Source of the DNA: a virus
Length of the DNA: 64,000 nt
Virus record (IMG/VR): IMGVR_UViG_3300027746_000020
Coordinates: 7,704-71,703 of that record
Direction: 5' to 3' (one strand)
Shown here: piece after piece, positions 1 to 64,000 of the stretch
Layout of the letters: every line of letters starts with the position of its first letter
Position numbering within the stretch: the first letter of the stretch is position 1
The notes under the pieces: generated by a model
The model's database searches: none
What the model was told of the DNA's origin: nothing
Seen by the model: the letters and a program-made list of their open reading frames with translations, nothing else
Translations under genes and position numbers: made by a program

Positions 1-2
1 CC

Positions 3-53
3 CCCATCATCGCTGAGGTCGGCATCGGCGACACCTGGGCGGACGCGAAGTAG
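3..53 (+). CDS. C-terminal end of family A DNA polymerase (partial, runs in from the window edge)
   Basis: Frame 3 reads PIIAEVGIGDTWADAK*, matching the typical PolA C-terminal P-x-x-[AV]-E-x-G-x-G-x-x-W-x-x-A-[KH] pattern. Confidence 0.75.
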   Translation, partial: PIIAEVGIGDTWADAK

Positions 54-101
54 TCGCAATACAAGACAATCCTGCTACACTGAGATAGCCGAACTATTCC
101 C

Positions 102-317
102 ATGGCTGCCTCGCTTCACCAGGAAATCCGCCGCGACGTTTCGTCCGCCCTCGGGGAAGCGCAGTCTGAGAACTGCTGGGTTGAGGCCGGTATCGCCATC
201 GAGGTTGTCCGCCAGCGCCTTGAGCGGCACTTTCGGCATGTCATGTTCCAGAGCACGGATGATGGTGAGGCAACCCCCGGCGACGAGTACATTCGCATGC
301 TCCTAACTGGCTTGTGA
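102..317 (+). CDS. hypothetical protein (71 aa)
   Basis: ORF co-oriented between polymerase end and AbrB; -10-like TACACT at ~76-81. Confidence 0.6.
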   Translation: MAASLHQEIRRDVSSALGEAQSENCWVEAGIAIEVVRQRLERHFRHVMFQSTDDGEATPGDEYIRMLLTGL

Positions 318-393
318 GATTGACCCGTTCAGGGGTTGTCTGATCGGCATCCATGACCTATGCTGAGAGGGTCTTTTTCACACGACGCCCACA

Positions 394-834
394 GTGTCCA
401 CTGCTATCTCCGGTCGCGATCTCGTCACCCTGGTCAAGGAAAATCCTGAAGCCGGTCACCAGGAACTCGCCGCTATGGCTGGTTACACCCGCACCAACCG
501 GAAGGGTGAGGAAGTGATCAGCATAGACGCCTTCAAGGATGCTCTTCTGGTGGCCAAAGGTGTCAGCATCAAATCCGAAGTGCGTGGCCGTGCGGCTGCC
601 AATGAGACCACTGTCCACGCCGCTGGCGGCATCTTGATCGGCAGCATCTACGCCAAAATGGCCGGTGTAGGCCCTGGTGATGTCTATTCCATCACCGTGT
701 CGGCGGAGACCGGCCAGATCGTGCTGGATGTCATCTCCCGAGTGGAGGGTTCCCCTCGACCGTTCAAGGTTTACGAGCGTACTCTGAAGGCCAAGGATAC
801 GGCTGAACTCAGCACCGAGCCTGTAGCCGCCTGA
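394..834 (+). CDS. cyanobacterial-type AbrB-like transcriptional regulator (cyAbrB)
   Basis: SGRDLVTLVK..LAAMAGY...FKDALLVAKG and GRAAA.ETTVHAAGGILIGSIYAKMAGVGPGDVYSI resemble cyAbrB N- and C-terminal blocks. Confidence 0.85.
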   Translation: MSTAISGRDLVTLVKENPEAGHQELAAMAGYTRTNRKGEEVISIDAFKDALLVAKGVSIKSEVRGRAAANETTVHAAGGILIGSIYAKMAGVGPGDVYSITVSAETGQIVLDVISRVEGSPRPFKVYERTLKAKDTAELSTEPVAA

Positions 835-852
835 TCGGTTAAGCTCCGAGTA

Positions 853-885
853 GAAAGCCCCTGAGGTTCGCCCTCGGGGGCTTTC
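853..885. terminator. bidirectional intrinsic terminator between convergent genes
   Basis: GAAAGCCCCTGAGG-TTCG-CCCTCGGGGGCTTTC hairpin between stops at 834 (+) and 891 (-). Confidence 0.8.
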
Positions 886-890
886 CTGTG

Positions 891-1220
891 TCAGGGGAGC
901 TGCAGCTTAGAGCGGTTCAGGAACTCATCGACTGCTATCCGGCGGTGAAACCGGTATCGCGGTCGTTTGGGAGTCCCGATGTTTCTAATCGATTTGTTTG
1001 TAAATATCCCCTTACTCATGAAATAGCTGAGGCTATTGTGGTTCTTTATTCCAGCTAGTCTGCAAAACGCTGTACTGTCGACCCAGTCAGCGCGATCTTC
1101 GACATTCTCTTCACGACACTCTTTGTTTGAATTGTCGATGATCGCCAGCTCCAACCGCCGGAGACTGACTTCGATCAGGTCCAGGCGGACCAGGATGCTG
1201 GTGTGATCAACTCCGCTCAT
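891..1220 (-). CDS. small DNA-binding protein, possible excisionase/recombination directionality factor
   Basis: Directly downstream of integrase; WVDSTAFCRLAGI...GTPKRPRYRF resembles a winged-HTH Xis. Confidence 0.5.
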   Translation of the reverse strand: MSGVDHTSILVRLDLIEVSLRRLELAIIDNSNKECREENVEDRADWVDSTAFCRLAGIKNHNSLSYFMSKGIFTNKSIRNIGTPKRPRYRFHRRIAVDEFLNRSKLQLP

Positions 1221-1258
1221 GGACAGGATCGTATGGCTGATTCAACCAGAATAGGACA

Positions 1259-2320
1259 CTACAGGTTGAAACCGCTCCTCAGCTTGGACAGTTCTGCCGC
1301 ATCGAGCCATCGCTGATAAACCCGTTCATGGATTGCCACGCTGTGTCCCATGAGTCTTGCTGCGAGACTGCTCGGCACTCCTGCCATAAGCAGTCGAATG
1401 GCATACGCATGCCGCAGGTTATAGAGACCGAATGGGGATGGACCTCGCGTATGGATATAGTAATTAGCGCTCTTGGTGAACTGGTCTGACTTGTAGTTCG
1501 GTTTTTGCTCGTTGTGTAAATCGAACATTTTAACCCATGCCTGTGGAGCAGGCCACACAACTCGATAGCCTGTCTTTGTAGAATCGCCGATTTTAGCTTC
1601 ACTACTTGCTGTGAGCTGCACTTCCTGAACCTCATGAGGACGCAGCCCATAGGCAGCGCACATTCCGAACACCCATCTCCACTCTGGATATTTGACTGCT
1701 CCCCAAATTTCTAAAATCTGCTCGTCTGAGGGAATGTCCCTCGGTTGAAGGCAACGGAGAGAGTAACCTGATCGAGCGGCGCGTAATCGAGAGCAGTCGA
1801 TGCCACATGCGCTTGCAACTGTTGTTATCACCTGACCATAAGACTTACGCATCGCCGATTTCGCAGGCATACCCTCAATCACTCCCAACAGGAGTTCCCC
1901 GGATAGCTCCCCTGATGCTGGGACACGTTTTAGAGCTGGGCGCCAGCGCCGTACCCAATTCCCTTTGCCACCATCAGGTCGCTGCCCAAACCGCTCGGCA
2001 AAGATCCGAAGAGCTGTGGCGTGGAAGAACTCCAGGTCGGGTTTGGGCTCGTCCTCGGGGGGAGCCCAAACCTCCCAGGTGAACGTGCGCTGACGGAGCT
2101 GGAGGCCCAGGTTCATCGCCTGGCTCTCTGCGGCCCCCAGGCCCGCCAGGGTGGCCTCTACTCCTAGCGCTATCCGCTGCTGCCGGCGGCCTGCCCCGGA
2201 TCGTTCCGGCAGGGTTGCCACCAAATTCAGCCTCCTACCCCGGTGCTCGATGCGGCAGCGAAAACCTGCAGCTTTCAGACGATCATTGACCTCCCCGAGG
2301 GCGGTGGTGAAGCGATCCAT
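1259..2320 (-). CDS. int: tyrosine recombinase / phage integrase (cyanobacterial type)
   Basis: Catalytic motifs YGLRPHE, TKTG, YNLRHAYA, LMGHS, HERVY; start placed at MDRFTT (2320) rather than 2539. Confidence 0.92.
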   Translation of the reverse strand: MDRFTTALGEVNDRLKAAGFRCRIEHRGRRLNLVATLPERSGAGRRQQRIALGVEATLAGLGAAESQAMNLGLQLRQRTFTWEVWAPPEDEPKPDLEFFHATALRIFAERFGQRPDGGKGNWVRRWRPALKRVPASGELSGELLLGVIEGMPAKSAMRKSYGQVITTVASACGIDCSRLRAARSGYSLRCLQPRDIPSDEQILEIWGAVKYPEWRWVFGMCAAYGLRPHEVQEVQLTASSEAKIGDSTKTGYRVVWPAPQAWVKMFDLHNEQKPNYKSDQFTKSANYYIHTRGPSPFGLYNLRHAYAIRLLMAGVPSSLAARLMGHSVAIHERVYQRWLDAAELSKLRSGFNL

Positions 2321-2328
2321 CGGGAGAG

Positions 2329-2580
2329 CCTGGCTTGAACCTGGCTTAAAACAGTACACCTGTCTTGGCTTAAACAGGCCAAGCGAGCTACGAGACAGTC
2401 TGACTCCGAGGGTGCAGTTCGACTGCATCGCAGAGGGTTTGAGGTTGTGACTGAGTTTTGCACTAGAACATGCACACCCCTTCCCCCTCCCCCACCTAGG
2501 AGGGCCAGATCTGTGAAAGAGGTTGCTATGACTAAGCAAACGGTGGTGGCAGAGCCACCCTGGCTTAACTATGGCTTGTC
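2329..2580. other. putative attP with integrase arm-type repeats
   Basis: Direct 11-bp repeats CCTGGCTTGAA (2329), CCTGGCTTAAA (2340), CTTGGCTTAAA (2364), CCTGGCTTAAC (2559), TATGGCTTGTC (2570) in the intergenic gap 5' of int. Confidence 0.65.
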
Positions 2581-2639
2581 TAGCGGTCCTTTTCGGTTGC
2601 TGCTCGATGCTTCAGTTTTCCCGATCACCAGGCCTTTGC

Positions 2640-3101
2640 TCAGCCACCAGGCGGCAGGCCGGGAATCAACTGACCACCGCTGACGTACCAAACCCTGGCG
2701 CGTGCATTCACGGCGGAGCGGTCGTAGAGTTTCACCCCCATGGGGCCGACATAGCCGGGGGGTTCGCCTTCGGCACTGAGAGCAGACCACTCCATGCCGG
2801 GGATCAGGGACAGGATATGCGTCCGCTCGAAGATCGTGCCAACTTGGGGAAGGCCAGCGGTCAACAAAGTGGCTACGGCATCGGTCGCGGCGATGTTGAC
2901 GTGGTGGCCGTTGATTGTGGTTTCCCCACGCTGAATGGCGCCGATCTCATCGATATGCACGCCAGAAGCTGGGATCAATCTGTCACCGTCCAGTGTGGCC
3001 AATGGGGTGCCATCGGGGAACACCTGAGACGTAATGCCCTGCCGGAAGCATTCTCGATCAGGGCACCAGCAGAGCACCTCGATGACACTGAACGGCATCA
3101 C
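2640..3101 (-). CDS. hypothetical protein, last gene of structural block
   Basis: 153 aa ORF with 4-bp overlap to the upstream fibre gene. Confidence 0.65.
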   Translation of the reverse strand: MMPFSVIEVLCWCPDRECFRQGITSQVFPDGTPLATLDGDRLIPASGVHIDEIGAIQRGETTINGHHVNIAATDAVATLLTAGLPQVGTIFERTHILSLIPGMEWSALSAEGEPPGYVGPMGVKLYDRSAVNARARVWYVSGGQLIPGLPPGG

Positions 3102-4084
3102 ATCAACCCCCGGATGGTTGCCACCTGATCAGCTGAATAGGTGCCAGGTAGCACCATGATTCGGTCAATTGTGTAGCCGGGGTTGAGAGTGAGGGTGCCG
3201 GCTGACAGGGTTGCGCAGCCGGCTGGCTTCTCGATCAGCGTGACGTTTGTCGTCGGGAGGCCGGTGACACTGGCGGCATCTGCGAAGCGGGTGGCGGCTG
3301 CGGTAGTTGTCGGGACGTATGAACTGAAGGAATCTTTCGTTAAATTTACTCCCCATGCAATCACGGGGCCTGACGTTGATGTGCTGGCGCCAATTCTAAA
3401 TTCGCACCTTTGAAAATTAGTTGAACTAAAAGAATTGACAACTCTCCAAAACCCAGTAGCACCAAGCAGGCAGAAAACAGTAGCTCCACCAATTGGATTT
3501 GAAATATAAGTTACTGCGCCAGTGTTAAGGTTGACCGTTGCCAGCGCCCTGCTACTTGTATCCCCAACTGAAGGGGCCGCATCTACATATAAAGTAGCAT
3601 TACTGGAAGCAGCAAAAAGCGAAAAGTAATACGTTCCAGATGCTTGTGCTGTTGTGATCAGCTGCCTGACCCAGGAGCCATTTGTAGTTCCGGTATTTAC
3701 AATTGACTCAGCCCCTGTACCACCGCTGGGGTCTGTCGCATTGTTTGCTGTTACCGTAGTCGCGCTGACAACCCATGGCGAGACGTTTAACGATTCTGAC
3801 TGAAGCAGTATTTGGGATGCTTGCCCCTCAAACAGCAATCCTCGTCGAGTCAGGGACAAGGGATCAAAATCAAACCTCGCGACGTTTGTGCTGGCTGTTT
3901 GCAATAGGCCGTTGCTACCAATAAACGTACCGTTGCCGGAGCGAGTCAGTGTTAGCGACCCGCCAACACTGCCGTAATTTGTCAGCGTTCCTTGGAGGCG
4001 GAACTGATAATCGACCAGTGCAGATGGCTGGACAAAATTCAGCAGATCAGCCGTCCCACCAAACAGAAAAGCGCTTTTCATCAA
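3098..4084 (-). CDS. virion spike/fibre protein
   Basis: TRSGNGTFIGSNGLLQTA..VARFDFDP....GLLFEGQ and SSYVPTTTAAATRFAD blocks typical of phage spike-fibre domains; Thr/Ser/Gly-rich. Confidence 0.75.
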   Translation of the reverse strand: MMKSAFLFGGTADLLNFVQPSALVDYQFRLQGTLTNYGSVGGSLTLTRSGNGTFIGSNGLLQTASTNVARFDFDPLSLTRRGLLFEGQASQILLQSESLNVSPWVVSATTVTANNATDPSGGTGAESIVNTGTTNGSWVRQLITTAQASGTYYFSLFAASSNATLYVDAAPSVGDTSSRALATVNLNTGAVTYISNPIGGATVFCLLGATGFWRVVNSFSSTNFQRCEFRIGASTSTSGPVIAWGVNLTKDSFSSYVPTTTAAATRFADAASVTGLPTTNVTLIEKPAGCATLSAGTLTLNPGYTIDRIMVLPGTYSADQVATIRGLM

Positions 4085-4986
4085 TACGACTCCCGCACCT
4101 GGGCGGTGCTGGTGCCAGACGCCAGCAGGCCATACCAGGCTCCAGCTACGCCCGTGAAATCTGCTTGATCCAGAAACACTCCATTCCCGGCGGGAATTGT
4201 CAGGAACGTGTTTGCAGTCGTCACCGGTGTAGCGCTCCCGATACTGAGCGCTGCCCCTCCCAATGGATTGAAAATCAGCAATCGCTTCCTGCTCGTCCTG
4301 GCGGCCAGCAGCTGCACCGTCGTGGTCGAGGTTGCCACCGAGGTCTGAGCGTCAGCCGTTGGCAGCGCCAGGCTCTTGGAATCCAACGAGGTCAGTGACG
4401 AAACCGTCGGCCCATCGGTCGCCATTGTCACCCGTTGGGTGTTCGCATCCAACACGCCACCACCTCGGGTGATATTGGGTGAAACCGGCTGGGTTACACC
4501 TGAGCCATCCACCGGCCACCGACCACTGACCAATGACGGCAGCAACGATGCCAGATAACGCAGCCATCCACGCACCCCTGTCGATCCACTGGGCAGGGTT
4601 GGCGGGCTGGTGCCATCAGTGCCCAGATCCGCATCGATCGCGGCCAGTGTGGAGTTTGATGTGGCCTGGTTGGCTGCGGTAGCCGCTCCAGACGGCAGGG
4701 GCAACGCAGCCGCCGTGATGGCCATACTGGCCAGCCCATCATCCACGAAAATCTGTAGGGTATCGCCATTCGCGTGGCCCGTTGTGGGTGCCGTCAGCGT
4801 CAGCGTTGGAGACGCCCAGGTGCCGCCGTAACCAGCCTGCACCGGCAGGTAGAGCCAGGCTTGGCGGGTGACATTCAGGATCGCCAGAATCTGCTGCTGG
4901 CTGCCAGGGATTGGCGCCGAAAACGTCACCGTCTTGGCGGTGGCGTTGAAGCTGAATGTGGAAGCGTCGAGTACAGGGCCTTTCAT
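4081..4986 (-). CDS. virion structural/fibre protein
   Basis: Thr/Ala-rich; LPLPSGAATAANQ and PVDGSGVTQPVS motifs typical of phage fibres. Confidence 0.65.
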   Translation of the reverse strand: MKGPVLDASTFSFNATAKTVTFSAPIPGSQQQILAILNVTRQAWLYLPVQAGYGGTWASPTLTLTAPTTGHANGDTLQIFVDDGLASMAITAAALPLPSGAATAANQATSNSTLAAIDADLGTDGTSPPTLPSGSTGVRGWLRYLASLLPSLVSGRWPVDGSGVTQPVSPNITRGGGVLDANTQRVTMATDGPTVSSLTSLDSKSLALPTADAQTSVATSTTTVQLLAARTSRKRLLIFNPLGGAALSIGSATPVTTANTFLTIPAGNGVFLDQADFTGVAGAWYGLLASGTSTAQVRESY

Positions 4987-4990
4987 GGTG

Positions 4991-5260
4991 TTATCCCAAA
5001 ATGATCGCCATGGCGGCGGAATAGGAGAAAATCAATGACGGATCAGGGGTCAAACTAAACTGAACATCACCCCACCCTTCGCTTCCTTTCGGGCCATAAA
5101 CATCGCCACTTGCGCGCAAGTAGTAATCACCTTTTTCACCAAGTGCGACCGTTGGAGCCTCAGATCCGCTGAACCACCGTGAACCCGATGAACCCGGTGG
5201 GCCCGGTGAGAGGATCTCAACAACAAGCGGTCCAGTCTCAGCCCAGTAAGAAGAAGTCAT
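4991..5260 (-). CDS. small tail-associated protein
   Basis: GPPG plus W.SG..AP...LG..GDYYL...GDVYGPK motif common in phage tail proteins. Confidence 0.6.
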   Translation of the reverse strand: MTSSYWAETGPLVVEILSPGPPGSSGSRWFSGSEAPTVALGEKGDYYLRASGDVYGPKGSEGWGDVQFSLTPDPSLIFSYSAAMAIILG

Positions 5261-5652
5261 AGTGATACTGGCCCCCTGGTAGCACGAACTCGAAGTGGGG
5301 CAGGACCACGAGTTTGGTATAATCTAGATCCATTAGGATACACAAGAAGTAGATCCCAGAAACCAGATTCTTTTACGGAAGCTGTTTGCGTGGGCGTAGC
5401 TGAGATATTGATAGAACAACGCACTGTGTAGGTGAAAGTGTGAACTACCCCGTTGATTGCAAAAGACTTAGGCCAAGAACCTACCTCAGCACGAGTAACC
5501 CAGGTAGTAGTTAAGTCGAGTAGTTTAACTGTGTTGTTCCTGTTCCAAACTTCAGCATAAGCGTCCAGACCAGTACCATCGAAATAAAATTGAAAAGTCT
5601 GACTTACCGAGCCGCCCTGGTCGATCGGTAGCTGAAGTTCTGCCGGTTTCAT
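5257..5652 (-). CDS. putative tail/baseplate accessory protein
   Basis: L.IDQG...F ... GFWDLLL pattern; operonic overlap. Confidence 0.55.
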   Translation of the reverse strand: MKPAELQLPIDQGGSVSQTFQFYFDGTGLDAYAEVWNRNNTVKLLDLTTTWVTRAEVGSWPKSFAINGVVHTFTYTVRCSINISATPTQTASVKESGFWDLLLVYPNGSRLYQTRGPAPLRVRATRGPVSL

Positions 5653-5657
5653 AAGTC

Positions 5658-6047
5658 TTAATTACCTCTATCCTGTGTTTTGGTCATTTGGAGAAGTACA
5701 CCTTCATGGCGAGAGGTGATGTCCTCCAAATGATTGATTCGAGAGAAAATCTCGGTACGGAACGAACGTGTCTCTAATCGCATTTCGGCAAGTTCTTGTC
5801 CGATGTGGGTAACACTCTTGTGAATACCTTCAAAAGCGACAGCGGCTTTTTGTTGTTCTACCACAAAAGACTCAAATAGCTTATTGTGTCTTTCGTCGAG
5901 TTTATGCTTATAGCTAATTCTCTCCTTTTGAACTTCCGCTTTCGCCACAGCGACTGCTTTGAAATGACTATCCAATCGTTTCCCGATTATGAGCGAAACC
6001 AGCCCGAAAACCCCGGCAGTGATCGGGTTGACTAGGAGTTCGATCAA
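5658..6047 (-). CDS. membrane-anchored coiled-coil protein (possible lysis accessory)
   Basis: N-terminal hydrophobic helix followed by coiled coil. Confidence 0.5.
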   Translation of the reverse strand: MIELLVNPITAGVFGLVSLIIGKRLDSHFKAVAVAKAEVQKERISYKHKLDERHNKLFESFVVEQQKAAVAFEGIHKSVTHIGQELAEMRLETRSFRTEIFSRINHLEDITSRHEGVLLQMTKTQDRGN

Positions 6048-6107
6048 CGGACTGGGAGGTCAGCTCGATCCAAAGAATAGCGGGAACAGGGAGGCGGCCT
6101 CGGGGGA

Positions 6108-6968
6108 CTATTCGCGGAACAAGCGCACAGGTCCGGTTGTGGCGAAGTTGGCTGAACCTTGAATGAAATCATCAGCAGTCGTATCGATGCTGGTGTCAAC
6201 TAGGAGGATGTCTGCGTAGTAGTAGACGGAGCCGGGTAGAAATACTATGGTGTTTCCGTCGATAGTCGCGGTTCGTGCATCAGTCCGCTGCTTAAGATAG
6301 AATTTAGCCTTCCCTTTAGCATTGTTTTCTATCATTAGGGTCATTCTAAGAATTTGGTCAATGTCATGGGTTCCGTTAGAATTCTCGCTGAATTGAATTA
6401 GAAAATCGAAGGATCCAGACCCGGTAATAGCGGTTTTAACCGAGTCACCGAACCGCTCTCCGATCACGCCGGTATCAACTGTGTTTCCCCCGAGCTTGAG
6501 ATTCCATTTTTTAATATGTCCTTGAAACGCCCAAAGTGTTGTCCCGCTGTTGGCGGTGGTATAGTCTGCATAAACGGAGGGATATGCTTGGAGGCTGGTT
6601 TCGCTGTTGACTCCTGTAATTGTGGGACGGAAAGTGGTAAGGACGGTAGTGGCCGCCCCAGAACCGGTTAGACAAAGAATTGAGTGGGCCGCAGGAACGC
6701 CTGAGAGGCTGACTCTGGTCCCAGTTGTGTTGTCTTGAGCCCCAGCGGCAGTTGTGTGCAGGGTGACCCGGTCTAAGGTGTCCCTCCAAACGAAGCCGAT
6801 TTTAGTCCCACCGGAATGGATCAGAGTGACCGCATCGCCAGGCCAAAAAGCATCGGAATTTATTGTGAACCTATTGTTCGTAGTGTCCAACGCACTCGGG
6901 GGAAGGATTATCGGGTCGGGGTACGAACGTGTTAACTGAACAATACCGTCTTTACCGAGGAGCGTCAT
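6108..6968 (-). CDS. tail tube-like protein with insertion
   Basis: LGKDG N-terminus; HIKKWNLKL...DTGVIGERF....ITGSGSFD and SANFATTGPV resemble tail-tube fold. Confidence 0.6.
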   Translation of the reverse strand: MTLLGKDGIVQLTRSYPDPIILPPSALDTTNNRFTINSDAFWPGDAVTLIHSGGTKIGFVWRDTLDRVTLHTTAAGAQDNTTGTRVSLSGVPAAHSILCLTGSGAATTVLTTFRPTITGVNSETSLQAYPSVYADYTTANSGTTLWAFQGHIKKWNLKLGGNTVDTGVIGERFGDSVKTAITGSGSFDFLIQFSENSNGTHDIDQILRMTLMIENNAKGKAKFYLKQRTDARTATIDGNTIVFLPGSVYYYADILLVDTSIDTTADDFIQGSANFATTGPVRLFRE

Positions 6969-7366
6969 TAGAAGGACTTGGAGGTAGGCTTACCAGATAG
7001 TTGAAGGGAGAGCTTGCAAACATGTGCTTCGCCGAAAGCGACAGAGAGACCAATGTTGGTAATAACTGCAGAAGATGTCAGTTCGCGTTTGGTGTTAGTA
7101 TCCCAAACAAATTGAAAAATGCTAGTTACTTCAGCAACGTCTTCGTAAATTGCATTGATGATACCGACAGCAGCTGTATCAAGGGGGTCGTAGAAAAGAG
7201 TCGCAGAAGCTTTTGTATCGCGAATGCCTGCGATATAGGTGTGGTCAAATAAGTCAAGGGTCGTACTTCGTAATGCTTCGCGGGAAATATCTATGTCGAT
7301 GTTCTTCACCTTACCTACACGTAGCGTGTTGTAGTACAGACCTGCAGAGGCACCTGTGAGAATCAT
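6968..7366 (-). CDS. tail tube-like protein
   Basis: GKVKNIDIDISREALRSTTL....TYIAGIRD..ASATLFYDP ... LSLQLSG typical of short siphovirus tube proteins. Confidence 0.65.
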   Translation of the reverse strand: MILTGASAGLYYNTLRVGKVKNIDIDISREALRSTTLDLFDHTYIAGIRDTKASATLFYDPLDTAAVGIINAIYEDVAEVTSIFQFVWDTNTKRELTSSAVITNIGLSVAFGEAHVCKLSLQLSGKPTSKSF

Positions 7367-7791
7367 GCTGCGAAACTTGCGCGGAGTGCTCCTAAAGTAC
7401 CATCAAAGGCAAAATTGAAGGTGTCTCCGTTGGTGAGATTTTGAGGGTCAATGTAATCCCACCAGCAGATGGTCTTGTTACCTGCGGTAGAGTTGTACAA
7501 CACCGGATAGCGAAAAGTATTGACAGTGCCAGTCGGGTTAAAGGCGTAGTTAGTGAAGGTAGCTTTGTAAATACCTGAGGTCTGGCTAGAGGAAGTTACA
7601 GTGACTGTAAAGCCTCCGAGAGTATAGCCACCGCCAGCGGCTATCTGGGTGATGCCGGATAAGTCGGTAATCGTTGCCGTAGGTGCGGTGTTAGTCAGTG
7701 CGATCTTAAGAACGTCGGAACTGATGTTATGAACTTTGTTATGCAGATCGGCGACGTACTGATTGAAGAAATACTGCGGGGCAGTGGCCAT
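7363..7791 (-). CDS. virion structural protein
   Basis: D.LKIALTN..P ... GYTLGG ... FRY.VLYNST ... WDY ... L.NGDTF conserved phage structural motif. Confidence 0.65.
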   Translation of the reverse strand: MATAPQYFFNQYVADLHNKVHNISSDVLKIALTNTAPTATITDLSGITQIAAGGGYTLGGFTVTVTSSSQTSGIYKATFTNYAFNPTGTVNTFRYPVLYNSTAGNKTICWWDYIDPQNLTNGDTFNFAFDGTLGALRASFAA

Positions 7792-7913
7792 TGCTCAGGG
7801 TCGGAGGGTGGATCAGGCCCAGCCGGGAGGGGATAGGATTAGAATAGCGTTGAGCTAAAATTTATTTTCTTTGAGAATAGACCTATAACAAGGATGACTA
7901 CTCTGTATGATGA

Positions 7914-8915
7914 TTAAGCTCCGACGTAGCTATTAGCAAATAGCTGCCAGCTCGTACCGGTCGAGTTTCCTTCAAAAACCCAGCTCTGGTTGGCTCCCAA
8001 GGTAGATGCCGATGCGTATGCTGTGGTTGCAGAAGCTACCATAAACGGCTCAGTAGAGCTTGGGCTTACAAAGTTTCCTGTTCTTATTTCGATGAGTTGT
8101 GAAATACCGTCGTACTTCCAGAATGTGACTTCAACGATTCGGTTTGATGCTCCTGGAGTGGCGCTAGTTGACTGATTACCTTCCCACCTAAACCTAGCGT
8201 AACTAAGGGTAGTTTGAGTGTAGACACGCTGCCAAGAGCAATCGCGAGCACCGAACATTACTTTAGGTGCATTGGGAACACTTGCGCTAAGGCTACTGTA
8301 GACGCTTGAACCTACCCCAAAAGTTGCGTACCCGTTAGATCCTGGGTAGCAAGCTGAATAAGCCGTACCTGCGAGATAGAAAGAGAATGGCCAATTACCA
8401 AATAGCGTGTTTGTGTCGTTTTGGCTTAAGTCGACTATCTTGCTCCATCCTGAAAAAGTTGTAGCAGGGATAGAGCCTAGAAGCGGAGCTTGGACACCTG
8501 AGTAAATTCGTGGGTTAATACTTGGATTGTACATTTCCCCTTTCAACTGAACTGAGACATCACCAATACCTGCGGTAACGTTACTCAGTAGTGGCTCCTC
8601 GGAGAACCTCCAACCAGTGGATTTTACACCGACTATTCTGCCAGAGAAGTTTATGGATTTGATGCTTGAGACGATCTCGGGGGGAAGGACCAGATCGTAT
8701 AGACCGGAGAAACTGGACTCCCAGGCAGTGAAGATTGTCAGGATCTTGTTTCCGCTGATAGCGCGGAAATCAAGGGAAAGGGTGGAACTGTTGGGTTTGG
8801 AGGCGAGGAGTCGAGGGGAGGCGACAATGTCGCGAAATTTTGGCGTGGTGACGTTATACGTTGCAGGGGTGAACGTAAAGGAAGACGGCTTTAAGGCGGG
8901 GAATTGAATGGCCAT
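7914..8915 (-). CDS. minor tail protein (distal-tail-like N-domain plus variable C-domain)
   Basis: N-terminal FPALKPSSFTFTPATY domain paralogous to the domain in 8917-10980. Confidence 0.65.
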   Translation of the reverse strand: MAIQFPALKPSSFTFTPATYNVTTPKFRDIVASPRLLASKPNSSTLSLDFRAISGNKILTIFTAWESSFSGLYDLVLPPEIVSSIKSINFSGRIVGVKSTGWRFSEEPLLSNVTAGIGDVSVQLKGEMYNPSINPRIYSGVQAPLLGSIPATTFSGWSKIVDLSQNDTNTLFGNWPFSFYLAGTAYSACYPGSNGYATFGVGSSVYSSLSASVPNAPKVMFGARDCSWQRVYTQTTLSYARFRWEGNQSTSATPGASNRIVEVTFWKYDGISQLIEIRTGNFVSPSSTEPFMVASATTAYASASTLGANQSWVFEGNSTGTSWQLFANSYVGA

Positions 8916-8916
8916 A

Positions 8917-10980
8917 CTACGGGATTGTAGATATGTATTTAGTCCATGTTCCGGGCAGGCTGCTTATTGCCGGAGTCCATGTAGGTTTAGAGAAGATGAG
9001 ATCTGTCGTCGACACAGTCACATTTACTGCTGCTGACGGAGGGTTCGTGGAGAGAAGGTCATCGATTAGAGCACCTTGGGCTCGGGCCCACCCTACTTTG
9101 GTGTAGCTGGGAGAAGGTAGCTGAATCTCTCCTGTGTACCCACCTGCAGGTAAAAATATCTGACTTGTAATTTCAAATCTATCTGTGTGGCAGAATACGG
9201 AGCGGTTCATACCAAAACTTATATCGCCTGCCCCAGGGGATGTAGCACCGTAAGAGACCCCAGTTTCATAGATTACACGAGAATAGTCAGAGTTGTACTG
9301 AGATGCAACTGCTGAAAGAGATGGCCCAGTTAAACTCAAAACATTCTTTGGAAAAATTGTGCTTTCATGCACAAAAACGACATTACCTGTGCTATCAGCT
9401 TTGACTACAGACTGCTTACTCATATTAGTGATATTCTTAAAAGCAGTTATTGAGTTAAAATCTGCACTGAACTCGACCGTGGTGCCACCAGCAGCATTCA
9501 TAAGAATCTTACCATTAGAAAGTTTAACTGCCTTGGGGTATCCATCTGCCCTTCTACGCGTAGTATCAAATCTCCGTACTACTGTGACAGAGTTGGTGAC
9601 TAAGTTGAGAGTAATGAGTGAGTATCTATCTGTATCAGAAGGATTACTCAATATAGGTGTGCCCATACCACACACCATGAAGACGTCTGCGCTGTAACTG
9701 ATACAAGAACTCCTGTAATAATTTGAAGGGACTGCGTTGTTAACCCTAAATACTCTAAGGACATCCCCGTTGTTTGCATCTAAAATGCAAAACGTCGGCG
9801 AGAAAAGCTGAACCACAAGTTTATTGTTAAAAGCGTCATACTTAACCTCAGTTAAAAGGACGATTGAAACCCCTGCAATAGCTGTCATTTGAGTCGTCCA
9901 TAATACGTCACCATCTCCTGTAATTTTCAGAATGGCAATACGACTTCCTCCAGAAAAGCCCACATACAAAGCTCGCCCACTATCGTCATAGTCTAAATAC
10001 AGTTCAGTATTAACTCCTGGTGTATGAGCAATAAATTTGTTCCACGCGAGATCTCCGTTACTGTACAGTTTTGTAATTGAAATTCCCGGTGTTCCGCCGT
10101 TAGAGGTTAGTATGGCATGGTAAATTGAACCGAATTGACTAATTCTAACTCGACCGCCCGCCCCTGAGTCGTTACCTGAATACTTAGTCGTCCAAGCATC
10201 TGGTACATAATCAGTATCTGGGTCTTTACCTATGTAATCGCAGTCAGCACAGCTTGAGGTGGGCTCCTCAATCGACACAGCTGCAGCAAAAGGTGTGTTT
10301 CCGCCTACGCTTCCAGTAACCTGTACGATGTTAGGTACTAAGGAAACCTTCATATCACCGTAACCCTTTATCCTTCCCTGCCACTTAGGAACCTCCGCGA
10401 AAAACCATTTGATATAACTCCCGCCTGTCAGCATGTACGTCGCAAGTTGTTGCGCGACGCCTGCGAGCACCGCATCGGGAATGATTAAGCTCCCGTATGT
10501 CCCATTAACAGAGTCCCACAACGCCATAATCGTCTCTGCCGTCGAGTCGGAGATATTGGTGTAGTCAAGTTGCAGAGAAGCTCCACCTTTTGAATCCGCC
10601 CACAAATGGTGCTCTATCTCTCCCGACTGTGCCGGGTGCTCAGTGACAACGTACCTAGGCGGTTTGAATTGAAGTGCGGTAGGCACGATCTCGGGGAAGA
10701 ACTTACTGCTTGTAATCGTCCCCCCGAGTGTGCTTCTCTCAAGGACAAGATTACGACTGGTATGGGTAAATGTTAGTTTAGAGAATCTTCCTACGCTAGG
10801 AACTCTCGCAAGACGCAGTTCTTCAGAGAGCAGGCTATACGATTTAACAGATACACGACCTTGGATAAAGACTCTTGAAATGACAAGATCCCTTGTGACC
10901 AAGTCGGAACCCATGAGGTACAGGGAACTACGGCCTATAACAAGATTTTGACTTGCGTGGGTGAAGGTATAAATTGCCAT
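8917..10980 (-). CDS. minor tail protein with probable beta-propeller-like receptor-binding region
   Basis: FPEIVPTALQFKPPRY domain followed by beta-rich repeats (KLYSNGDLAW, KITGDGDVLW, LDANNGDVL). Confidence 0.65.
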   Translation of the reverse strand: MAIYTFTHASQNLVIGRSSLYLMGSDLVTRDLVISRVFIQGRVSVKSYSLLSEELRLARVPSVGRFSKLTFTHTSRNLVLERSTLGGTITSSKFFPEIVPTALQFKPPRYVVTEHPAQSGEIEHHLWADSKGGASLQLDYTNISDSTAETIMALWDSVNGTYGSLIIPDAVLAGVAQQLATYMLTGGSYIKWFFAEVPKWQGRIKGYGDMKVSLVPNIVQVTGSVGGNTPFAAAVSIEEPTSSCADCDYIGKDPDTDYVPDAWTTKYSGNDSGAGGRVRISQFGSIYHAILTSNGGTPGISITKLYSNGDLAWNKFIAHTPGVNTELYLDYDDSGRALYVGFSGGSRIAILKITGDGDVLWTTQMTAIAGVSIVLLTEVKYDAFNNKLVVQLFSPTFCILDANNGDVLRVFRVNNAVPSNYYRSSCISYSADVFMVCGMGTPILSNPSDTDRYSLITLNLVTNSVTVVRRFDTTRRRADGYPKAVKLSNGKILMNAAGGTTVEFSADFNSITAFKNITNMSKQSVVKADSTGNVVFVHESTIFPKNVLSLTGPSLSAVASQYNSDYSRVIYETGVSYGATSPGAGDISFGMNRSVFCHTDRFEITSQIFLPAGGYTGEIQLPSPSYTKVGWARAQGALIDDLLSTNPPSAAVNVTVSTTDLIFSKPTWTPAISSLPGTWTKYISTIP

Positions 10981-10981
10981 A

Positions 10982-13900
10982 TTATCCTCGCTGTATCACC
11001 CAGTTCGCGTCAGTGACATACGTTGTCCAATTCTTCGTGATCATCGAATACCCTTCCGCATCTGTTGGATGAAAGGTGGCGGACACCTCTATATCACGGT
11101 TGCTATCAATCGACACTTCGTCTACTTTGTACGTCCGTGTCTGTGATGATGTCTTTTTCTTAAGAAATATGATACCTACCGGCGAAGCTCTACCGTCCGT
11201 GCCGACTGTCAGAGTGATCTCGCTAACAGTAGGGCTGACTCCATCCCAAGCTGTCACAGAATGGGTGCCGACAAATAGAAGATCCGGCCTAGTGGTGATA
11301 AGCGTACCGTCCCCTAGTACGACACCATTAGCAAACTCGTCGTAGTAAGTGTAGTCAAGCGCAACCCTGATGTAGGCGCCTGGATATAGACCTCCTAGGA
11401 TACCTGAAGGTCGAGTGCTAAACTTTATTTCGTGAGTAATTAAACGACGTAGGCGTATAATGTAGCAAAGTGCATCCACACACTGTTCAAAATTTGTGCA
11501 GTAGTCAGATAGGTCAAACGATTCGATAGGGTCAGATTCTGGTCGGTCGGCTTCTCTGACCCTTACCTCCCGTTCCACCGGGAAAACTCCACTGTTGCTG
11601 AATGAGGAGCGAGAACGTTCCTCTCTCCATTTCCCAGAAGCCTGAATTGGTTGTCGGTCCTCCTCAGAAATGAATGAGAGAGAGAAAGACCCAGTAACAA
11701 TGTTCCCTGCGGTGTAAAGGCCCGTGATAGGAGGCTTGCCGTCCTCGGGGAAAACAACGGCAGGCTCCATCGAAAGCTTTCCGTTTTTCTCTGTAATATC
11801 GATCAACATCGTGGCTCCTATGTCGGCGAGCCATTGGCGTAAGTTTGTCTTCTCCGCCAAGACTCCGTCGAAAAAGTAGCGCCGCTTCTTTAGCCAGGTC
11901 GCGGTGTTGCTAAAGCCAGTACGGTCGATCTGCAGTTCGCTCATGGACTGGCCCAGTCCTAGACGGGAGCTACGGGCTAGGTCGTAGGCAATGTCGGGGA
12001 GCAGGTTAGATGGGCCGAAAGCATTTGCATCGAGGAGGCGGCGTACCATCCGGCCTCCGGTGACTCGGACGGAAAATTGGGAGAATTGGCTCCATTCGGT
12101 GGCGGCGCGGAACACTCCACCAACAATGGCGAGAGAGTCGTATTGAGGTGTTGTAGCGTTTGAGGTTATGACATTGACATAGACAACTTCATGTTCGGGG
12201 CCTTGAGATACAGTCGTTTGCACCTCTTCATAGACGAAAGCCTCCGCAACTTTTCCCCAAGGGTCAAGCATGGAGTTTTCATCGGTCCAGTTATAGCCTA
12301 GGTCTTGTGACGGTTCCCAAGCATAAAGCTTAAAATTATCAGGTGTATTCGATATGATCGTACCCGACCATGTGACTAGATAACCGCCTAGGTTTAATGT
12401 CGTAGAGGACGTTATATTCCCATCGAGTACGATGAATGGAGCTGAGGCGTAGCCATTTCTAATCTCCCACCCAGTAAGAGGTTCAAGTCGTACTTCGGGT
12501 TCAATAGCTGTAGGTAATTCAATACGAATATAGTTGTACATCGCTTGAGAGCTTTGACTGCGAAAGCCGAAAGAGGCGGGCACAGATGTCCAACTGCCAC
12601 CTTCGCTGCGAATGTACATACGGTGAAAAGAAAAACGTTCGGCGGTATCGTTGACTACCCCTGACTGGAAATTAGTGACGTAAATTGGTTTATCCTGACT
12701 ATAGACCTTTTTGTTTTCTCTAAACCCAGCGTCATAGTTAATATCAGCCATCGGCTTGGCGTCTTTGAAATTACAAAGACCTCCAGCTTTAATGCCTACA
12801 GTGGACTTGAAGCCTATTTCAAAACATTTAACCTGTTGGTTTATATGTATATTGGCAAGCGCACACCTAAATATCTGAGCAAAGTTTGTGGCGGACTTAT
12901 AGTTAGATCCGTTATTGAGGTTAGCCAGATTCAGCATTTGGTTTGTCGACTCTTTGCCCCATTCTGGAGGTTTAATGACTTTACCTGGATTATTTTCATC
13001 AATGTCGATTATCTGTGCAATACTAAGGCTACCCGCTCTTACTACTGTGAAAGTGTAATACATGGACGTTCCTCCTGAAGGAGGATTATTGTCAACTTCG
13101 CTGCGAAACACATCACCTTCTACTGATGTCGCAATCAATACTGCAAGACACGAACCTGCTTTGTATAGTTCACCTATAGTCAGCGCGTCTGCTGCGCTCA
13201 TTTGGCGACTAGCCACAGTGTTCGCAACATCCCCACAGTTTGCGTAAGCGTCTGGTGCCCCTACCGGATTATTCGTGTTGCCTGAATTAAAGCATATTCG
13301 TGTAGTCGCATCAGACGTACTGGAGAGAAGATAAGTAAATGTGTCTCCAACATTAAGCGCTGTAGATCCCGTGCTTGTGGAAATAATCCCACTACGCCCT
13401 GACCACCAGTATTTTGACTTCCACATCTCAGCGAGAGCTAGTGGATCGTCAATTATTTTTACAAGGTACGATTTACCATTATCTTGACTCTCGGTCGCTA
13501 TGTTAATAGTCGGCCTCATTCGCGGGTTGACACGGACTCCGAGGTTGTTTGGTATTAAGCTATAGACACCGAAACTTGTCTGCGTTGATGGTTTAGATGT
13601 GAAACATGAGTCAGGTAACCAAGCATTGCCTGTCGAACGGACACAGAAGACATCAGCACCTCCGGTGGTTTCAGCATTTCCAATATCAGTGGATGGCGAA
13701 CGACCCAATAAATAATTATCACTCTTTAACCGACCACCGTTGTCAGAGTAATACAGAGTTAGTCTACCTGCATCTTGCGCTGCAGCGGCAGAGCTTATGT
13801 CATAGCCACCTAAAGTATTGTCGCCTATGGCGAAGCTAGTCGGATCAATACAGGCAACCCGCCCTTCCCCGAGCATGAAGACTGCGCGTAGTACCTGACT

Positions 13901-14365
13901 TCCACCTGTACTAAGTAATTGGCTCCAGAGCAAGTCCATGTTGACTCTAACTCCGCCATAACGCCCTTCCGGCCTCGGGGGATTGCTTTGCGCTGCGAGG
14001 TAGCGCTGGTTGGCATAGATCACCGGGGTGGTAGTACCTAGAACAGCAGGACGCTGAACAGAGTCAAAACCTCGGCGAGGAGCAAACCGCTGGTTTCTGG
14101 TGATGGTGACTGGATCTTGGGTTTGAGTCCTGATCCCACCATTGCCTCCGGTGCTGGCCTTTGGCTTAAAGAAGCTGGCTGCAATAGTTAACCCTACGGA
14201 AATTATCGTTGAGATGATGGCTACGGTCTCCAAACCTGCCTGGGGTTTGGAAGGGTCGATCTTCACCTCACGGTTAATCTGCTCCTGGAACCACTCCATC
14301 TCTTCGGACGTCAGTCCGAGCATCTGCGCCAGGTAGTCGTGGCTGGGAAGCGGCCGGTAGCCCAT
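10982..14365 (-). CDS. tail tip / central fibre hub protein (lambda J-like position)
   Basis: 1127 aa; G...PVIY N-terminal motif; follows TMP, L-like and NlpC-like genes. Confidence 0.75.
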   Translation of the reverse strand: MGYRPLPSHDYLAQMLGLTSEEMEWFQEQINREVKIDPSKPQAGLETVAIISTIISVGLTIAASFFKPKASTGGNGGIRTQTQDPVTITRNQRFAPRRGFDSVQRPAVLGTTTPVIYANQRYLAAQSNPPRPEGRYGGVRVNMDLLWSQLLSTGGSQVLRAVFMLGEGRVACIDPTSFAIGDNTLGGYDISSAAAAQDAGRLTLYYSDNGGRLKSDNYLLGRSPSTDIGNAETTGGADVFCVRSTGNAWLPDSCFTSKPSTQTSFGVYSLIPNNLGVRVNPRMRPTINIATESQDNGKSYLVKIIDDPLALAEMWKSKYWWSGRSGIISTSTGSTALNVGDTFTYLLSSTSDATTRICFNSGNTNNPVGAPDAYANCGDVANTVASRQMSAADALTIGELYKAGSCLAVLIATSVEGDVFRSEVDNNPPSGGTSMYYTFTVVRAGSLSIAQIIDIDENNPGKVIKPPEWGKESTNQMLNLANLNNGSNYKSATNFAQIFRCALANIHINQQVKCFEIGFKSTVGIKAGGLCNFKDAKPMADINYDAGFRENKKVYSQDKPIYVTNFQSGVVNDTAERFSFHRMYIRSEGGSWTSVPASFGFRSQSSQAMYNYIRIELPTAIEPEVRLEPLTGWEIRNGYASAPFIVLDGNITSSTTLNLGGYLVTWSGTIISNTPDNFKLYAWEPSQDLGYNWTDENSMLDPWGKVAEAFVYEEVQTTVSQGPEHEVVYVNVITSNATTPQYDSLAIVGGVFRAATEWSQFSQFSVRVTGGRMVRRLLDANAFGPSNLLPDIAYDLARSSRLGLGQSMSELQIDRTGFSNTATWLKKRRYFFDGVLAEKTNLRQWLADIGATMLIDITEKNGKLSMEPAVVFPEDGKPPITGLYTAGNIVTGSFSLSFISEEDRQPIQASGKWREERSRSSFSNSGVFPVEREVRVREADRPESDPIESFDLSDYCTNFEQCVDALCYIIRLRRLITHEIKFSTRPSGILGGLYPGAYIRVALDYTYYDEFANGVVLGDGTLITTRPDLLFVGTHSVTAWDGVSPTVSEITLTVGTDGRASPVGIIFLKKKTSSQTRTYKVDEVSIDSNRDIEVSATFHPTDAEGYSMITKNWTTYVTDANWVIQRG

Positions 14366-14763
14366 CAGACGGGGATGTAATAACTAGGGTTGTGGAGTTT
14401 GTCGAGAGGAACGGTGGTCAAACCTTGGCGGTGGTGAACCCCGAGGAGTAGTCGATCGGGAACAACAACACCTATACCGAAGGAAATAGGGGTAATAAGC
14501 GGAACTAGAGACCAGAGTTCTTCTCTATGTGGAGCTTCGATGGTGACAAGTTGGAACGCTTCGTAGAGATCAGTCCAACGGCGTTGTCGTGCGAGGTCTT
14601 CCCAGTGAGGTTCAATATCTGGAGGATTCAATCCTAGATCGGTCATCATAATATGAGCCATCTTCAGACAACAACACGCTTCCCCTTCGCGGGGGTCGGC
14701 GCCTAATCGATGCGGGAGTCCCAGCCAGGAATGCCAGTCGGTGTAGTTGGATCGGGAGGCCAT
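14365..14763 (-). CDS. NlpC/P60-like tail tip assembly protein (lambda K-like)
   Basis: WLGLPHRLGADP..G.ACC pattern and synteny. Confidence 0.6.
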   Translation of the reverse strand: MASRSNYTDWHSWLGLPHRLGADPREGEACCCLKMAHIMMTDLGLNPPDIEPHWEDLARQRRWTDLYEAFQLVTIEAPHREELWSLVPLITPISFGIGVVVPDRLLLGVHHRQGLTTVPLDKLHNPSYYIPV

Positions 14764-14784
14764 AGGCCAGTCTATGACCGACGC

Positions 14785-15270
14785 TCAGGAGGAGATAATG
14801 TTACCGGAGGGAGGAAGATTACCTACGCGGAAGGACGAAAGGAAGCCTTTAGGGACTTGCTGAGATACTGCGTCGAGGGGATTTCTAAGGTTAATTGCGC
14901 ATTTTTCTTCGTCTTGTGGTCCGCCGCTACAGGCCCATATTTGTGTGAGTGCTGTTGTAGACTCGACTGGATCAACTCCTTCAGCAATAGTAATGATAAC
15001 TGTTTGTATTTCAATAAGCCAGCCGGAAAGGATGGCCTCGGTAAAGAGCGATACCGTTAAGTCATTAGGGATCGAGACAAGACCGCCAGAGGATGTGGCT
15101 CCGCCTCTTTTGGATGAGGTGCCGGAGACTCCGAAGGGGGCAAAGTTATAGTATTGTCCAGAGTAAAGTCTGGTTTTGTGGATGAAGTAGTTCTGGAACG
15201 CCCTTGCCGGGATGTAGTTACCAGATTTGTCTATAAAGCGGATGTATTCCGCGAAGCTAGATCGTATCAT
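14785..15270 (-). CDS. minor tail protein (lambda L-like position)
   Basis: Y.FAPFG and L.NPLDAV..QVP....VG.LP motifs; immediately after TMP. Confidence 0.6.
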   Translation of the reverse strand: MIRSSFAEYIRFIDKSGNYIPARAFQNYFIHKTRLYSGQYYNFAPFGVSGTSSKRGGATSSGGLVSIPNDLTVSLFTEAILSGWLIEIQTVIITIAEGVDPVESTTALTQIWACSGGPQDEEKCAINLRNPLDAVSQQVPKGFLSSFRVGNLPPSGNIISS

Positions 15271-18200
15271 TAGCCTAACCCCAGAGCTTTACGAATGCGT
15301 GGGTCACCGTGCATGCCGCTGTAGGCGAGGTCACGACCCTGATGTGCCGCTTGCCGCATCCCTTTTCTGAATTGCTCTTCAGTGACATAGTTGACGCTAC
15401 CGATAGTTTGAGCGTCATACTTGACATTGATGTCGCCACCGGAAAGGGTCATCGGGCTCGGGGAAGAGGGGGTTCCCATGGGGGTCAGGGCGGCACGGGT
15501 TTCCTGGAACATCCCAGCGGTGGCGTTTGCTGGGAGGATTGAGCCGGACCCGGAGGGGGAGAAAAGCTCAGGGCCGTTTTCACCGACGAGGTAGGAGCGA
15601 TTGGGGAGGACCGGGCCGCCGGAGGCGCGGGCACCGCCGAAGAGGCCGCCTGTGGAGAAGAGGCCACCGCCCAGCAGGCCCCCGATGCCGCCGAAGATCC
15701 CGGCCAGGCCGGTGAGGGTGTTGAAGGTGCCTCCCTTGCCCATCTGGGAGATGCCTCCGAAGATGGTGGCCGCGCCCGTAGCGAGACTGGTGATTCCCCC
15801 GAGGGTGGTCTGCAGACCGGATGCTGCCTGGGTGGCGGCTGGGGCGATCTCCTTGAGGTTCTTGGTAACGCTCGCCAGGGCAGTGGAGGTGTCCATTCCA
15901 GGCGCAGCGGCACCGAAGGCGGACTCGGGGGAGAAGCTAGAGAGGGTTGCTGGGAAGGAGGTTTGAACGCCGGATAGCGAACGAGGGCCGTTAACGATGT
16001 TGTTAACCGCTCCTGTAGCTGAACTGTAAAGCGCAGCCGTTAGATTATCCACTGCAGTGGAGACATTTGTAAGAGCCGTTGTATTAGCCACCATTGGGTC
16101 ATTTTTGACCCCGAGAAACTTAGAGAATACAGCATCCATTTGCTTTTCAAGCGGATTAAAGGCATATTCCGAGAACATGTCTAGGATCTTGCCGGTGAAG
16201 CCTTCGGTGAAGGACTTAACAGATTCACCTATGTCTCCGCCAGACAGGGCCGCTCTGAATATACCTTTGAATCCTGTGATGAAGGTGCTGGTCGCTTCGT
16301 GAGCCATGGCAAGTTTCTCGGCGACCTTTGCGGTCGCTCCTTCAAAATTACCAAGAGCGACTGCGCTTGAACGAAGTGCAGCAGCGTTTCTCTCAAATAA
16401 AAATGAAGTAGCCGGATCTTTAAGTTCTTGGCTTTTGCTAAGACGCTCTTGCTCAATCTGTAGATTGGTTGAAGAGAGTCGTGCTCCAACGTAGTCATTT
16501 TTGGCACGAAAGAGTGCCGATCTATCAGACTGCATTTGCAGCATGGACAGACTCTGCCTAGTAGTAGCTTGCTCTATATTGTCCTTAAGTTCAACAGCGT
16601 ATTTTTGAGCACGGGTCAGCACAACAAGCTCACGCTTTAAGTCGTATTCTTTTTCAAGATCTGCGAGGAACACCTCACGTCTTGCAGCTTCGTCCTTCTC
16701 TAATGCAGCAACTTCCTGAGCTGTGACTCCTTTGAGGTTCTTGTATTTCTGCAACCATATAAGTGTTTGTTCGTTAATCGCGGCTTTAGCCTTAGCCTCC
16801 TCCATGTCAATTTGATATATCTCAGGGTCGAAAGCTTTACCTGCTTCTTCTGATATTGTACGAAGGCTGATTTTAAGATTCTCTACTGAGTTATCGAGTT
16901 CCTTAAAATCTCTTTTGGGATATAGATTCTTCAGAATATCTGTGAACTGAGCTTTGCTATTTATGGTGTCGAGTCGGGCCTGTAGAGCAGCGAACTGAGT
17001 GTTTAACGCTTTTAGGGCATCAACTGCGTCTCGATACTCCCTGGTCTGAATTGCCGGGAGATTCTTCAGGTTCATCACAGGTTGAGATACGGTGAAGGCT
17101 GTTGGAACGGCGCTATTACCGCTGCCGAGGGCCTTCTCCATTGCAGCTCGCCTTGGGCCGGTTGCAGCCTCGGCACCGCCCTTCAAGGAGGTGAACAGGG
17201 CGTTACCTCCCTTACCGACGCGAGCCCCGCTGAGCATGAGTTCAGCGTTGTTAAAATCTCCTGCGTCGATGTATCCAGCAGCGACAGGGTTTAATGCACG
17301 AATGTATTTGGAGACAGCAGAGAACTGTTTGTTTTTGTCATCGGCGAGAAGGTTCGCCGCTTCCGCCGGAGTTAGTAAGCCCCTGGTTAAGGCGTCTGTG
17401 CGTGTAGAGTCTTTGAATTGAAAGCGCCCTAATGTCCCTGAACTCCGGTTAATTGCAGAGTTGTTGTCTGTGCTCTCTCCCATAGCTACCATAGACAGAA
17501 AGCGGAACATGTTAGAAGCGATACCGCCACCAGTCGAGGAGGCATTACCTTTAATCTTCAGACTATTAGCGACAGTATTGACAGGATCGACGAGCTTACC
17601 CATGACATCTACCAGCTTGTAATGGAGATGAGGGTCGTACCCTGGTGGTGGGTTGTTGATGGTCCCAATTTGCATGCCTGGAGAAACACGAGAACCTACT
17701 CTCATGTCACTCCCTAGTCGTATATGACCGTAGGTTCCGGTCTCCCCGCTATCGTACTTGACCACCGCAGCATCGCCATTACCGCCGAAGTTCTTAAGGA
17801 TATTGATGAGTGTTCCTGCAAGACGGGCGTTAACGCGAGAACCTGGAGCGGCCCCGATGTCCTGAGCCCCGTGGGCTTCGACTACGCCACCTGCGCGTGT
17901 ACGCGGGGAAGTGAAACCGCCACCATTGGCGGTTGGAGTTATCACGCCGCCGGGAAGGATATTTCCCTCACCGTTCTGCCCCCCAGCAGCGAGAACCGCA
18001 GCTTCGTTCTGCTTTTGAGCTAGAACGTAGTTTGCAACGTCCATTTCAAACTTACCAATCCTCTCTTTGATCGCGAGGATGCGTTCTTCCACAGAAAGTC
18101 TGTAATCAACGACGGATTTGTCAAGTGCCGCTGCTTGTACCTGAAGCTGACGCTTGGTGGCCTCAAGTGATAGTTCGGCTTTTTTCTTGGTCGATATGTA

Positions 18201-20873
18201 GTCATTAAGCGCATTTAGCGCGGCACCGGCAGCACCATTTTCACCTTCAATCAGCTTCTTGTTGCGAAGCTCAATTTGACGGATAGCGATGTCGGATGTG
18301 AGCTTAAAAATGTCTAGAGCCTTATTGTCAAGCTGCTGCTGCATATCAAACATTTTGTCTTTGTGAGAACGCTCGATGTTCTGGCGTTCTTTGTCAAGAT
18401 CTTTCTGGTCTTTGGCTAGTTGCTTAGCGTTATCAGCCTGAATCTTAAAGTTATCCATTGCGCGATCTCGATCGAGCGCACGGGCGATCTTAGAAATAGC
18501 TAGCTCAATATCAATCTTACGCCTCTCTGTCGCATCTAAGTCATTCTGTTGAATACTTTTCTTGGAGATTCCAGGTTCTACCCCCGAGAGCGATGCGTTA
18601 GGATTTTGAATTGAACCCAGCTGTGCTAATAATTCCGCGAATGAGTTAATACCGGGAGTTTGCATATCATACTTTAAGTCATTGATCTTTTTACGAAGTT
18701 CTTCAAGCTCCTGTATTTTTTTGTTAAAGCTAGTATTTACCACAGATCGTTCAAAGTCACGCGCAGCTTTGGTTGCCGCATCGGCGCTATCTCCAACATC
18801 CTTGTAGGTTGTGGCTAAGCGCACCAACGCAAGTTCAGCCCTCTTGTCCGCTGCAGCCTCTTCCTGGGCTCTTTGAAAACGCATAAATGCGTCTAGCACC
18901 ACCGTGATAGCAACCTGGAATGCAAGTGCAGAGACAAGAGATGAGGCAAGAGATAGGGCCATACCCTTGGCTCCGTTTGCCAAACCTTTCATCCCAACAC
19001 CCATTGTTGTAAATTTAGCACTGGCGTCAGTGGCACCTTTACCTGCTTGTTGAAGAGCTACGGTTAGTTCCGTTAGGGCTACTTTAGCTCCTTTGATAAA
19101 GGCCAGTGGAGTAATAAATGCTGTAGCAACACCAGCTAGTGACAGCATTAGAGCGCCGATAGCCCCGACAAGTGTGCCTATAGTTACAATTACTCCACCA
19201 ATGACTCCGATTACCGTGGCCATAACCGGTCCTACAGTACCCTTGATAAAATTAAATAGCGCAACCATTGTAACTATTGTATCAAGTCCAGCTCTCTTGA
19301 GCAAACCTAGTGTAGTGGTGATTTCACTAAAGTATTTGACTATAGGCTGACTGAGTAAACCAGCATACAATTTGAACAAGCCGCTAAAAGTATTGACAAG
19401 TCCAGCAGCAGCCTCTGTCATATTCGCGATTAGGCTTAAAAGTGTTTCAAAGTTCGCTACTTTAATTTCAAGAAATGTTTTAGCGAGCAGCGCGAACGAC
19501 TGAACTATGTTCTCAACCGTAGGGGCGAGTGCAGCGATAATCCGCGACACAGCACCTATTGATCTATTAGCGACCCTCTCAATAGCGCTAAAGGCTTTGT
19601 CTGCTATATCTCTAGCTTTATCAGCGAATGCGACAGTGCGGTCGCTCTCGGGGGAAGAATCCGCCACCCTACCTCTTACCTGTCCGCTAAAGGCGGTTAT
19701 GATATTACCGACTGTACTTCCCGCTTTGGAGGATATGTCGAAGATCTGCCCCTTAATCTTGTTTAAGGTGTCGAAGACTTTCGTCAACCCTCCGACCAAT
19801 GGACCGAGAAGCCCTGCGCCAAACTTCTGGCCGATCAGTTCCTGAAGATCCTTGATATTCGAGTACACACCTCTGAATCCTTGTGCCGCGATCTTCTGCC
19901 CTGCAACAGCCGCGCCCAGCTTGTCTTGCAAAAATGCGACAATCCCTCCAGCTTTGCTCTTTGCATCTACGATGTCCTTATTCGTGATCCCTAGCGACTT
20001 CGCCAGGTAGGAGTCCATCGTGATGTCGCCCCGTAGGATAGATCCGATCTCCTGGCGGGCCTGGTAAAGGGGTAGTCCGAATGTCCCGAGAGCGGCGGCG
20101 AAGTTGATCGCCAGGTCTTCTGCTTCCTTGAGCCCTCCACCGATTTGACCAATCTGCCCCGCTACGATGCCAAATACCTCGATGACATCATTGGAGGTAA
20201 CTCCAGCCAGCTCAATAGAACGGGCGCGTATACTGTCAATGTTTTGTCCAATCTCGTCGGTGAGGCCAACAATCTTTTGGTACGGGTCGGTGATCTCTGT
20301 GCCGTTTTTGAAAACTCGATTGGTGGAGGCTAGCGTTGTTTGAGTCTTGAGAATTGTCTCCTGGAGTTGGATTTGACGACCAATGGTCTCATCGAAAAGA
20401 CCACCAAAAGCCGCTTTGAGAATGTTGGTGCCTTCCTTTAGAACATAGAGACTGAAGCCGATCTGGGCCAGCTTTGTGACGAGAATGTTTGAGGCGGAGG
20501 AAGCCGAGCGCATCCCGGTTTCCAGGGCACCACTGGCAGTGGAGACTTCTTTGATACCACTCGCTACGCGAGCGATCCTCGGACCAGTGTCCCCAAGCTT
20601 ACGCGCCCATTCCTCTGTTTCCTTAATCGGCTTGAAAACATCGCCGATCACCGGCATATTTTTAGTGGTATCGTAAAACTTGCGAACATTATTTGCTGCT
20701 GAGGTTACTTTGTTCTCAATATCGGCAAAACCTTTTTCGATGTCACTAAACGACGGAATATCGAACTTTAGGTTTCTAGTCTTCTCTACTTTCTCTGCAA
20801 GCTTGTCGATCTTATCTAACTTCTTCTCTGCATCTTGAATATCACTTGTGACCTTTATGTTATAGTCGGTCAC
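15270..20873 (-). CDS. tape measure protein with M23 peptidase and lysozyme-like domains
   Basis: 1867 aa helical/Ala-Gly-rich; HGAQD...YGHI...HLHY (M23); AMGES...GRFQF (lysozyme-like); RASGGPV...YLVGENGPELF C-terminal TMP motif. Confidence 0.92.
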   Translation of the reverse strand: MTDYNIKVTSDIQDAEKKLDKIDKLAEKVEKTRNLKFDIPSFSDIEKGFADIENKVTSAANNVRKFYDTTKNMPVIGDVFKPIKETEEWARKLGDTGPRIARVASGIKEVSTASGALETGMRSASSASNILVTKLAQIGFSLYVLKEGTNILKAAFGGLFDETIGRQIQLQETILKTQTTLASTNRVFKNGTEITDPYQKIVGLTDEIGQNIDSIRARSIELAGVTSNDVIEVFGIVAGQIGQIGGGLKEAEDLAINFAAALGTFGLPLYQARQEIGSILRGDITMDSYLAKSLGITNKDIVDAKSKAGGIVAFLQDKLGAAVAGQKIAAQGFRGVYSNIKDLQELIGQKFGAGLLGPLVGGLTKVFDTLNKIKGQIFDISSKAGSTVGNIITAFSGQVRGRVADSSPESDRTVAFADKARDIADKAFSAIERVANRSIGAVSRIIAALAPTVENIVQSFALLAKTFLEIKVANFETLLSLIANMTEAAAGLVNTFSGLFKLYAGLLSQPIVKYFSEITTTLGLLKRAGLDTIVTMVALFNFIKGTVGPVMATVIGVIGGVIVTIGTLVGAIGALMLSLAGVATAFITPLAFIKGAKVALTELTVALQQAGKGATDASAKFTTMGVGMKGLANGAKGMALSLASSLVSALAFQVAITVVLDAFMRFQRAQEEAAADKRAELALVRLATTYKDVGDSADAATKAARDFERSVVNTSFNKKIQELEELRKKINDLKYDMQTPGINSFAELLAQLGSIQNPNASLSGVEPGISKKSIQQNDLDATERRKIDIELAISKIARALDRDRAMDNFKIQADNAKQLAKDQKDLDKERQNIERSHKDKMFDMQQQLDNKALDIFKLTSDIAIRQIELRNKKLIEGENGAAGAALNALNDYISTKKKAELSLEATKRQLQVQAAALDKSVVDYRLSVEERILAIKERIGKFEMDVANYVLAQKQNEAAVLAAGGQNGEGNILPGGVITPTANGGGFTSPRTRAGGVVEAHGAQDIGAAPGSRVNARLAGTLINILKNFGGNGDAAVVKYDSGETGTYGHIRLGSDMRVGSRVSPGMQIGTINNPPPGYDPHLHYKLVDVMGKLVDPVNTVANSLKIKGNASSTGGGIASNMFRFLSMVAMGESTDNNSAINRSSGTLGRFQFKDSTRTDALTRGLLTPAEAANLLADDKNKQFSAVSKYIRALNPVAAGYIDAGDFNNAELMLSGARVGKGGNALFTSLKGGAEAATGPRRAAMEKALGSGNSAVPTAFTVSQPVMNLKNLPAIQTREYRDAVDALKALNTQFAALQARLDTINSKAQFTDILKNLYPKRDFKELDNSVENLKISLRTISEEAGKAFDPEIYQIDMEEAKAKAAINEQTLIWLQKYKNLKGVTAQEVAALEKDEAARREVFLADLEKEYDLKRELVVLTRAQKYAVELKDNIEQATTRQSLSMLQMQSDRSALFRAKNDYVGARLSSTNLQIEQERLSKSQELKDPATSFLFERNAAALRSSAVALGNFEGATAKVAEKLAMAHEATSTFITGFKGIFRAALSGGDIGESVKSFTEGFTGKILDMFSEYAFNPLEKQMDAVFSKFLGVKNDPMVANTTALTNVSTAVDNLTAALYSSATGAVNNIVNGPRSLSGVQTSFPATLSSFSPESAFGAAAPGMDTSTALASVTKNLKEIAPAATQAASGLQTTLGGITSLATGAATIFGGISQMGKGGTFNTLTGLAGIFGGIGGLLGGGLFSTGGLFGGARASGGPVLPNRSYLVGENGPELFSPSGSGSILPANATAGMFQETRAALTPMGTPSSPSPMTLSGGDINVKYDAQTIGSVNYVTEEQFRKGMRQAAHQGRDLAYSGMHGDPRIRKALGLG

Positions 20874-20919
20874 GGGCTCGTGGAGGGGTATATGCTTTAC
20901 ACCAGGCTATCGCCGAGGC

Positions 20920-21426
20920 TCACCCCTCGTTCAGGCTCGGGGGCACTTTCAGCAGGGCGTCCTTGACCTTGAGTGGAATTCTTCCGGTCGAGGCTAGCTT
21001 TTCAATGATTTTCTTGGTACTGGACTTGAGTAGCCCAGTTTCTGTGTCTGTATCCTCGCTGGGGTGTTTAAGTTCAGGGAATGGGAGGAAACTCTTAGGT
21101 GGTACATCAGGGACGTCTTTATCCCCATAGACTTGACGGTGTAGGTATTGAATTAGGTAGTGGACCCCCTGAGCTGCTGTTACAGAAGCGACGTTGGAGT
21201 CGTATTTTGCCCTGAAGTCAATATCCGCTAAAAGCTCGCGAATGGTAGATAGCGGTGTACGAAGGAAGCGTTCTGCTGGAAAATCTGCGCCAATGTATGA
21301 GCCTCGTATAACGAGATAGACCTCCTCCCAGTTGGTCTCTCCTTGACGTAATACTGACCTAAGATCAGCGATAACTTTGTCTAAGTCGAAGTTTTCGCTT
21401 TGGGGGTCGTCGTAGCAGGCTCGTTT
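20920..21426 (-). CDS. tail assembly chaperone, -1 frameshift extension (lambda gpT-like); absent from ORF track
   Basis: ~168 open codons (KRACYDDPQSENFDLDKVIADLRSVLRQGETNWEEVY...PPSLNEG*) in the -1 frame after slippery G GGA AAC, with no ATG. Confidence 0.85.
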   Translation of the reverse strand, partial: KRACYDDPQSENFDLDKVIADLRSVLRQGETNWEEVYLVIRGSYIGADFPAERFLRTPLSTIRELLADIDFRAKYDSNVASVTAAQGVHYLIQYLHRQVYGDKDVPDVPPKSFLPFPELKHPSEDTDTETGLLKSSTKKIIEKLASTGRIPLKVKDALLKVPPSLNEG

Positions 21427-21935
21427 CCCACTTGCCCTTTTTTATCCGAGTCAGGCCAGCCATCACGTTCCCAGAGAATGAACTGCCTCATGGCCTGTAA
21501 GACACCACGATGGACGCCTTCAGTGTCTTCAGTTGTCCAGTCAGTTGTTTTGATGTATTCACTCTCTTCGGGGAGTTTAACTTCACCTCTATATTGCATC
21601 AACACCGTACCATACTTCACCAAAGCATCAATATCATCCTCTACTGATTCATTGAGCTTAGTGAGTTCAGGAAGATAGGAGTAGACGAGTTCCTCGTTCT
21701 CGGGAGCACTAGCGTTGGACAACACTTCCAAGGCTTGCTTGTTTGTAAGGCCATTCTCTTTGGCAATCTTCCTTGCCAATTCCATTGACCCCAGATTGGC
21801 CTGGGCTGATGCTTTCTCAATGGCACTGATGGCCTTGATCTCACCGGGTGTAAGATCATTAAAAATTGGAAATCGGAAAGGTCCGATTTCGTGATATTGC
21901 TCGGTCGTAAATAAGAGGCTTGTGTATTTAGCCAT
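21381..21935 (-). CDS. tail assembly chaperone (lambda gpG-like)
   Basis: Acidic 184 aa between major tail gene and TMP; carries slippery site. Confidence 0.8.
   Translation of the reverse strand: MAKYTSLLFTTEQYHEIGPFRFPIFNDLTPGEIKAISAIEKASAQANLGSMELARKIAKENGLTNKQALEVLSNASAPENEELVYSYLPELTKLNESVEDDIDALVKYGTVLMQYRGEVKLPEESEYIKTTDWTTEDTEGVHRGVLQAMRQFILWERDGWPDSDKKGQVGNEPATTTPKAKTST
21423..21429 (-). other. programmed -1 ribosomal frameshift site GGGAAAC
   Basis: In-frame X XXY YYZ heptamer (GTG GGA AAC) near the 3' end of the chaperone gene. Confidence 0.85.
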
Positions 21936-22173
21936 GGTGGATAGGCAGCTCTACGTTCCATGCCCTGGTAGGGGTCGGTCGGTGGAGCAGATCTTCGGGG
22001 AGGGATACCGCAAGTGTAGCATCGCCGGAGGAAAGATGGACAATTTGGGATTGAATCAAGGGTTCAATGTACATAGCCCCGACATGTAGAAGTTCTCCTG
22101 TCAGTGTACAGTCGATAGCAAAGATTGTACAGATGGGATCTAGGAGCAATTCATAGGTCGAGGATTTTGACAT
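21928..22173 (-). CDS. hypothetical protein
   Basis: 81 aa ORF overlapping chaperone start. Confidence 0.6.
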   Translation of the reverse strand: MSKSSTYELLLDPICTIFAIDCTLTGELLHVGAMYIEPLIQSQIVHLSSGDATLAVSLPEDLLHRPTPTRAWNVELPIHHG

Positions 22174-22192
22174 TGGCTAAGAACAACCTTCC

Positions 22193-22219
22193 AAAGAAAA
22201 AGCCCCCGAGGACGGGGGC
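22193..22219 (-). terminator. intrinsic terminator after major tail gene
   Basis: Minus strand GCCCCCG-TCCT-CGGGGGC-TTTTTCTTT. Confidence 0.85.
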
Positions 22220-22240
22220 GGAGAGACGGTGAAACCAGGA

Positions 22241-23269
22241 TCAGGCAGTACGGAAGCTGGTAGAGAAGCCACCCATGTTCCGGCGGGTGCCGGTTGCGCT
22301 GGCAGTGCCGGTTGAGTCCACGGCTTGAACAACAGCCCCATCCCTGACGATGAACTTGTAGTTGGTGGCAGCGGCCAAAGCTGTCGCTGGGGTGATGGTG
22401 GCGACGGCTGTACCGGTGTTGTAGGCCACGCTGCAGGGCACCTGGACCCCGGTCGAGGCCAGCTCCAGGCGGAATCCAGAACCATCGGTCTGACCCAGGC
22501 TGGTCTGGGTCAGCGCGAGTGTGCCGTTGCTGGTGTAGGTGACCGTGAGCGGCGCGGTGGTCACGATCGCTGTGGCGTTGTCAGCAGGAACCGGAGCGTA
22601 CCGGCGGGTGCCGGAGGACAGAGTGGCGTTAAAGGTTTGCAGCAGGCCGCTCTGTACTGAGCCGTAGCTCAAACGGACGGAGCCTGCGTCGTAGAGACCG
22701 GAGACAACGCGACCCCGCCCGATTAGGTCGTAGGAGACTTGAGTGAGGTTCTGGGGATCGACACCAGGCTTGAGGTTCTGCACCGAGCAGTTGACCCCGG
22801 TGAAGGAGTAGATCCAGTTGCCGCTAGTACCGTTGGCTTGGCCGAGTTCCTGCAGGATCTCCAGGTAGATCTCAGTGTCGTCGGTCTGGGTGGCGAGTTC
22901 AAGAATTCGGTAACCTTCTTCGTAGGCGCCACGGAAAGCAGGCACGGTGGCACCCGCTGGGTACTCCATGTCCTTCATCAGGAAGGAGGTGATGGAGCCC
23001 TGCCAACCTGCACCAGTCTTGCGGCTGTCTTCCCAGTTGTCATCGCCCAAGAGGCGGAACTTATTGTCTTTGTCAGTCTTTGACCAGTTCAGGGATTGGA
23101 TACCCTGAATTTCGGTGTAGGTCACACCAGTGTCCAACGTCGGAAGGGTGATGAAACCAGCAGAGTTCCTAGAGCCGAAGTAACGGGCACCAAGAGGAAG
23201 TGCGATACAGCGCACGATGGTGTCGGAAGCGTCGTGAAAACTCTGGCCGACAGCGTAGTCGTAAGGCAT
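22241..23269 (-). CDS. major tail protein with C-terminal Ig-like domain
   Basis: Position upstream of chaperone; C-terminal PAD.AT.I...LTVTY...ATITP...L.....Y...V Ig-like pattern; followed by terminator. Confidence 0.8.
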   Translation of the reverse strand: MPYDYAVGQSFHDASDTIVRCIALPLGARYFGSRNSAGFITLPTLDTGVTYTEIQGIQSLNWSKTDKDNKFRLLGDDNWEDSRKTGAGWQGSITSFLMKDMEYPAGATVPAFRGAYEEGYRILELATQTDDTEIYLEILQELGQANGTSGNWIYSFTGVNCSVQNLKPGVDPQNLTQVSYDLIGRGRVVSGLYDAGSVRLSYGSVQSGLLQTFNATLSSGTRRYAPVPADNATAIVTTAPLTVTYTSNGTLALTQTSLGQTDGSGFRLELASTGVQVPCSVAYNTGTAVATITPATALAAATNYKFIVRDGAVVQAVDSTGTASATGTRRNMGGFSTSFRTA

Positions 23270-23278
23270 GGAGATTCC

Positions 23279-23761
23279 TCAGGGACGGAGGATAGGGCTG
23301 ATGGAGGTTCCGCGAAAGCGGGCTGTCAGGGATTCCAAGGCAACCTCGGACCTGGGCATGTACCGAAGGTTAGCTGTGGTGAAAAGCCGTCCCATTCGGG
23401 ACTGGATCTCACGAAGAGTCAGGGTATTTTGGGTCGTCTCTAAGAAACCGAAGTTGGTGAATGTGATCTTCCATGTGGAGACAGCGATGACCTGACCTTT
23501 ACCTGGAATGATGGACTCATCGGGGACTTCAGTGATAATGCACTGAATGCCAGAAGGTTTCCAGGTTGAGGGGACCAGGGTCGAACCTTCGACATAGACG
23601 CTTGGTATAATCTGCCCTGTTTTAGTGGTGAATAGCCCTGGCCATAGAGAGATCGGCTTGAGCGTGATGTCATCAGTTTCGTAATACTCCAGAACATCAC
23701 GCTCAATCGGATAGCGGATATGTGCCGCTGTGGGTTGGTATGTCCCGCCGCTTACTGTCAT
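23279..23761 (-). CDS. tail terminator/completion protein (by synteny)
   Basis: Start MTVSGG at 23761 with ATGA overlap to upstream stop. Confidence 0.55.
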   Translation of the reverse strand: MTVSGGTYQPTAAHIRYPIERDVLEYYETDDITLKPISLWPGLFTTKTGQIIPSVYVEGSTLVPSTWKPSGIQCIITEVPDESIIPGKGQVIAVSTWKITFTNFGFLETTQNTLTLREIQSRMGRLFTTANLRYMPRSEVALESLTARFRGTSISPILRP

Positions 23762-24135
23762 GACTTTGTACCCCGTAAATTCTCTGCAAGAAGCTTCGCG
23801 TACATCGCGGGGAGTTCTTTGATAGGGTCTCGCGTCCAGGGGCGACCTGGGAATCGAACGCCCTCGGGGGAGGTGCCTCCTTCGTGAACTTCGGTTGAGT
23901 AGTCCGCCTCCCAAGTGATCTCGAAGCCACCGCTGGGGAGCATGCGAGGTTGGGCGCTATCCCGCAACCGGCCGGTATCGACGATGTCGCGAATCTTGGG
24001 GTTGGTAGGATAGGCCCATTCAGGGGAGTTCATCTCCTCCCGGCATCGCCGGTTGAACCAAACTGCAAGATCCTCCAGCGTCTGCCGATGAGCGTTGTCG
24101 AAATCCTGAGATATTGACCGCACAGCGATTGGCAT
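23758..24135 (-). CDS. HK97 gp10-like neck/tail completion protein
   Basis: IVDTGRLRDS ... YSTEVHEG ... PGRPW motif. Confidence 0.75.
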   Translation of the reverse strand: MPIAVRSISQDFDNAHRQTLEDLAVWFNRRCREEMNSPEWAYPTNPKIRDIVDTGRLRDSAQPRMLPSGGFEITWEADYSTEVHEGGTSPEGVRFPGRPWTRDPIKELPAMYAKLLAENLRGTKS

Positions 24136-24530
24136 CAGCCACCTCCAGTGACGCGGAACGTCCCCTGAACCATCTGTCGAATGTCGATTCGGGCGGCTTG
24201 ATCCATGCTGAGATCAAAGATCAATTCAAACCGGCCTACCAACCCGTTGATTCGGGCAACAGCTTGGGAGCCATTGGTGATACGAGGGTCCAACGTGCTC
24301 GGGGAGAGGAGCCTCCCGGAGGTGGCGTAGAGGGCTTGATCGGAGCCAGGAGCAGACTTCCAGTCGGGTCGCTGGATGGTCAATGCAGCTAGATACTCCA
24401 ACGTTGTCATTCCGAATATGTAGTTCCCTGTCGCCGGATCTAAGGTCGCCTGAGGTGTCGCAACTTCAAACGCAAGCTCTGCGTTACCCCAAGGTGCGTA
24501 CGCAGCAATTAACTCGGGGTTGATAGCCAT
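24135..24530 (-). CDS. head closure/head-tail joining protein (by synteny)
   Basis: DPATGN motif; position after adaptor. Confidence 0.55.
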   Translation of the reverse strand: MAINPELIAAYAPWGNAELAFEVATPQATLDPATGNYIFGMTTLEYLAALTIQRPDWKSAPGSDQALYATSGRLLSPSTLDPRITNGSQAVARINGLVGRFELIFDLSMDQAARIDIRQMVQGTFRVTGGG

Positions 24531-24542
24531 CCCAGTGGTCCT

Positions 24543-24884
24543 TTAATAAAATAGATCTGATGCAGACGAATACGCAAATCCGCATACGGGAAGACAATCC
24601 CGCATGCGTTTGTACTCCTGGCCGTAAAGGGTCGCGTCGTAGCCCATACCTACAGCTTGTCCCGAGGGCGATCCGACTTGCGTACCAATCTGTATGACCC
24701 GTTGGGCTAATAAATGTGCTGTGAGGTAGGCAACAGCGTCGGTGCGGATCCCTTCATCACTCCAGACGTCAGCCGGGGTGTCGCGCTCGGCTTTGTCGAT
24801 CATTAACTCGATGACCGTGACCTGCTGCTCACCGAACTCGGGGAATCGACTCAGGAAGGTGGGGCTGGTCAGCGGCAGGCCCAT
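24543..24884 (-). CDS. head-tail adaptor, DUF4054-like
   Basis: FLSRFPEF ... YLTAH ... TLYGQEY signature. Confidence 0.8.
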   Translation of the reverse strand: MGLPLTSPTFLSRFPEFGEQQVTVIELMIDKAERDTPADVWSDEGIRTDAVAYLTAHLLAQRVIQIGTQVGSPSGQAVGMGYDATLYGQEYKRMRDCLPVCGFAYSSASDLFY

Positions 24885-24888
24885 CTGA

Positions 24889-25320
24889 TCAGTCCCCGCC
24901 GGTCAGCGTGTTGATGCGACGGGCGATAGCTTGGCGGATAGGCACCCGCTGCTCGTCAGCGAGCCAGGCATCGAGCTTTTGAAGGTCATGGGTTGAGGCC
25001 ACGACCTTCACAGCATCGGGGATCTGGAGGTTGGTGATGGAAACCTCATCAGGGACTTTGAGGTCGTCCTTGTTCAGAGTTTCCTTGACTTCAGCCGCTT
25101 CCATAACCCGTAGGGCCCCGAGGTCGAGCAGCCTACGGGTGTACTCCTTCTCCTGGATCTTCTCCCACTCGTCTTCTTCGACTTTGTTCAGTCCGTCACG
25201 AATACGAATAGTCGTGCTCTCCCCCGTAACCTCTGCGATAAACGAGAAGTTGATCGAACACTCCGGCGCCATCGGAGGATTTTCAAGCTCGGGGGAGTAG
25301 AAGAGGTTGACACTAGCCAT
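24889..25320 (-). CDS. hypothetical head-associated protein
   Basis: 143 aa acidic ORF directly after capsid gene. Confidence 0.65.
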   Translation of the reverse strand: MASVNLFYSPELENPPMAPECSINFSFIAEVTGESTTIRIRDGLNKVEEDEWEKIQEKEYTRRLLDLGALRVMEAAEVKETLNKDDLKVPDEVSITNLQIPDAVKVVASTHDLQKLDAWLADEQRVPIRQAIARRINTLTGGD

Positions 25321-25364
25321 GAGCGGGGAAGACCCTAAAGGATTCAGGAACAGGTTACAGCTTA

Positions 25365-26282
25365 TCAGGCTTTCTCCATGACCATCACCGAACGGGGGTA
25401 GTAGATAGCCACACCACCGTGACGAGCGTGGGCCGGAACGGTGTATTCCAGGCCCTGCAGTTGAGGCGCGAAGAACTCCAGGGGTTGCGGGAGGTGCATC
25501 TCCAGCTTGTCCGGGTTGCGGTTGTAGCAGATGATCCGGTCCTTGGACAGGAAACCACCGGAGTTGGCAGCGGTGAGTTCGTTGATGGGTTCGATGTCCT
25601 TGATCACTTCATTGGTGTCAAGGAAGAACTGCATCACGGTAGTGTCGGAAACAGTTCCGAGCTTTGTGGTGCTGATCTTGCGGAAGACGTTGTAGGGCAC
25701 CAACAGGGTGTCCGGCTGCTCCTTCATGTTGCTGTTGTTCACGATCCGAGTGACCGGCTCGTTCAGCAGCTCCAGTTGCTCATCTGCAGTAATAGCGGCG
25801 GTGTCGAACCACTTGTCAGGAACGATCTTGTCGAGCTGGTCGGAGTTAAAGAAGCCGCGAAGACCGGCTGCGGAATCACCGAAATAGGCGAGACGCTGCA
25901 TCGTCTCTTCATAGACACGACGGACGGCATTGGCCCGACGCTGTTCAAGATTGGTATTGGGGACTTCCGCAGCCGCCCGGAGTTCCTGCATCGTGTAGCC
26001 GAAGGACGAACCGTAGGATTCCACTTTGTGGGTGACCTCCTTGCGGAAGACATCGGCGCGGGGCAGATCCTTCGCCTTGTCGGCGATCCGCCGCATGGAA
26101 CCCTGTTGGTCGTAGATGCGGTATGTGTAGCTATCCTTGCCACGGGACACTTCCCCGTTGATGGGGAGGATCATAGAGTATCTGATGTCCGCGTATTGGA
26201 CTTCAAATGCCTTGGGTAGGATGTGCTCAAGTTCCCTCGCGAGGAAGAAACCGATGTTGTCGAGGCGGATGTCGTTAGGCAT
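25365..26282 (-). CDS. major capsid protein (DUF2184-like, HK97 fold)
   Basis: FLARELEHI....FEV.Y, FGYTMQELRAA, AYFGD...L.G..N, GGVAIYYP; start at MPNDIRLD. Confidence 0.9.
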   Translation of the reverse strand: MPNDIRLDNIGFFLARELEHILPKAFEVQYADIRYSMILPINGEVSRGKDSYTYRIYDQQGSMRRIADKAKDLPRADVFRKEVTHKVESYGSSFGYTMQELRAAAEVPNTNLEQRRANAVRRVYEETMQRLAYFGDSAAGLRGFFNSDQLDKIVPDKWFDTAAITADEQLELLNEPVTRIVNNSNMKEQPDTLLVPYNVFRKISTTKLGTVSDTTVMQFFLDTNEVIKDIEPINELTAANSGGFLSKDRIICYNRNPDKLEMHLPQPLEFFAPQLQGLEYTVPAHARHGGVAIYYPRSVMVMEKA

Positions 26283-26368
26283 GATCAGAGCCTCTCGCGA
26301 GGGAAAACAGGAGGTAGAAGGAGGGGGTTGAGGTGTGGGAAGAGCCACCAGAGGCGGCCCTAAGGTGA

Positions 26369-26998
26369 TCAGACGTCAGCGGTGAACGTGGCGGCAGCCA
26401 TCTCGATCTCCAGGAGAGCGAGGCCAGCAGCCGAGGTCTTGGTCAACCAACGGGCGCCGTTGGTGATCTGGGTCGTCCGGGTGCCCGAGGCGGTCTTGCA
26501 GAACCGGCCCAGGAAGGAGCCAGCGGTCGTGCCGGAGTAGTCGGTATCCCAGAAGCGGACAGCGTCGGTGAGGCCCACGGCCTCGGTGACGAACACCCAG
26601 ATCTGGCCCCGGCGGAGGACATTGACAGCCTTCCGGTTGGGATAACCGGTACGACCGTCCGAGTAGAGGTTGGTGCCGGGGATACCACTGGAGGTCGACA
26701 GGTAGCTGGCGTTTCCAGAAGTGACACCCTCGAATGTGAAGGAGTCGATCAGGATGCCCATGTTCCCGGTGGTGCCGGTTGCCAGGGTGACAGCGTTGTC
26801 GTCCCGACCAGTGGTTGTGTCAACCTGGACGAGAGCCCCAAAGGGCAGAGCCGCGCCGGTCTGATTGATCCCGGAGAAGGGGTCGTACGAATTCATGTTG
26901 CCCAGCATGCCTTCGTGGGCGGCCACGGAGGTGAAGGGATAGCTGGACTGCACCCCGATAGGGGTGGTGACCGTGGTCGGGGTGAAAGCTACAGCCAT
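26369..26998 (-). CDS. capsid decoration/cement protein
   Basis: LPFGALV and VNVLRRGQIWV motifs; between protease and capsid. Confidence 0.75.
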   Translation of the reverse strand: MAVAFTPTTVTTPIGVQSSYPFTSVAAHEGMLGNMNSYDPFSGINQTGAALPFGALVQVDTTTGRDDNAVTLATGTTGNMGILIDSFTFEGVTSGNASYLSTSSGIPGTNLYSDGRTGYPNRKAVNVLRRGQIWVFVTEAVGLTDAVRFWDTDYSGTTAGSFLGRFCKTASGTRTTQITNGARWLTKTSAAGLALLEIEMAAATFTADV

Positions 26999-27050
26999 GA
27001 GGTAAGACGGCTACGCCGCAGGAAAGGGGTTGATTGATGGGGGATAAAGA

Positions 27051-28385
27051 TCAGCGCTTGCGAGAAGCGGTGAGGGGTTTCTGCCAGTCCTGGGTGATCT
27101 TGCTGGCGTAGCCATCCGATGCGACAGCAGCGTCCTTGCGTTGGACGCCCCGCAGGGCGGTGCGGAGGCGACCAGTGGAATCGCCTGCGGCGTCAGAACG
27201 GGATTTCTGCGAAGACGCGGGCTCGGGGGCAGGCTCCTCTTCGTCGTCGGAGTCGAGGGTGGCGAGGGCGCCTTCTACGCGGCCCCGCATCAGCTCGATG
27301 GACATGTCATCGTCGGGAGCTTCGCCGAAGATGTTCTCGTAGGCGGAGAGGTAAAGCTCGTCATCTTCGATGCCGTCAAAGACGAAGTCGTCTTCAAAGG
27401 CGGGGGCAAGGCGGCGGAGGGTGTCCAGTCGAGCGGAAACCAGTGCGTCGATTCGCTCAGCGGGGATCTGGGCGAGGAGGGCTTCGATGTTGTCTTCGTC
27501 GAGCTTAATTTCCCCGGCTTCACCACCTTCGTCGAGAACGGCTTGGAGGCCATCGGCGCGACCCTCGGCGGCTTCCTTCTCGTCCTGAAGCTCGCTGAAA
27601 TCAGCTTTGATGGTGTTCAGTTCTTCAGCCAGCTCGGTATTGGTCGAGCGAAGATCACTGATCTCCTTCGCACTGTCACGCACGAAAGCTTGAATGAGGG
27701 GAGCGACGTCGGAGGCGACATCAACGTCGACCCCATCGAGCTTGATGCGAACAGTGGACATGGCGGCGATTGCGGGGGTTACGGACTCGGGGGGATCGAG
27801 AAGTTCCTGGTCAAAAGATACTGCGGAGGTGGAGTCGAGCCTGTCGAGCAGTAGACGGACTTCCGGGCCAGCCCTCCCCTTGGGGACGATGGCGATGTGA
27901 TTGACGCGAATGTTGCGTTGGACACCGTCGTAGGCTTCGCCGGAGGGCGTTTTGCCAGGGGTGGGGTCGTAATCGACCCGGTATCCGGCGGAGACCTCCA
28001 CTGCGTGATCAGCGGAGTCTTTGCGTTGGATGTTGTCGATGGCCTTTTTGTCTGTGACAAGAAGGGCGACTTCAACGAAGCCGTCGCTGAAGCGGACTTG
28101 GGAGCCAGCGTGGCCTACCTGGAACATCTTGGTGTTCTCCGCGTCAAGGAGGACGGGCGGATGTTTCCAGGTGACCGGCTTCATGCCGAAGGAGCCGAGA
28201 GTCTCGGGTTTGGAGACTTCGGAATCCGGGCGGTATTCGGTGGCGATGGAGCCATCAGCGCGGCGGTATCGCTGGGTTCCGGTACGAGCGGCGCGGCACC
28301 AGACCTTGAGGTAACCCGTTTCCGGGTCGATTTCGCTGCCCGTGATGGGGACGGAGGCGAAGTCGTAGCGGGTGGCTTCGGTCAT
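27051..28385 (-). CDS. prohead protease-scaffold (DUF2213-like)
   Basis: GYL.....ARTG.Q.Y, PVT..HP, EVSAGY, YD.VQRNIRVNHIAIV.KGRAG plus acidic coiled-coil tail. Confidence 0.9.
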   Translation of the reverse strand: MTEATRYDFASVPITGSEIDPETGYLKVWCRAARTGTQRYRRADGSIATEYRPDSEVSKPETLGSFGMKPVTWKHPPVLLDAENTKMFQVGHAGSQVRFSDGFVEVALLVTDKKAIDNIQRKDSADHAVEVSAGYRVDYDPTPGKTPSGEAYDGVQRNIRVNHIAIVPKGRAGPEVRLLLDRLDSTSAVSFDQELLDPPESVTPAIAAMSTVRIKLDGVDVDVASDVAPLIQAFVRDSAKEISDLRSTNTELAEELNTIKADFSELQDEKEAAEGRADGLQAVLDEGGEAGEIKLDEDNIEALLAQIPAERIDALVSARLDTLRRLAPAFEDDFVFDGIEDDELYLSAYENIFGEAPDDDMSIELMRGRVEGALATLDSDDEEEPAPEPASSQKSRSDAAGDSTGRLRTALRGVQRKDAAVASDGYASKITQDWQKPLTASRKR

Positions 28386-28418
28386 GCGCCAGTTTACGGC
28401 TGGCGTTTAACCTCATCG

Positions 28419-29558
28419 TTAATCTTCCCAGTCACCTGGAACATAACTAGGGATAGGGATGTGTCGAACTCTGGCTTGCGGGCGTGCTCGACGTTTAGCT
28501 AGAGTTCGCAATGGTTGATTACTGTCCTTGGCAAGCGCAATCGCGAGACTGTTGTAGTAGCCAGTGACTAGCTTGTCTGCAATATCAGTATCGTAGTCTT
28601 TTAATAGTATTTGCAGGTTAAATTGCTTGTCCTTCCATCGGCTTAAAAACACATCCGCTTCATAACCGTGCATACCTACACGGTATGGGACCTGGAACAT
28701 TTCTTGAATGAAGTAGCCTGGATTTTCTGTGTTGAATTCAGCCGAGCCAAAGTCAATAAGCTTAATGTCTTTAGTCTTAGGGTTGAACAATATGTTTTTA
28801 AGGTGTGCGTCATTATGCGCAATGCCTGCAGTATGTAGTGTTCTGTACATACCCAACATTTTCTGCTTAACCTCGTACGGTGCGGTTGGGTGTAGATTAA
28901 AGAATGAGCTGGCGTTCGCCCATTTCTGTTTGTATATCTGCGTATAACCGTCCAAATGCTCTGTCACCAGTGTTGCGTCTGTCACTTTGTGCAATCTTGG
29001 ACTCGGGACACCATTTCTATTGGCATACAGCAACATTTCGCCCTCGGGGAGGAGGCTATCCCTACCCGCTCTAAAGGCGGCCGTAGGTTCGTCACCGTCA
29101 TTGTGTAAATACTTGATTCCGTACTTTTTCGATGGGTGGACAACATAATGTCCATACGCCCCTTCACCTACTAGACAGCGAGGGAAGGGTTCAAAAGCAT
29201 CTTCTCTAATCCAGTTGTCGATCTTAGACGCGGCACAAGCAATGCGCTTGTCGCGTTTGTTCTCCTCAAAGACATCCCACTTCTTCCCACCATGCCGCGC
29301 CTCGCGCTCGATCCGGTCCCAGTCCTCGCCGGGGGAGGAGAAGCCCTTCCAGTTGGGATCGCGGCGGCCCCAGCGGCGACGGGCGGCGAAGCCAAGGGTG
29401 GCTACGCCTGCGATCGCTCCTGCCCCGAGGGCGACTTTGCCGATCAGGCTCGGGGTGATGCGGGAAGTTGTCTTCTTAGAGCACTTCTTGTTGTCGGCGA
29501 TGCCGGATTTCCCGCACTTCTTGTCGAGGCGAACCCTCGCTGCGGTCAGCAGTTCCAT
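28419..29558 (-). CDS. Ser/Thr-type protein kinase with N-terminal RLD/Cys module
   Basis: VGEGAYG Gly-loop, YGIKY, HNDAHLKNILF catalytic loop, KLIDFG. Confidence 0.88.
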   Translation of the reverse strand: MELLTAARVRLDKKCGKSGIADNKKCSKKTTSRITPSLIGKVALGAGAIAGVATLGFAARRRWGRRDPNWKGFSSPGEDWDRIEREARHGGKKWDVFEENKRDKRIACAASKIDNWIREDAFEPFPRCLVGEGAYGHYVVHPSKKYGIKYLHNDGDEPTAAFRAGRDSLLPEGEMLLYANRNGVPSPRLHKVTDATLVTEHLDGYTQIYKQKWANASSFFNLHPTAPYEVKQKMLGMYRTLHTAGIAHNDAHLKNILFNPKTKDIKLIDFGSAEFNTENPGYFIQEMFQVPYRVGMHGYEADVFLSRWKDKQFNLQILLKDYDTDIADKLVTGYYNSLAIALAKDSNQPLRTLAKRRARPQARVRHIPIPSYVPGDWED

Positions 29559-29857
29559 TTTCTCAACGACTTGTTAATCCGCGAATCGGGATCATTCGCG
29601 GTCTTCGCGCTGGTGAGCTTCCGCTTCATCCCCGACATGCGGGAGCAGAAGGCTTTCCTGCGCTTCGCTTTCTTGGAGTCTGGGCTGAGCTTGGAGGGGT
29701 CGGTTGTCACCGCCAGGGAGAGCTTGGAGCCTGGATTCTCCCGGCGGTAAGCGGCGATGCCCTTGGCGTTCAGGCCGCCCTCGGGGTTCTTGCCTTCCTT
29801 GCGTTGCCAGGCGGGAGACTTGTTGTCGAGGCGGATGGTGAGGGGTGTGAGTTTCAT
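29546..29857 (-). CDS. small basic protein (DUF6321-like) with IRLD leader
   Basis: SPAWQRKEGKNPEGGLNAKG...RRKAFCSRM...SRINKSLRKWNC, a conserved phage family recognised from memory. Confidence 0.75.
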   Translation of the reverse strand: MKLTPLTIRLDNKSPAWQRKEGKNPEGGLNAKGIAAYRRENPGSKLSLAVTTDPSKLSPDSKKAKRRKAFCSRMSGMKRKLTSAKTANDPDSRINKSLRKWNC

Positions 29858-31254
29858 CTGCCTCTCGCCTGCCTATGGTGCCGCACCTTGAACACAGCTC
29901 GCTTCGCGGCAGCATAAACACTGCCGACATCCTGCCCATAGCCTTTACCGAGTGTCGTGACATTCCGCTTGAAGTTCTTCGCGGACATCGCCGCGTTAGC
30001 TGCGTTCTTCGCAGCCTGCGCTCGATTGCCCATGGCGATGTTGCCCAAGGCGAAGCCTCCGTGCATCACGGGCTCACCCAGGCCAGCGGCGGCGGCCCGC
30101 ATGTTGGCTCGCTTGTGGAACAGGGCGGTGCCGACTAGGCCAGCCCCAGCGATGACAGCTCCTGCCTTGAGGGCTTTCACTGGTTTGTTCCACGATGCGC
30201 GGCATCGGTGGTTCTTGGGGATGCAGGCATTACCACAGGGCTTGGAGTTGGGGCCGCATTTGAGCTTCTTGTCGTTGCCAACGAAAGCGTCTTTGCGTTT
30301 GCCTTTGAGGAGAACACCAGCAACTAGGGCCCCACTAACCGCAGCCGCCCCAGCCACAACTTTAGTGCGTAGCTTACGTTTTGCCGTAATCCTGCCTACT
30401 TCTTCCAATTCCGCATACTCCGGCTGCTTACGCGCAAACTTCACCCAGTCATCCATATCTTCTTCGTTGGTTATTCGTTTGCCGTAACGCTTTTGCATAT
30501 CTGCTACTAACTGCTTTCTGTGAATATCAAGTTGAGCATTCGTAGCTTTGTGTAGATCCGACGTCACTCCAGTCGGCTGCCCTTTACCTTTATGACACTT
30601 CTCACCAGGAGATACGCCACTACCGCCGCACTTAACATCCAAACGTGAAGTGGCGTCCTTGCGCTTCACGCCTCTAGCGGGCTTCCTGTATCCAGGCTCC
30701 TGCTTACGCCTTGCAGCTTCCATGGTTAGCTGCGCTGTACGCAACAGCGACCGTCGCTTCCCTCCTTCGCTTGATTCCCGCATCAATCCTGCAGTCAGCT
30801 TGAGCGGAGGTTTGCGGTAACCCGGTTCTTGCTTGCGCCTGGCAGCTTCCATGGCCAACATCGCCTTGCGGCGAAGGGATCTCCTCTTTATGTCCCTGAC
30901 CATCCCATTTGACCCTTCAGACGTAAACTTCATCGAAGGCTTGACTGAAGTTGCTTTGTGGACAACTTCAGTCACACCCTTTTGAGCAGCTCGTCGCACC
31001 GCCTCGGGGGCGTTGAGGATCTGCTTGCGGGAGGAGGTCATGGTCAGGCCAGCCCCGAGAGCGGTCGCACCGGCTACGGCAGCACCGATGGCGAGCTTCC
31101 GTCCGCGAGAGGAGCCGGGTTTCGGGCTCGGGGGAGCGGGGGCTTGGGCGCTGTTGTTGGGGGTGCCTACGCCTTTGTGACACTTCTTGCCTTGGGCAAT
31201 GTGCCCGGAACCGCACTTGAGGTCGAGGCGGAGTTGACCTGCAGTGAGGGTCAT
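29854..31254 (-). CDS. basic modular protein with three C-G-x3-[IV]-x5-C modules
   Basis: CGSGHIAQGKKC, CGGSGVSPGEKC, CGNACIPKNHRC, each followed by a Gly/Ala hydrophobic helix. Confidence 0.8.
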   Translation of the reverse strand: MTLTAGQLRLDLKCGSGHIAQGKKCHKGVGTPNNSAQAPAPPSPKPGSSRGRKLAIGAAVAGATALGAGLTMTSSRKQILNAPEAVRRAAQKGVTEVVHKATSVKPSMKFTSEGSNGMVRDIKRRSLRRKAMLAMEAARRKQEPGYRKPPLKLTAGLMRESSEGGKRRSLLRTAQLTMEAARRKQEPGYRKPARGVKRKDATSRLDVKCGGSGVSPGEKCHKGKGQPTGVTSDLHKATNAQLDIHRKQLVADMQKRYGKRITNEEDMDDWVKFARKQPEYAELEEVGRITAKRKLRTKVVAGAAAVSGALVAGVLLKGKRKDAFVGNDKKLKCGPNSKPCGNACIPKNHRCRASWNKPVKALKAGAVIAGAGLVGTALFHKRANMRAAAAGLGEPVMHGGFALGNIAMGNRAQAAKNAANAAMSAKNFKRNVTTLGKGYGQDVGSVYAAAKRAVFKVRHHRQARGR

Positions 31255-31257
31255 TGG

Positions 31258-32256
31258 TTATTTACCCCCGGCCCGTTTGCGCCATGCGGCTGCCCGAGCA
31301 TTTGTGAACTCCCTTTCGGCAGCGGTGGTCTTCCGATCAGGTGCAGGCCCAGAAGAACCCCTGAGTAGACCAGCCGGCACAGCTCTTGCAGTGGTGTTGA
31401 CGCTCCCCTTGCGCTGACTCCAGCGCCGGGACGGCCCTTCGGGGTTACCGGCGGCGCGGGCTGCTGCGGAGTATTCCTCGTTGGACATATTGCGATAACG
31501 GTTGCTCCTTTTGGTCTGAGCCCGCTTAAATCCAGTTACTGCTCCTTGCCTCATCCTCTCGAGATCCCCACCCAACACAGCACGACCCCCTGAATACGCA
31601 AGATTGACTACGGCACGGTTAAGCCCGCTATTTTGGAGTTTCGTATTGCCTGTAGCTTTACCTTCAGCGATGTTACCTACGCCCTGAAGAGCACCGAAGC
31701 CGCTAGCGGCATAGCCGTATGCTTTAGCTTTATGCCGATTACCTTTAATCGCATGCTCAAAGGACTTAATAGCGGACGCAGCGCTCGCAATTCGCGAACC
31801 GATTCCCAGAGCCCTGCCCCCATATTCTTGCAATTTACTGCCAGTACCCCCTTTAGGGGTTCTTCTCGCCATTCCACCAGCACCAGACCTGCACTTCTTC
31901 CCACGACCGATGTACCCATTACCGCACTTCGTACCCTGCCCTTTGCCAGCAGTCGCCATGGCATCGAGCCTTGCGCGGATGTAGCTCTTGCTGCGGTCCT
32001 GAATTCCCAGATCGCATGCGTCGAGGTACTCCATGGGAGTGAGCGCAGCGTCCATCTTCCCCCCTTTGTCACAGCCACAGGAGCCTTTCTTCTTCCCCTT
32101 CTTCGCGCATTTCGCGCAGGGCTTCTTCCCATGCGGAGCATCGTCGTACTCGGGGCCCTCGCCCTTCTCCATCATCGGAGACTCGGATTTCTCTTCGGCA
32201 GCGCTGCCCTCGGCGGCCTTCCTACCCTTCTTCGTAAACGATGCAGGAATTGGCAT
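31258..32256 (-). CDS. basic Cys-rich protein with one C-G-x3-I-x5-C module
   Basis: ARLD...CGNGYIGRGKKC; additional CAKC...CGC cluster. Confidence 0.78.
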   Translation of the reverse strand: MPIPASFTKKGRKAAEGSAAEEKSESPMMEKGEGPEYDDAPHGKKPCAKCAKKGKKKGSCGCDKGGKMDAALTPMEYLDACDLGIQDRSKSYIRARLDAMATAGKGQGTKCGNGYIGRGKKCRSGAGGMARRTPKGGTGSKLQEYGGRALGIGSRIASAASAIKSFEHAIKGNRHKAKAYGYAASGFGALQGVGNIAEGKATGNTKLQNSGLNRAVVNLAYSGGRAVLGGDLERMRQGAVTGFKRAQTKRSNRYRNMSNEEYSAAARAAGNPEGPSRRWSQRKGSVNTTARAVPAGLLRGSSGPAPDRKTTAAEREFTNARAAAWRKRAGGK

Positions 32257-32281
32257 GGCCTAGAGGGAGGACTTCGTCTCC

Positions 32282-32863
32282 TCAGGCTACCGCTGGGGTT
32301 GAGGGAAGGATCCTGTGGACCCATGCACTCTTTAGCTTGTAGTCAGGCTGACTGTTGTACTTCCGTGCCGAATCCCAACGGCTGACACCAGCTACGCAAG
32401 CGGCGTAAATGATGTTGACTGAGTAGAACCCGTCGTAGAAATTCACTCCAGGGTTATTGTAACGCCAGAGAGCACCGTCGAACTCCGACCAGGGATCTTT
32501 GACGTCGAAGGAATAGGTGCCATTGGTCGGCTCCTTTACCCCATCGAGAGCGATCACATGGCCGGAACCGGTGAACCAGCCATGGGTGATCAGGAATTCC
32601 CCGGCCTTCAGGTAGCCGACAATGTCATTGAGCGAGGCGGCGGGGTTGTAAATGTACCGCTTACCGACAAAGCCTTTGAGGACCACACCCATGTTAGCGG
32701 GACTTCCTGCTTCACCAGGGAGCCGGTCCAGCTTGCGGCGAATACCGATGACGTCCGCATCGCCAACTGCCATTGCGATACACGCCGATTGGCATGTGTA
32801 GGGGTCAGGCTGGGAGAGATTAAGCGCGTGAACTGCAGTCTTCCATTCTTTTGCGATGGGCAT
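32282..32863 (-). CDS. papain-like (C39-like) cysteine peptidase, candidate endolysin
   Basis: Q....TCQSACIAM, SGHVIALDG, V.DPW catalytic pattern; start MPIAKE at 32863; adjacent to holin-like gene. Confidence 0.75.
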   Translation of the reverse strand: MPIAKEWKTAVHALNLSQPDPYTCQSACIAMAVGDADVIGIRRKLDRLPGEAGSPANMGVVLKGFVGKRYIYNPAASLNDIVGYLKAGEFLITHGWFTGSGHVIALDGVKEPTNGTYSFDVKDPWSEFDGALWRYNNPGVNFYDGFYSVNIIYAACVAGVSRWDSARKYNSQPDYKLKSAWVHRILPSTPAVA

Positions 32864-32865
32864 GA

Positions 32866-33093
32866 TCAGCGGCTCCGCAGTAACATGGTGATAACAGACA
32901 GAAGCTGACCGATTTGTTGGTAGATCGCGTTCGCCTTGATTGCGGGAATCGCTGCAAGACCTTCGGAATAGAAGGTGGTGAACGCAAAAAACAGGACGAG
33001 CCAGTTGATCGTGTCGGTAGTCGCGGCTGACGCTGCAAGCGGAATGCAGACAGCCACCAAGGCTGGGAGGGATACAAGGGTGGCGAGCTTCAT
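32866..33093 (-). CDS. holin-like membrane protein
   Basis: 75 aa, hydrophobic segments, SEGLAAIPAIKANAIYQ motif, basic C-terminus. Confidence 0.65.
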   Translation of the reverse strand: MKLATLVSLPALVAVCIPLAASAATTDTINWLVLFFAFTTFYSEGLAAIPAIKANAIYQQIGQLLSVITMLLRSR

Positions 33094-33190
33094 GAGGACG
33101 CAAGCGATGCGCTCAGGCTATCTGCGGGAGGTAGCCTCCCAGTTACGAAATAGGGTGCAGGCTCGGGGGCAAATACAGCGGGCTTGTGGT

Positions 33191-35023
33191 CTAGGCCAGG
33201 ACGCCAGCACCTCCAGTAAGCCCAATACGGGCGATCAAGCTACCAATAGCTTTGGCGTTATACGCTGCAGTGTGCTTATCTGCAAAAGCTTCAGTTCGTC
33301 CGGCAGAGGATGCAACTGACTGCTTGCCGCACTTGTGTACTTGCGGAATATAGCTTTCGCCACAGGGCTTTCCTTTCCCTGTGTCATAACGACTCAAAGT
33401 GCCTAAGTATGCTGCCATGTAGATATTAGACGGACGATCTACCTCATCTCCCCTCCGAGACGCTCTCGGGGATGGCGCGGTATCACCGATACTAAGCCTG
33501 GTGTAACCCTGCTGCCTAAGGTAATCGCGAGCGACATTAACACCGCTCATCGGATAACCTGCCATGTCTTCGGCAGCTGCCTGTATCACCCGTGCGGACG
33601 GAGTAGATACGCGGTTACCCATGACACTGGTGTCATAGCTGTACCGCTGGATAAACTCTGCATGACTAGGGCCTGCGATAGGGACATCACGCAATGCACC
33701 GGGCAGGCGCGTATGTAATACTTGCGCGTGAACAATGTTGACATGTTCGATTAGGTTACGCTGCTCAGGGCGAACCCGGTCACCGGGAAATACTGCGGCG
33801 TAATCCGCTAGCGCACGGAAATGGGAGTTGAACTGAGTTCGCGTATCGCTAAACACCCGAGCCGCGTCATTAGTGAAGTCGTGACCATCGGGTTTGTTGA
33901 TCAGTTGGCGAAGCTGTTCTCTTACCTGATTCTGAAACTGAACCGGGGCTCCGGCAAAGTCGCGGCGTACGGTTTGCTCAATATATTGAGAACGAGCCTC
34001 ATTCCGCCTACGCGGGCCGTCTCTGCCTGTAGCGTTGATATTGAATCCTTGGTTCATCGCATCCCGTTTCAATGCTTGGGATTGATTCGCCAAGGTTCCT
34101 GCCATGTGTCTTCTAAGAAACGCGACGTCATTAGCTAGACTACCTGTGCGTGTCCCTGCAAGGCCGTGTTGTTGGGAGAGGAAGCTATACGTAGCATCAT
34201 CGACAAACACGCTGCGACCGTCGACAGTAGTGTTCAAAACCGCTTCACGACTATTACGTTTCCAGTCGTCGAAGGACTGTCCTTCTCTTGCGGCTGCTTC
34301 CGCTGTTCTGTTAAGAGAGGCTAGAACATTGTTCCGCCCATTATGTCCGAGACCGCCGTTGCGGACGGTCTCGGGGACATCTGCCATCCGCTGGGTGAGA
34401 GCATCGGGCCCCCTGTTTTCCAGGTTGGAGACTCGATAGGCGACATGCATCCCTGCGCTTTGGGCTTGGGTTCGTTGCTGAGCACGAATGCCCCCGAGAC
34501 CGGGGATCCGATCCATGACTGCGGAGACACCGGCACGGACGGAATCGTCGAGCTGGCGGCCGGGACCACTGGCATAAGCAGGCCAGCCTCGCTTCATCAC
34601 GTTGTGGAGGGCAAAGCCTCCGGTGACCAGAGCGAGCCCGATGGTGAGGTTGCGGGTGTTCTTGTCGAGTGATTCGCGGACTTTCTTTTTCTTCTCAACA
34701 TCGCCGGGGATAGCTTTGACAATTCCGCGCTTGATGGCGCGGGTGCCGCCTTCCACTTCGGAAACATTGCCGGTAACTACGCCCTTGACAACACGCTTTG
34801 TGCCGCGCTGGATGTTGGCAGCACCGCTTAGTGGGTCGAAGTTTGAAGCGCGTTGGTGACTGTCATGACCTTCACCTTTAATCCGGCAGTCCCAATCTGC
34901 CGGAATACAGCGTCTACCGCACTGCTTGTTAGGTGGTTTACATTTAATTGTGCCTGAAGTCTTCCGCCTCGCATCAAGCCGCGTCTGGATAGCAAGAAAA
35001 GTCGCAGCGCGGGTATTGGTCAC
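33191..35023 (-). CDS. large basic protein with two C-G-x3-I-x5-C modules, in the position usually held by a minor head protein
   Basis: TRLD...CGRRCIPADWDC at N-terminus; SRYD...CGESYIPQVHKC near C-terminus. Confidence 0.8.
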   Translation of the reverse strand: MTNTRAATFLAIQTRLDARRKTSGTIKCKPPNKQCGRRCIPADWDCRIKGEGHDSHQRASNFDPLSGAANIQRGTKRVVKGVVTGNVSEVEGGTRAIKRGIVKAIPGDVEKKKKVRESLDKNTRNLTIGLALVTGGFALHNVMKRGWPAYASGPGRQLDDSVRAGVSAVMDRIPGLGGIRAQQRTQAQSAGMHVAYRVSNLENRGPDALTQRMADVPETVRNGGLGHNGRNNVLASLNRTAEAAAREGQSFDDWKRNSREAVLNTTVDGRSVFVDDATYSFLSQQHGLAGTRTGSLANDVAFLRRHMAGTLANQSQALKRDAMNQGFNINATGRDGPRRRNEARSQYIEQTVRRDFAGAPVQFQNQVREQLRQLINKPDGHDFTNDAARVFSDTRTQFNSHFRALADYAAVFPGDRVRPEQRNLIEHVNIVHAQVLHTRLPGALRDVPIAGPSHAEFIQRYSYDTSVMGNRVSTPSARVIQAAAEDMAGYPMSGVNVARDYLRQQGYTRLSIGDTAPSPRASRRGDEVDRPSNIYMAAYLGTLSRYDTGKGKPCGESYIPQVHKCGKQSVASSAGRTEAFADKHTAAYNAKAIGSLIARIGLTGGAGVLA

Positions 35024-36978
35024 TTCTCGTCCTCGGGGGCTGGGCTCATCGTGAATACAGTCTGCTCGGGCAGGAAAGCAGTCAGCCCCTTCCGCGCCGC
35101 CCGGAGCGAAGCGAAGCCGGTGACCAGCGGACCAGGGACGATCACCTCGTCGAGCTTGATCGTGGTGCGGAAGGCGGCGTACCGGCGCGAGCGGCTGGGC
35201 CCGATCAGCACCAGGCGGGAGAGATCGGGGCTGCCATGGGCGTCCACGCGAGACTCATCGCTCACCCTGCGGCCCATGCTCATGCCGTCGATGTGCTTGA
35301 GGACGTTGATGTTGAGGTCGAGGGCCTCGTAGCTGTCGGTCTTGGGTGCGGCCTTGGGTTTGGGCTTCGGCTTGGCGGCGGGCTCCTCCTGTGGTTGAGA
35401 CGCTTGCGACTCAGGTTGAGACCCGCCAGGGGCTTCGCCGGATTGATCCACAGGAGGCAGGATCCCGCCTTGATCCGCAGGAGCTGCGTTCGGATCGGGC
35501 TCGGGGGGAATCGGCTCACCATCCGGCCCCAAGCCTTGCGCCTGGAACGACTGCGCCTGCAGTTGATTCATATTGTTCTCAAACTCCGTGTCCTGCTGCA
35601 TCTCCAACTGTGCTGATACATTTTTATCCAGCACGGTTTCGATGCTGTAATTGGTCGAGCCGAAGCGGTTGTTGCGGATCTCGACGGGCTTAAGTACCCC
35701 GATGGTGACGTAAATCTGGTCGACAGAAGCTTGTGATGCGCGAAGCGCGGTCTTCTCCGTGTCCGTTTCGGTGAACACCGAGGGGAAGTGAACCTCCCAG
35801 GAATCCGGCACCTTGCCCCGCATTGGGCTCTCTTTCGCCAACATCAGCATGGTGAAGAGGTCCGAGACGGGCTCCTGGCAGTAGACGGTTTGCCAATCTT
35901 CGACAAGGGACGCCCAGACACGTTCTTCAAACCGACCTTCTTTCCCGAGGCCACCGGGGCTGGTGCCCATCAGGATCGAGGCGGGCCAGCCCGTCGTGGC
36001 CTGCATGTATTCCGCAAACGGGGCGGTGGCCTGAGCCATGTTGCCGAGGGCTCTTTCGGAAAAGCCGATTTCCTCGTCTTTATCGAGGATCATCCCGCCG
36101 TAGGTGGAGCGGGCCAGGTTGTTGACCTCCATCCGCTTCATGATCGCAGCGGAGTTCCCGGCTTTGACCATGTTCATCAAGCCGGGGATCTTGTGCCAGA
36201 AGACGGAGGCGTCCGTGATGCTTGATTCCAGGCCACGCACTGCGGATTCGTAGGTCTTCCAGGCTTCCCAAACCGCCTGGAGGGGGGCTTGGCCCCAGCC
36301 GCTCTGCTGTTGGCGCTGCCGCCAGGGGAGATAAAGCCCGTCGAACCGGATCACACGGGTGTGGTGGATCGTGATGTTCGTCGTGTTGTTGATCTGTTCA
36401 GGATCGAGCTTCTGATTGGTCGTGATGCGGTACGCATTTGGCTTGGACTGATCCATGACGGACATGTCCATCGGGAAGATTTCGTGCCGGGAGAGGGGGC
36501 AGAGCCCGCGAATGCCACGAATGTGGGCGACGTTGACAGGTTCGGACGGGTCTTCGACACCGTCGTCGATGAGCATGACGATGGCAGCCCCGCCGTAGAG
36601 ACGCTGGAGGCGGATCGCTTCTGCATAGGCGCGGTAGAAGGAGACTTGCTTGAGGTACGCCTCAAAGTCTTTGATCTGATCGACTTCGTCGGAAGACTTA
36701 TCTCCTCCCAATGTGATCGTCGGTCTGTGCTTCAGCACAGCATCCGCGATTGCGTCGACGTAGCGCCGAGGGAGTCCTACTGAGTAGAGGGCTTCAAGCT
36801 CCGGGTGGGAGAGCATGAAGGAGAAGCTGGGGCGGGTGTGTTGGGTCTTATCTCGACCGTAAACACCCATGCCGGTTAAGCCATTGACAAGGGCACCGTC
36901 AATACGCGCAAACTCTTCATCGCTGCGGTATTCAGCCGAGGAGGAGTTATCGGTAGTTTCGGAAGATGCTGTTGTCAC
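35020..36978 (-). CDS. portal protein (DUF1073-like)
   Basis: DG.LVN.LTGMG...DK, RLYGGA.I, IHHTRVIRF.G, P.SIL.G.SPGGL; follows terminase. Confidence 0.9.
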   Translation of the reverse strand: MTTASSETTDNSSSAEYRSDEEFARIDGALVNGLTGMGVYGRDKTQHTRPSFSFMLSHPELEALYSVGLPRRYVDAIADAVLKHRPTITLGGDKSSDEVDQIKDFEAYLKQVSFYRAYAEAIRLQRLYGGAAIVMLIDDGVEDPSEPVNVAHIRGIRGLCPLSRHEIFPMDMSVMDQSKPNAYRITTNQKLDPEQINNTTNITIHHTRVIRFDGLYLPWRQRQQQSGWGQAPLQAVWEAWKTYESAVRGLESSITDASVFWHKIPGLMNMVKAGNSAAIMKRMEVNNLARSTYGGMILDKDEEIGFSERALGNMAQATAPFAEYMQATTGWPASILMGTSPGGLGKEGRFEERVWASLVEDWQTVYCQEPVSDLFTMLMLAKESPMRGKVPDSWEVHFPSVFTETDTEKTALRASQASVDQIYVTIGVLKPVEIRNNRFGSTNYSIETVLDKNVSAQLEMQQDTEFENNMNQLQAQSFQAQGLGPDGEPIPPEPDPNAAPADQGGILPPVDQSGEAPGGSQPESQASQPQEEPAAKPKPKPKAAPKTDSYEALDLNINVLKHIDGMSMGRRVSDESRVDAHGSPDLSRLVLIGPSRSRRYAAFRTTIKLDEVIVPGPLVTGFASLRAARKGLTAFLPEQTVFTMSPAPEDEK

Positions 36979-37025
36979 GCCGGTTCCTGCGTGTGCTCAG
37001 TGTAGCTTCGCTCTCGGGGGAGTTA

Positions 37026-37168
37026 CGACTTTCCAGGGTTCGTCCCGACTTTCCAGGGTTCGTTCCGATAAACCAGGGGTCGATTTCCCGACTTTCCAGG
37101 GTTCGTTCCGATAAACCAGGGTTCGTCCCGACATTCCAGGGTTCGTCCCTACATTCCAGGGTTTTGGG
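37026..37168. repeat. seven tandem ~20-bp repeats, consensus CGAC(T/A)TTCCAGGGTTCGT(C/T)C
   Basis: Copies start at 37026, 37046, 37066 (23 bp), 37089, 37109, 37129, 37149; invariant CCAGGG core. Confidence 0.95.
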
Positions 37169-37187
37169 AGAATCGAGGGTGAAGCTT

Positions 37188-38684
37188 TCAAGCTGCGCGG
37201 AGGAAGCCAATGAGATCGACAGAACCGGGGGCCGCCATGGCTGCCAGTGCCAGGGCTATGACCGTGTCATCGTGGGCGGATCCTCCAGCGTTGCGCTTCC
37301 CCTTGTCGTCGCGGCGGAACGCTCGATGCTCGTCCGCGATGATCCCGTCAGGGAAGATCAGGTCATTGTCCTCCATCATGTACAGAGTTCTGTCTGTGAT
37401 GGCGTTCTTTATTGGGTCGGACATGTAGACAAGTTCGATCTTGGTGCCTGAGGATTGGAGAGCCAGTGCTTCTGCGATGATTACCCCCATTGAGTTCTTT
37501 TCTACAATTACTTCTGATGGGAGGAAGTTGTCGATTAAGTCTTTGACTTTCTGCAGGCTATAAGGCGAGGAGCGATTGTTCTCGCGGTACATGGCCGCTA
37601 CGCGGTTCGGTTTTGAGGTGATGTCTAGGACTACTGCGGTGAAGTAGTCGTCGCCGCCGCCGTTGGGGTCGACGCCCATGGAGTAGACGCGGTTGGCCAT
37701 CCCACATTCTGAGAAGGCGCCTTTGGCGCAGGTTTTGACCAGGCTGCTGGGGTATATCGCCGATGCTGTCGAGCCAAACTTCAGCTCAAACTCAGCATCC
37801 CACTGGTTCTTAGTGAGCTTCTCTTGCTTGCGGTAGTTCTCCGCCCAATCCGGGTCTGCCCCGTATTGAGGGTGCATGGAGTAATGGAGTGCGACTCGCG
37901 CCCAGCCGTCCTCTCTGCCGACTTCGTCGAGCATGGCCTGGAGACCGACGAAGTCGCGCCTTTCGACGTAGTCGTACCAGTCAGAAGGGAGACCAGTTGT
38001 CCATTTTTCCCCGAACCAGTTCGACTCCATGTCTGGAGTGGAGACGACGATCACCTTCCCGGCCCTGCCGAGCTTCATGAGAGAGGGGTTTGCGCCCTGG
38101 TAGATGTCGGCTACCCCCTCGATGAAGGCCGCTTCGTCGAGGAAGAGGACGGAACAGGCGGGGATACCACGACCACCCCGGCCTGTTGCGGGGAGGAAGT
38201 GGAGAGTTCCTCGGCCCCGCCAGGAGAGGCGTGTGTCGCTGTTGGAAAGCCAGGTGAGGGATTCGTTTTTGAGAGATTCGACCATGAAGCGGACACGCTT
38301 CGCCAGTTCCTGGGAATCTTTCTGGGTTTTTGAGATGATTACGGCTGTGAAGCCGGGTTCGGTTAATGCCCTATTGGCTAGATAGTTACAGATGACCTCG
38401 GATATACCAATCTGCCGGGATTTGAGGACTTGGATCCGCCGTGCTCGGTGAAGGATCTTGACGAAGTCCTTCTGGAATTGATATGGGTTGAACGGCTGAA
38501 CAGCCGCACCCTCATCGTCACCAGTTTGGATCCATGTGAGCGGCGCGAAGTCCTGCCAATTTTCGACTGAGGGGAGCGATGTCACCAGCTTTGCGCTGGC
38601 GTGAAGCATCGCTGCAGCTTCCCTCAGCTCGGTTTCTTTTTCAAGCCGTGCCAGTCGAGTACGAAGTGAAGAGCCGTATTTCAC
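37188..38684 (-). CDS. terL: terminase large subunit
   Basis: LKSRQIGIS Walker A, LFLDEAAF Walker B, VSTP, MGVDP and HDDTVIALAL nuclease motifs. Confidence 0.95.
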   Translation of the reverse strand: MKYGSSLRTRLARLEKETELREAAAMLHASAKLVTSLPSVENWQDFAPLTWIQTGDDEGAAVQPFNPYQFQKDFVKILHRARRIQVLKSRQIGISEVICNYLANRALTEPGFTAVIISKTQKDSQELAKRVRFMVESLKNESLTWLSNSDTRLSWRGRGTLHFLPATGRGGRGIPACSVLFLDEAAFIEGVADIYQGANPSLMKLGRAGKVIVVSTPDMESNWFGEKWTTGLPSDWYDYVERRDFVGLQAMLDEVGREDGWARVALHYSMHPQYGADPDWAENYRKQEKLTKNQWDAEFELKFGSTASAIYPSSLVKTCAKGAFSECGMANRVYSMGVDPNGGGDDYFTAVVLDITSKPNRVAAMYRENNRSSPYSLQKVKDLIDNFLPSEVIVEKNSMGVIIAEALALQSSGTKIELVYMSDPIKNAITDRTLYMMEDNDLIFPDGIIADEHRAFRRDDKGKRNAGGSAHDDTVIALALAAMAAPGSVDLIGFLRAA

Positions 38685-39163
38685 TAGATGTCAACTACTC
38701 TATACGTCGCCTCATCTTCCGCAGCTTCTAGTTGATGAAAGTCCGCAGCAGCAGCGTTTGTTGTGGCCCCTGAAAGGAGCATTAGCCTCCGCTCCAAGCG
38801 GGCGATAGTGACTTCCATCTCCCTCTGCTCTTGGTAGGCATTGGCAGAGTCCATGATCACCTTCGCGGCCCGAATCCGATCAGCGTCTTCGGATGTCGAG
38901 CTGTTCATAATGCCTTGGAGGACTTGAAGGCACTCAGGGACAAGACCTACACCTTGAGTGCCTGTCATGTCCGTCCGCTCTTGGAGCTTTCGGTTGACGA
39001 CGGACATGAACTGGGGAGTGTGTCTCCAGCTCCATAGGGTTTTGTTGGTCACTCCCGCCGCCTTGGCAGCGTCTGTCATCGTCTTCCCTGCGACGATGGC
39101 ATCAGCCGCTATGACCTGTTTGACGGTTAGGCCGTCTGCGTTGACTGGATTCTGGGCGACCAC
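38684..39163 (-). CDS. terS: terminase small subunit (HTH)
   Basis: LTVKQ...A.AAGV...TLWSW...P.F HTH directly upstream of terL. Confidence 0.75.
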   Translation of the reverse strand: MVAQNPVNADGLTVKQVIAADAIVAGKTMTDAAKAAGVTNKTLWSWRHTPQFMSVVNRKLQERTDMTGTQGVGLVPECLQVLQGIMNSSTSEDADRIRAAKVIMDSANAYQEQREMEVTIARLERRLMLLSGATTNAAAADFHQLEAAEDEATYRVVDI

Positions 39164-39356
39164 TTCTGGAAAGGTTGGGGCGCGTTGTGACTGGGATAAG
39201 TCTACCTGAGATTACCTGTTTCTGAACAGGACAGGGGCAGCCGCGATAGTCGGTCCAGCTCAGAGGTGAACTTCCAGAGGGAGCGATGGTCGTATGTCTT
39301 GAGGTCATTGGCGGCCAGCCTGTGCCCTGCGGTCACCACAACCTGCAAAATGGCCG

Positions 39357-39779
39357 CTACTCCTGCGTGGGTTCCGGTTGCGAAGTGTCTGCAGATGGCA
39401 GGATTTTGGGATGCGGATGCGGATGCGGATAGTTGGGCGAGTTCATCCAAGGAGCATATTCCAGCAACATCACATCTGTTGTGTTCGGCCTGATGCGATC
39501 CGTCATTATTTTGATAAGCGCCTCCAGGAGTTCGATCACGCATAGTTCTGGGTCGGGGTAGGATTTTTCGACGTAGTTCATGTCGATACGAACCGTCATC
39601 CCAGTGGGTTTGTATATGGGATGGTTGTGACTTACTTCAAACCGTAGGAGGTAGTTGTATGTGTCAGGGCGGGAGAAGGTCAGATGGACTAGGGGGAAGT
39701 TCTGCTTGACCTCATAGGACACCCGGAAAGGAAGGAAGTGGGGAAGGTCAGTCATGCTCCAGTTTGGCGCGGGGGTCAT
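39357..39779 (-). CDS. hypothetical protein
   Basis: ORF in operonic chain. Confidence 0.55.
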   Translation of the reverse strand: MTPAPNWSMTDLPHFLPFRVSYEVKQNFPLVHLTFSRPDTYNYLLRFEVSHNHPIYKPTGMTVRIDMNYVEKSYPDPELCVIELLEALIKIMTDRIRPNTTDVMLLEYAPWMNSPNYPHPHPHPKILPSADTSQPEPTQE

Positions 39780-40285
39780 GGGGCGGTCTCATCCTGGGTC
39801 TCATGAGTCTCACCCGTAGAGGAGAAGATCCGGCGGGCCGCCTTGATGACGATGGCCATGTCGACCTCGGGGTAGGCCCAGCGATTGCAGTCCGCCAGCA
39901 GGTCTTCCATACCTCCCAGCCCACTTCGGGGATGGATGGGCAGGATCATGAGCAGTTCATCGCCTGTCTTGATCTTGCCTTGGATGTACTCACGGAGTCG
40001 GATGATCAATGTCCGCATCGTCCCACCGTTGCTAAATCCTCTCCAACTCCCATTGTAGTGTGTGTAAATGTAGCGCTTGCTGTAGCTGTCGTAGAAGCTG
40101 ATACGGCTTTGCCCATCGAAGAGCAGATAGCTGATGGAGCCTTCATGATTGAAGAACTTCCGCCCGTGCGTGGCGATGATGTTGATAAACTCATTGGCTT
40201 TCGCCAGTCGTTCGGCTTTGTCGGGCAGTGCCCGCAGGCGCGGGGTGGGCGATGCCCGGTAATAGCCTTGAGATGGGCTACACAT
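39776..40285 (-). CDS. hypothetical phage protein
   Basis: IATHGRKFF ... WRGFSNGGTMRTL, conserved-looking motif; overlapping neighbours. Confidence 0.7.
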   Translation of the reverse strand: MCSPSQGYYRASPTPRLRALPDKAERLAKANEFINIIATHGRKFFNHEGSISYLLFDGQSRISFYDSYSKRYIYTHYNGSWRGFSNGGTMRTLIIRLREYIQGKIKTGDELLMILPIHPRSGLGGMEDLLADCNRWAYPEVDMAIVIKAARRIFSSTGETHETQDETAP

Positions 40286-40526
40286 TGGTTTTACCCTTTG
40301 GGCTCGGGGTGGGGGTGTAATAAACGCAGTGGTCTTTAAGCTCTTCCCGGCGGTTTATGTATCCGCCATCCGGCCTCGGGGGATCTCTCATCCCCAACCA
40401 GTAAAACGACTGGGGCAGCTCTGGGATCTTGATCACCTTCTTGCATCTACCGTCGCCACTTGGGTGAAGGCGGCCAGAGGCGGTTCTTTTCCAATCAGCA
40501 AAGATGCAGTCATTACAGGACTTCAT
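40278..40526 (-). CDS. small Cys-containing hypothetical protein
   Basis: CNDC..A.WKRT..GRLHPSGDG.C. Confidence 0.65.
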   Translation of the reverse strand: MKSCNDCIFADWKRTASGRLHPSGDGRCKKVIKIPELPQSFYWLGMRDPPRPDGGYINRREELKDHCVYYTPTPSPKGKTNV

Positions 40527-40846
40527 GAGAATTTCCCTCCAGTGGGTTTTGTGCTGCGTCGTTGTTCAAACAAATCACAATCAGCCGCGAAGGTTTTCCC
40601 CTCGTAGACAGGATCTGGCATGCCTTGCGAACAGGGATCCGATCCGCCCCGCCAGAACCGGCATGCCGTGCAGAACTTGGCTGGGGTTCGTCGGGGCAGC
40701 TCGGGGGCGACAGCTCGGTGGGTGCGGCCCAATCGGATCTGGGAAACGGCCTGCTTGGAAATACCGAAGCGTCGGGCCATACTCTTCAATGATTCGCCAC
40801 TAATAAGGATTAGGTGGACGTCAGCGTCGCTCAATCTCATTGTCAA
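40523..40846 (-). CDS. HTH protein with C-terminal Cys cluster
   Basis: LKSMARRFGISKQAVSQIRLG HTH; CTAC...C...C. Confidence 0.7.
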   Translation of the reverse strand: MTMRLSDADVHLILISGESLKSMARRFGISKQAVSQIRLGRTHRAVAPELPRRTPAKFCTACRFWRGGSDPCSQGMPDPVYEGKTFAADCDLFEQRRSTKPTGGKFS

Positions 40847-41523
40847 ACCTTTGCAAGGGTCACGCCATTGGCCTGCCCCTGGTACTTGCCGTCGCCGTAG
40901 GGCGTGTCACATGGCAAGCCTTCGTAGAACAGAGCCTGGCAGATCCCCTCGTTGGTGTAGATGCGGCAATCGGCGCCGCTGCTGTTGGAGATCTCCAGGG
41001 TCAGGTGGCCCTCCCAACCGGCTTCGCCTGGGGTGAGGTTCACGATGATGCCGCAGCGGGCGTAGGTGCTCTTGCCGATGAACTGAGCGGTGACATTGGG
41101 TGGGAGCTTTAGATACGGGATTACCACTCCAAGGCCATAGGTGTGGCCAGGGAGGACAAAGTAGGAGCCAGCTCGATCGTCATGGTGACGATCTGCGTGA
41201 GCCAGGCAGCGATCATCAAAATTCTTGGGGTCTACAATCAGGCCAGGGACGTGGCGAAAGATGCGGAAGTCCTTGGGTGAAAGGGTTAGGTCGTAGCCGT
41301 AGGAGCTGGTGCCGTAACTAATCACTGGGCGCTGGAAGTGTCCATAAGGAGCAGATCCGGGAAGAGGGATTTCAATTTCCCGGATCTTCCCAGGCTCAAA
41401 CGGGCTGATCATGCCCTCGGCGGCGAGCTGGCGGATGCGCCAGTCGGGAATAGGGCCGGCTGCACGGGGGATCTTAATGGGCGCCTCGCAAGGGATGAAG
41501 TTGAAGTCTGGTGTTGAGTTCAC
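40843..41523 (-). CDS. dcd: dCTP deaminase
   Basis: ISYGTSSYGYD, GKSTYARCG, PGEAGWEG.LTLEISN, NEGICQ, GKYQGQ.GVT. Confidence 0.95.
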   Translation of the reverse strand: MNSTPDFNFIPCEAPIKIPRAAGPIPDWRIRQLAAEGMISPFEPGKIREIEIPLPGSAPYGHFQRPVISYGTSSYGYDLTLSPKDFRIFRHVPGLIVDPKNFDDRCLAHADRHHDDRAGSYFVLPGHTYGLGVVIPYLKLPPNVTAQFIGKSTYARCGIIVNLTPGEAGWEGHLTLEISNSSGADCRIYTNEGICQALFYEGLPCDTPYGDGKYQGQANGVTLAKV

Positions 41524-41592
41524 GGGAGGGGTTCGTAAATGGTGCGGACTCGGTGCTTCGTGGTTGCCGGGGAGGATCAGGGCATCGGGGGG

Positions 41593-41850
41593 TCAGGCAT
41601 CGGGGGTCTCTGGATCGTGTGCATCTGCCCAGGCGAGTGCATCCGCCTGAGTAGCAAATGGGCCAGCGTGCCCCCTACCCCCCAGCGCCATGCCGTTGCT
41701 GCCAGGCCAAGGGACAATCCCCTGATTGGCATACGCAACGCCAGCAGACATCCCCTCCGCTGGATCCCAGGATCTGACCACTGCAAACCAGCCGTCTACT
41801 GCTGGCATTGGGTCCCAGCACCAGTCGGTGATAGCGGTGGGGTTGGTCAT
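41593..41850 (-). CDS. hypothetical protein
   Basis: ATGA overlap; GPF.T..DAL.WA motif. Confidence 0.6.
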   Translation of the reverse strand: MTNPTAITDWCWDPMPAVDGWFAVVRSWDPAEGMSAGVAYANQGIVPWPGSNGMALGGRGHAGPFATQADALAWADAHDPETPDA

Positions 41851-42302
41851 AGTGGTGTAATCAATTTGCTTACGGCCCAGTTGCGGACAGATTGCCAGCG
41901 GCGGCGGCGTGACTGCTCGTCGTTGCGCTTGTCACGGAACTCGTTCGCAGCAATAACTGCATGGGCCAGGGTTTCGCTGATGTTGAACGGCTCGGCCAGA
42001 TCGCGCCAGTCCACATCTGGATCGGTCAGGTCGTGCGACAGCGGCACAGCCTGTGGACCTCGCTGCAGTCTTACAGCGCCGAGAGCGCAAACGCAGCCGG
42101 TCTCGGGATCCTCCAATGCTCCGGCTGTCAGCTCTGACGTTGGCAAAGCGTCCAACGCATCCATCAACTGCTGCGTTATTTCAGTTGGCTTCATCTGTTG
42201 GGCTTGAGGATTTTGCTCAGTGTAAATTTGAATGGCTGCGTGTAGAGAGAGAGAAGCGCCTTGCGGTAATCGTTGTTCATACCCATTTCGGTGTGTGGTC
42301 AT
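41847..42302 (-). CDS. hypothetical phage protein (start may be downstream)
   Basis: L.DALDALP...L ... G.VCALGA ... RW..VR.W. Confidence 0.6.
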   Translation of the reverse strand: MTTHRNGYEQRLPQGASLSLHAAIQIYTEQNPQAQQMKPTEITQQLMDALDALPTSELTAGALEDPETGCVCALGAVRLQRGPQAVPLSHDLTDPDVDWRDLAEPFNISETLAHAVIAANEFRDKRNDEQSRRRRWQSVRNWAVSKLITPL

Positions 42303-42732
42303 CGATAATTCCCAGAACCTCGTTCACTTCTAGGCCGTCCGAGAGGTTAAGAATTAAGTCCCTTATTTGTGTGAAGGCTTCTTGTGCTTCAACTTCTCTA
42401 GGACTTAGCTCTTCTGGCACTGAAGGCGCCAAGGCGGGGTGCCCCCAGCGGGTGAGGACGGCGCGAGCGTACGCAAACACCTGCTGTTCCGTCATTTCGT
42501 ACTGAACTGGATCACCGGCTGTTGCCTGGAACCGATACAGCCGAGTGTCGATAGCCAGTTGCAGCAACTCCTCATTGCTCGGTTCTTTTCCCTCCGACTC
42601 AGCCAACTCGGCGCGGGCGCGAGCGACGAGGGACTCCATTTGGCGCCTGGTATCGCTGCTGACAGTGAAATCCAGGGCATCGTCAAGCTGCTGCGCAAGC
42701 TCAGCGCACAGGGTGCGGAAAATGGCGGTCAT
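42277..42732 (-). CDS. hypothetical protein
   Basis: FRTLCAEL...ARARAELA...PS.EEL...YARAVL.RWG modules. Confidence 0.65.
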   Translation of the reverse strand: MTAIFRTLCAELAQQLDDALDFTVSSDTRRQMESLVARARAELAESEGKEPSNEELLQLAIDTRLYRFQATAGDPVQYEMTEQQVFAYARAVLTRWGHPALAPSVPEELSPREVEAQEAFTQIRDLILNLSDGLEVNEVLGIIDDHTPKWV

Positions 42733-42923
42733 GGTGTTTCTGTGTAAAGTCCGAGGGAAATTGCTTCACCTGCTGTTAGTGGGTTGCAACAGGCGGGACA
42801 TGGAGCGTTGACGTGACAGCTACATCCGCCTCTTAGGTCGACCAACTCTGCGTATAAACCATCATCATTTGCCACTTTTTCTTCAAGTTCTTCAAGTTCG
42901 GCGTCGTCAATCTGCAGGCTCAT
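42729..42923 (-). CDS. small Cys-rich protein
   Basis: GCSCHVNAPCPAC motif; start MSLQID. Confidence 0.6.
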   Translation of the reverse strand: MSLQIDDAELEELEEKVANDDGLYAELVDLRGGCSCHVNAPCPACCNPLTAGEAISLGLYTETP

Positions 42924-42969
42924 GGCATTTTTGTAAAAATAGTCAATGGTTAAAAACGGATTGCGGCTG

Positions 42970-43311
42970 CTACCCTCCCCACCAACCCACCGGGGATGCG
43001 GGCGGCAAGGCGGGAGGTGTGGACTGGGCGGCGCCATGCTGGCGGCCCAGGTCGTAGACGGCGCGGCCAAACTCCACAAAATCGCTGTCGAATGTGGGCC
43101 CGTGACTTGACCACGAACGCATGGCCAGCAGCTCCTCATCCGTGGCCACCGGAGCGGCCTCGGGCGAGGGGGTGGGCTCGGGGATCGGTCGCTGCTCAAG
43201 CGTCCCCACTCGCTCCAGCAGGAACAACAGCACCTGGGAGTAGGTGTCACCGACAGCAGCGGACTGTCGTAGCCAGGCCACGGTTTCATTGGAAATTTTC
43301 GCTTCAGTCAT
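42970..43311 (-). CDS. hypothetical protein
   Basis: ATGA overlap with thyX stop. Confidence 0.6.
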   Translation of the reverse strand: MTEAKISNETVAWLRQSAAVGDTYSQVLLFLLERVGTLEQRPIPEPTPSPEAAPVATDEELLAMRSWSSHGPTFDSDFVEFGRAVYDLGRQHGAAQSTPPALPPASPVGWWGG

Positions 43312-44123
43312 GGTGAGAGCCTCGCTTTGCCCCAGCGGTTAGCTTTGTACCAACCGGCTATTTCAGGAGTCCACTTCTGGAACTCGATCATCAGCAGCTC
43401 GCAGAGCGCTTGGATTTCAATCTGAGCGTCGAGCTTCGCTCGGAGATCGAGGAAGTGCATCAGGGAGCGGAGGTTGAAGGAGACGACAAAGTTCTGTCGA
43501 AAGTCGAAAGGCATGTAGCCTCGGGCGTGTTCTTCGGCAAAGCCTGCGTGTAGTTTGTTCGCGTAGCGTTCCGCGAGAAAGACGCATAACTTCTGGTCAG
43601 AATTGAGCCCATCTTCGGAGTAGATGTATTCATCTCCACCACGGTCTTTGTACCGACCTACGGGGCGGAAATAAACCAGATCAGAGATGTGGAATTGATC
43701 AGGATCGTAGCTCTCATCATTAGAAACGACCCGTTTGAATCTTTCCCCGGTGTATCGGGAAGATTGGACATCGAAGGAGACCGCTACGCGATGCGTCCGG
43801 GCCTGCTGCATCACGGAGTGGGGGAAGCCCGCTGTCGCGATCGTGATCTGAGGGTGCTCAAGAGGCCCGAAGTGGCCCCGACCTCCGGCCAAGAGGTGTT
43901 TGAGGAGGGCCTGGCCTGCTTCGTCCTCGGGGGGAGGTGTGTCGTCGATGACGGAGCCTTCGGAGTAGTCCTGGTGCATAGCCAACCAGGCGGTTTGGTT
44001 GGGCTGAGGGGTGGCTGCTACGGTCTTGGTTCGTAACCGAGGATCAGCACGGAGAAGGTAATCAGGGGTTACGAGAGTGTACTCAGTTTGAGTGGGAGTG
44101 GGTTGCTCGGTTTGATTACTCAT
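43308..44123 (-). CDS. thyX: FAD-dependent thymidylate synthase
   Basis: GHFGPLEH, QARTHRVAVSFDVQSSRY, E.ARG..P, NLRSLMHFLDLR...AQ.EI. Confidence 0.95.
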   Translation of the reverse strand: MSNQTEQPTPTQTEYTLVTPDYLLRADPRLRTKTVAATPQPNQTAWLAMHQDYSEGSVIDDTPPPEDEAGQALLKHLLAGGRGHFGPLEHPQITIATAGFPHSVMQQARTHRVAVSFDVQSSRYTGERFKRVVSNDESYDPDQFHISDLVYFRPVGRYKDRGGDEYIYSEDGLNSDQKLCVFLAERYANKLHAGFAEEHARGYMPFDFRQNFVVSFNLRSLMHFLDLRAKLDAQIEIQALCELLMIEFQKWTPEIAGWYKANRWGKARLSP

Positions 44124-44476
44124 TGGGAAAAGGCGATGGGGTTGAGAAGTTTCTTAGCTGCGCGTAGTCTCCGCATCAGCAATTTCTGAGCCTTCTTAGG
44201 CATCGTGGTCACATGCCATAAGCCGCAAAAACTGCATGCGTAGGGTGTGCCTGTGAAACCAGTTTGACGTAGGTAGGTCGTAACTTCACTACGGGTGGTG
44301 TAGGCGGCTTTGGTCGCGCATGCGCCGCTGACACGGCTGATTAGGTACTCCGCGTCTGAGATGTCGGAGGTGGTGATGTCTGGGGACGGAGAGATAGAAA
44401 TTTGATGTGGCTCAGAGAAGGGTTGAGGTTTGAATTCGGTGCGGCGGGGACGCGAGAGGTGGCTGAACTTCGCCAT
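44120..44476 (-). CDS. small Zn-finger protein
   Basis: C..K.AY ... Y.CSFCGLWHVT. Confidence 0.6.
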   Translation of the reverse strand: MAKFSHLSRPRRTEFKPQPFSEPHQISISPSPDITTSDISDAEYLISRVSGACATKAAYTTRSEVTTYLRQTGFTGTPYACSFCGLWHVTTMPKKAQKLLMRRLRAAKKLLNPIAFSQ

Positions 44477-44576
44477 CGGCGGGAGAGGAGTGAGATCAGG
44501 CGGACTTGATGAGGATAGGGCAGGAAGGCCAACCCTTTCGTGAAACGGTTGGCGATGACGACGGAGAAGGGGATCA

Positions 44577-44909
44577 TCAGGGATCTTTGGGTGGGGGATT
44601 GGGCCGTATTCCACGGGGGACAATAGTAGGTTTTGGTTGGTAACCTCTTAATCGATTTCCGTTACCTCTTTGCCGGGAACCTTCTGTGAAAGAAGGGATA
44701 ACTGTGAAAGAAGGAGTGGTGGAGGCTGTTGTCTCTTGCTGTTTCTCCAACGCAATAGCTGCGCGGGCGTAGGCGACGATGGCCGCGCCTGCGTCTATGC
44801 CTTTAGGTTGGATAGACGTTGTCATTGAATAATCTCTCCAGGAATTACCTCGATGCGAGAAGAAGTCGAATGACAGTTGGAGCAGTTGGTCATCGGTGAG
44901 TGCCATCAA
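44577..44909 (-). CDS. hypothetical protein
   Basis: LTDDQL...YARAAIA module; operonic. Confidence 0.55.
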   Translation of the reverse strand: MMALTDDQLLQLSFDFFSHRGNSWRDYSMTTSIQPKGIDAGAAIVAYARAAIALEKQQETTASTTPSFTVIPSFTEGSRQRGNGNRLRGYQPKPTIVPRGIRPNPPPKDP

Positions 44910-45097
44910 TCCTCATCCTCTTCTGGGAGATAGCTCACAGCGGCGGAGCCTAGACGAGTACGCCCAGAAGCTGTTTGCTGGGCTCGGTGGACAGCTGCTG
45001 AGGTTTCTCCGAGGGCGGACATAAGTGGGCTGGCGACGGGAGCCAGCTCCTGGAAGAAAGCTGCGGCAGCAGCGAAGAACGGAAGAGGGGTCGTCAT
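44906..45097 (-). CDS. hypothetical protein
   Basis: ATGA overlaps on both sides. Confidence 0.45.
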   Translation of the reverse strand: MTTPLPFFAAAAAFFQELAPVASPLMSALGETSAAVHRAQQTASGRTRLGSAAVSYLPEEDED

Positions 45098-45501
45098 GGG
45101 GCGGAAGTAGGAGGGGTCGAGTCGCATTGTTGAACGGCGGACGGATGGAGAATGCTGCTGTCAAGCAGCGACATCCGGTAGCGGTTGACCGCTGCGTGGA
45201 GGATGTAGGCAGGGGGGACTTCAAGTTGGTCGGCCAAAGCCTTGATGAAGTCGAAATTCTCCGGGGTTAGGGAAGTGTTGAAGCGCTTCGTGAGGGTTGT
45301 CCCCATGTAGCGGTAGCGCTCGACGGTCTCGGGGGAGATTTCGCCGCGCTGAGCTGCAACCTGGAGTCGCTTGTGGACGGTCTGCCGGGAGACGTTGAGC
45401 CTCCGAGCGACTTCTGCGTAGTTACAGATGCCGATCTCATTCAGGAGCTTTTCGCTCTCAGCAATGATCTGCTCTACTGAGACTTTTGAGACGTATGCCA
45501 T
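45094..45501 (-). CDS. HTH DNA-binding protein with possible C-terminal RHH
   Basis: YAEVARRLNVSRQTVHKRL HTH. Confidence 0.75.
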   Translation of the reverse strand: MAYVSKVSVEQIIAESEKLLNEIGICNYAEVARRLNVSRQTVHKRLQVAAQRGEISPETVERYRYMGTTLTKRFNTSLTPENFDFIKALADQLEVPPAYILHAAVNRYRMSLLDSSILHPSAVQQCDSTPPTSAP

Positions 45502-45526
45502 TAAACCTCCATGGGGAGGCTACAGC

Positions 45527-45727
45527 CTACTTCTGCCCTACGTCTCCGTGAAGTGAGGGTATGTGAAAGTCCCCCACAGGGAAGAAACGGGTCGGCAATT
45601 CCTTCTGCCGCAAGTTCTCGTTCGCTCTTGTAATCTCTTCTGTCGACGCAGTCGTCGTGTAGAGGGACGCTCCTGTCTCTATGTGACGAAGTTCGTATGC
45701 GGAGAAGCCCTCCTTCATCGTAGACAT
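45527..45727 (-). CDS. hypothetical protein
   Basis: 66 aa ORF with phage-like composition. Confidence 0.5.
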   Translation of the reverse strand: MSTMKEGFSAYELRHIETGASLYTTTASTEEITRANENLRQKELPTRFFPVGDFHIPSLHGDVGQK

Positions 45728-46032
45728 GCGGCAGCCAGCCCTTTAGGGGGGCTTTATGAGATGTTGGACAAAACTCCGTCGCAGCAGGCGCAATGCCGGG
45801 GCGGCTGGTCAGGCCCACACAGTCTGGCGCGGAGGGTGAGGGTGGGGATACGGGACACATGAGACTCATTGAGATATTCCATTGATGGAGATGATCCGAA
45901 CGGTCAGGGCGGCGGTGGTGCTGGTCATGAAGAGCATGAGGAAGGTCGGCCGATGAAGGAGGTAGCCGATTCCGTAACCAGTGAAGCTGGCGCAGGCGGC
46001 GACAGCCTGCAGCTGTGCATCGGGTGTCATGA

Positions 46033-46314
46033 TCATTGGGAGTAATCTCCGGGGTAAATCAGGGTGTCGTCGGGGAGAACACGGACCTGGGCTTCTACCA
46101 TTGCCAACTTCCCCTTTTGGATCTCAACCCACGCTTCCAACGAGGTGCAGGCGGCTTGTAGGAGGCGGTTCTGCAGCCCGGTGGGCTGGTGGCGGGCCTG
46201 ATCGAGGCCGATGGTTGTGAGTTCCAGGATTAGGTCAGTGAACTGGACAATGGAGGAGTTCAGCCGTTCAGCGTTGGATGCAGGGGTGACAACTATGGGG
46301 TGCTTCGGAGTCAT
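46033..46314 (-). CDS. hypothetical protein
   Basis: Start MTPKHP abutting the Tad2-like stop. Confidence 0.55.
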   Translation of the reverse strand: MTPKHPIVVTPASNAERLNSSIVQFTDLILELTTIGLDQARHQPTGLQNRLLQAACTSLEAWVEIQKGKLAMVEAQVRVLPDDTLIYPGDYSQ

Positions 46315-46592
46315 CAGGCATCCTCGTTGAAAAGGCACCAGTCATTAGCGAGGAGATCGTCGAAAAGGCACCAGTCATTAGCGAGGAGATCACTTTGACT
46401 GGCTAGCCAGGGGACACGGTCGCCTTGAACGGTTGTAATGAAGATGTACGGAAGCGTCATCTTGGAGTGTTGATCGGGAAGCTGGAGTTGAATCCATTGG
46501 TTCGCCCCGTTCCACCCTTTGCGGGTTAAGCGGTGGCCGTCGTGAAGCTCTTTTAGGGCTTCACTAAAGGAGAATAGAGACTGTGTACTCAT
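46314..46592 (-). CDS. DUF2829 / Tad2-like anti-defence nucleotide-sponge protein
   Basis: F.F.EAL..L..G.R..R.GWNG.. and PYI......G..VPWLASQ.DLLA.DW signature. Confidence 0.85.
   Translation of the reverse strand: MSTQSLFSFSEALKELHDGHRLTRKGWNGANQWIQLQLPDQHSKMTLPYIFITTVQGDRVPWLASQSDLLANDWCLFDDLLANDWCLFNEDA
46329..46391. repeat. 33-bp-period tandem duplication within the Tad2-like 3' end
   Basis: GAAAAGGCACCAGTCATTAGCGAGGAGATC at 46329 and 46362. Confidence 0.95.
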
Positions 46593-47575
46593 GACTCCAC
46601 CTTGCTCCAGTCGATGACAATCGCCGGGTGTACTTCACCCAGGACGAGAGTCAGGGCGAAGCCCTTTGGGGTGCTATCGAGAACTGCCTCCTGAATGATC
46701 CCCACCAGGGCGTTGCGCTTGGCGCGGGTGGCGGGGAGCTGCTCCGCGTCGGATACGGGCTCGGGGGCAGATCGGCGAGTCTCAGTCTGAGTCTCATGAG
46801 ACTTCGCCTTGGCCTCCGCCTCTGCGGCCTTGCGCTCGGCAGCTTCGGCCTTCTTCCGCTCCGCTTCGATGGCGGCCTCCGCCTCCTTGGCCTCTTTGGC
46901 TCGGAGCCGCTCCGCCTTGGCCTCCGCATCGGCTGTGGCTTTCGCGGCGGCGGTCTCAGCGATCTCCGCTTCGCGGCGAAGACGGGCGGCTTCCGCCTCC
47001 TCCTCCCGCTTCTTCTGCCTTGCGGCCTCCGCCTCTTCGTGGTCGATGGCGGCTTGCAGGGCCTCCTCCAGTGCGGCGCGTGTGATCTGGATCTCCGCGT
47101 CAGCCTTCGGGGTGAACTCCTCAAAGGTCGTCGGGTCGATCTCTGTGAGGGCGTCGAGGAGCTTCATGATCCGGGCGGAATCCCCGTGGGGGCCCCGGCG
47201 CATCTCGCTGATGGTGTCGATACCAGCTTCGTGATCAGCGATTCGCTCTTTTTCGGCCTCTTCGATGCCTTTGATGATCCGCTCATGCGGTTCGATCAGG
47301 GCGGTTACTCGCTCTGTCAGCTCCTTGGCGAAGCCGTTGACGTTGCGGATGTAGGACTGAGCTTCGTCGTTCTGCGCTTTGCGCGTACGGTCGATGGAGG
47401 TTCGGACCTGGCGGAGCCCGTAGATGTAGCTCCGGGCGGCCTTGTTAATCGCCGGGTTGCTGTAGTCACCGAAGGTTGTGACGGCTTTGGACTCTGCGAT
47501 TTCGACTTCGGAGGTGATCCGGTCGAATGGGGTGAGGACCGTGGTGTCAAGGACTGGGCTTTTGGTGAGAGTCAT
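46589..47575 (-). CDS. long coiled-coil protein (Ala/Glu/Lys-rich)
   Basis: AR.....LR.VRT.IDR.RK...A......V...AKEL...V..LI.P pattern plus EAEAAR repeats. Confidence 0.75.
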   Translation of the reverse strand: MTLTKSPVLDTTVLTPFDRITSEVEIAESKAVTTFGDYSNPAINKAARSYIYGLRQVRTSIDRTRKAQNDEAQSYIRNVNGFAKELTERVTALIEPHERIIKGIEEAEKERIADHEAGIDTISEMRRGPHGDSARIMKLLDALTEIDPTTFEEFTPKADAEIQITRAALEEALQAAIDHEEAEAARQKKREEEAEAARLRREAEIAETAAAKATADAEAKAERLRAKEAKEAEAAIEAERKKAEAAERKAAEAEAKAKSHETQTETRRSAPEPVSDAEQLPATRAKRNALVGIIQEAVLDSTPKGFALTLVLGEVHPAIVIDWSKVES

Positions 47576-47898
47576 CGGGGGAGTGCAGCGGGCTCGGGGG
47601 TAGGGGTTTTTGCCAGGGTCTGGAAATGGCCTGCTCGCCTGTGCATGTCAGCGGTGAGCATGTTCAACTGGAGAGCGGCCTTTTGTAGCCGAAGTTTGTC
47701 CTCTTCGGTTAGAAGTTGACCTTGCTCCATGCGGTATTCACTGTGTAGAAGGTCATTCCTGATGCGGCGGAAATGTTCTGCAGCGTTTTGATAGCGGATC
47801 GCTTCTGCGTAATCCGCACCGTGAGGATGTTGCGAAGCCGGGGTTTGCGGTTCCTCCGATGTTGTGGTTAAATGTTCTTGTCGCTGGTGAGGCTGCAT
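47572..47898 (-). CDS. hypothetical protein
   Basis: Operonic ORF preceded by partial leader motif. Confidence 0.55.
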   Translation of the reverse strand: MQPHQRQEHLTTTSEEPQTPASQHPHGADYAEAIRYQNAAEHFRRIRNDLLHSEYRMEQGQLLTEEDKLRLQKAALQLNMLTADMHRRAGHFQTLAKTPTPEPAALPR

Positions 47899-48185
47899 GG
47901 CTGATCCGGTAGATGGACAGTGGAGGGCTCCTGTGGTAGGGGGCCTTCTTTTCCTATGACGAACATCGCTAGTTGTAGTTCAACGTAGCAATCGTCGTTA
48001 CCTCTTAACTCATGAAGCGTGGCGTCTCGGCGATAGATCCAGTTTCGGCACAAGGGGTCTTCGACTACTCGCACTAGGTCACCTACCTTTAGAGTCTCAT
48101 GACCATGAGTTCTTATTACGATGAACCATGATGGACTTGGCGCTACAAATCCTGCGTTTGTCTCTGCTTGATGTTTAATGGCCAT
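47868..48185 (-). CDS. hypothetical protein
   Basis: Start MAIKHQ. Confidence 0.5.
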   Translation of the reverse strand: MAIKHQAETNAGFVAPSPSWFIVIRTHGHETLKVGDLVRVVEDPLCRNWIYRRDATLHELRGNDDCYVELQLAMFVIGKEGPLPQEPSTVHLPDQPCSLTSDKNI

Positions 48186-48429
48186 GGGATCCTCTACTAA
48201 GAAGGTGACGACCCCACGCGATTCCCAGTGCTGTTGCAGTTGGGTGCGGGGGGCGCCCATATTCGCGCTGGAACCAGGCTGCGTATTCAGCCTCTAGATC
48301 TCGATCTGAGATGTCAGCGTCAGCGGCACGGGCGGCGGCGATAGCGCGTTCTGCGATCCACTGACCTTGCAGTTGGGGGTCAACAGAGCGAGCAGATTCG
48401 ACGATGTTGATGATGGTGAGATCGGTCAT
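48175..48429 (-). CDS. hypothetical protein
   Basis: Operonic overlap. Confidence 0.6.
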   Translation of the reverse strand: MTDLTIINIVESARSVDPQLQGQWIAERAIAAARAADADISDRDLEAEYAAWFQREYGRPPHPTATALGIAWGRHLLSRGSHGH

Positions 48430-48785
48430 GAGGCGGATACCTCGATGCCCTGTGTGAATTCCTCCGCTTCAGCACGGGCGTCGATCTTCTGGTAGGCGAG
48501 TTTGAGTAGCTCGTCGACAGAGAGATCGTTCGCGTTGAGGAAGAGGTTATCAAGAGCGGATGCTGGGCCTACCTTGACGGGGCCTCTTGAGATCAGATGG
48601 AGGTTGACGACACGCGCAGGGTAATCCTGACATTCCATGTGGATTACGTCGAAGCCACTGAAGATGAATGAAGAATGGTTCCATCGCATTGCGAGGGTCT
48701 TCCCATCAGAGACAAGGTTTATTCCGTGATGATTGTTGCGGTCCATCGCAAACCCTCCATATTCGGTGTTGTAGGAGATTGGCAT
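48426..48785 (-). CDS. hypothetical protein
   Basis: Operonic overlap. Confidence 0.6.
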   Translation of the reverse strand: MPISYNTEYGGFAMDRNNHHGINLVSDGKTLAMRWNHSSFIFSGFDVIHMECQDYPARVVNLHLISRGPVKVGPASALDNLFLNANDLSVDELLKLAYQKIDARAEAEEFTQGIEVSAS

Positions 48786-48788
48786 AGC

Positions 48789-49151
48789 TTAATAGGGGAT
48801 TTTGCGGCCAAATTCGTCGCGTTTGTAGTACGCAGTCGACGCAATCTCCTCGGGAGTCTTCTTTAGAAGCTTGGCAAGTTCCGTCTCAGCACGGGCCAGG
48901 GTTGTGCGCATCTGCTCAACTTCGCGGATGCGAGCCTTGATCACCTCTTTGGCTTCATCGCGGACGATAGTCCGTGTCTCTGCGAGGGCCTCTTCGTAGA
49001 TCGCGAAGGTGCTATCAGGGGAGATGATTTCGGAGGAGGTAATTGGAGTGTTGTCGTGCTCGGGGGGAGCACCTTCTTCAGGGCGGGGCATGGCTTGAAC
49101 GCGAGTGCAGTAGAGGAGGTAGCCGAAGTTCGTTGAAGTGGGCATGGACAC
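48789..49151 (-). CDS. hypothetical coiled-coil protein
   Basis: Helical C-terminal half. Confidence 0.55.
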   Translation of the reverse strand: MSMPTSTNFGYLLYCTRVQAMPRPEEGAPPEHDNTPITSSEIISPDSTFAIYEEALAETRTIVRDEAKEVIKARIREVEQMRTTLARAETELAKLLKKTPEEIASTAYYKRDEFGRKIPY

Positions 49152-49169
49152 CGTGTAGGGGGTGCGGTG

Positions 49170-49194
49170 GGGAGGAGGTGAATCACCTCCTCCC
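49170..49194. other. perfect 11-bp hairpin after DUF932 gene (terminator or processing site)
   Basis: GGGAGGAGGTG-AAT-CACCTCCTCCC; no clear U tract. Confidence 0.6.
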
Positions 49195-49205
49195 GCCCGT
49201 TTGGA

Positions 49206-50381
49206 TCAGGCGATGGTCAGGAGGCAAGCCTCGCGGGCTGCCTCGATCCGGTCAGAGCCGGTGCCACCCCAGAGGGCTTCCAGCCGGGTGCGGGCCGCCT
49301 TGATGGGGTCTTTGGTACGACCTGCATCGTGCGTCTCAAACTGGGTGATCGCTTGGAGCAAGCCATAGACCGTGCCGGGGATGATGTCGATCCCGGTGTT
49401 GCCGGAGTAGTGGCTGCGGATCGTTCCGATCTGAGTCTCCAGGTCTTCGAGGGTGCGCTCTCGAAGAGCACCTGACTCCTTGTCCTTGATGGGGGACCCC
49501 AGCTCTTTGGCGTAGGTATTGCGGAGGATGAAGTCCGCAGCTTCCTTTGTGAGCTTCGTTGTGGTCAGAGGCCGCAAGGCAGCAATGTCCTGCTGGAAGG
49601 TCTGGTTCTGGATGTCGATCAGGGAGGGGAGGTTCTTCATCCACTCGGTGATTCCGGCGGAGTGGCGAAGCTTGAGGCCCTGGCCTGCGGCTTTCGCCTT
49701 GGCTGCGCCCTTGCCGCTGATGTAGCGAACTTGGTTCGCACAGCGGAGCATCATGTCGGAGAAGAAGATGGAGAAGGCAGTGGTTCCGTCGAAGGAGTTG
49801 CAGGCGTGGAGGAAGCGACGGACTGAGTGACCTTCGGCAACGTCTGCGACGATGTCGATGTAGGCGGAGACGACGACCTTGCGGCCATGGTCGAGGACCA
49901 GGATGTTGTCGATGGTCGCGTCTTCGCGGAGGTAGTCGAAGAGGTTGATGAGGCCCTCCATCTGAGCCGGGGTGTAACCCCGTCCGACATCACCCAGGAA
50001 CTGCATCGTGTCCGTGCGGACGATCGCCTTGCGCTCGGTGATGGGATTCCAGAAGGGTGCCACATGGGGGCCGCAGTCTTCGGGGACAGCGTTGAACGCC
50101 AGGGGGCGAGAGACGACCGTGAAGTCCGCGCCAGCGGCGGCGAATGCCTGGCGGGGGGTGGCGTCAGCCGGGTTGATGTAGCCGCCTGCGGCAACAGCCT
50201 GCGGGGCGCGGCCCAGGAGGAGCTGCTCATTCCGGGCGTAGGCCGTGGTGGCCTTGCCCATCAGGGCGCCGGAGACGGAGAGGGCTTCGGAGCTATCGCT
50301 CCGGGTGGGCTGGGTGTGGGAGGGATCCGAGGCGGGGGCCAGGTTGGCGTACTCGGGGGTGAAGGCGGGGGTGGTCTGCAT
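49206..50381 (-). CDS. DUF932/DUF945-like protein
   Basis: AIVRTDT...LG.VG..YTP.Q, L..GRKV, NSFDG, R.CANQ, RHS, GT.YGLLQAITQF.TH. Confidence 0.85.
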   Translation of the reverse strand: MQTTPAFTPEYANLAPASDPSHTQPTRSDSSEALSVSGALMGKATTAYARNEQLLLGRAPQAVAAGGYINPADATPRQAFAAAGADFTVVSRPLAFNAVPEDCGPHVAPFWNPITERKAIVRTDTMQFLGDVGRGYTPAQMEGLINLFDYLREDATIDNILVLDHGRKVVVSAYIDIVADVAEGHSVRRFLHACNSFDGTTAFSIFFSDMMLRCANQVRYISGKGAAKAKAAGQGLKLRHSAGITEWMKNLPSLIDIQNQTFQQDIAALRPLTTTKLTKEAADFILRNTYAKELGSPIKDKESGALRERTLEDLETQIGTIRSHYSGNTGIDIIPGTVYGLLQAITQFETHDAGRTKDPIKAARTRLEALWGGTGSDRIEAAREACLLTIA

Positions 50382-50448
50382 GGCGGAAGGGGCGGCCCGT
50401 GGGCCAGGGGTGGTGGTAGATGGACAGCCGCGAGTGCGGAGTAGAGTC

Positions 50449-50477
50449 AACCTATCAAGAAGGGGAGAGGTTGTCAA
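50449..50477 (-). promoter_or_regulatory. sigma70-type promoter
   Basis: Minus strand TTGACA-17 bp-TAGGTT upstream of DUF932 gene. Confidence 0.8.
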
Positions 50478-50566
50478 CCGATTCAGGAAAGGTTTGTGTG
50501 AGTGCGCTGAGAAAGGAGGCGCAGCCTGGGCTTACGTCAGGAAGGTTGACTGCCAGGTGGTGAGGG

Positions 50567-50899
50567 TCAGCCCTTGTCGATCTCGACAAAGGCGACCCAG
50601 TTTGGGTCGGTCGGGTCGTAAGCGTCCTCCAGGACTGGGCGGAGATCTGCGCGGGAGACGCGGATGACGCCACCATCGGCACCCCATTCGTGGAAGTGGC
50701 CGCCGATGTGGGTGCGGATGAGAATGTCGTCGACGGTCGGGATGACGATCTCGGGGCCGAAGCTCTCAACGATGAAGGCTTCACGGTCTACAAGATTCAT
50801 CGTGTGAAAGTCTTCGTCAGACACGGCTCGTTGCGGATCGACGTACTCACGCCAGAGGTTGAGGTCTGCAGCTTGTTGGGCGTAGGTAGGTTTGTTCAT
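50567..50899 (-). CDS. hypothetical protein
   Basis: D.NLWREYVDP motif; ATGA overlap. Confidence 0.65.
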   Translation of the reverse strand: MNKPTYAQQAADLNLWREYVDPQRAVSDEDFHTMNLVDREAFIVESFGPEIVIPTVDDILIRTHIGGHFHEWGADGGVIRVSRADLRPVLEDAYDPTDPNWVAFVEIDKG

Positions 50900-51108
50900 G
50901 ACGCAGCAGAAGCGGATTCGCGGGTGAAGGTGAAGGCCCAGTCGGGGTCACCTTCGGTCTTGATCCAGGTGCAGAAGCTCCGGTCGGGGGAGGTCACGAA
51001 GATCTCCCCGTCGCGGAGCTGCTCCAGGGTGCAGATGGGGTTGCCGTGGAGGCTGTTGGCGAGGCGGTTCTTCGCCTTCGGCGAGAGGGGGGTGAGGATG
51101 ACGTTCAT
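50896..51108 (-). CDS. hypothetical phage protein
   Basis: P.S.KAKNR.AN ... W....D.DW. Confidence 0.65.
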   Translation of the reverse strand: MNVILTPLSPKAKNRLANSLHGNPICTLEQLRDGEIFVTSPDRSFCTWIKTEGDPDWAFTFTRESASAAS

Positions 51109-51413
51109 GGAGTAAAAAGCTCAGTACAGAGTTTCTGTGCTTCGACAACAGCGTTGAGATGATCACTCCGCACTGGTGTCTCATTGATTTGGACGTAAGT
51201 CCAATCGTCGTAGCCGACGCTGGCGTCTTGGAGTGCAGCCTTCATCGCGTCAGCGTTGCTAATGCCTAGGGAGCGATAACGACAGTAGTGGCTGGCGTAG
51301 AGGTTGGGAAGGACGGTGGAGGCGGTAGCCGCAGTTGGGAGGAGAAAGGGGGGCAGGAGTAGGAACAGAGGAAGGAAGCGGACCATGGGGGCGGGAATGA
51401 GAATCGTTATCAC
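51105..51413 (-). CDS. putative exported protein
   Basis: Signal-peptide-like N-terminus, two Cys. Confidence 0.55.
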   Translation of the reverse strand: MITILIPAPMVRFLPLFLLLPPFLLPTAATASTVLPNLYASHYCRYRSLGISNADAMKAALQDASVGYDDWTYVQINETPVRSDHLNAVVEAQKLCTELFTP

Positions 51414-51712
51414 CGCCTAGGTTCGGACGGCGAAGGGCTCTGGTTGAGGTGTTCAATGTGACGCTCAAGGTAGGTGTGCGCCTTATGCAGCCCTTCACGG
51501 ATCGTATCCCGCTCTGCAGTTGCTCGCTCCCAGCTCCCCGAAGGGAGCGGGTAGTAATTGCGAGCGTGGAAGTCGATGGCGTAGAAGGAGTTGATGGCCT
51601 TCTGCAGATCACGGCGGGCGTTGATGTACCCGTCGCGAAGCGACTCACGGCTGTTGCCGTTGAGGTGGATGAGGGGGAAGGTGAGGCGGGTTTCGGTGGA
51701 AAGGGCGGACAT
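51410..51712 (-). CDS. hypothetical phage protein
   Basis: P.IHLNGNS...L ... FHARNYYP motif. Confidence 0.7.
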   Translation of the reverse strand: MSALSTETRLTFPLIHLNGNSRESLRDGYINARRDLQKAINSFYAIDFHARNYYPLPSGSWERATAERDTIREGLHKAHTYLERHIEHLNQSPSPSEPRR

Positions 51713-51957
51713 CAGGTAGTGCCTTTGCAGTTTGGACAGCGGAAAGTGAGGTAGTCGCCTCGCCCATCGTCACCGGAGTAAGAACCCCAGCCGATTGGCA
51801 TGGCATTAGGTCCAGGCTTGATCTCTGCGATCTCTGCGGGGTTGTTGACTTCTACGGTGACTACGTCGCCGGAGCCAAAGCCCCCACATGTAGAGCATCG
51901 GTAGATAGCCTGCCCTTTGACGGTGATGGAGTTGATGTAAAGATGGCGCATCAGCAA
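51712..51957 (-). CDS. small Zn-ribbon protein
   Basis: CSTCG ... CPNCK. Confidence 0.6.
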   Translation of the reverse strand: MLMRHLYINSITVKGQAIYRCSTCGGFGSGDVVTVEVNNPAEIAEIKPGPNAMPIGWGSYSGDDGRGDYLTFRCPNCKGTT

Positions 51958-52316
51958 CCCTCCACATCGGTGACGTCCTCGGGGGAGGTGGCGATGGGCC
52001 GATGGCTCTGGCGGACGAATTCCGCGATGGCGTCGAAAGTGTCAGAGTCCCACTCTTTGCCATTCATTTCTTTATGAATTGCATCCATCGCATCGGAATC
52101 AGAGGTGACGTATTCCCCACAGTGGTGGGTCAACCCTAGGAACTTGTCTATCCCTAGGTTAATGTTGTTGTATGTGGTCTTTAATGAGTTGATCTCGGTT
52201 TGTAGAAAGTGGATCCGCTTGAGGATATCGGAGCCCATACCCGCGAGGTCAGCGCAGGGGTTGATGGGGTCAGGACCACAGTTGCGTTCAAGCGCTGTAA
52301 GAGTCTTGTTGTCCAT
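51951..52316 (-). CDS. hypothetical protein
   Basis: C-terminal G.EWDSDTFDAIA module shared with 56400-56702. Confidence 0.6.
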   Translation of the reverse strand: MDNKTLTALERNCGPDPINPCADLAGMGSDILKRIHFLQTEINSLKTTYNNINLGIDKFLGLTHHCGEYVTSDSDAMDAIHKEMNGKEWDSDTFDAIAEFVRQSHRPIATSPEDVTDVEGC

Positions 52317-52362
52317 TGATCAACCGGCTGTTGCCGGAGCGAGAAAGTGGAGAGGGGAGATG

Positions 52363-52695
52363 TCATCCGTTGAACCGAAGTGAAGGATGTAGACATGTGT
52401 AGAACGCCTCCGGATCTTTAAGCGCTTCTGCCTCTTCTTTGATGTAAGAGAGAAAGAAGCGCTCCGGGTTTACCTGGGCTGAGCTAGTGCATAAATGCCA
52501 GCGTAGATATAGAATCTTGTAGATCACATGATCTCGGCATTGATCTAATGTCCACCCGTCACGAATCCTACACAGTAGATCTTCATTTTGATCACTATTG
52601 ATCAGATACTCCTCAATGCTTTCTACAGCATCACTAATCTCCTGCTTAATCATTTCATCAACGACCGTGGGATTGTTTGGGGAGAGTTTGTGCAT
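52363..52695 (-). CDS. hypothetical protein
   Basis: Operonic ORF, AT-richer. Confidence 0.55.
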   Translation of the reverse strand: MHKLSPNNPTVVDEMIKQEISDAVESIEEYLINSDQNEDLLCRIRDGWTLDQCRDHVIYKILYLRWHLCTSSAQVNPERFFLSYIKEEAEALKDPEAFYTCLHPSLRFNG

Positions 52696-52854
52696 GAGAT
52701 CAATCGGCTGCTGCCGGGGCGATGTGTTCGTACTCGTAGTCTTGAACCGAAGGATGGCAATGAAGGAGGTGATCGACGAATGTCATTACACCGGCATCAT
52801 CCTGTGGTTGACGAAAGTAGACAGTGATTACAACTAAGTCGTGGTTGGACATGG

Positions 52855-54054
52855 TCATTCACCGGCTGCTGCCGGGGCGAGAGAACGGTTGCGGGCGCCT
52901 GTTGCCTGCTTCGCCACGGAGACGGAAGCCCCGGCGGCATAGCCGGCGGCGCGGCCTGCGGCGGACTGTGAGCCCTTGCGGGCAGCACCCTTACCCAGAG
53001 AAGGGTGCAGCCATGTCATGTATTCGTTGGCCGCTTCTTTCTCTTTGACGAAGGAGGATCGGAGCACCAGGCCGGGAACGTGAGTGATCCCGTTAGTGGC
53101 GGTGATACCCTCCTCCATGCGGCGTTCGTGATCGTCGCGGAGCGCTTTGGCGACACGCTGAGCCACACCTTCGCGGAAGGCTATCCAGTAGGAGCGGCCT
53201 CGGGGGACGGCGAGGACACTCCGCCCTTCACGCTGGTGCAGCTTTCTGACATCATTGTCCGCCTTCATCTCCTTCTCTACGACCCTGTCGATTGCACCTG
53301 TGAGGTACTCGATTATGTCGTAAGCCTGAGGGATCTTGATGCTCCGCCCGTAGAAGTGGATATGGGTACAGGCGTCCTGTGTGCGGCGGTAGGTGAATGT
53401 GCAGCCGTGGGTGTAAGCCACTGCTCTGAGCACCGACATAAGCCAGGTGTTCATCACCTTGGCGGTCCAGATGTGTTCCTTGACGATCTCAGGAAGGTTC
53501 TCCGCTAGGGCTCCAGCATGGGAATCTAGGCTGAGATTGTTCTTGCTGGTGAACTCTGCGTACTTGGCGGCAGCCAAGGCTGCTTCGTGTTCATTGGAGG
53601 ACGTAGTCCTCGCAAGAAGCGCAAGCGCTGTTCGTTGGGCACGGGCGGCCTCTTCCCCTTCGGGGGTCTTCGCCAGTTCGTGGTAAATGTCCACTGCCTG
53701 TCGTTGAAGAACACCATTGACATGGTTGGCAAGGAGCCGGAACTCTTTGCCGTGGGTGGGGACGTCTCCGTATTTGATGTGTTGAACGTGGTGGCACAAT
53801 TCATGCAGACCAACGTCGATGATTGCCTGGGATTGACGTTCGGGCGGGAGGCCACGGAAGAAGTCGGGATCGAGGCTGATGGTTGAGGCCGAATACCAGC
53901 CTGCCCAGCGCTGCCTGAGCTTCTTGGCAGAGGTTGAGCGTTCCCAGTGGAAGGCCCGGAGGGGCAAGGTCGTGTCTGGGAAGAGCGTGGCCAGTTGCTC
54001 GTTGAGCCAGGCGAGGACTTCGGCCTCGGGGGTAGAAGTGGAGAGGATCTTCAT
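52855..54054 (-). CDS. SprT-like zinc metallopeptidase fused to DUF2786-like domain
   Basis: LHELCHH...HGKEF (HExxH) plus LALLAR..S.NEHEA..A..K. Confidence 0.8.
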   Translation of the reverse strand: MKILSTSTPEAEVLAWLNEQLATLFPDTTLPLRAFHWERSTSAKKLRQRWAGWYSASTISLDPDFFRGLPPERQSQAIIDVGLHELCHHVQHIKYGDVPTHGKEFRLLANHVNGVLQRQAVDIYHELAKTPEGEEAARAQRTALALLARTTSSNEHEAALAAAKYAEFTSKNNLSLDSHAGALAENLPEIVKEHIWTAKVMNTWLMSVLRAVAYTHGCTFTYRRTQDACTHIHFYGRSIKIPQAYDIIEYLTGAIDRVVEKEMKADNDVRKLHQREGRSVLAVPRGRSYWIAFREGVAQRVAKALRDDHERRMEEGITATNGITHVPGLVLRSSFVKEKEAANEYMTWLHPSLGKGAARKGSQSAAGRAAGYAAGASVSVAKQATGARNRSLAPAAAGE

Positions 54055-54081
54055 GAGGACTTGTTGAGCGGTGGGTCAGTC

Positions 54082-54204
54082 TCAGCTGCAGGCCCGCCGC
54101 CAGTAGGACCAACTGCGGCCTAACTGTTTGCGGACGTTGAAAGAGTCGGAGAAGCCGCCCATGGCGTAGAACTGCTTCCGGGTGATGCGGTAGTAGCCCA
54201 TCAT
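54082..54204 (-). CDS. small protein (40 aa), below ORF-track cutoff
   Basis: MMGYYRITRKQFYAMGGFS...; ATGA overlap with upstream small ORF. Confidence 0.5.
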   Translation of the reverse strand: MMGYYRITRKQFYAMGGFSDSFNVRKQLGRSWSYWRRACS

Positions 54205-54371
54205 TTGTATTGGCCCACAGGTTCAGTGAGGCTGAAGCTGTAACTCCCGCTTATGTTTGAGCCAAAACCGGAGGTGTAGCCTTCTTCTATTAGACGGCGC
54301 ACTTCATCGAGGGCGTAAATAGCGTCGTCTTCGTGCTTGCCTTCGATGTGGATGTTGAATGCGATGCTCAT
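54201..54371 (-). CDS. small protein (56 aa), below ORF-track cutoff
   Basis: MSIAFNIHIEG...ALDEVRRLIEEGYTSG. Confidence 0.55.
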   Translation of the reverse strand: MSIAFNIHIEGKHEDDAIYALDEVRRLIEEGYTSGFGSNISGSYSFSLTEPVGQYK

Positions 54372-54374
54372 CGC

Positions 54375-54797
54375 TCAGGCCCCCGCAGCCTTGCGGGAAA
54401 CCGCGAGGGCGACGTAGACGGTGGGGGTGTTGATGGCGCGGCCATCGGATTGCTCCAGCTTCTGCTGTTGCTGCACCTTGAGCATCTCGTTCTGCAGCAG
54501 GAGCGAATACTCCCAGTTAGCGCGTTCCTTGCGTTGCACCTGAAAGTCGCCGACGTCGATGCGGCTGACGTTGTTCTTGATGCAGTGGGCTTTGAGGAAG
54601 GCGGTGTGCCCATCGAGCAGAGCCTTCAGCCTGTCGATTTCCAGCTTGAGCTGGAAGGCTTGCGCCACGCGAGTGCCGATCTCCCCGTTGGGGGAGTAGG
54701 ACTTCGGCGCAGCCGGGGCCTTGCGGCGGACGGTGCCGGAGCCGTTGCTGGAGCGGGGGGCAACGACGCAGAGCGTCGGGCGTGTGGAAGTGGTCAC
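54375..54797 (-). CDS. hypothetical coiled-coil protein
   Basis: GTG start VTTSTR ~30 nt after leader motif; strong GC3 bias. Confidence 0.65.
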   Translation of the reverse strand: MTTSTRPTLCVVAPRSSNGSGTVRRKAPAAPKSYSPNGEIGTRVAQAFQLKLEIDRLKALLDGHTAFLKAHCIKNNVSRIDVGDFQVQRKERANWEYSLLLQNEMLKVQQQQKLEQSDGRAINTPTVYVALAVSRKAAGA

Positions 54798-54931
54798 GGT
54801 GAGTGAACGGGCAGGGCCCGGAGGGTGGTGGTAGATGGACAACTGGCAAAGCCAGGGCGCAAGGGCGCCAGGAAACCTCCGAACGGGTGAGGATCGGAGG
54901 CTTCGGGGTGCCGTCGCAGGGAGCGAAGCGC

Positions 54932-55111
54932 TCAACGAGAGGGGAAGGGAGGAGCGGGCTCGGGGGAGAGAGCTTGAGGGAAGGTGGGGGGTAGGGGTGG
55001 CGCAGTTCGCATCCCCTCGTTGATCAGCACTGTTGACAACAACAGACCGAGGACGAATCCGATGAAGGTGTCGGGATGACGCCAGGAGGGGGTTCCGGGG
55101 GGAGGGCTCAT
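54932..55111 (-). CDS. small membrane protein
   Basis: FIGFVLGLLLSTVLI transmembrane segment. Confidence 0.45.
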   Translation of the reverse strand: MSPPPGTPSWRHPDTFIGFVLGLLLSTVLINEGMRTAPPLPPTFPQALSPEPAPPFPSR

Positions 55112-55190
55112 GATCAGAAGGGGAAGGGGAAGGGGGAGGTGGGACGTGCGGGCATGATGGGGGCATCGTATGCCCCCGTTCAGGAATCGG

Positions 55191-55883
55191 TCAAGCCGCG
55201 CCACGGGCGATTGCGGCGGCTTTCTTGCGGCCTGAGCCGTGGGCCGGGAAGGTGACTACGACCTTGCGGTCGGATCGAGCGCAGAGGGGGATGCCTCGCG
55301 GCCCACCGCAGTTCTTGCAGTTGATGTCGTCCCGCAGGGTTGCGGGGCATTGAACGAATGTCACGCCTTCCTCGCGGAAGCAGGTTGGAGCTTCCGGGGG
55401 GACGACGCAGACCGTAGGGAGGCCGCGCAGCGCGTTGAGGGCGGCAACGTGAGTGTCCTCACAGGAGACGTTGATGGTGAAGCCGTAGGTAATGGCTTCA
55501 CGAATGGCGGAGAGGTTGTGTGTGTTGAGTCTGTGGTGCGTGTAGGTCCACGCTGCACGAAGACGCCCTGCGACTATGGCTAACTCGTTGACCAATTCGG
55601 GAATGAGATAGCCTCCGGCATGAGGCAGATCGCCAGCCACGTTGTGGCGGAACATGTCGGTGGGGCCCAGGCGTCGGAGCTTGTGGATGAACTCGCCCCA
55701 GGGGGAGCCGCGCTCGGGGACTTTCTTCCAGTGGAGAAGGGATCTGCCGTAGGCGGCGTAGCAGCCTTTGCCTGCGAATGGGCAGGTTGGAGCACAGGAG
55801 GATTGCTCCGTCATAGAGACGGCAATGGGCCCGGTCTTGCCGTTGGCGGAGACGGGGACGAAGTGGACGACAGGGGCGCTCAT
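55191..55883 (-). CDS. Cys-rich phage protein, possible Fe-S/radical-SAM-like
   Basis: S.N.KTG.I, CAPTCPF...GCYA, FRHNVAGD, WTYTH, CPA......C.NCG....LC. Confidence 0.7.
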   Translation of the reverse strand: MSAPVVHFVPVSANGKTGPIAVSMTEQSSCAPTCPFAGKGCYAAYGRSLLHWKKVPERGSPWGEFIHKLRRLGPTDMFRHNVAGDLPHAGGYLIPELVNELAIVAGRLRAAWTYTHHRLNTHNLSAIREAITYGFTINVSCEDTHVAALNALRGLPTVCVVPPEAPTCFREEGVTFVQCPATLRDDINCKNCGGPRGIPLCARSDRKVVVTFPAHGSGRKKAAAIARGAA

Positions 55884-56359
55884 TTTTTGACAAGGGTGGA
55901 GAGGCAGACTGCATCATTCTTAGGACGCTCATAGGCATCCCAACCTTCTGGCAGATCGTAGCCGGGGAGATTTTTTAGAAGCTTTGAATTGAGATCCTGG
56001 AGTATCTTGAACGCTGGGGAACTCTTCCATCCTGGATGTTCACAGGATTGGTAGCTCAGGCAGCCCCCGGCTCTAGCGATTACGCCGGGTTGTGGAAGGA
56101 GAACGATCCGCCTGAACTTGGTCGCCTTGAGGCTACGGTAGTGAGCCCCGCAGTAGTCTTCAGCGTCCTCGTAGCAATGTTGGATTGATCGCCAGTTCTC
56201 GTCAATGAGGGCGTCACGGACGAGTTGAGGAGCGTTTTTGTCTGTCGCTCCGTCGATCCCCTTGTACTTGAGGTACAAGTGGGTGGAGTCACGGGGATCG
56301 TTGAAGTATGCGGAGACGAGGAGGTCAAAGAGATCGTTGGAGCAGAGGAAAGCTGACAT
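55880..56359 (-). CDS. hypothetical phage protein
   Basis: MSAF, L..EN.RS...Y, CL.YQSCEH..W..S.A motifs. Confidence 0.7.
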   Translation of the reverse strand: MSAFLCSNDLFDLLVSAYFNDPRDSTHLYLKYKGIDGATDKNAPQLVRDALIDENWRSIQHCYEDAEDYCGAHYRSLKATKFRRIVLLPQPGVIARAGGCLSYQSCEHPGWKSSPAFKILQDLNSKLLKNLPGYDLPEGWDAYERPKNDAVCLSTLVKK

Positions 56360-56399
56360 GGGGGGAGGGGATGATTGGGCTTGTACGGTTACTTGAACG

Positions 56400-56702
56400 T
56401 CAACTTGTACGACTAGCTACCAGATCAGGACGTTCCTGCTGTATTGCATCGGCGATGGCTTGAATGGTGTCAGGGCACCACGGAGTGTCCGCGCCTTCGC
56501 CCCATAGAGCATCTGCGATGGCTTGTAAAAGCTGTTCTGTCTTTAAGACAAGGATACCATTCTCTTTTCCGATTCGGGCTATCTCGGAATCAGGGAAGTT
56601 GTCAATGTTGTACCACTCTTCCTCTGTGAAAGCTTCATCGGGGACCAGATAGCAAGACTCAGCGGACAGCATGGTGCCGGTTGAGTCGATAATTGTCGAC
56701 AT
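56400..56702 (-). CDS. hypothetical protein
   Basis: C-terminal W..DT..AIA module. Confidence 0.6.
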   Translation of the reverse strand: MSTIIDSTGTMLSAESCYLVPDEAFTEEEWYNIDNFPDSEIARIGKENGILVLKTEQLLQAIADALWGEGADTPWCPDTIQAIADAIQQERPDLVASRTS

Positions 56703-56707
56703 GGGGA

Positions 56708-57115
56708 TCAATCGAAGGTACGGTGGACAGTAAACGATGCGAAGCCTTCCTGGCTAATAATCGCTACGCGATTGCCAGCAGGATCCCGGAGGATAGATTG
56801 ATTGCCTCCGGTAAACATGTTGCACTTGAATGGTTCGATCACGCAACCTTTGTACTGCGGATGTTTAACAAAGAACGCTTGTTCCGGTGTTAGCTCCGGG
56901 TCAAGCCTGCAAGAGAACACGTTGGGATGCTCGCCGCAGGAGACAACCCGGCTGGAGACGAACTCCAGGAGGGGGTGATAACGGTAGTCGCGAGGGTAGG
57001 GTTCGCCGGAGAAGGTGCCCCATGCCCAGACCACAGCTTCCGCTGCGGAGAAGGCGGATGGGTTGGTTGGGACGCACTCGCCAGTGGCGAGGTTTATTAC
57101 TTTGAGGTTTGTCAT
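56708..57115 (-). CDS. hypothetical protein
   Basis: Operonic ORF. Confidence 0.55.
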   Translation of the reverse strand: MTNLKVINLATGECVPTNPSAFSAAEAVVWAWGTFSGEPYPRDYRYHPLLEFVSSRVVSCGEHPNVFSCRLDPELTPEQAFFVKHPQYKGCVIEPFKCNMFTGGNQSILRDPAGNRVAIISQEGFASFTVHRTFD

Positions 57116-57116
57116 T

Positions 57117-57287
57117 TCAAAGACTCCGCATTAGAGTTAAAGTTTCTTCTGCCTGCTTGGTCAAAAAGCAGTCTGAATGGATTGTGAATAATCTTGTATA
57201 GTCCGAGGGCACACCTCCGAACTTACGAGCCCTTTCAGATGCGGAGGGTATTAGCGCAATGTCTTTACCACAGTGAGAGCATTTCAT
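57117..57287 (-). CDS. small Zn-binding protein (56 aa), below ORF-track cutoff
   Basis: MKCSHCGKDI.L.PSA.ERA.K.G..P.DY..LF..H..C. Confidence 0.6.
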   Translation of the reverse strand: MKCSHCGKDIALIPSASERARKFGGVPSDYTRLFTIHSDCFLTKQAEETLTLMRSL

Positions 57288-57556
57288 GGGAAGAACGAGT
57301 TGTAGGATCGTATTGGTGCTAAGTTCGCGTAATGCTTGACTTTTATGTCAACTTCGACCCCTCTTTCCTTGCAAGCTTTTAGGAAATAACCTGCATCACA
57401 ATCCTCCTCTAAATAAATAGTGGCACCTCTTTGGTAAGAGCAAGAGGATATTTTGCTAAAATCATCTCCCATAATCATGCGAGCTATGTCACGGTTGACA
57501 TGTAGCCAACCATGACCAGGATCCGCAGTAAAGTGGAGCCTTACTGGTTTTTTCAT
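57284..57556 (-). CDS. hypothetical phage protein
   Basis: DPGHGWL, IS..SY, YLEEDCDA..F motifs. Confidence 0.7.
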   Translation of the reverse strand: MKKPVRLHFTADPGHGWLHVNRDIARMIMGDDFSKISSCSYQRGATIYLEEDCDAGYFLKACKERGVEVDIKVKHYANLAPIRSYNSFFP

Positions 57557-57765
57557 TCAGCGTCGGCGGTCTCTTGCGACCGGGAATAGGACGAGATTCC
57601 ACTAAACCTGCCATCGGCGATCATCTCGTCGACGGCAGCTTGTTGTTCTTCCATTGTGTGAAACCATTCCAGAACAGGCCGAGTGCCGTGTTCTGTGGTG
57701 AAGCGTTGTACCCACACGGAGTACCTACAGCCCCGGCCGTGGTTGTTGCGGAATTGGTAGGGCAT
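57553..57765 (-). CDS. hypothetical protein
   Basis: Start MPYQFR. Confidence 0.5.
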   Translation of the reverse strand: MPYQFRNNHGRGCRYSVWVQRFTTEHGTRPVLEWFHTMEEQQAAVDEMIADGRFSGISSYSRSQETADAE

Positions 57766-57769
57766 GGCC

Positions 57770-57991
57770 TCAGGAATAGAGCTGGAGTTCGGCATCTTTG
57801 CCGTAGCGGGCATAGAGATCCGCCGCGTATTCGGCGGAGATCGTGCGGGTCGTCAAGACCCTGCCGGATTGAGTGCGGGCTTCGGAGAACCACCAGCCAG
57901 GGCCGTGCATCTCACTGCGGCGGAAATGGACCCAGGCGGATTGGCTCGGAACGAATACGCTCCAGGCGTAGACACTAGCGAGTTGTGGCAT
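57770..57991 (-). CDS. hypothetical protein
   Basis: Start MPQLAS. Confidence 0.5.
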   Translation of the reverse strand: MPQLASVYAWSVFVPSQSAWVHFRRSEMHGPGWWFSEARTQSGRVLTTRTISAEYAADLYARYGKDAELQLYS

Positions 57992-58211
57992 GACTTTTTC
58001 CTGAACCGGTGAGTCTGAGGCGGCGAGAGAGTTCATCGGCATAAGTGAACGCTTGATCTGCGTAATACCCTTCGCGGACGGGGTTAAACCCACGGAGGTT
58101 TTCCGCCACTTGGCGGCAGTCGCGGATAATGAAGCGGAGCGATCCGAGATCACAAGTCGCCGCATGGCTCCGCCAACGGGCGAAGTCCTGGGGGGTGGCG
58201 TATTCGATCAT
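57975..58211 (-). CDS. hypothetical phage protein
   Basis: L.FII.DC..A......NP..EGYY.DQ..TY..EL.RR. Confidence 0.65.
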   Translation of the reverse strand: MIEYATPQDFARWRSHAATCDLGSLRFIIRDCRQVAENLRGFNPVREGYYADQAFTYADELSRRLRLTGSGKSHATTR

Positions 58212-58525
58212 GGGAGCCGTTCCATCACGAATGTGCCGTACTTGTCGGCTCCTATTGTGGAGAAACAGACGAGTCGGTAGGTAGCTCTTGGGTTGAATCG
58301 TGACAGAGCTTCTAACACTGCGGCTAAATGATTCTCGTGCATAGTCAGAGAATAGTCCTTGGATTCAGAAGCTCGAACCATTCCGCAGTGAGCGATGAAG
58401 GCGGTGTTCCCGTTACTATCAAGGGTTTTGACAGTTCGGACTACATCCAGGATCGGACGCGGCGTGGTAGTACGCCAAACGTCCATCGCGGCCCTGGCCG
58501 GATGAACAGTGATTGTCGCTGACAT
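58208..58525 (-). CDS. hypothetical protein, first ORF after early leader
   Basis: Start MSATIT ~25 nt after leader motif. Confidence 0.55.
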   Translation of the reverse strand: MSATITVHPARAAMDVWRTTTPRPILDVVRTVKTLDSNGNTAFIAHCGMVRASESKDYSLTMHENHLAAVLEALSRFNPRATYRLVCFSTIGADKYGTFVMERLP

Positions 58526-58568
58526 AGGTGTCAGACGGGCAGAGCCCGGTGGTAGTTGGACAGAAAAT

Positions 58569-59248
58569 GCCCCCGAAGGGGCAATACGACATAGGGGGAA
58601 TTGAACCACGGCTTGCGCCGTCCCGTAGGGCCCATACGAAAAGCCCACCCCGTAACAACGGAGTGGGCTAATCGCGCCTTGCCTAGCTTGCGCTAGGTAT
58701 GTCGAAAGATTTTTTCGTTGTTTGACCTCAGGCCAACGAATTGAACCATAATACCTACATCCGTCGCATAACCCTGACGGTAGGGAGCCCTTGCGGGAGT
58801 GGGGCCATGTAGGAGCGCCCCGTATCTAAGCAGCAGGAGGCCCAACCCCCCTGAGAAGTGTGCGTAGGGCCTGACAACCCCCGGTAGCACACCGCATACC
58901 TGCTTGCACTGTGAGCCCGGTCCCTCTGCACGAGGATCCTGCTTGCTAACGACGGGATCTGGCTCTCACCGGCCTCCCCATCTAACGCACACTACTGCCC
59001 CCTCCGGTAATCCGGTGCTACTAGAAACCTCACCCCCATCAGCCGACATGAAAGTCGGGAGGGATTATCGGCCCGTTCGCCGCGCTTGCTCAGGATGATA
59101 CCTGGCCGCCGGGATTTGAACGTGCGCCACTACAGCCCATCAAAGGTCCGTAGCTCACAGCTATAGCTCCAGGGTCGGCCTGGCCCGCCGCGCATGATCG
59201 GATGCGCTATTTATGGTCAGTTCACATAGGCGGTCGGTTCGGGAATGT
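58569..59248 (-). ncRNA. candidate large structured RNA / early leader ending in a tRNA-like domain
   Basis: No credible ORF; three GCAA tetraloops, one UUCG, T-loop-like GTTCAA motifs, several long-range complementary blocks; downstream of three promoters. Confidence 0.6.
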
Positions 59249-59254
59249 GAAAGT

Positions 59255-59283
59255 AGTATGGCATGGATTGGCGGATCCGTCAA
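59255..59283 (-). promoter_or_regulatory. early promoter P3
   Basis: TTGACG-17-CATACT with TGn extension. Confidence 0.75.
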
Positions 59284-59377
59284 GCGGTTCGGCCGGCGCC
59301 GGATCCGGGAACGGATCGCGACTGACGGGAGAGGAGATCCAGGGCGCGACGGCCGCCGGTTCTCTCCCGTTGGATCC

Positions 59378-59407
59378 AACCTACCACGGGATGGGCGGGA
59401 TCGTCAA
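59378..59407 (-). promoter_or_regulatory. early promoter P2
   Basis: TTGACG-18-TAGGTT with TGn extension. Confidence 0.75.
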
Positions 59408-59475
59408 CTGATTGGCCCGTCGGATCCGTGGGGATCGCGCAGCAAGAGGAAACCCGCCCGTGCGCGACGTGCGCG

Positions 59476-59504
59476 AGTCTACCACAGATCGGCGGATCCG
59501 TCAA
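59476..59504 (-). promoter_or_regulatory. early promoter P1
   Basis: TTGACG-17-TAGACT with TGn extension. Confidence 0.8.
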
Positions 59505-59605
59505 GTTTGCTGGAGTCTTATCGAGACTCAGCCTGCGACAGGCACACTGTCTATATGGCACATACAACGTCTACAAAAATGTAAATATATGTAATTTTTT
59601 ATGCT

Positions 59606-60199
59606 ATGCTTTCAGGGCATCTGATTCCTGAACCGGTGACCGAGCAGCTCTGTTTGAACCTGGGTGATGTCCCTGTAACCGTTGGGGGTCGAGTACCCAA
59701 GCCGATCCCGGAGGTAGTGTTGGAGCTATTCAGACTCTCATCTACCTCCCCGTCTGGTCTGGTGTGGGTTCATGATCGACCTCATAAGAGAACAAAAGCC
59801 GGTGACCCAGTTATTGGTAGCTTGATCAACAACAAATATAGATTGGTTCATGTTCCAGGGCATGGGCCTCACTACGCCCATCGAATCGTTTACTTCCTAC
59901 AGACAAAAGAGAACCCAGGTCACATGGTTGTGAGGCATTTAGCCGATGGAGACTTGGTACTAGGTTACCAAAGTGACAACTTACGAGATTCGCAAGGGAT
60001 ACTTAAAAAGCCTAAGGAAGGGTACAAGACTTGTAGAATGTATGAATACAAAGGTGATACCTTCAATCTTACTCGCTTGTGCAAACGGTTAGAGTTGGAC
60101 TACATGCGAATATACCAAATGACACGAAAAGGTAGAGACATTAGAGAAGTATTGGCAGAGCATGGCTTTGCCGATGTGAAGCTACTATTTACTCCCTGA
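59606..60199 (+). CDS. HNH homing endonuclease-like protein
   Basis: SPSGLVW...KAGD..G, Y.AHRIVY.L, VVRH...NL; AT-richer, opposite strand to neighbours. Confidence 0.75.
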   Translation: MLSGHLIPEPVTEQLCLNLGDVPVTVGGRVPKPIPEVVLELFRLSSTSPSGLVWVHDRPHKRTKAGDPVIGSLINNKYRLVHVPGHGPHYAHRIVYFLQTKENPGHMVVRHLADGDLVLGYQSDNLRDSQGILKKPKEGYKTCRMYEYKGDTFNLTRLCKRLELDYMRIYQMTRKGRDIREVLAEHGFADVKLLFTP

Positions 60200-61123
60200 C
60201 ATCTGCAGCCTCTCCATTTCAATCCTTAAATTATCCCTCCCTGACTTCAGCAACTGCCCGATCCTCGACTTGCTCAACTGCATATCGCTCGCTACCTCTT
60301 GCAGCCCCTTCTCTTTGACAACAATCTCCTCCAGCACATACCTCTCCTTCTCCGGCAGGCGCCGCATCGCGGCGGAGATCATCCGATGCTCTGCCGAAGG
60401 CAGGGCCAAGACGGGAGCTTCGCCGGGAGAGAGGGGGTCGAAGGGGGTGAAAGAGGAGGGAGGAGCGAAGCTGAAGCCGTCGTCCTCGGGGGAATCCACC
60501 GCCGGGATCAGCTCAATCAAGTTACTGCCTCCTTCGATGCCGGGGCGGTCGAGGCTTGCGGCCTCCGTCATGGCGTAGACCTGGCCGATCAGAAGCATGC
60601 GCTCAGGGCTGATCTTGGCGTAGGCGGCCAGCTCCTCCAGCGTGGGCTTCCGGCCTGTCCTTGACTGCATCTCCTGGCTGTACCGCTGAACCTTATTCAG
60701 CGTTTCGTAGTGGCCGATGGGAAGGCGGATGGTCCGCCCTTGGTTGTGTAGGGCTCTGGTGATGCCCTGGCGGATCCACCAATAGGCATAAGTGGAGATG
60801 CGGTAGCCGCGAGCCGGGTCGTAAAGCTCCAGGCCGCGAACCAGGCCGATGTTTCCTTCTTGTATAAGGTCGGAGAACTCCAACCCCTTGTGCTGAAACT
60901 TCTTCGCAATGGAGACCACCATTCGTAGGTTGGTGTTCACCATCGCTTTCATGCTGTGGCGCCCCCGCCGCTCTACCGTCTGCTTTGAGGCTGTCTGTTC
61001 ATGATACGAAAGTGGGTGCATCCATTCATGAATGCGGCGGCAGTGGAGAAGTTGAGCTTCCTCGCAAAGGATTGGGTACTTACCCACTTCCTGCATATAG
61101 CTGTGAAGTTCAGCATTAGCCAT
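60185..61123 (-). CDS. RNA polymerase sigma factor, sigma70 RpoD/SigA-like
   Basis: NLRMVVSIAKK, DLIQEGNIGL, YDPARGYRISTYAYWWIRQGITRA, RTIRLP, region 4 HTH. Confidence 0.95.
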   Translation of the reverse strand: MANAELHSYMQEVGKYPILCEEAQLLHCRRIHEWMHPLSYHEQTASKQTVERRGRHSMKAMVNTNLRMVVSIAKKFQHKGLEFSDLIQEGNIGLVRGLELYDPARGYRISTYAYWWIRQGITRALHNQGRTIRLPIGHYETLNKVQRYSQEMQSRTGRKPTLEELAAYAKISPERMLLIGQVYAMTEAASLDRPGIEGGSNLIELIPAVDSPEDDGFSFAPPSSFTPFDPLSPGEAPVLALPSAEHRMISAAMRRLPEKERYVLEEIVVKEKGLQEVASDMQLSKSRIGQLLKSGRDNLRIEMERLQMSGSK

Positions 61124-61138
61124 CAGCGGATTTAGGTT

Positions 61139-61417
61139 TTACCCTGAGTGAAATTCGGTGAAGCCGTCTGGGTCTTCTGTCGCAGGCTCCGAGAGAAACG
61201 CACCGTAATCCGAGTCTGTATGAATTAAGACATCGGGATGGAAGGAGTCGATTTCGATCTCCGAGTCGCCCCGCCACCAGCCGCAGAGGATCAATGTTTC
61301 CCCATACTCACCTTCCGTGTAGTTCATCACCGTCATGACTGGGCCGTTAGCGAAGCGGACGCGATGACCCCGGCGAAAGCCGGTGGTGTCGTCAAAGGTG
61401 CTTACAGCGTTAGTCAT
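61139..61417 (-). CDS. YodC/DUF2158-like protein
   Basis: G..VR...GP.MTV ... C.W ... F.PD.L. Confidence 0.7.
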   Translation of the reverse strand: MTNAVSTFDDTTGFRRGHRVRFANGPVMTVMNYTEGEYGETLILCGWWRGDSEIEIDSFHPDVLIHTDSDYGAFLSEPATEDPDGFTEFHSG

Positions 61418-62001
61418 ACGGGAACCCCCAGGAGGATGTTATTGATCGTCATGTGTAAGTCCTTGATCGAGCCGCTATTGACGATGGTCTCTTGGAACTG
61501 AGATCGGTCGAGGGGCTGTTGGGAGGAGTGCGCCATCACCTCGGTGTTTACGGCTGCGCTCGGGCGCTCCACCCGCCAGAGGGTGCTGGAGAGGTGGGAT
61601 TTGACGATGTCCAACTCATTCGGGAATCGGACATCATCGACCACGACACGACCGTAGATGCCGAGTTCCTCGACGGAGTGTTTCCAGGCGAGCAGCCAGA
61701 TTTCGGGATGGATCAGTTTCCGGCCCCACTCGGTGCTGAGTGTCTGCATCATGGACCTTGGGGTCACATCCAGTTCTGGGAGGATCTGTTCTTTAAGGAC
61801 AGGGTCGTTGAGGAGCTTGTCCCCGTAGACCTTGCTGTAGCCGAAACACTGAAGTAGCGTCCGCGTCATCAACTTCAGCGGATCGGCGAAGGGAATACGG
61901 TGGTAGTTGTACTCTTCGACCAGGAACTTGGCAATGGTGGTTTTGCCGGATCCCGGAATGGGTGAGTGAATACCGATCAGCCTGGGAAGGTTGGAAGTCA
62001 T
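61414..62001 (-). CDS. deoxynucleoside monophosphate kinase
   Basis: GSGKTT, FADPLK, TPR..MQ.L.TEWGR, VVDDVRFPNE, H.S. Confidence 0.88.
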   Translation of the reverse strand: MTSNLPRLIGIHSPIPGSGKTTIAKFLVEEYNYHRIPFADPLKLMTRTLLQCFGYSKVYGDKLLNDPVLKEQILPELDVTPRSMMQTLSTEWGRKLIHPEIWLLAWKHSVEELGIYGRVVVDDVRFPNELDIVKSHLSSTLWRVERPSAAVNTEVMAHSSQQPLDRSQFQETIVNSGSIKDLHMTINNILLGVPV

Positions 62002-62675
62002 CAGTAGGAGGAGTTCGCGTAGCGGTTGCGAGCTTGGAAATGAATGAACAACTGCTTTAGCTCATCCCTCTGGAGAAGGACGACCTGATAGCAAGCGTCG
62101 GGGATGGCCACGACAATGCGGGCTCGGGGGATGAAAAGCTTGACCTCGCTGTAGACGAACTCAGCGGCGGCGGTGTAGGCGGCTACTTGGAGTTTGTAGT
62201 CGTAAAGCTTCTCATCGTCTGCGGCCTTCTCCGCCGATTTCCAGTCACTCAGGCTGATCTCCCCACCATCGTCTTCGTGGTATCCGAGATGATCGAGCGA
62301 TCCAGCAAAGCCGTCTGGATGCCAGACAGCCCCTTCCATCAGGGCGGTGTGTCTGATCTTGCGGACGAATGGGCGGATGCTGTTCCAGTAGGGAGTGGCC
62401 AAAATGCAACGTTTCGGTTCTTCTCCTGTCAGGAGGAAGTGTTCGATGCTGTTGTGCATCTTCGTCCCGCGCCAACCAGCGACCTTAAGGATCTGGTCTG
62501 CTTTATCTTTCCCCTTCCACTCCCTCCACTCATTGATCTTGGTCATGTTCTTCGACCGCTGGAGCTTGTTCGTTACACTCCCCGCCCAACCTAGTGGTGT
62601 GTTGTAATGGCGTCCGCCGAGGGGATGGTCATCTTCGCGCTCTAGCGTGTGCTTCGGAAGGGTTATGTAGTCCAT
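62001..62675 (-). CDS. PD-(D/E)XK exonuclease
   Basis: SVT..L, RGT.MH..IE, FAG.LD, DWKS, Y.LQVAAY. Confidence 0.85.
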   Translation of the reverse strand: MDYITLPKHTLEREDDHPLGGRHYNTPLGWAGSVTNKLQRSKNMTKINEWREWKGKDKADQILKVAGWRGTKMHNSIEHFLLTGEEPKRCILATPYWNSIRPFVRKIRHTALMEGAVWHPDGFAGSLDHLGYHEDDGGEISLSDWKSAEKAADDEKLYDYKLQVAAYTAAAEFVYSEVKLFIPRARIVVAIPDACYQVVLLQRDELKQLFIHFQARNRYANSSY

Positions 62676-62921
62676 TCAGTATTTGACCCCGTCGATTGGT
62701 TTAAGCAGCTCATCTGCAGTGCATCCCAGGATACGCGCACAGCCGAGGAGTACCTCAGGGTCAATATAGCGAGTGGCTTGTTTCCGGGCTCGGGAGAGAG
62801 CCCCGCTGGAGATTTGGAGAGAGTCCGCCATCGACTTGAGGCTGATGCCCTTCTGGATGGCCAGCACCTCGACGTTCCGCCCGAATGTTCGGATGATCTG
62901 CGCGGAATTCGGGGTCTCCAT
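62676..62921 (-). CDS. XRE-family HTH regulator
   Basis: KGISLKSMADSLQIS...LSR ... A.ILG...DELL. Confidence 0.8.
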   Translation of the reverse strand: METPNSAQIIRTFGRNVEVLAIQKGISLKSMADSLQISSGALSRARKQATRYIDPEVLLGCARILGCTADELLKPIDGVKY

Positions 62922-62952
62922 GGGATCGACGGGGTTGTTGACATTTTACATG

Positions 62953-62978
62953 AAAAAGGGGCGGGAGAAGCCCACCCC
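62953..62978 (-). terminator. intrinsic terminator after SSB-like gene
   Basis: Minus strand GGGGTGGG-CTTCT-CCCGCCCC-TTTTT. Confidence 0.8.
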
Positions 62979-63004
62979 ACTCAGGAATCAGACGGAAGCG
63001 TAGA

Positions 63005-63658
63005 TCACTCGTCGTCTTCATCGGCACCGGCAGCCTTGGAAGCCTCCGGCTCAAACGGGTTGCCGTTGTCAAAGAGTGCCTCCAGATCGCCGCCACTCTC
63101 CAGAAGCGCTTCGTAAGCTTCCTGAATGTGGTCGCCAACGGCTTTCGGAGGAGCGGCCTTCAACGAATACTTCGTGAAGTCGTTTTCCTTCTTCCTGGTG
63201 ATCTTGATGTCGTACTCCTGCGGATCGCCAAAGTCGGGGTCGACAATGGCGGCGTGGAGATCCTGGAGAATGGTCTTCTGGTCGATCATTAGAACAGAGA
63301 TCCGCTCTTTGGCGTAATCCCAGACGAAGCCGGCGATGAACCGCTTAATGTCAGCAGCTTTACCGCTCTGCTTGTTGATCTGCAAATTGCCGGGGATCTC
63401 GTCACCTTCCGGTTTAGTACGCCACCGAACTGGCTTACTCTTACCGTCAGTCTCGACCCAGGTGCTGTAACCAGTGATGGCGGCACCGAGAAAGCGGTAG
63501 CGGAAAGGCTTGCCTTCGTCGAGCTTGGAAAGGCCAACGTAGGCGTCGTTGGCGGCTGAATCTCTGGCAACGTCCTCGACCTGATCGTCGGAGAGGAACG
63601 CTGACGTCGGGCGCTTAGCTTTAGCTTCGGCGGCCTTGGTAGCGGTAGCTGCGGGCAT
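63005..63658 (-). CDS. single-stranded DNA-binding protein-like
   Basis: F.A..VWDY, GDP..YDIKITR...TKY, L.ALF.NGNPF and acidic tail DEDDE; start MPAAT. Confidence 0.7.
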   Translation of the reverse strand: MPAATATKAAEAKAKRPTSAFLSDDQVEDVARDSAANDAYVGLSKLDEGKPFRYRFLGAAITGYSTWVETDGKSKPVRWRTKPEGDEIPGNLQINKQSGKAADIKRFIAGFVWDYAKERISVLMIDQKTILQDLHAAIVDPDFGDPQEYDIKITRKKENDFTKYSLKAAPPKAVGDHIQEAYEALLESGGDLEALFDNGNPFEPEASKAAGADEDDE

Positions 63659-63722
63659 GGCGGTAGAAGGACAGTAACGATTTAACTGGGTTGAGACTGT
63701 TTCGCCTCGGGGACAACAACCC

Positions 63723-63944
63723 TCAGGGAGGTGTTGGGATCGACAGGGCCAGGGCGTGAGCCCGGATGATCTGCTCACAAACCTCAGAAGGTGAGGTGCT
63801 TTTGGCTTCCGCGAGAGTTACCAAGTGGGCATGGGCCTGATCGGTGAGGTGCAGATGACGCTTCCGTTTGGGAGCGCCATAGCGCCGGTAACCAGATCGT
63901 GCAGGCTCTGTCGACTGATTCAAGAATAGGTCAGAACGGGACAT
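63723..63944 (-). CDS. ribbon-helix-helix DNA-binding protein
   Basis: KRHLHLTD.A..HL..LA....S.SEV.EQIIR. Confidence 0.7.
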   Translation of the reverse strand: MSRSDLFLNQSTEPARSGYRRYGAPKRKRHLHLTDQAHAHLVTLAEAKSTSPSEVCEQIIRAHALALSIPTPP

Positions 63945-64000
63945 AGGTCAACCTATCGCAGAGGGGAGAAAGGGAGAGATCAACCAATTTCAGAACAGGG

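Follow-up and report, generated by a model that had tools for sequence, protein, structure and literature searches.

Genome context

The stretch of DNA analysed here, which we call the window, comprises 64,000 nucleotides (bases 7704-71703) of IMG/VR record IMGVR_UViG_3300027746_000020, a viral genome of 71.7 kb that is rated 100% complete. A PHROG scan shows that the window carries the genes of a tailed phage, including terminase, portal, protease, major head and tail proteins and genes of nucleotide metabolism, together with an integrase-like gene and a sigma-factor gene (Table 1). Almost all of the phage genes are borne by the minus strand. The sequencing runs that contain the stretch are from freshwater and lake samples. 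When positions 57500-60000 were compared with isolated phages by megablast no match was found, and the matches obtained by tblastn with the phage sigma factor, some of which are cyanophages, are all below 60% identity. The HIP1 octamer, which we take to be a cyanobacterial signature, occurs once compared with 1.5 times expected, and is thus uninformative.

The locus of interest follows the sigma-factor gene, and its order is common to the window and to all related loci for which the flanks are visible (L005-L007, L104, L173 and L223). The end of the sigma-factor gene is succeeded by an AT-rich stretch, by three promoter-like TTGAC(A/G) sites and by a large non-coding stretch. A short tract, first A-rich and then U-rich, leads directly into a tRNA-like element, which is followed by the bases N-A-U-Y, a GC hairpin and the first ATG. 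The threefold arrangement of TTGAC(A/G) sites is seen also in L006, L104, L173 and L223, and an HNH-endonuclease ORF between the sigma gene and the promoters is an extra feature of the window. The first downstream ORF encodes 105 amino acids from its ATG at 58525 and has relatives of 51-58% identity in L002-L004. Neither this ORF nor its neighbours match any PHROG, and the first downstream gene is not the same between lineages. The distance from the element to the first ATG is nevertheless confined to 35-68 nt at all 13 loci described below.

The phage is without tRNA genes of its own. A search of the whole 71.7-kb genome with the tRNA family RF00005 (gathering score 29 bits) gave no match at E <= 10, with the control positive in 14 of 14 genomes.

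Table 1. Features of the locus and parts of the tRNA-like element, in window coordinates
Feature	Position	Strand	Basis and remarks
Integrase-like gene	1259-2539		PHROG 1, E = 5e-12
Sigma-factor gene	60185-61123		PHROG scan
HNH-endonuclease ORF	59606-60199	opposite	wedged between sigma gene and promoters
Three tandem promoter-like sites	59255-59504 (59504-59476, 59407-59378, 59283-59255)	minus	two called by scan, 59407-59378 by eye
Conserved core of type A upstream RNA	58757-59175	minus	~95% identical to L005 and L007 by eye
tRNA-like element, 118 nt, four-way junction	58587-58704	minus	sequence, MFE fold, covariation
Acceptor-like stem, 7 bp	58704-58698 with 58593-58587	minus	sequence and covariation
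Hairpin H1 (D-arm position), 6 bp, GCAA loop	58697-58682	minus	sequence and covariation
Single-stranded linker CAAGGC	58681-58676	minus	identical in 7 of 7 aligned sequences
Long arm (anticodon-arm position)	58675-58636	minus	4-bp basal helix, 3x3 U-rich internal loop, 11-bp upper helix, tetraloop
Basal helix of long arm, 4 bp	58675-58672 with 58639-58636	minus	covariation
Long-arm hairpin as earlier described	58669-58642	minus	followed by U run
T-arm	58633-58594	minus	GGG (58633-58631) and GG (58607-58606) pair with CCCCC (58598-58594)
T-stem 5'-strand insertion, 23 nt	58630-58608	minus	homology; CCC-TAC-GGG hairpin and 5-bp GCAA hairpin
T-loop TTCAATT	58605-58599	minus	sequence
3' trailer T-ATT, then hairpin GCCCC-TTCG-GGGGC (58582-58569)	58569-58586	minus	sequence; followed by U run
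First downstream ORF	58208-58525	minus	ATG start

Fold of the element

The element is a four-way junction of an acceptor-like stem, a hairpin (H1) in the position of the D-arm, a long arm in the position of the anticodon arm, and a T-arm. It had been described before, in a sequence-only reading, as a tRNA mimic, and every piece of that description is present in the minus-strand sequence. H1 abuts the acceptor stem and is followed by the invariant linker, the GG of which is a candidate partner for the T-loop. An arm of 12 bp had been recognised in the anticodon position, and 11 of these 12 pairs are conserved; below the 3x3 internal loop the arm continues as a 4-bp basal helix. Two bases, AU, separate the long arm from the T-arm, which fits the motif GGTTCRANYCC. 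In the relatives the T-stem is an uninterrupted and invariant GGGGG/CCCCC, with a UUCAAnU loop. The GNRA hairpin that had been seen to interrupt the T-stem of the window is indeed there, but homology shows that these 14 nt are the 3' part of a longer insertion of 23 nt.

The minimum free energy (MFE) fold of the 140-nt stretch is exactly this four-way structure (-73.2 kcal/mol, z = -6.48), and none of 200 shuffled sequences is as stable. When L104, L223 and L005 are folded independently, each yields this junction as well (z = -6.66, -4.51 and -8.48, respectively). The covariance model R1, described below, scores 104.4 bits on the minus strand compared with 22.8 on the plus strand. This higher score, together with a U:G pair in the long arm and GNRA loops that are sensible only on the minus strand, identifies minus as the strand of the RNA. 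On its 3' side, all 13 loci have the N-A-U-Y trailer and then, 3-4 nt on, a GC hairpin of 5-7 bp with stem sequences that differ. A U run after this hairpin is found in the window only (1 of 13 loci).

How much of a tRNA is present? The 7-bp acceptor stem, the 5-bp T-stem and the UUCRANY T-loop are found in all eight distinct sequences of the family, by alignment or by model match, the 5' strand of the T-stem being broken by 23 or 53 nt in two lineages. The other tRNA arms are absent. The anticodon position is occupied by a 4+11 bp arm closed by a tetraloop and the D-arm position by a hairpin, of 4-7 bp in the relatives, with a short variable loop, and the element has neither an anticodon loop nor a CCA. 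ARAGORN, as had been predicted, reports no tRNA or tmRNA in the window, nor in L002, L005, L006 and L007. This result, the RF00005 search and the lack of an anticodon loop rule out a tRNA. A tmRNA is likewise ruled out by ARAGORN, by a length of 118 nt that is too short for a tag frame, and by the lack of a conserved G3:U70; pair 3:70 is A:U, G:C or G:U, with G:U in one of seven sequences. A Y RNA or YrlA is ruled out by an unpermuted helix order, by the lack of any match to the Y RNA families, so far as these are contained in Rfam 15, and by a search of the phage genome with PF05731 (TROVE), which gave no match where the control was positive in two genomes. The element mimics the acceptor/T-arm half of a tRNA, and probably its elbow, and has no anticodon.

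A family defined by covariation

The first relatives came from a search with the first downstream protein, which led to three loci; two of these, L003 and L004, hold an element of 95 nt with an uninterrupted T-arm. Exact-pattern scans added L006 and three metagenome contigs, as well as a chance match (L089) that sits in coding sequence. The covariance model R1 was built from four sequences. It found nothing convincing in 81 sigma-factor loci, but in a second set of 75 loci, fetched by sigma-factor alignment, it found L104, which has a quite different acceptor stem. A looser pattern scan returned at least 114 stretches, mostly by chance, and a second model, R2, with which all fetched loci were screened, added L223, L236, L173, L200 and L270. 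The seven contigs returned by a tighter pattern scan were all known members already. Eight further loci (L033, L039, L053, L063, L080, L021, L133 and L092) match over the T-arm and acceptor only, at 13.5-22.3 bits and E >= 0.03, and are not counted. The family thus comprises at least 13 loci (the window, nine other IMG/VR contigs and three metagenome contigs) with eight distinct sequences.

Seven distinct sequences were aligned to R2, which biases the alignment toward the structure of the model, and the basal helix of the long arm was added by hand. In this alignment 225 of 226 cells are paired and 18 of the 33 pairs are changed on both sides. None of 500 shuffles reaches any of the five measures used, and when the partners are slid by 1-3 columns the paired fraction is 41.5-50.7%, with 0-4 pairs changed on both sides. 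The covarying pairs are distributed over four helices: six of seven in the acceptor stem, where all cells pair, four of six in H1, two of four in the basal helix of the long arm (GA/UC compared with AG/CU) and six of eleven in its upper helix. The T-stem, with none of five, is invariant and hence uninformative on pairing. Acceptor and T-arm pairing, among the points on which the sequence-only reading had proposed to judge the element, are both retained in the relatives. We conclude that the structure is under selection, and that the element represents a new, covariation-supported RNA family, absent from Rfam 15, with a tRNA-like upper half. No match was found in Rfam at E <= 1 for six related loci.

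These compensatory changes bear directly on a further proposal, that the element has no function of its own as RNA and is the remnant of a tRNA gene or the tRNA-derived core of a phage attachment site. The T-arm and acceptor do resemble the 3' half of a tRNA, and the phage has an integrase-like gene. Decay, however, would not be expected to keep all four helices by compensatory change, and ~14 kb separate the element from the integrase gene even when the genome is circularised. The element is, moreover, always at the same transcript boundary, and a scan with the T-arm/acceptor 19-mer over one genome for each of 185,579 species gave three matches, none of which is a tRNA according to ARAGORN. 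We regard this proposal as extremely unlikely.

The T-stem site of insertion is itself of interest. L173 and L200 carry 53 nt at the point where the window carries 23, after the third G of the T-stem and before the fourth, and the site is unoccupied in eight viral and three metagenome loci. By eye, the final 14 nt of the long and the short form look similar. Since the window and L173 share an identical acceptor stem, the insertion probably arose once and changed in length later. Contigs from two runs of other studies (X3 and X7), 90-95% like the window, cover the whole element with the insertion present. Among the differences listed for them inside the insertion is a C-to-T change at 58625, in the loop of the CCC-TAC-GGG hairpin, and those listed for X7 include the loss of two bases at 58615, in the region of the GCAA loop; the compared stretch as a whole has 164 further differences. 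No other form with an insertion was found by a pattern scan, its gap range excluding the 53-nt form and the record of the window itself being possibly left out. The natural series of 0, 23 and 53 nt at a single T-stem site is a ready-made test of the tolerance of RNase P and RNase Z.

The non-coding RNAs upstream

The large stretch upstream of the element is, by its pattern of conservation, an RNA. Its core in the window, which we term type A, is far less diverged from L005 and L007 than is the promoter region, and the next protein is only 51-52% identical between these loci; several of the few differences within the core are compensatory by eye. A different RNA, type B, occupies the same place in L006, L088, L090, L091 and L173, and is matched weakly by L223. 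With nhmmer, types A and B show no similarity beyond a shared 5' stretch of ~110 nt. The RNA of L104 was found by nhmmer only in L019, and has a short motif in common with type A by eye.

Large RNAs also occur without the element. A third RNA in L002 and L008 lacks it, as do A-like RNAs in more distant phages (L009, L010, L023 and L024) and B-like RNAs in L014, L018, L016, L011/L099, L015 and L103. In the seven of these A- and B-like contigs whose downstream sequence was read, all but L010 and L103, a hairpin and U run are found before the first gene instead. That these occur at the same place as the element suggests that both are solutions to the ending of the non-coding RNA. An RNAalifold analysis of the distant type A-like RNAs gave 23 doubly changed pairs among 113 predicted, on a poor alignment with many broken cells from which we make no structural claim.

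These upstream RNAs, of ~420-650 nt, are conserved and covarying and fall outside every Rfam family. The 4227 families of Rfam gave no match in the window at the gathering score, and at E <= 10 the only match in 58000-60400 was to a 14-nt hairpin, at 12.9 bits compared with a gathering score of 45. In these searches, and in the E <= 1 search of the six related loci, the upstream RNAs matched neither GOLLD nor ROOL.

Expression of the type A RNA is seen in a metatranscriptome run (X2). A contig with no mismatches covers 58787-59359 at a k-mer depth of 124.2, and contigs over the neighbouring 57000-57340, 57747-58116 and 58090-58545, also with no mismatches, have depths of 3, 4.3 and 5, respectively; such depths gauge expression only poorly, and contigs reveal neither ends nor strand. 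Four such perfect matches imply that the phage was present in that sample. The contrast in depth indicates that the upstream RNA is transcribed and that it accumulates apart from, and far above, the neighbouring mRNA. Beyond 59359 the contig runs into Illumina adapter, which would fit a pile of cDNA ends at the 5' end of a minus-strand RNA. No contig covers 58546-58786, including the element, and this gap counts neither for nor against processing.

Could the element simply be an intrinsic terminator or attenuator, its long GC-rich arm and U-rich tail, aided in the window by the 3' hairpin and U run, setting the ratio of non-coding RNA to mRNA? This had been one suggestion of the sequence-only reading. 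Both sites were called terminator-like by a scan, the RNA contig depth is far higher upstream than downstream, and the hairpin and U run of the module-less relatives lie at the same place. The U-rich tail of the long arm, however, pairs with the upstream strand, and two of the four pairs covary, which implies that selection acts on the pairing and not on an unpaired U tract. The other U run, which follows the 3' hairpin, is absent from 12 of the 13 loci, so that a terminator with a conserved free U tract is not what the family shows. Nor is there any reason for a terminator to have an outer stem of 7 bp that covaries, or to be followed by a canonical T-arm that is invariant, and the four terminator-like sites in the region do not exceed the number in shuffled sequences (1.9, sd 1.4). 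The suggestion is weakened by these results and now appears very improbable.

The relationship of the element to the large RNA raises another alternative, namely that the module is never cut and is retained as the 3' domain of that RNA. It might then serve as a handle for a tRNA-binding partner, with the ribosome, EF-Tu, CCA-adding or modification enzymes or a phage protein as candidates, or protect the 3' end in the manner of the tRNA-like ends of plant viruses. In the relatives the similarity of the large RNAs extends to the very first base of the element, and cutting alone would not call for the linker and long-arm base, both invariant, or for the internal loop. In the window, such a fused RNA might terminate at the hairpin and U run that lie 4 nt beyond the element. 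GOLLD and ROOL are also described as often lying near tRNA islands, with GOLLD sometimes having tRNAs in a linker region (bioRxiv 10.1101/2024.12.08.627333). Against this, the same module (~98% identity by eye) is found behind large RNAs of two unrelated kinds, implying that it is integral to neither. In many relatives the large RNA is not accompanied by the module, and with the U run lacking at most loci the RNA would not usually end there. On balance we consider a retained domain rather unlikely.

Proposed processing by tRNA-maturation enzymes

Three functions had been offered by the sequence-only reading: a processing signal for RNase P and RNase Z, a decoy for tRNA-targeting defences, and an attenuator. 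The first of these seems to us to fit the evidence best, and we give about an even chance to the proposal that the element is a punctuation signal for the two enzymes, akin to t-elements and mascRNA. A single long minus-strand transcript would run from the three tandem promoters through the large structured RNA, the module and the GC hairpin into the small phage genes. Host RNase P, we infer, would cut at the 5' edge of the element (58705/58704) and so set the 3' end of the large RNA, and a cut 3' to the discriminator (~58586) would be made by host RNase Z or by a 3' endonuclease equivalent to it. A tRNA-like RNA of ~118 nt would be released by the two cuts, leaving the mRNA with three unpaired bases and a hairpin at its 5' end, a form that may be stabilising. 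In E. coli, 5'-terminal stem-loops with very few unpaired bases are said to stabilise mRNAs, a finding that reportedly goes back to Emory, Bouvet and Belasco in 1992. The earlier suggestion that processing frees the early mRNA would therefore give only half of the outcome; what lies upstream is not just a leader but a conserved and abundant large RNA, which would be freed too.

The shape of the stacked acceptor and T-arm, and of the elbow, is the feature by which tRNAs are recognised by RNase P, RNase Z and the CCA-adding enzyme. Judged from the alignment, the conserved features of the element appear to be those read by enzymes that act on tRNA ends: a 7-bp acceptor stem in which pairing, not sequence, is preserved, a canonical and invariant T-arm, and the CAAGGC linker. 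The setting points the same way. At 13 of 13 loci the element lies directly 3' of a large non-coding RNA, and on its other side the N-A-U-Y trailer and GC hairpin are likewise kept. Because the module stays while both of its neighbours change, a boundary signal fits better than a regulator of a single gene or a domain of one RNA, and a riboswitch-like leader for the next gene is ruled out since that gene differs between lineages.

Some observations sit less easily with punctuation. Bases -1 and -2 could pair with bases 73 and 74 in three of five lineages, giving a 9-bp acceptor stem, which is unusual for RNase P substrates. The T-stem insertions, of 23 nt in the window and 53 nt in two relatives, might make the element harder for RNase P or RNase Z to recognise, and many related phages do without the module. 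More is conserved than a cutting signal requires: the linker and the base of the long arm are invariant, and the U-rich internal loop is kept, which hints at a further partner or function.

One such function would be that of the released RNA itself, as a mimic that sequesters or misdirects a host factor whose target is the acceptor, T-arm or elbow, such as a defence nuclease or a modification or CCA-adding enzyme; processing would then be the route by which it is manufactured, and the two readings are compatible. Sequence is conserved outside the helices, the varying length of the T-stem insertion (0, 23 or 53 nt) might be the outcome of an arms race or of tuning, and the phage lacks tRNA genes of its own. 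On the other hand, with no anticodon loop the RNA cannot mimic the target of an anticodon nuclease, and no defence- or tRNA-related gene was identified adjoining the element, the neighbours having no PHROG match. As the product for which the locus exists, the released mimic is in our judgement improbable.

Punctuation does not account for the T-stem site that can expand, for the conservation of the internal loop or, most of all, for the large and abundant RNAs upstream. A wider possibility, which we put forward tentatively and with less confidence than punctuation itself, is that three promoters, an interchangeable large and ornate RNA, a tRNA-like module, a hairpin and an mRNA together form a cassette of freshwater phages. 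The tRNA-maturation enzymes of the host would then be used to make a new class of abundant large phage RNAs, the bacterial-virus counterpart of MALAT1/mascRNA, with the released mimic and its expandable T-stem as a second product that has its own function. The upstream RNAs are alternative cassettes at one locus, at least one of them highly abundant in a lake metatranscriptome, and in this they resemble GOLLD and ROOL. A defined 3' end would ease their production and study.

Relation to known systems

The vertebrate MALAT1/mascRNA system offers a close parallel. There, cleavage of a tRNA-like structure by RNase P makes the 3' end of a long non-coding RNA, and RNase Z then frees a small tRNA-like RNA. 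As in the phage, an abundant long non-coding RNA lies directly before the tRNA-like structure. The MALAT1 3' end is protected by a triple helix, and the phage has an A-rich and then U-rich tract before its element. In contrast to the phage element, the MALAT1 system is eukaryotic and nuclear; in the phage a translated mRNA comes next.

The t-elements of plant mitochondria, identified by means of the motif GGTTCRANYCC, are described as tRNA-like processing signals for RNase P and RNase Z, the latter cutting at the discriminator or one base after it (Forner et al. 2007, PMC1920247). As portrayed in that account, they share with the phage element a non-canonical cloverleaf, a GGTTCRANYCC T-arm and an acceptor-like stem, the absence of a decoding role, and a place within a long transcript at the boundary of functional RNAs. 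The differences are that the phage element would be acted on by the RNA-based RNase P of bacteria, that its upstream partner is a large non-coding RNA and not an mRNA, and that a GNRA-type hairpin stands in for its D-arm and a long bipartite arm for its anticodon arm, with a variable insertion in the T-stem.

A bacterial case of mimicry is provided by the tRNA-like domain of Mycobacterium smegmatis YrlA, which has a 7-bp acceptor stem and is reported to be cut by RNase P RNA in vitro and to receive CCA in vivo (Chen et al. 2014, PMC4201824). Like the phage element, it is described there as a domain of a non-coding RNA that mimics the T-arm, D-arm and acceptor stem. The outer acceptor stem of the phage element, unlike that of YrlA, is open, being formed by the two ends of the element, and whereas the YrlA gene adjoins that for Ro60, the phage has no TROVE-domain match.

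In their context the upstream RNAs recall GOLLD and ROOL, characterised as large, highly structured and abundant phage RNAs, near or covalently linked with tRNAs, some of them in lake metagenomes, and of a function that is given as unknown (bioRxiv 10.1101/2024.12.08.627333). The phage RNA is likewise large and adjoins a tRNA-shaped unit. It differs in having no Rfam match, in that the linked unit is not a real tRNA, and in its fixed locus downstream of a sigma-factor gene.

Searches of openly available full text found no paper on a phage tRNA-like element between a large non-coding RNA and an mRNA, and the known examples of tRNA-like punctuation are from the mitochondria of plants and the nuclei of vertebrates. 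Should the cuts be confirmed, the element would be, within the literature searched, the first phage tRNA-like punctuation element that matures a large non-coding RNA. Its nearest kinds are, by mechanism, the t-elements and MALAT1/mascRNA; by mimicry, the YrlA domain; and by context, GOLLD and ROOL.

Apparent exchange of large RNAs downstream of the sigma-factor gene

The large non-coding RNA of the window (type A), several of whose loops are of the GNRA kind, has no match in Rfam. By eye it is about 95% identical to the corresponding stretches of two relatives' loci, L005 and L007, with the flanking sequence diverged; L009, L010, L023 and L024 carry weaker relatives. A lake metatranscriptome contig (run X2) shows that at least 58787-59359 is transcribed, at a depth of 124 over the RNA compared with 3-5 on adjoining genes, although k-mer depth of assembled contigs is a poor measure of expression and the contigs show neither ends nor strand.

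At the same place, downstream of the phage sigma-factor gene, four loci of related phages carry large RNAs unrelated to type A. Type B (L006 and L173, with L223 a weak match) has relatives on some 14 more contigs, found with nhmmer, and type C occurs on one contig, L002/L008. The large RNAs look like interchangeable cassettes that have the promoter region in common, along with some 110 nt of 5′ sequence.

Features of the window and of relatives' loci
Feature	Location	Strand	Remarks
Integrase-like ORF	window 1259-2539	-	PHROG 1, E = 5e-12
Conserved leader	window 58531-58560	-	~20 nt, 3′ end GTCTGAC
	L002 ~2960-3000		
	L003 ~2960-3005		
T-loop-like word GGTTCAATTCG	window 58731-58741	-	
T-loop-like word GTTCAAATCC	window ~59120-59132	-	
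Type A RNA, core	window 58757-59175	-	identity to L005/L007, by eye
Three tandem promoter-like sites	window 59255-59504	-	TTGACG, 17 nt, then TAGACT / TAGGTT / CATACT
Inverted pair related to GAGACTCA	window ~59510-59535	-	
GAGACTCA-like words	L104 4070-4140		
	L173 1090-1170		
	L223 5580-5640		
HNH-endonuclease ORF	window 59606-60199	+	PHROG 99, E = 1e-8
Large RNA unrelated to type A, downstream of sigma gene	L006 1036-1720	-	
	L173 1431-2088	+	
	L223 5930-6416	+	
	L002 1930-2420	+	

Two T-loop-like words lie within the window's RNA or shortly past its end. Apart from a single change, L005 and L007 keep GTTCAAATCC; visual inspection revealed no acceptor-like stem at either word.

Flanking elements

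Each of the window's three promoter-like sites is followed by a strong hairpin, and the threefold layout recurs in L006, L104, L173 and L223. Immediately 5′ of the first promoter in L104, L173 and L223 stand repeated words, often as inverted pairs, which may serve as operator sites. The HNH-endonuclease ORF, between the sigma-factor gene and the promoters and on the strand opposite to theirs, is missing from the corresponding place in L006, L007, L104, L173 and L223, and is therefore probably a recent insertion. The integrase-like ORF suggests that the phage may be temperate.

On the other side, directly 5′ of the first ORF, the window and L002-L004 share the GTCTGAC leader, which is kept regardless of the sequence upstream of it.
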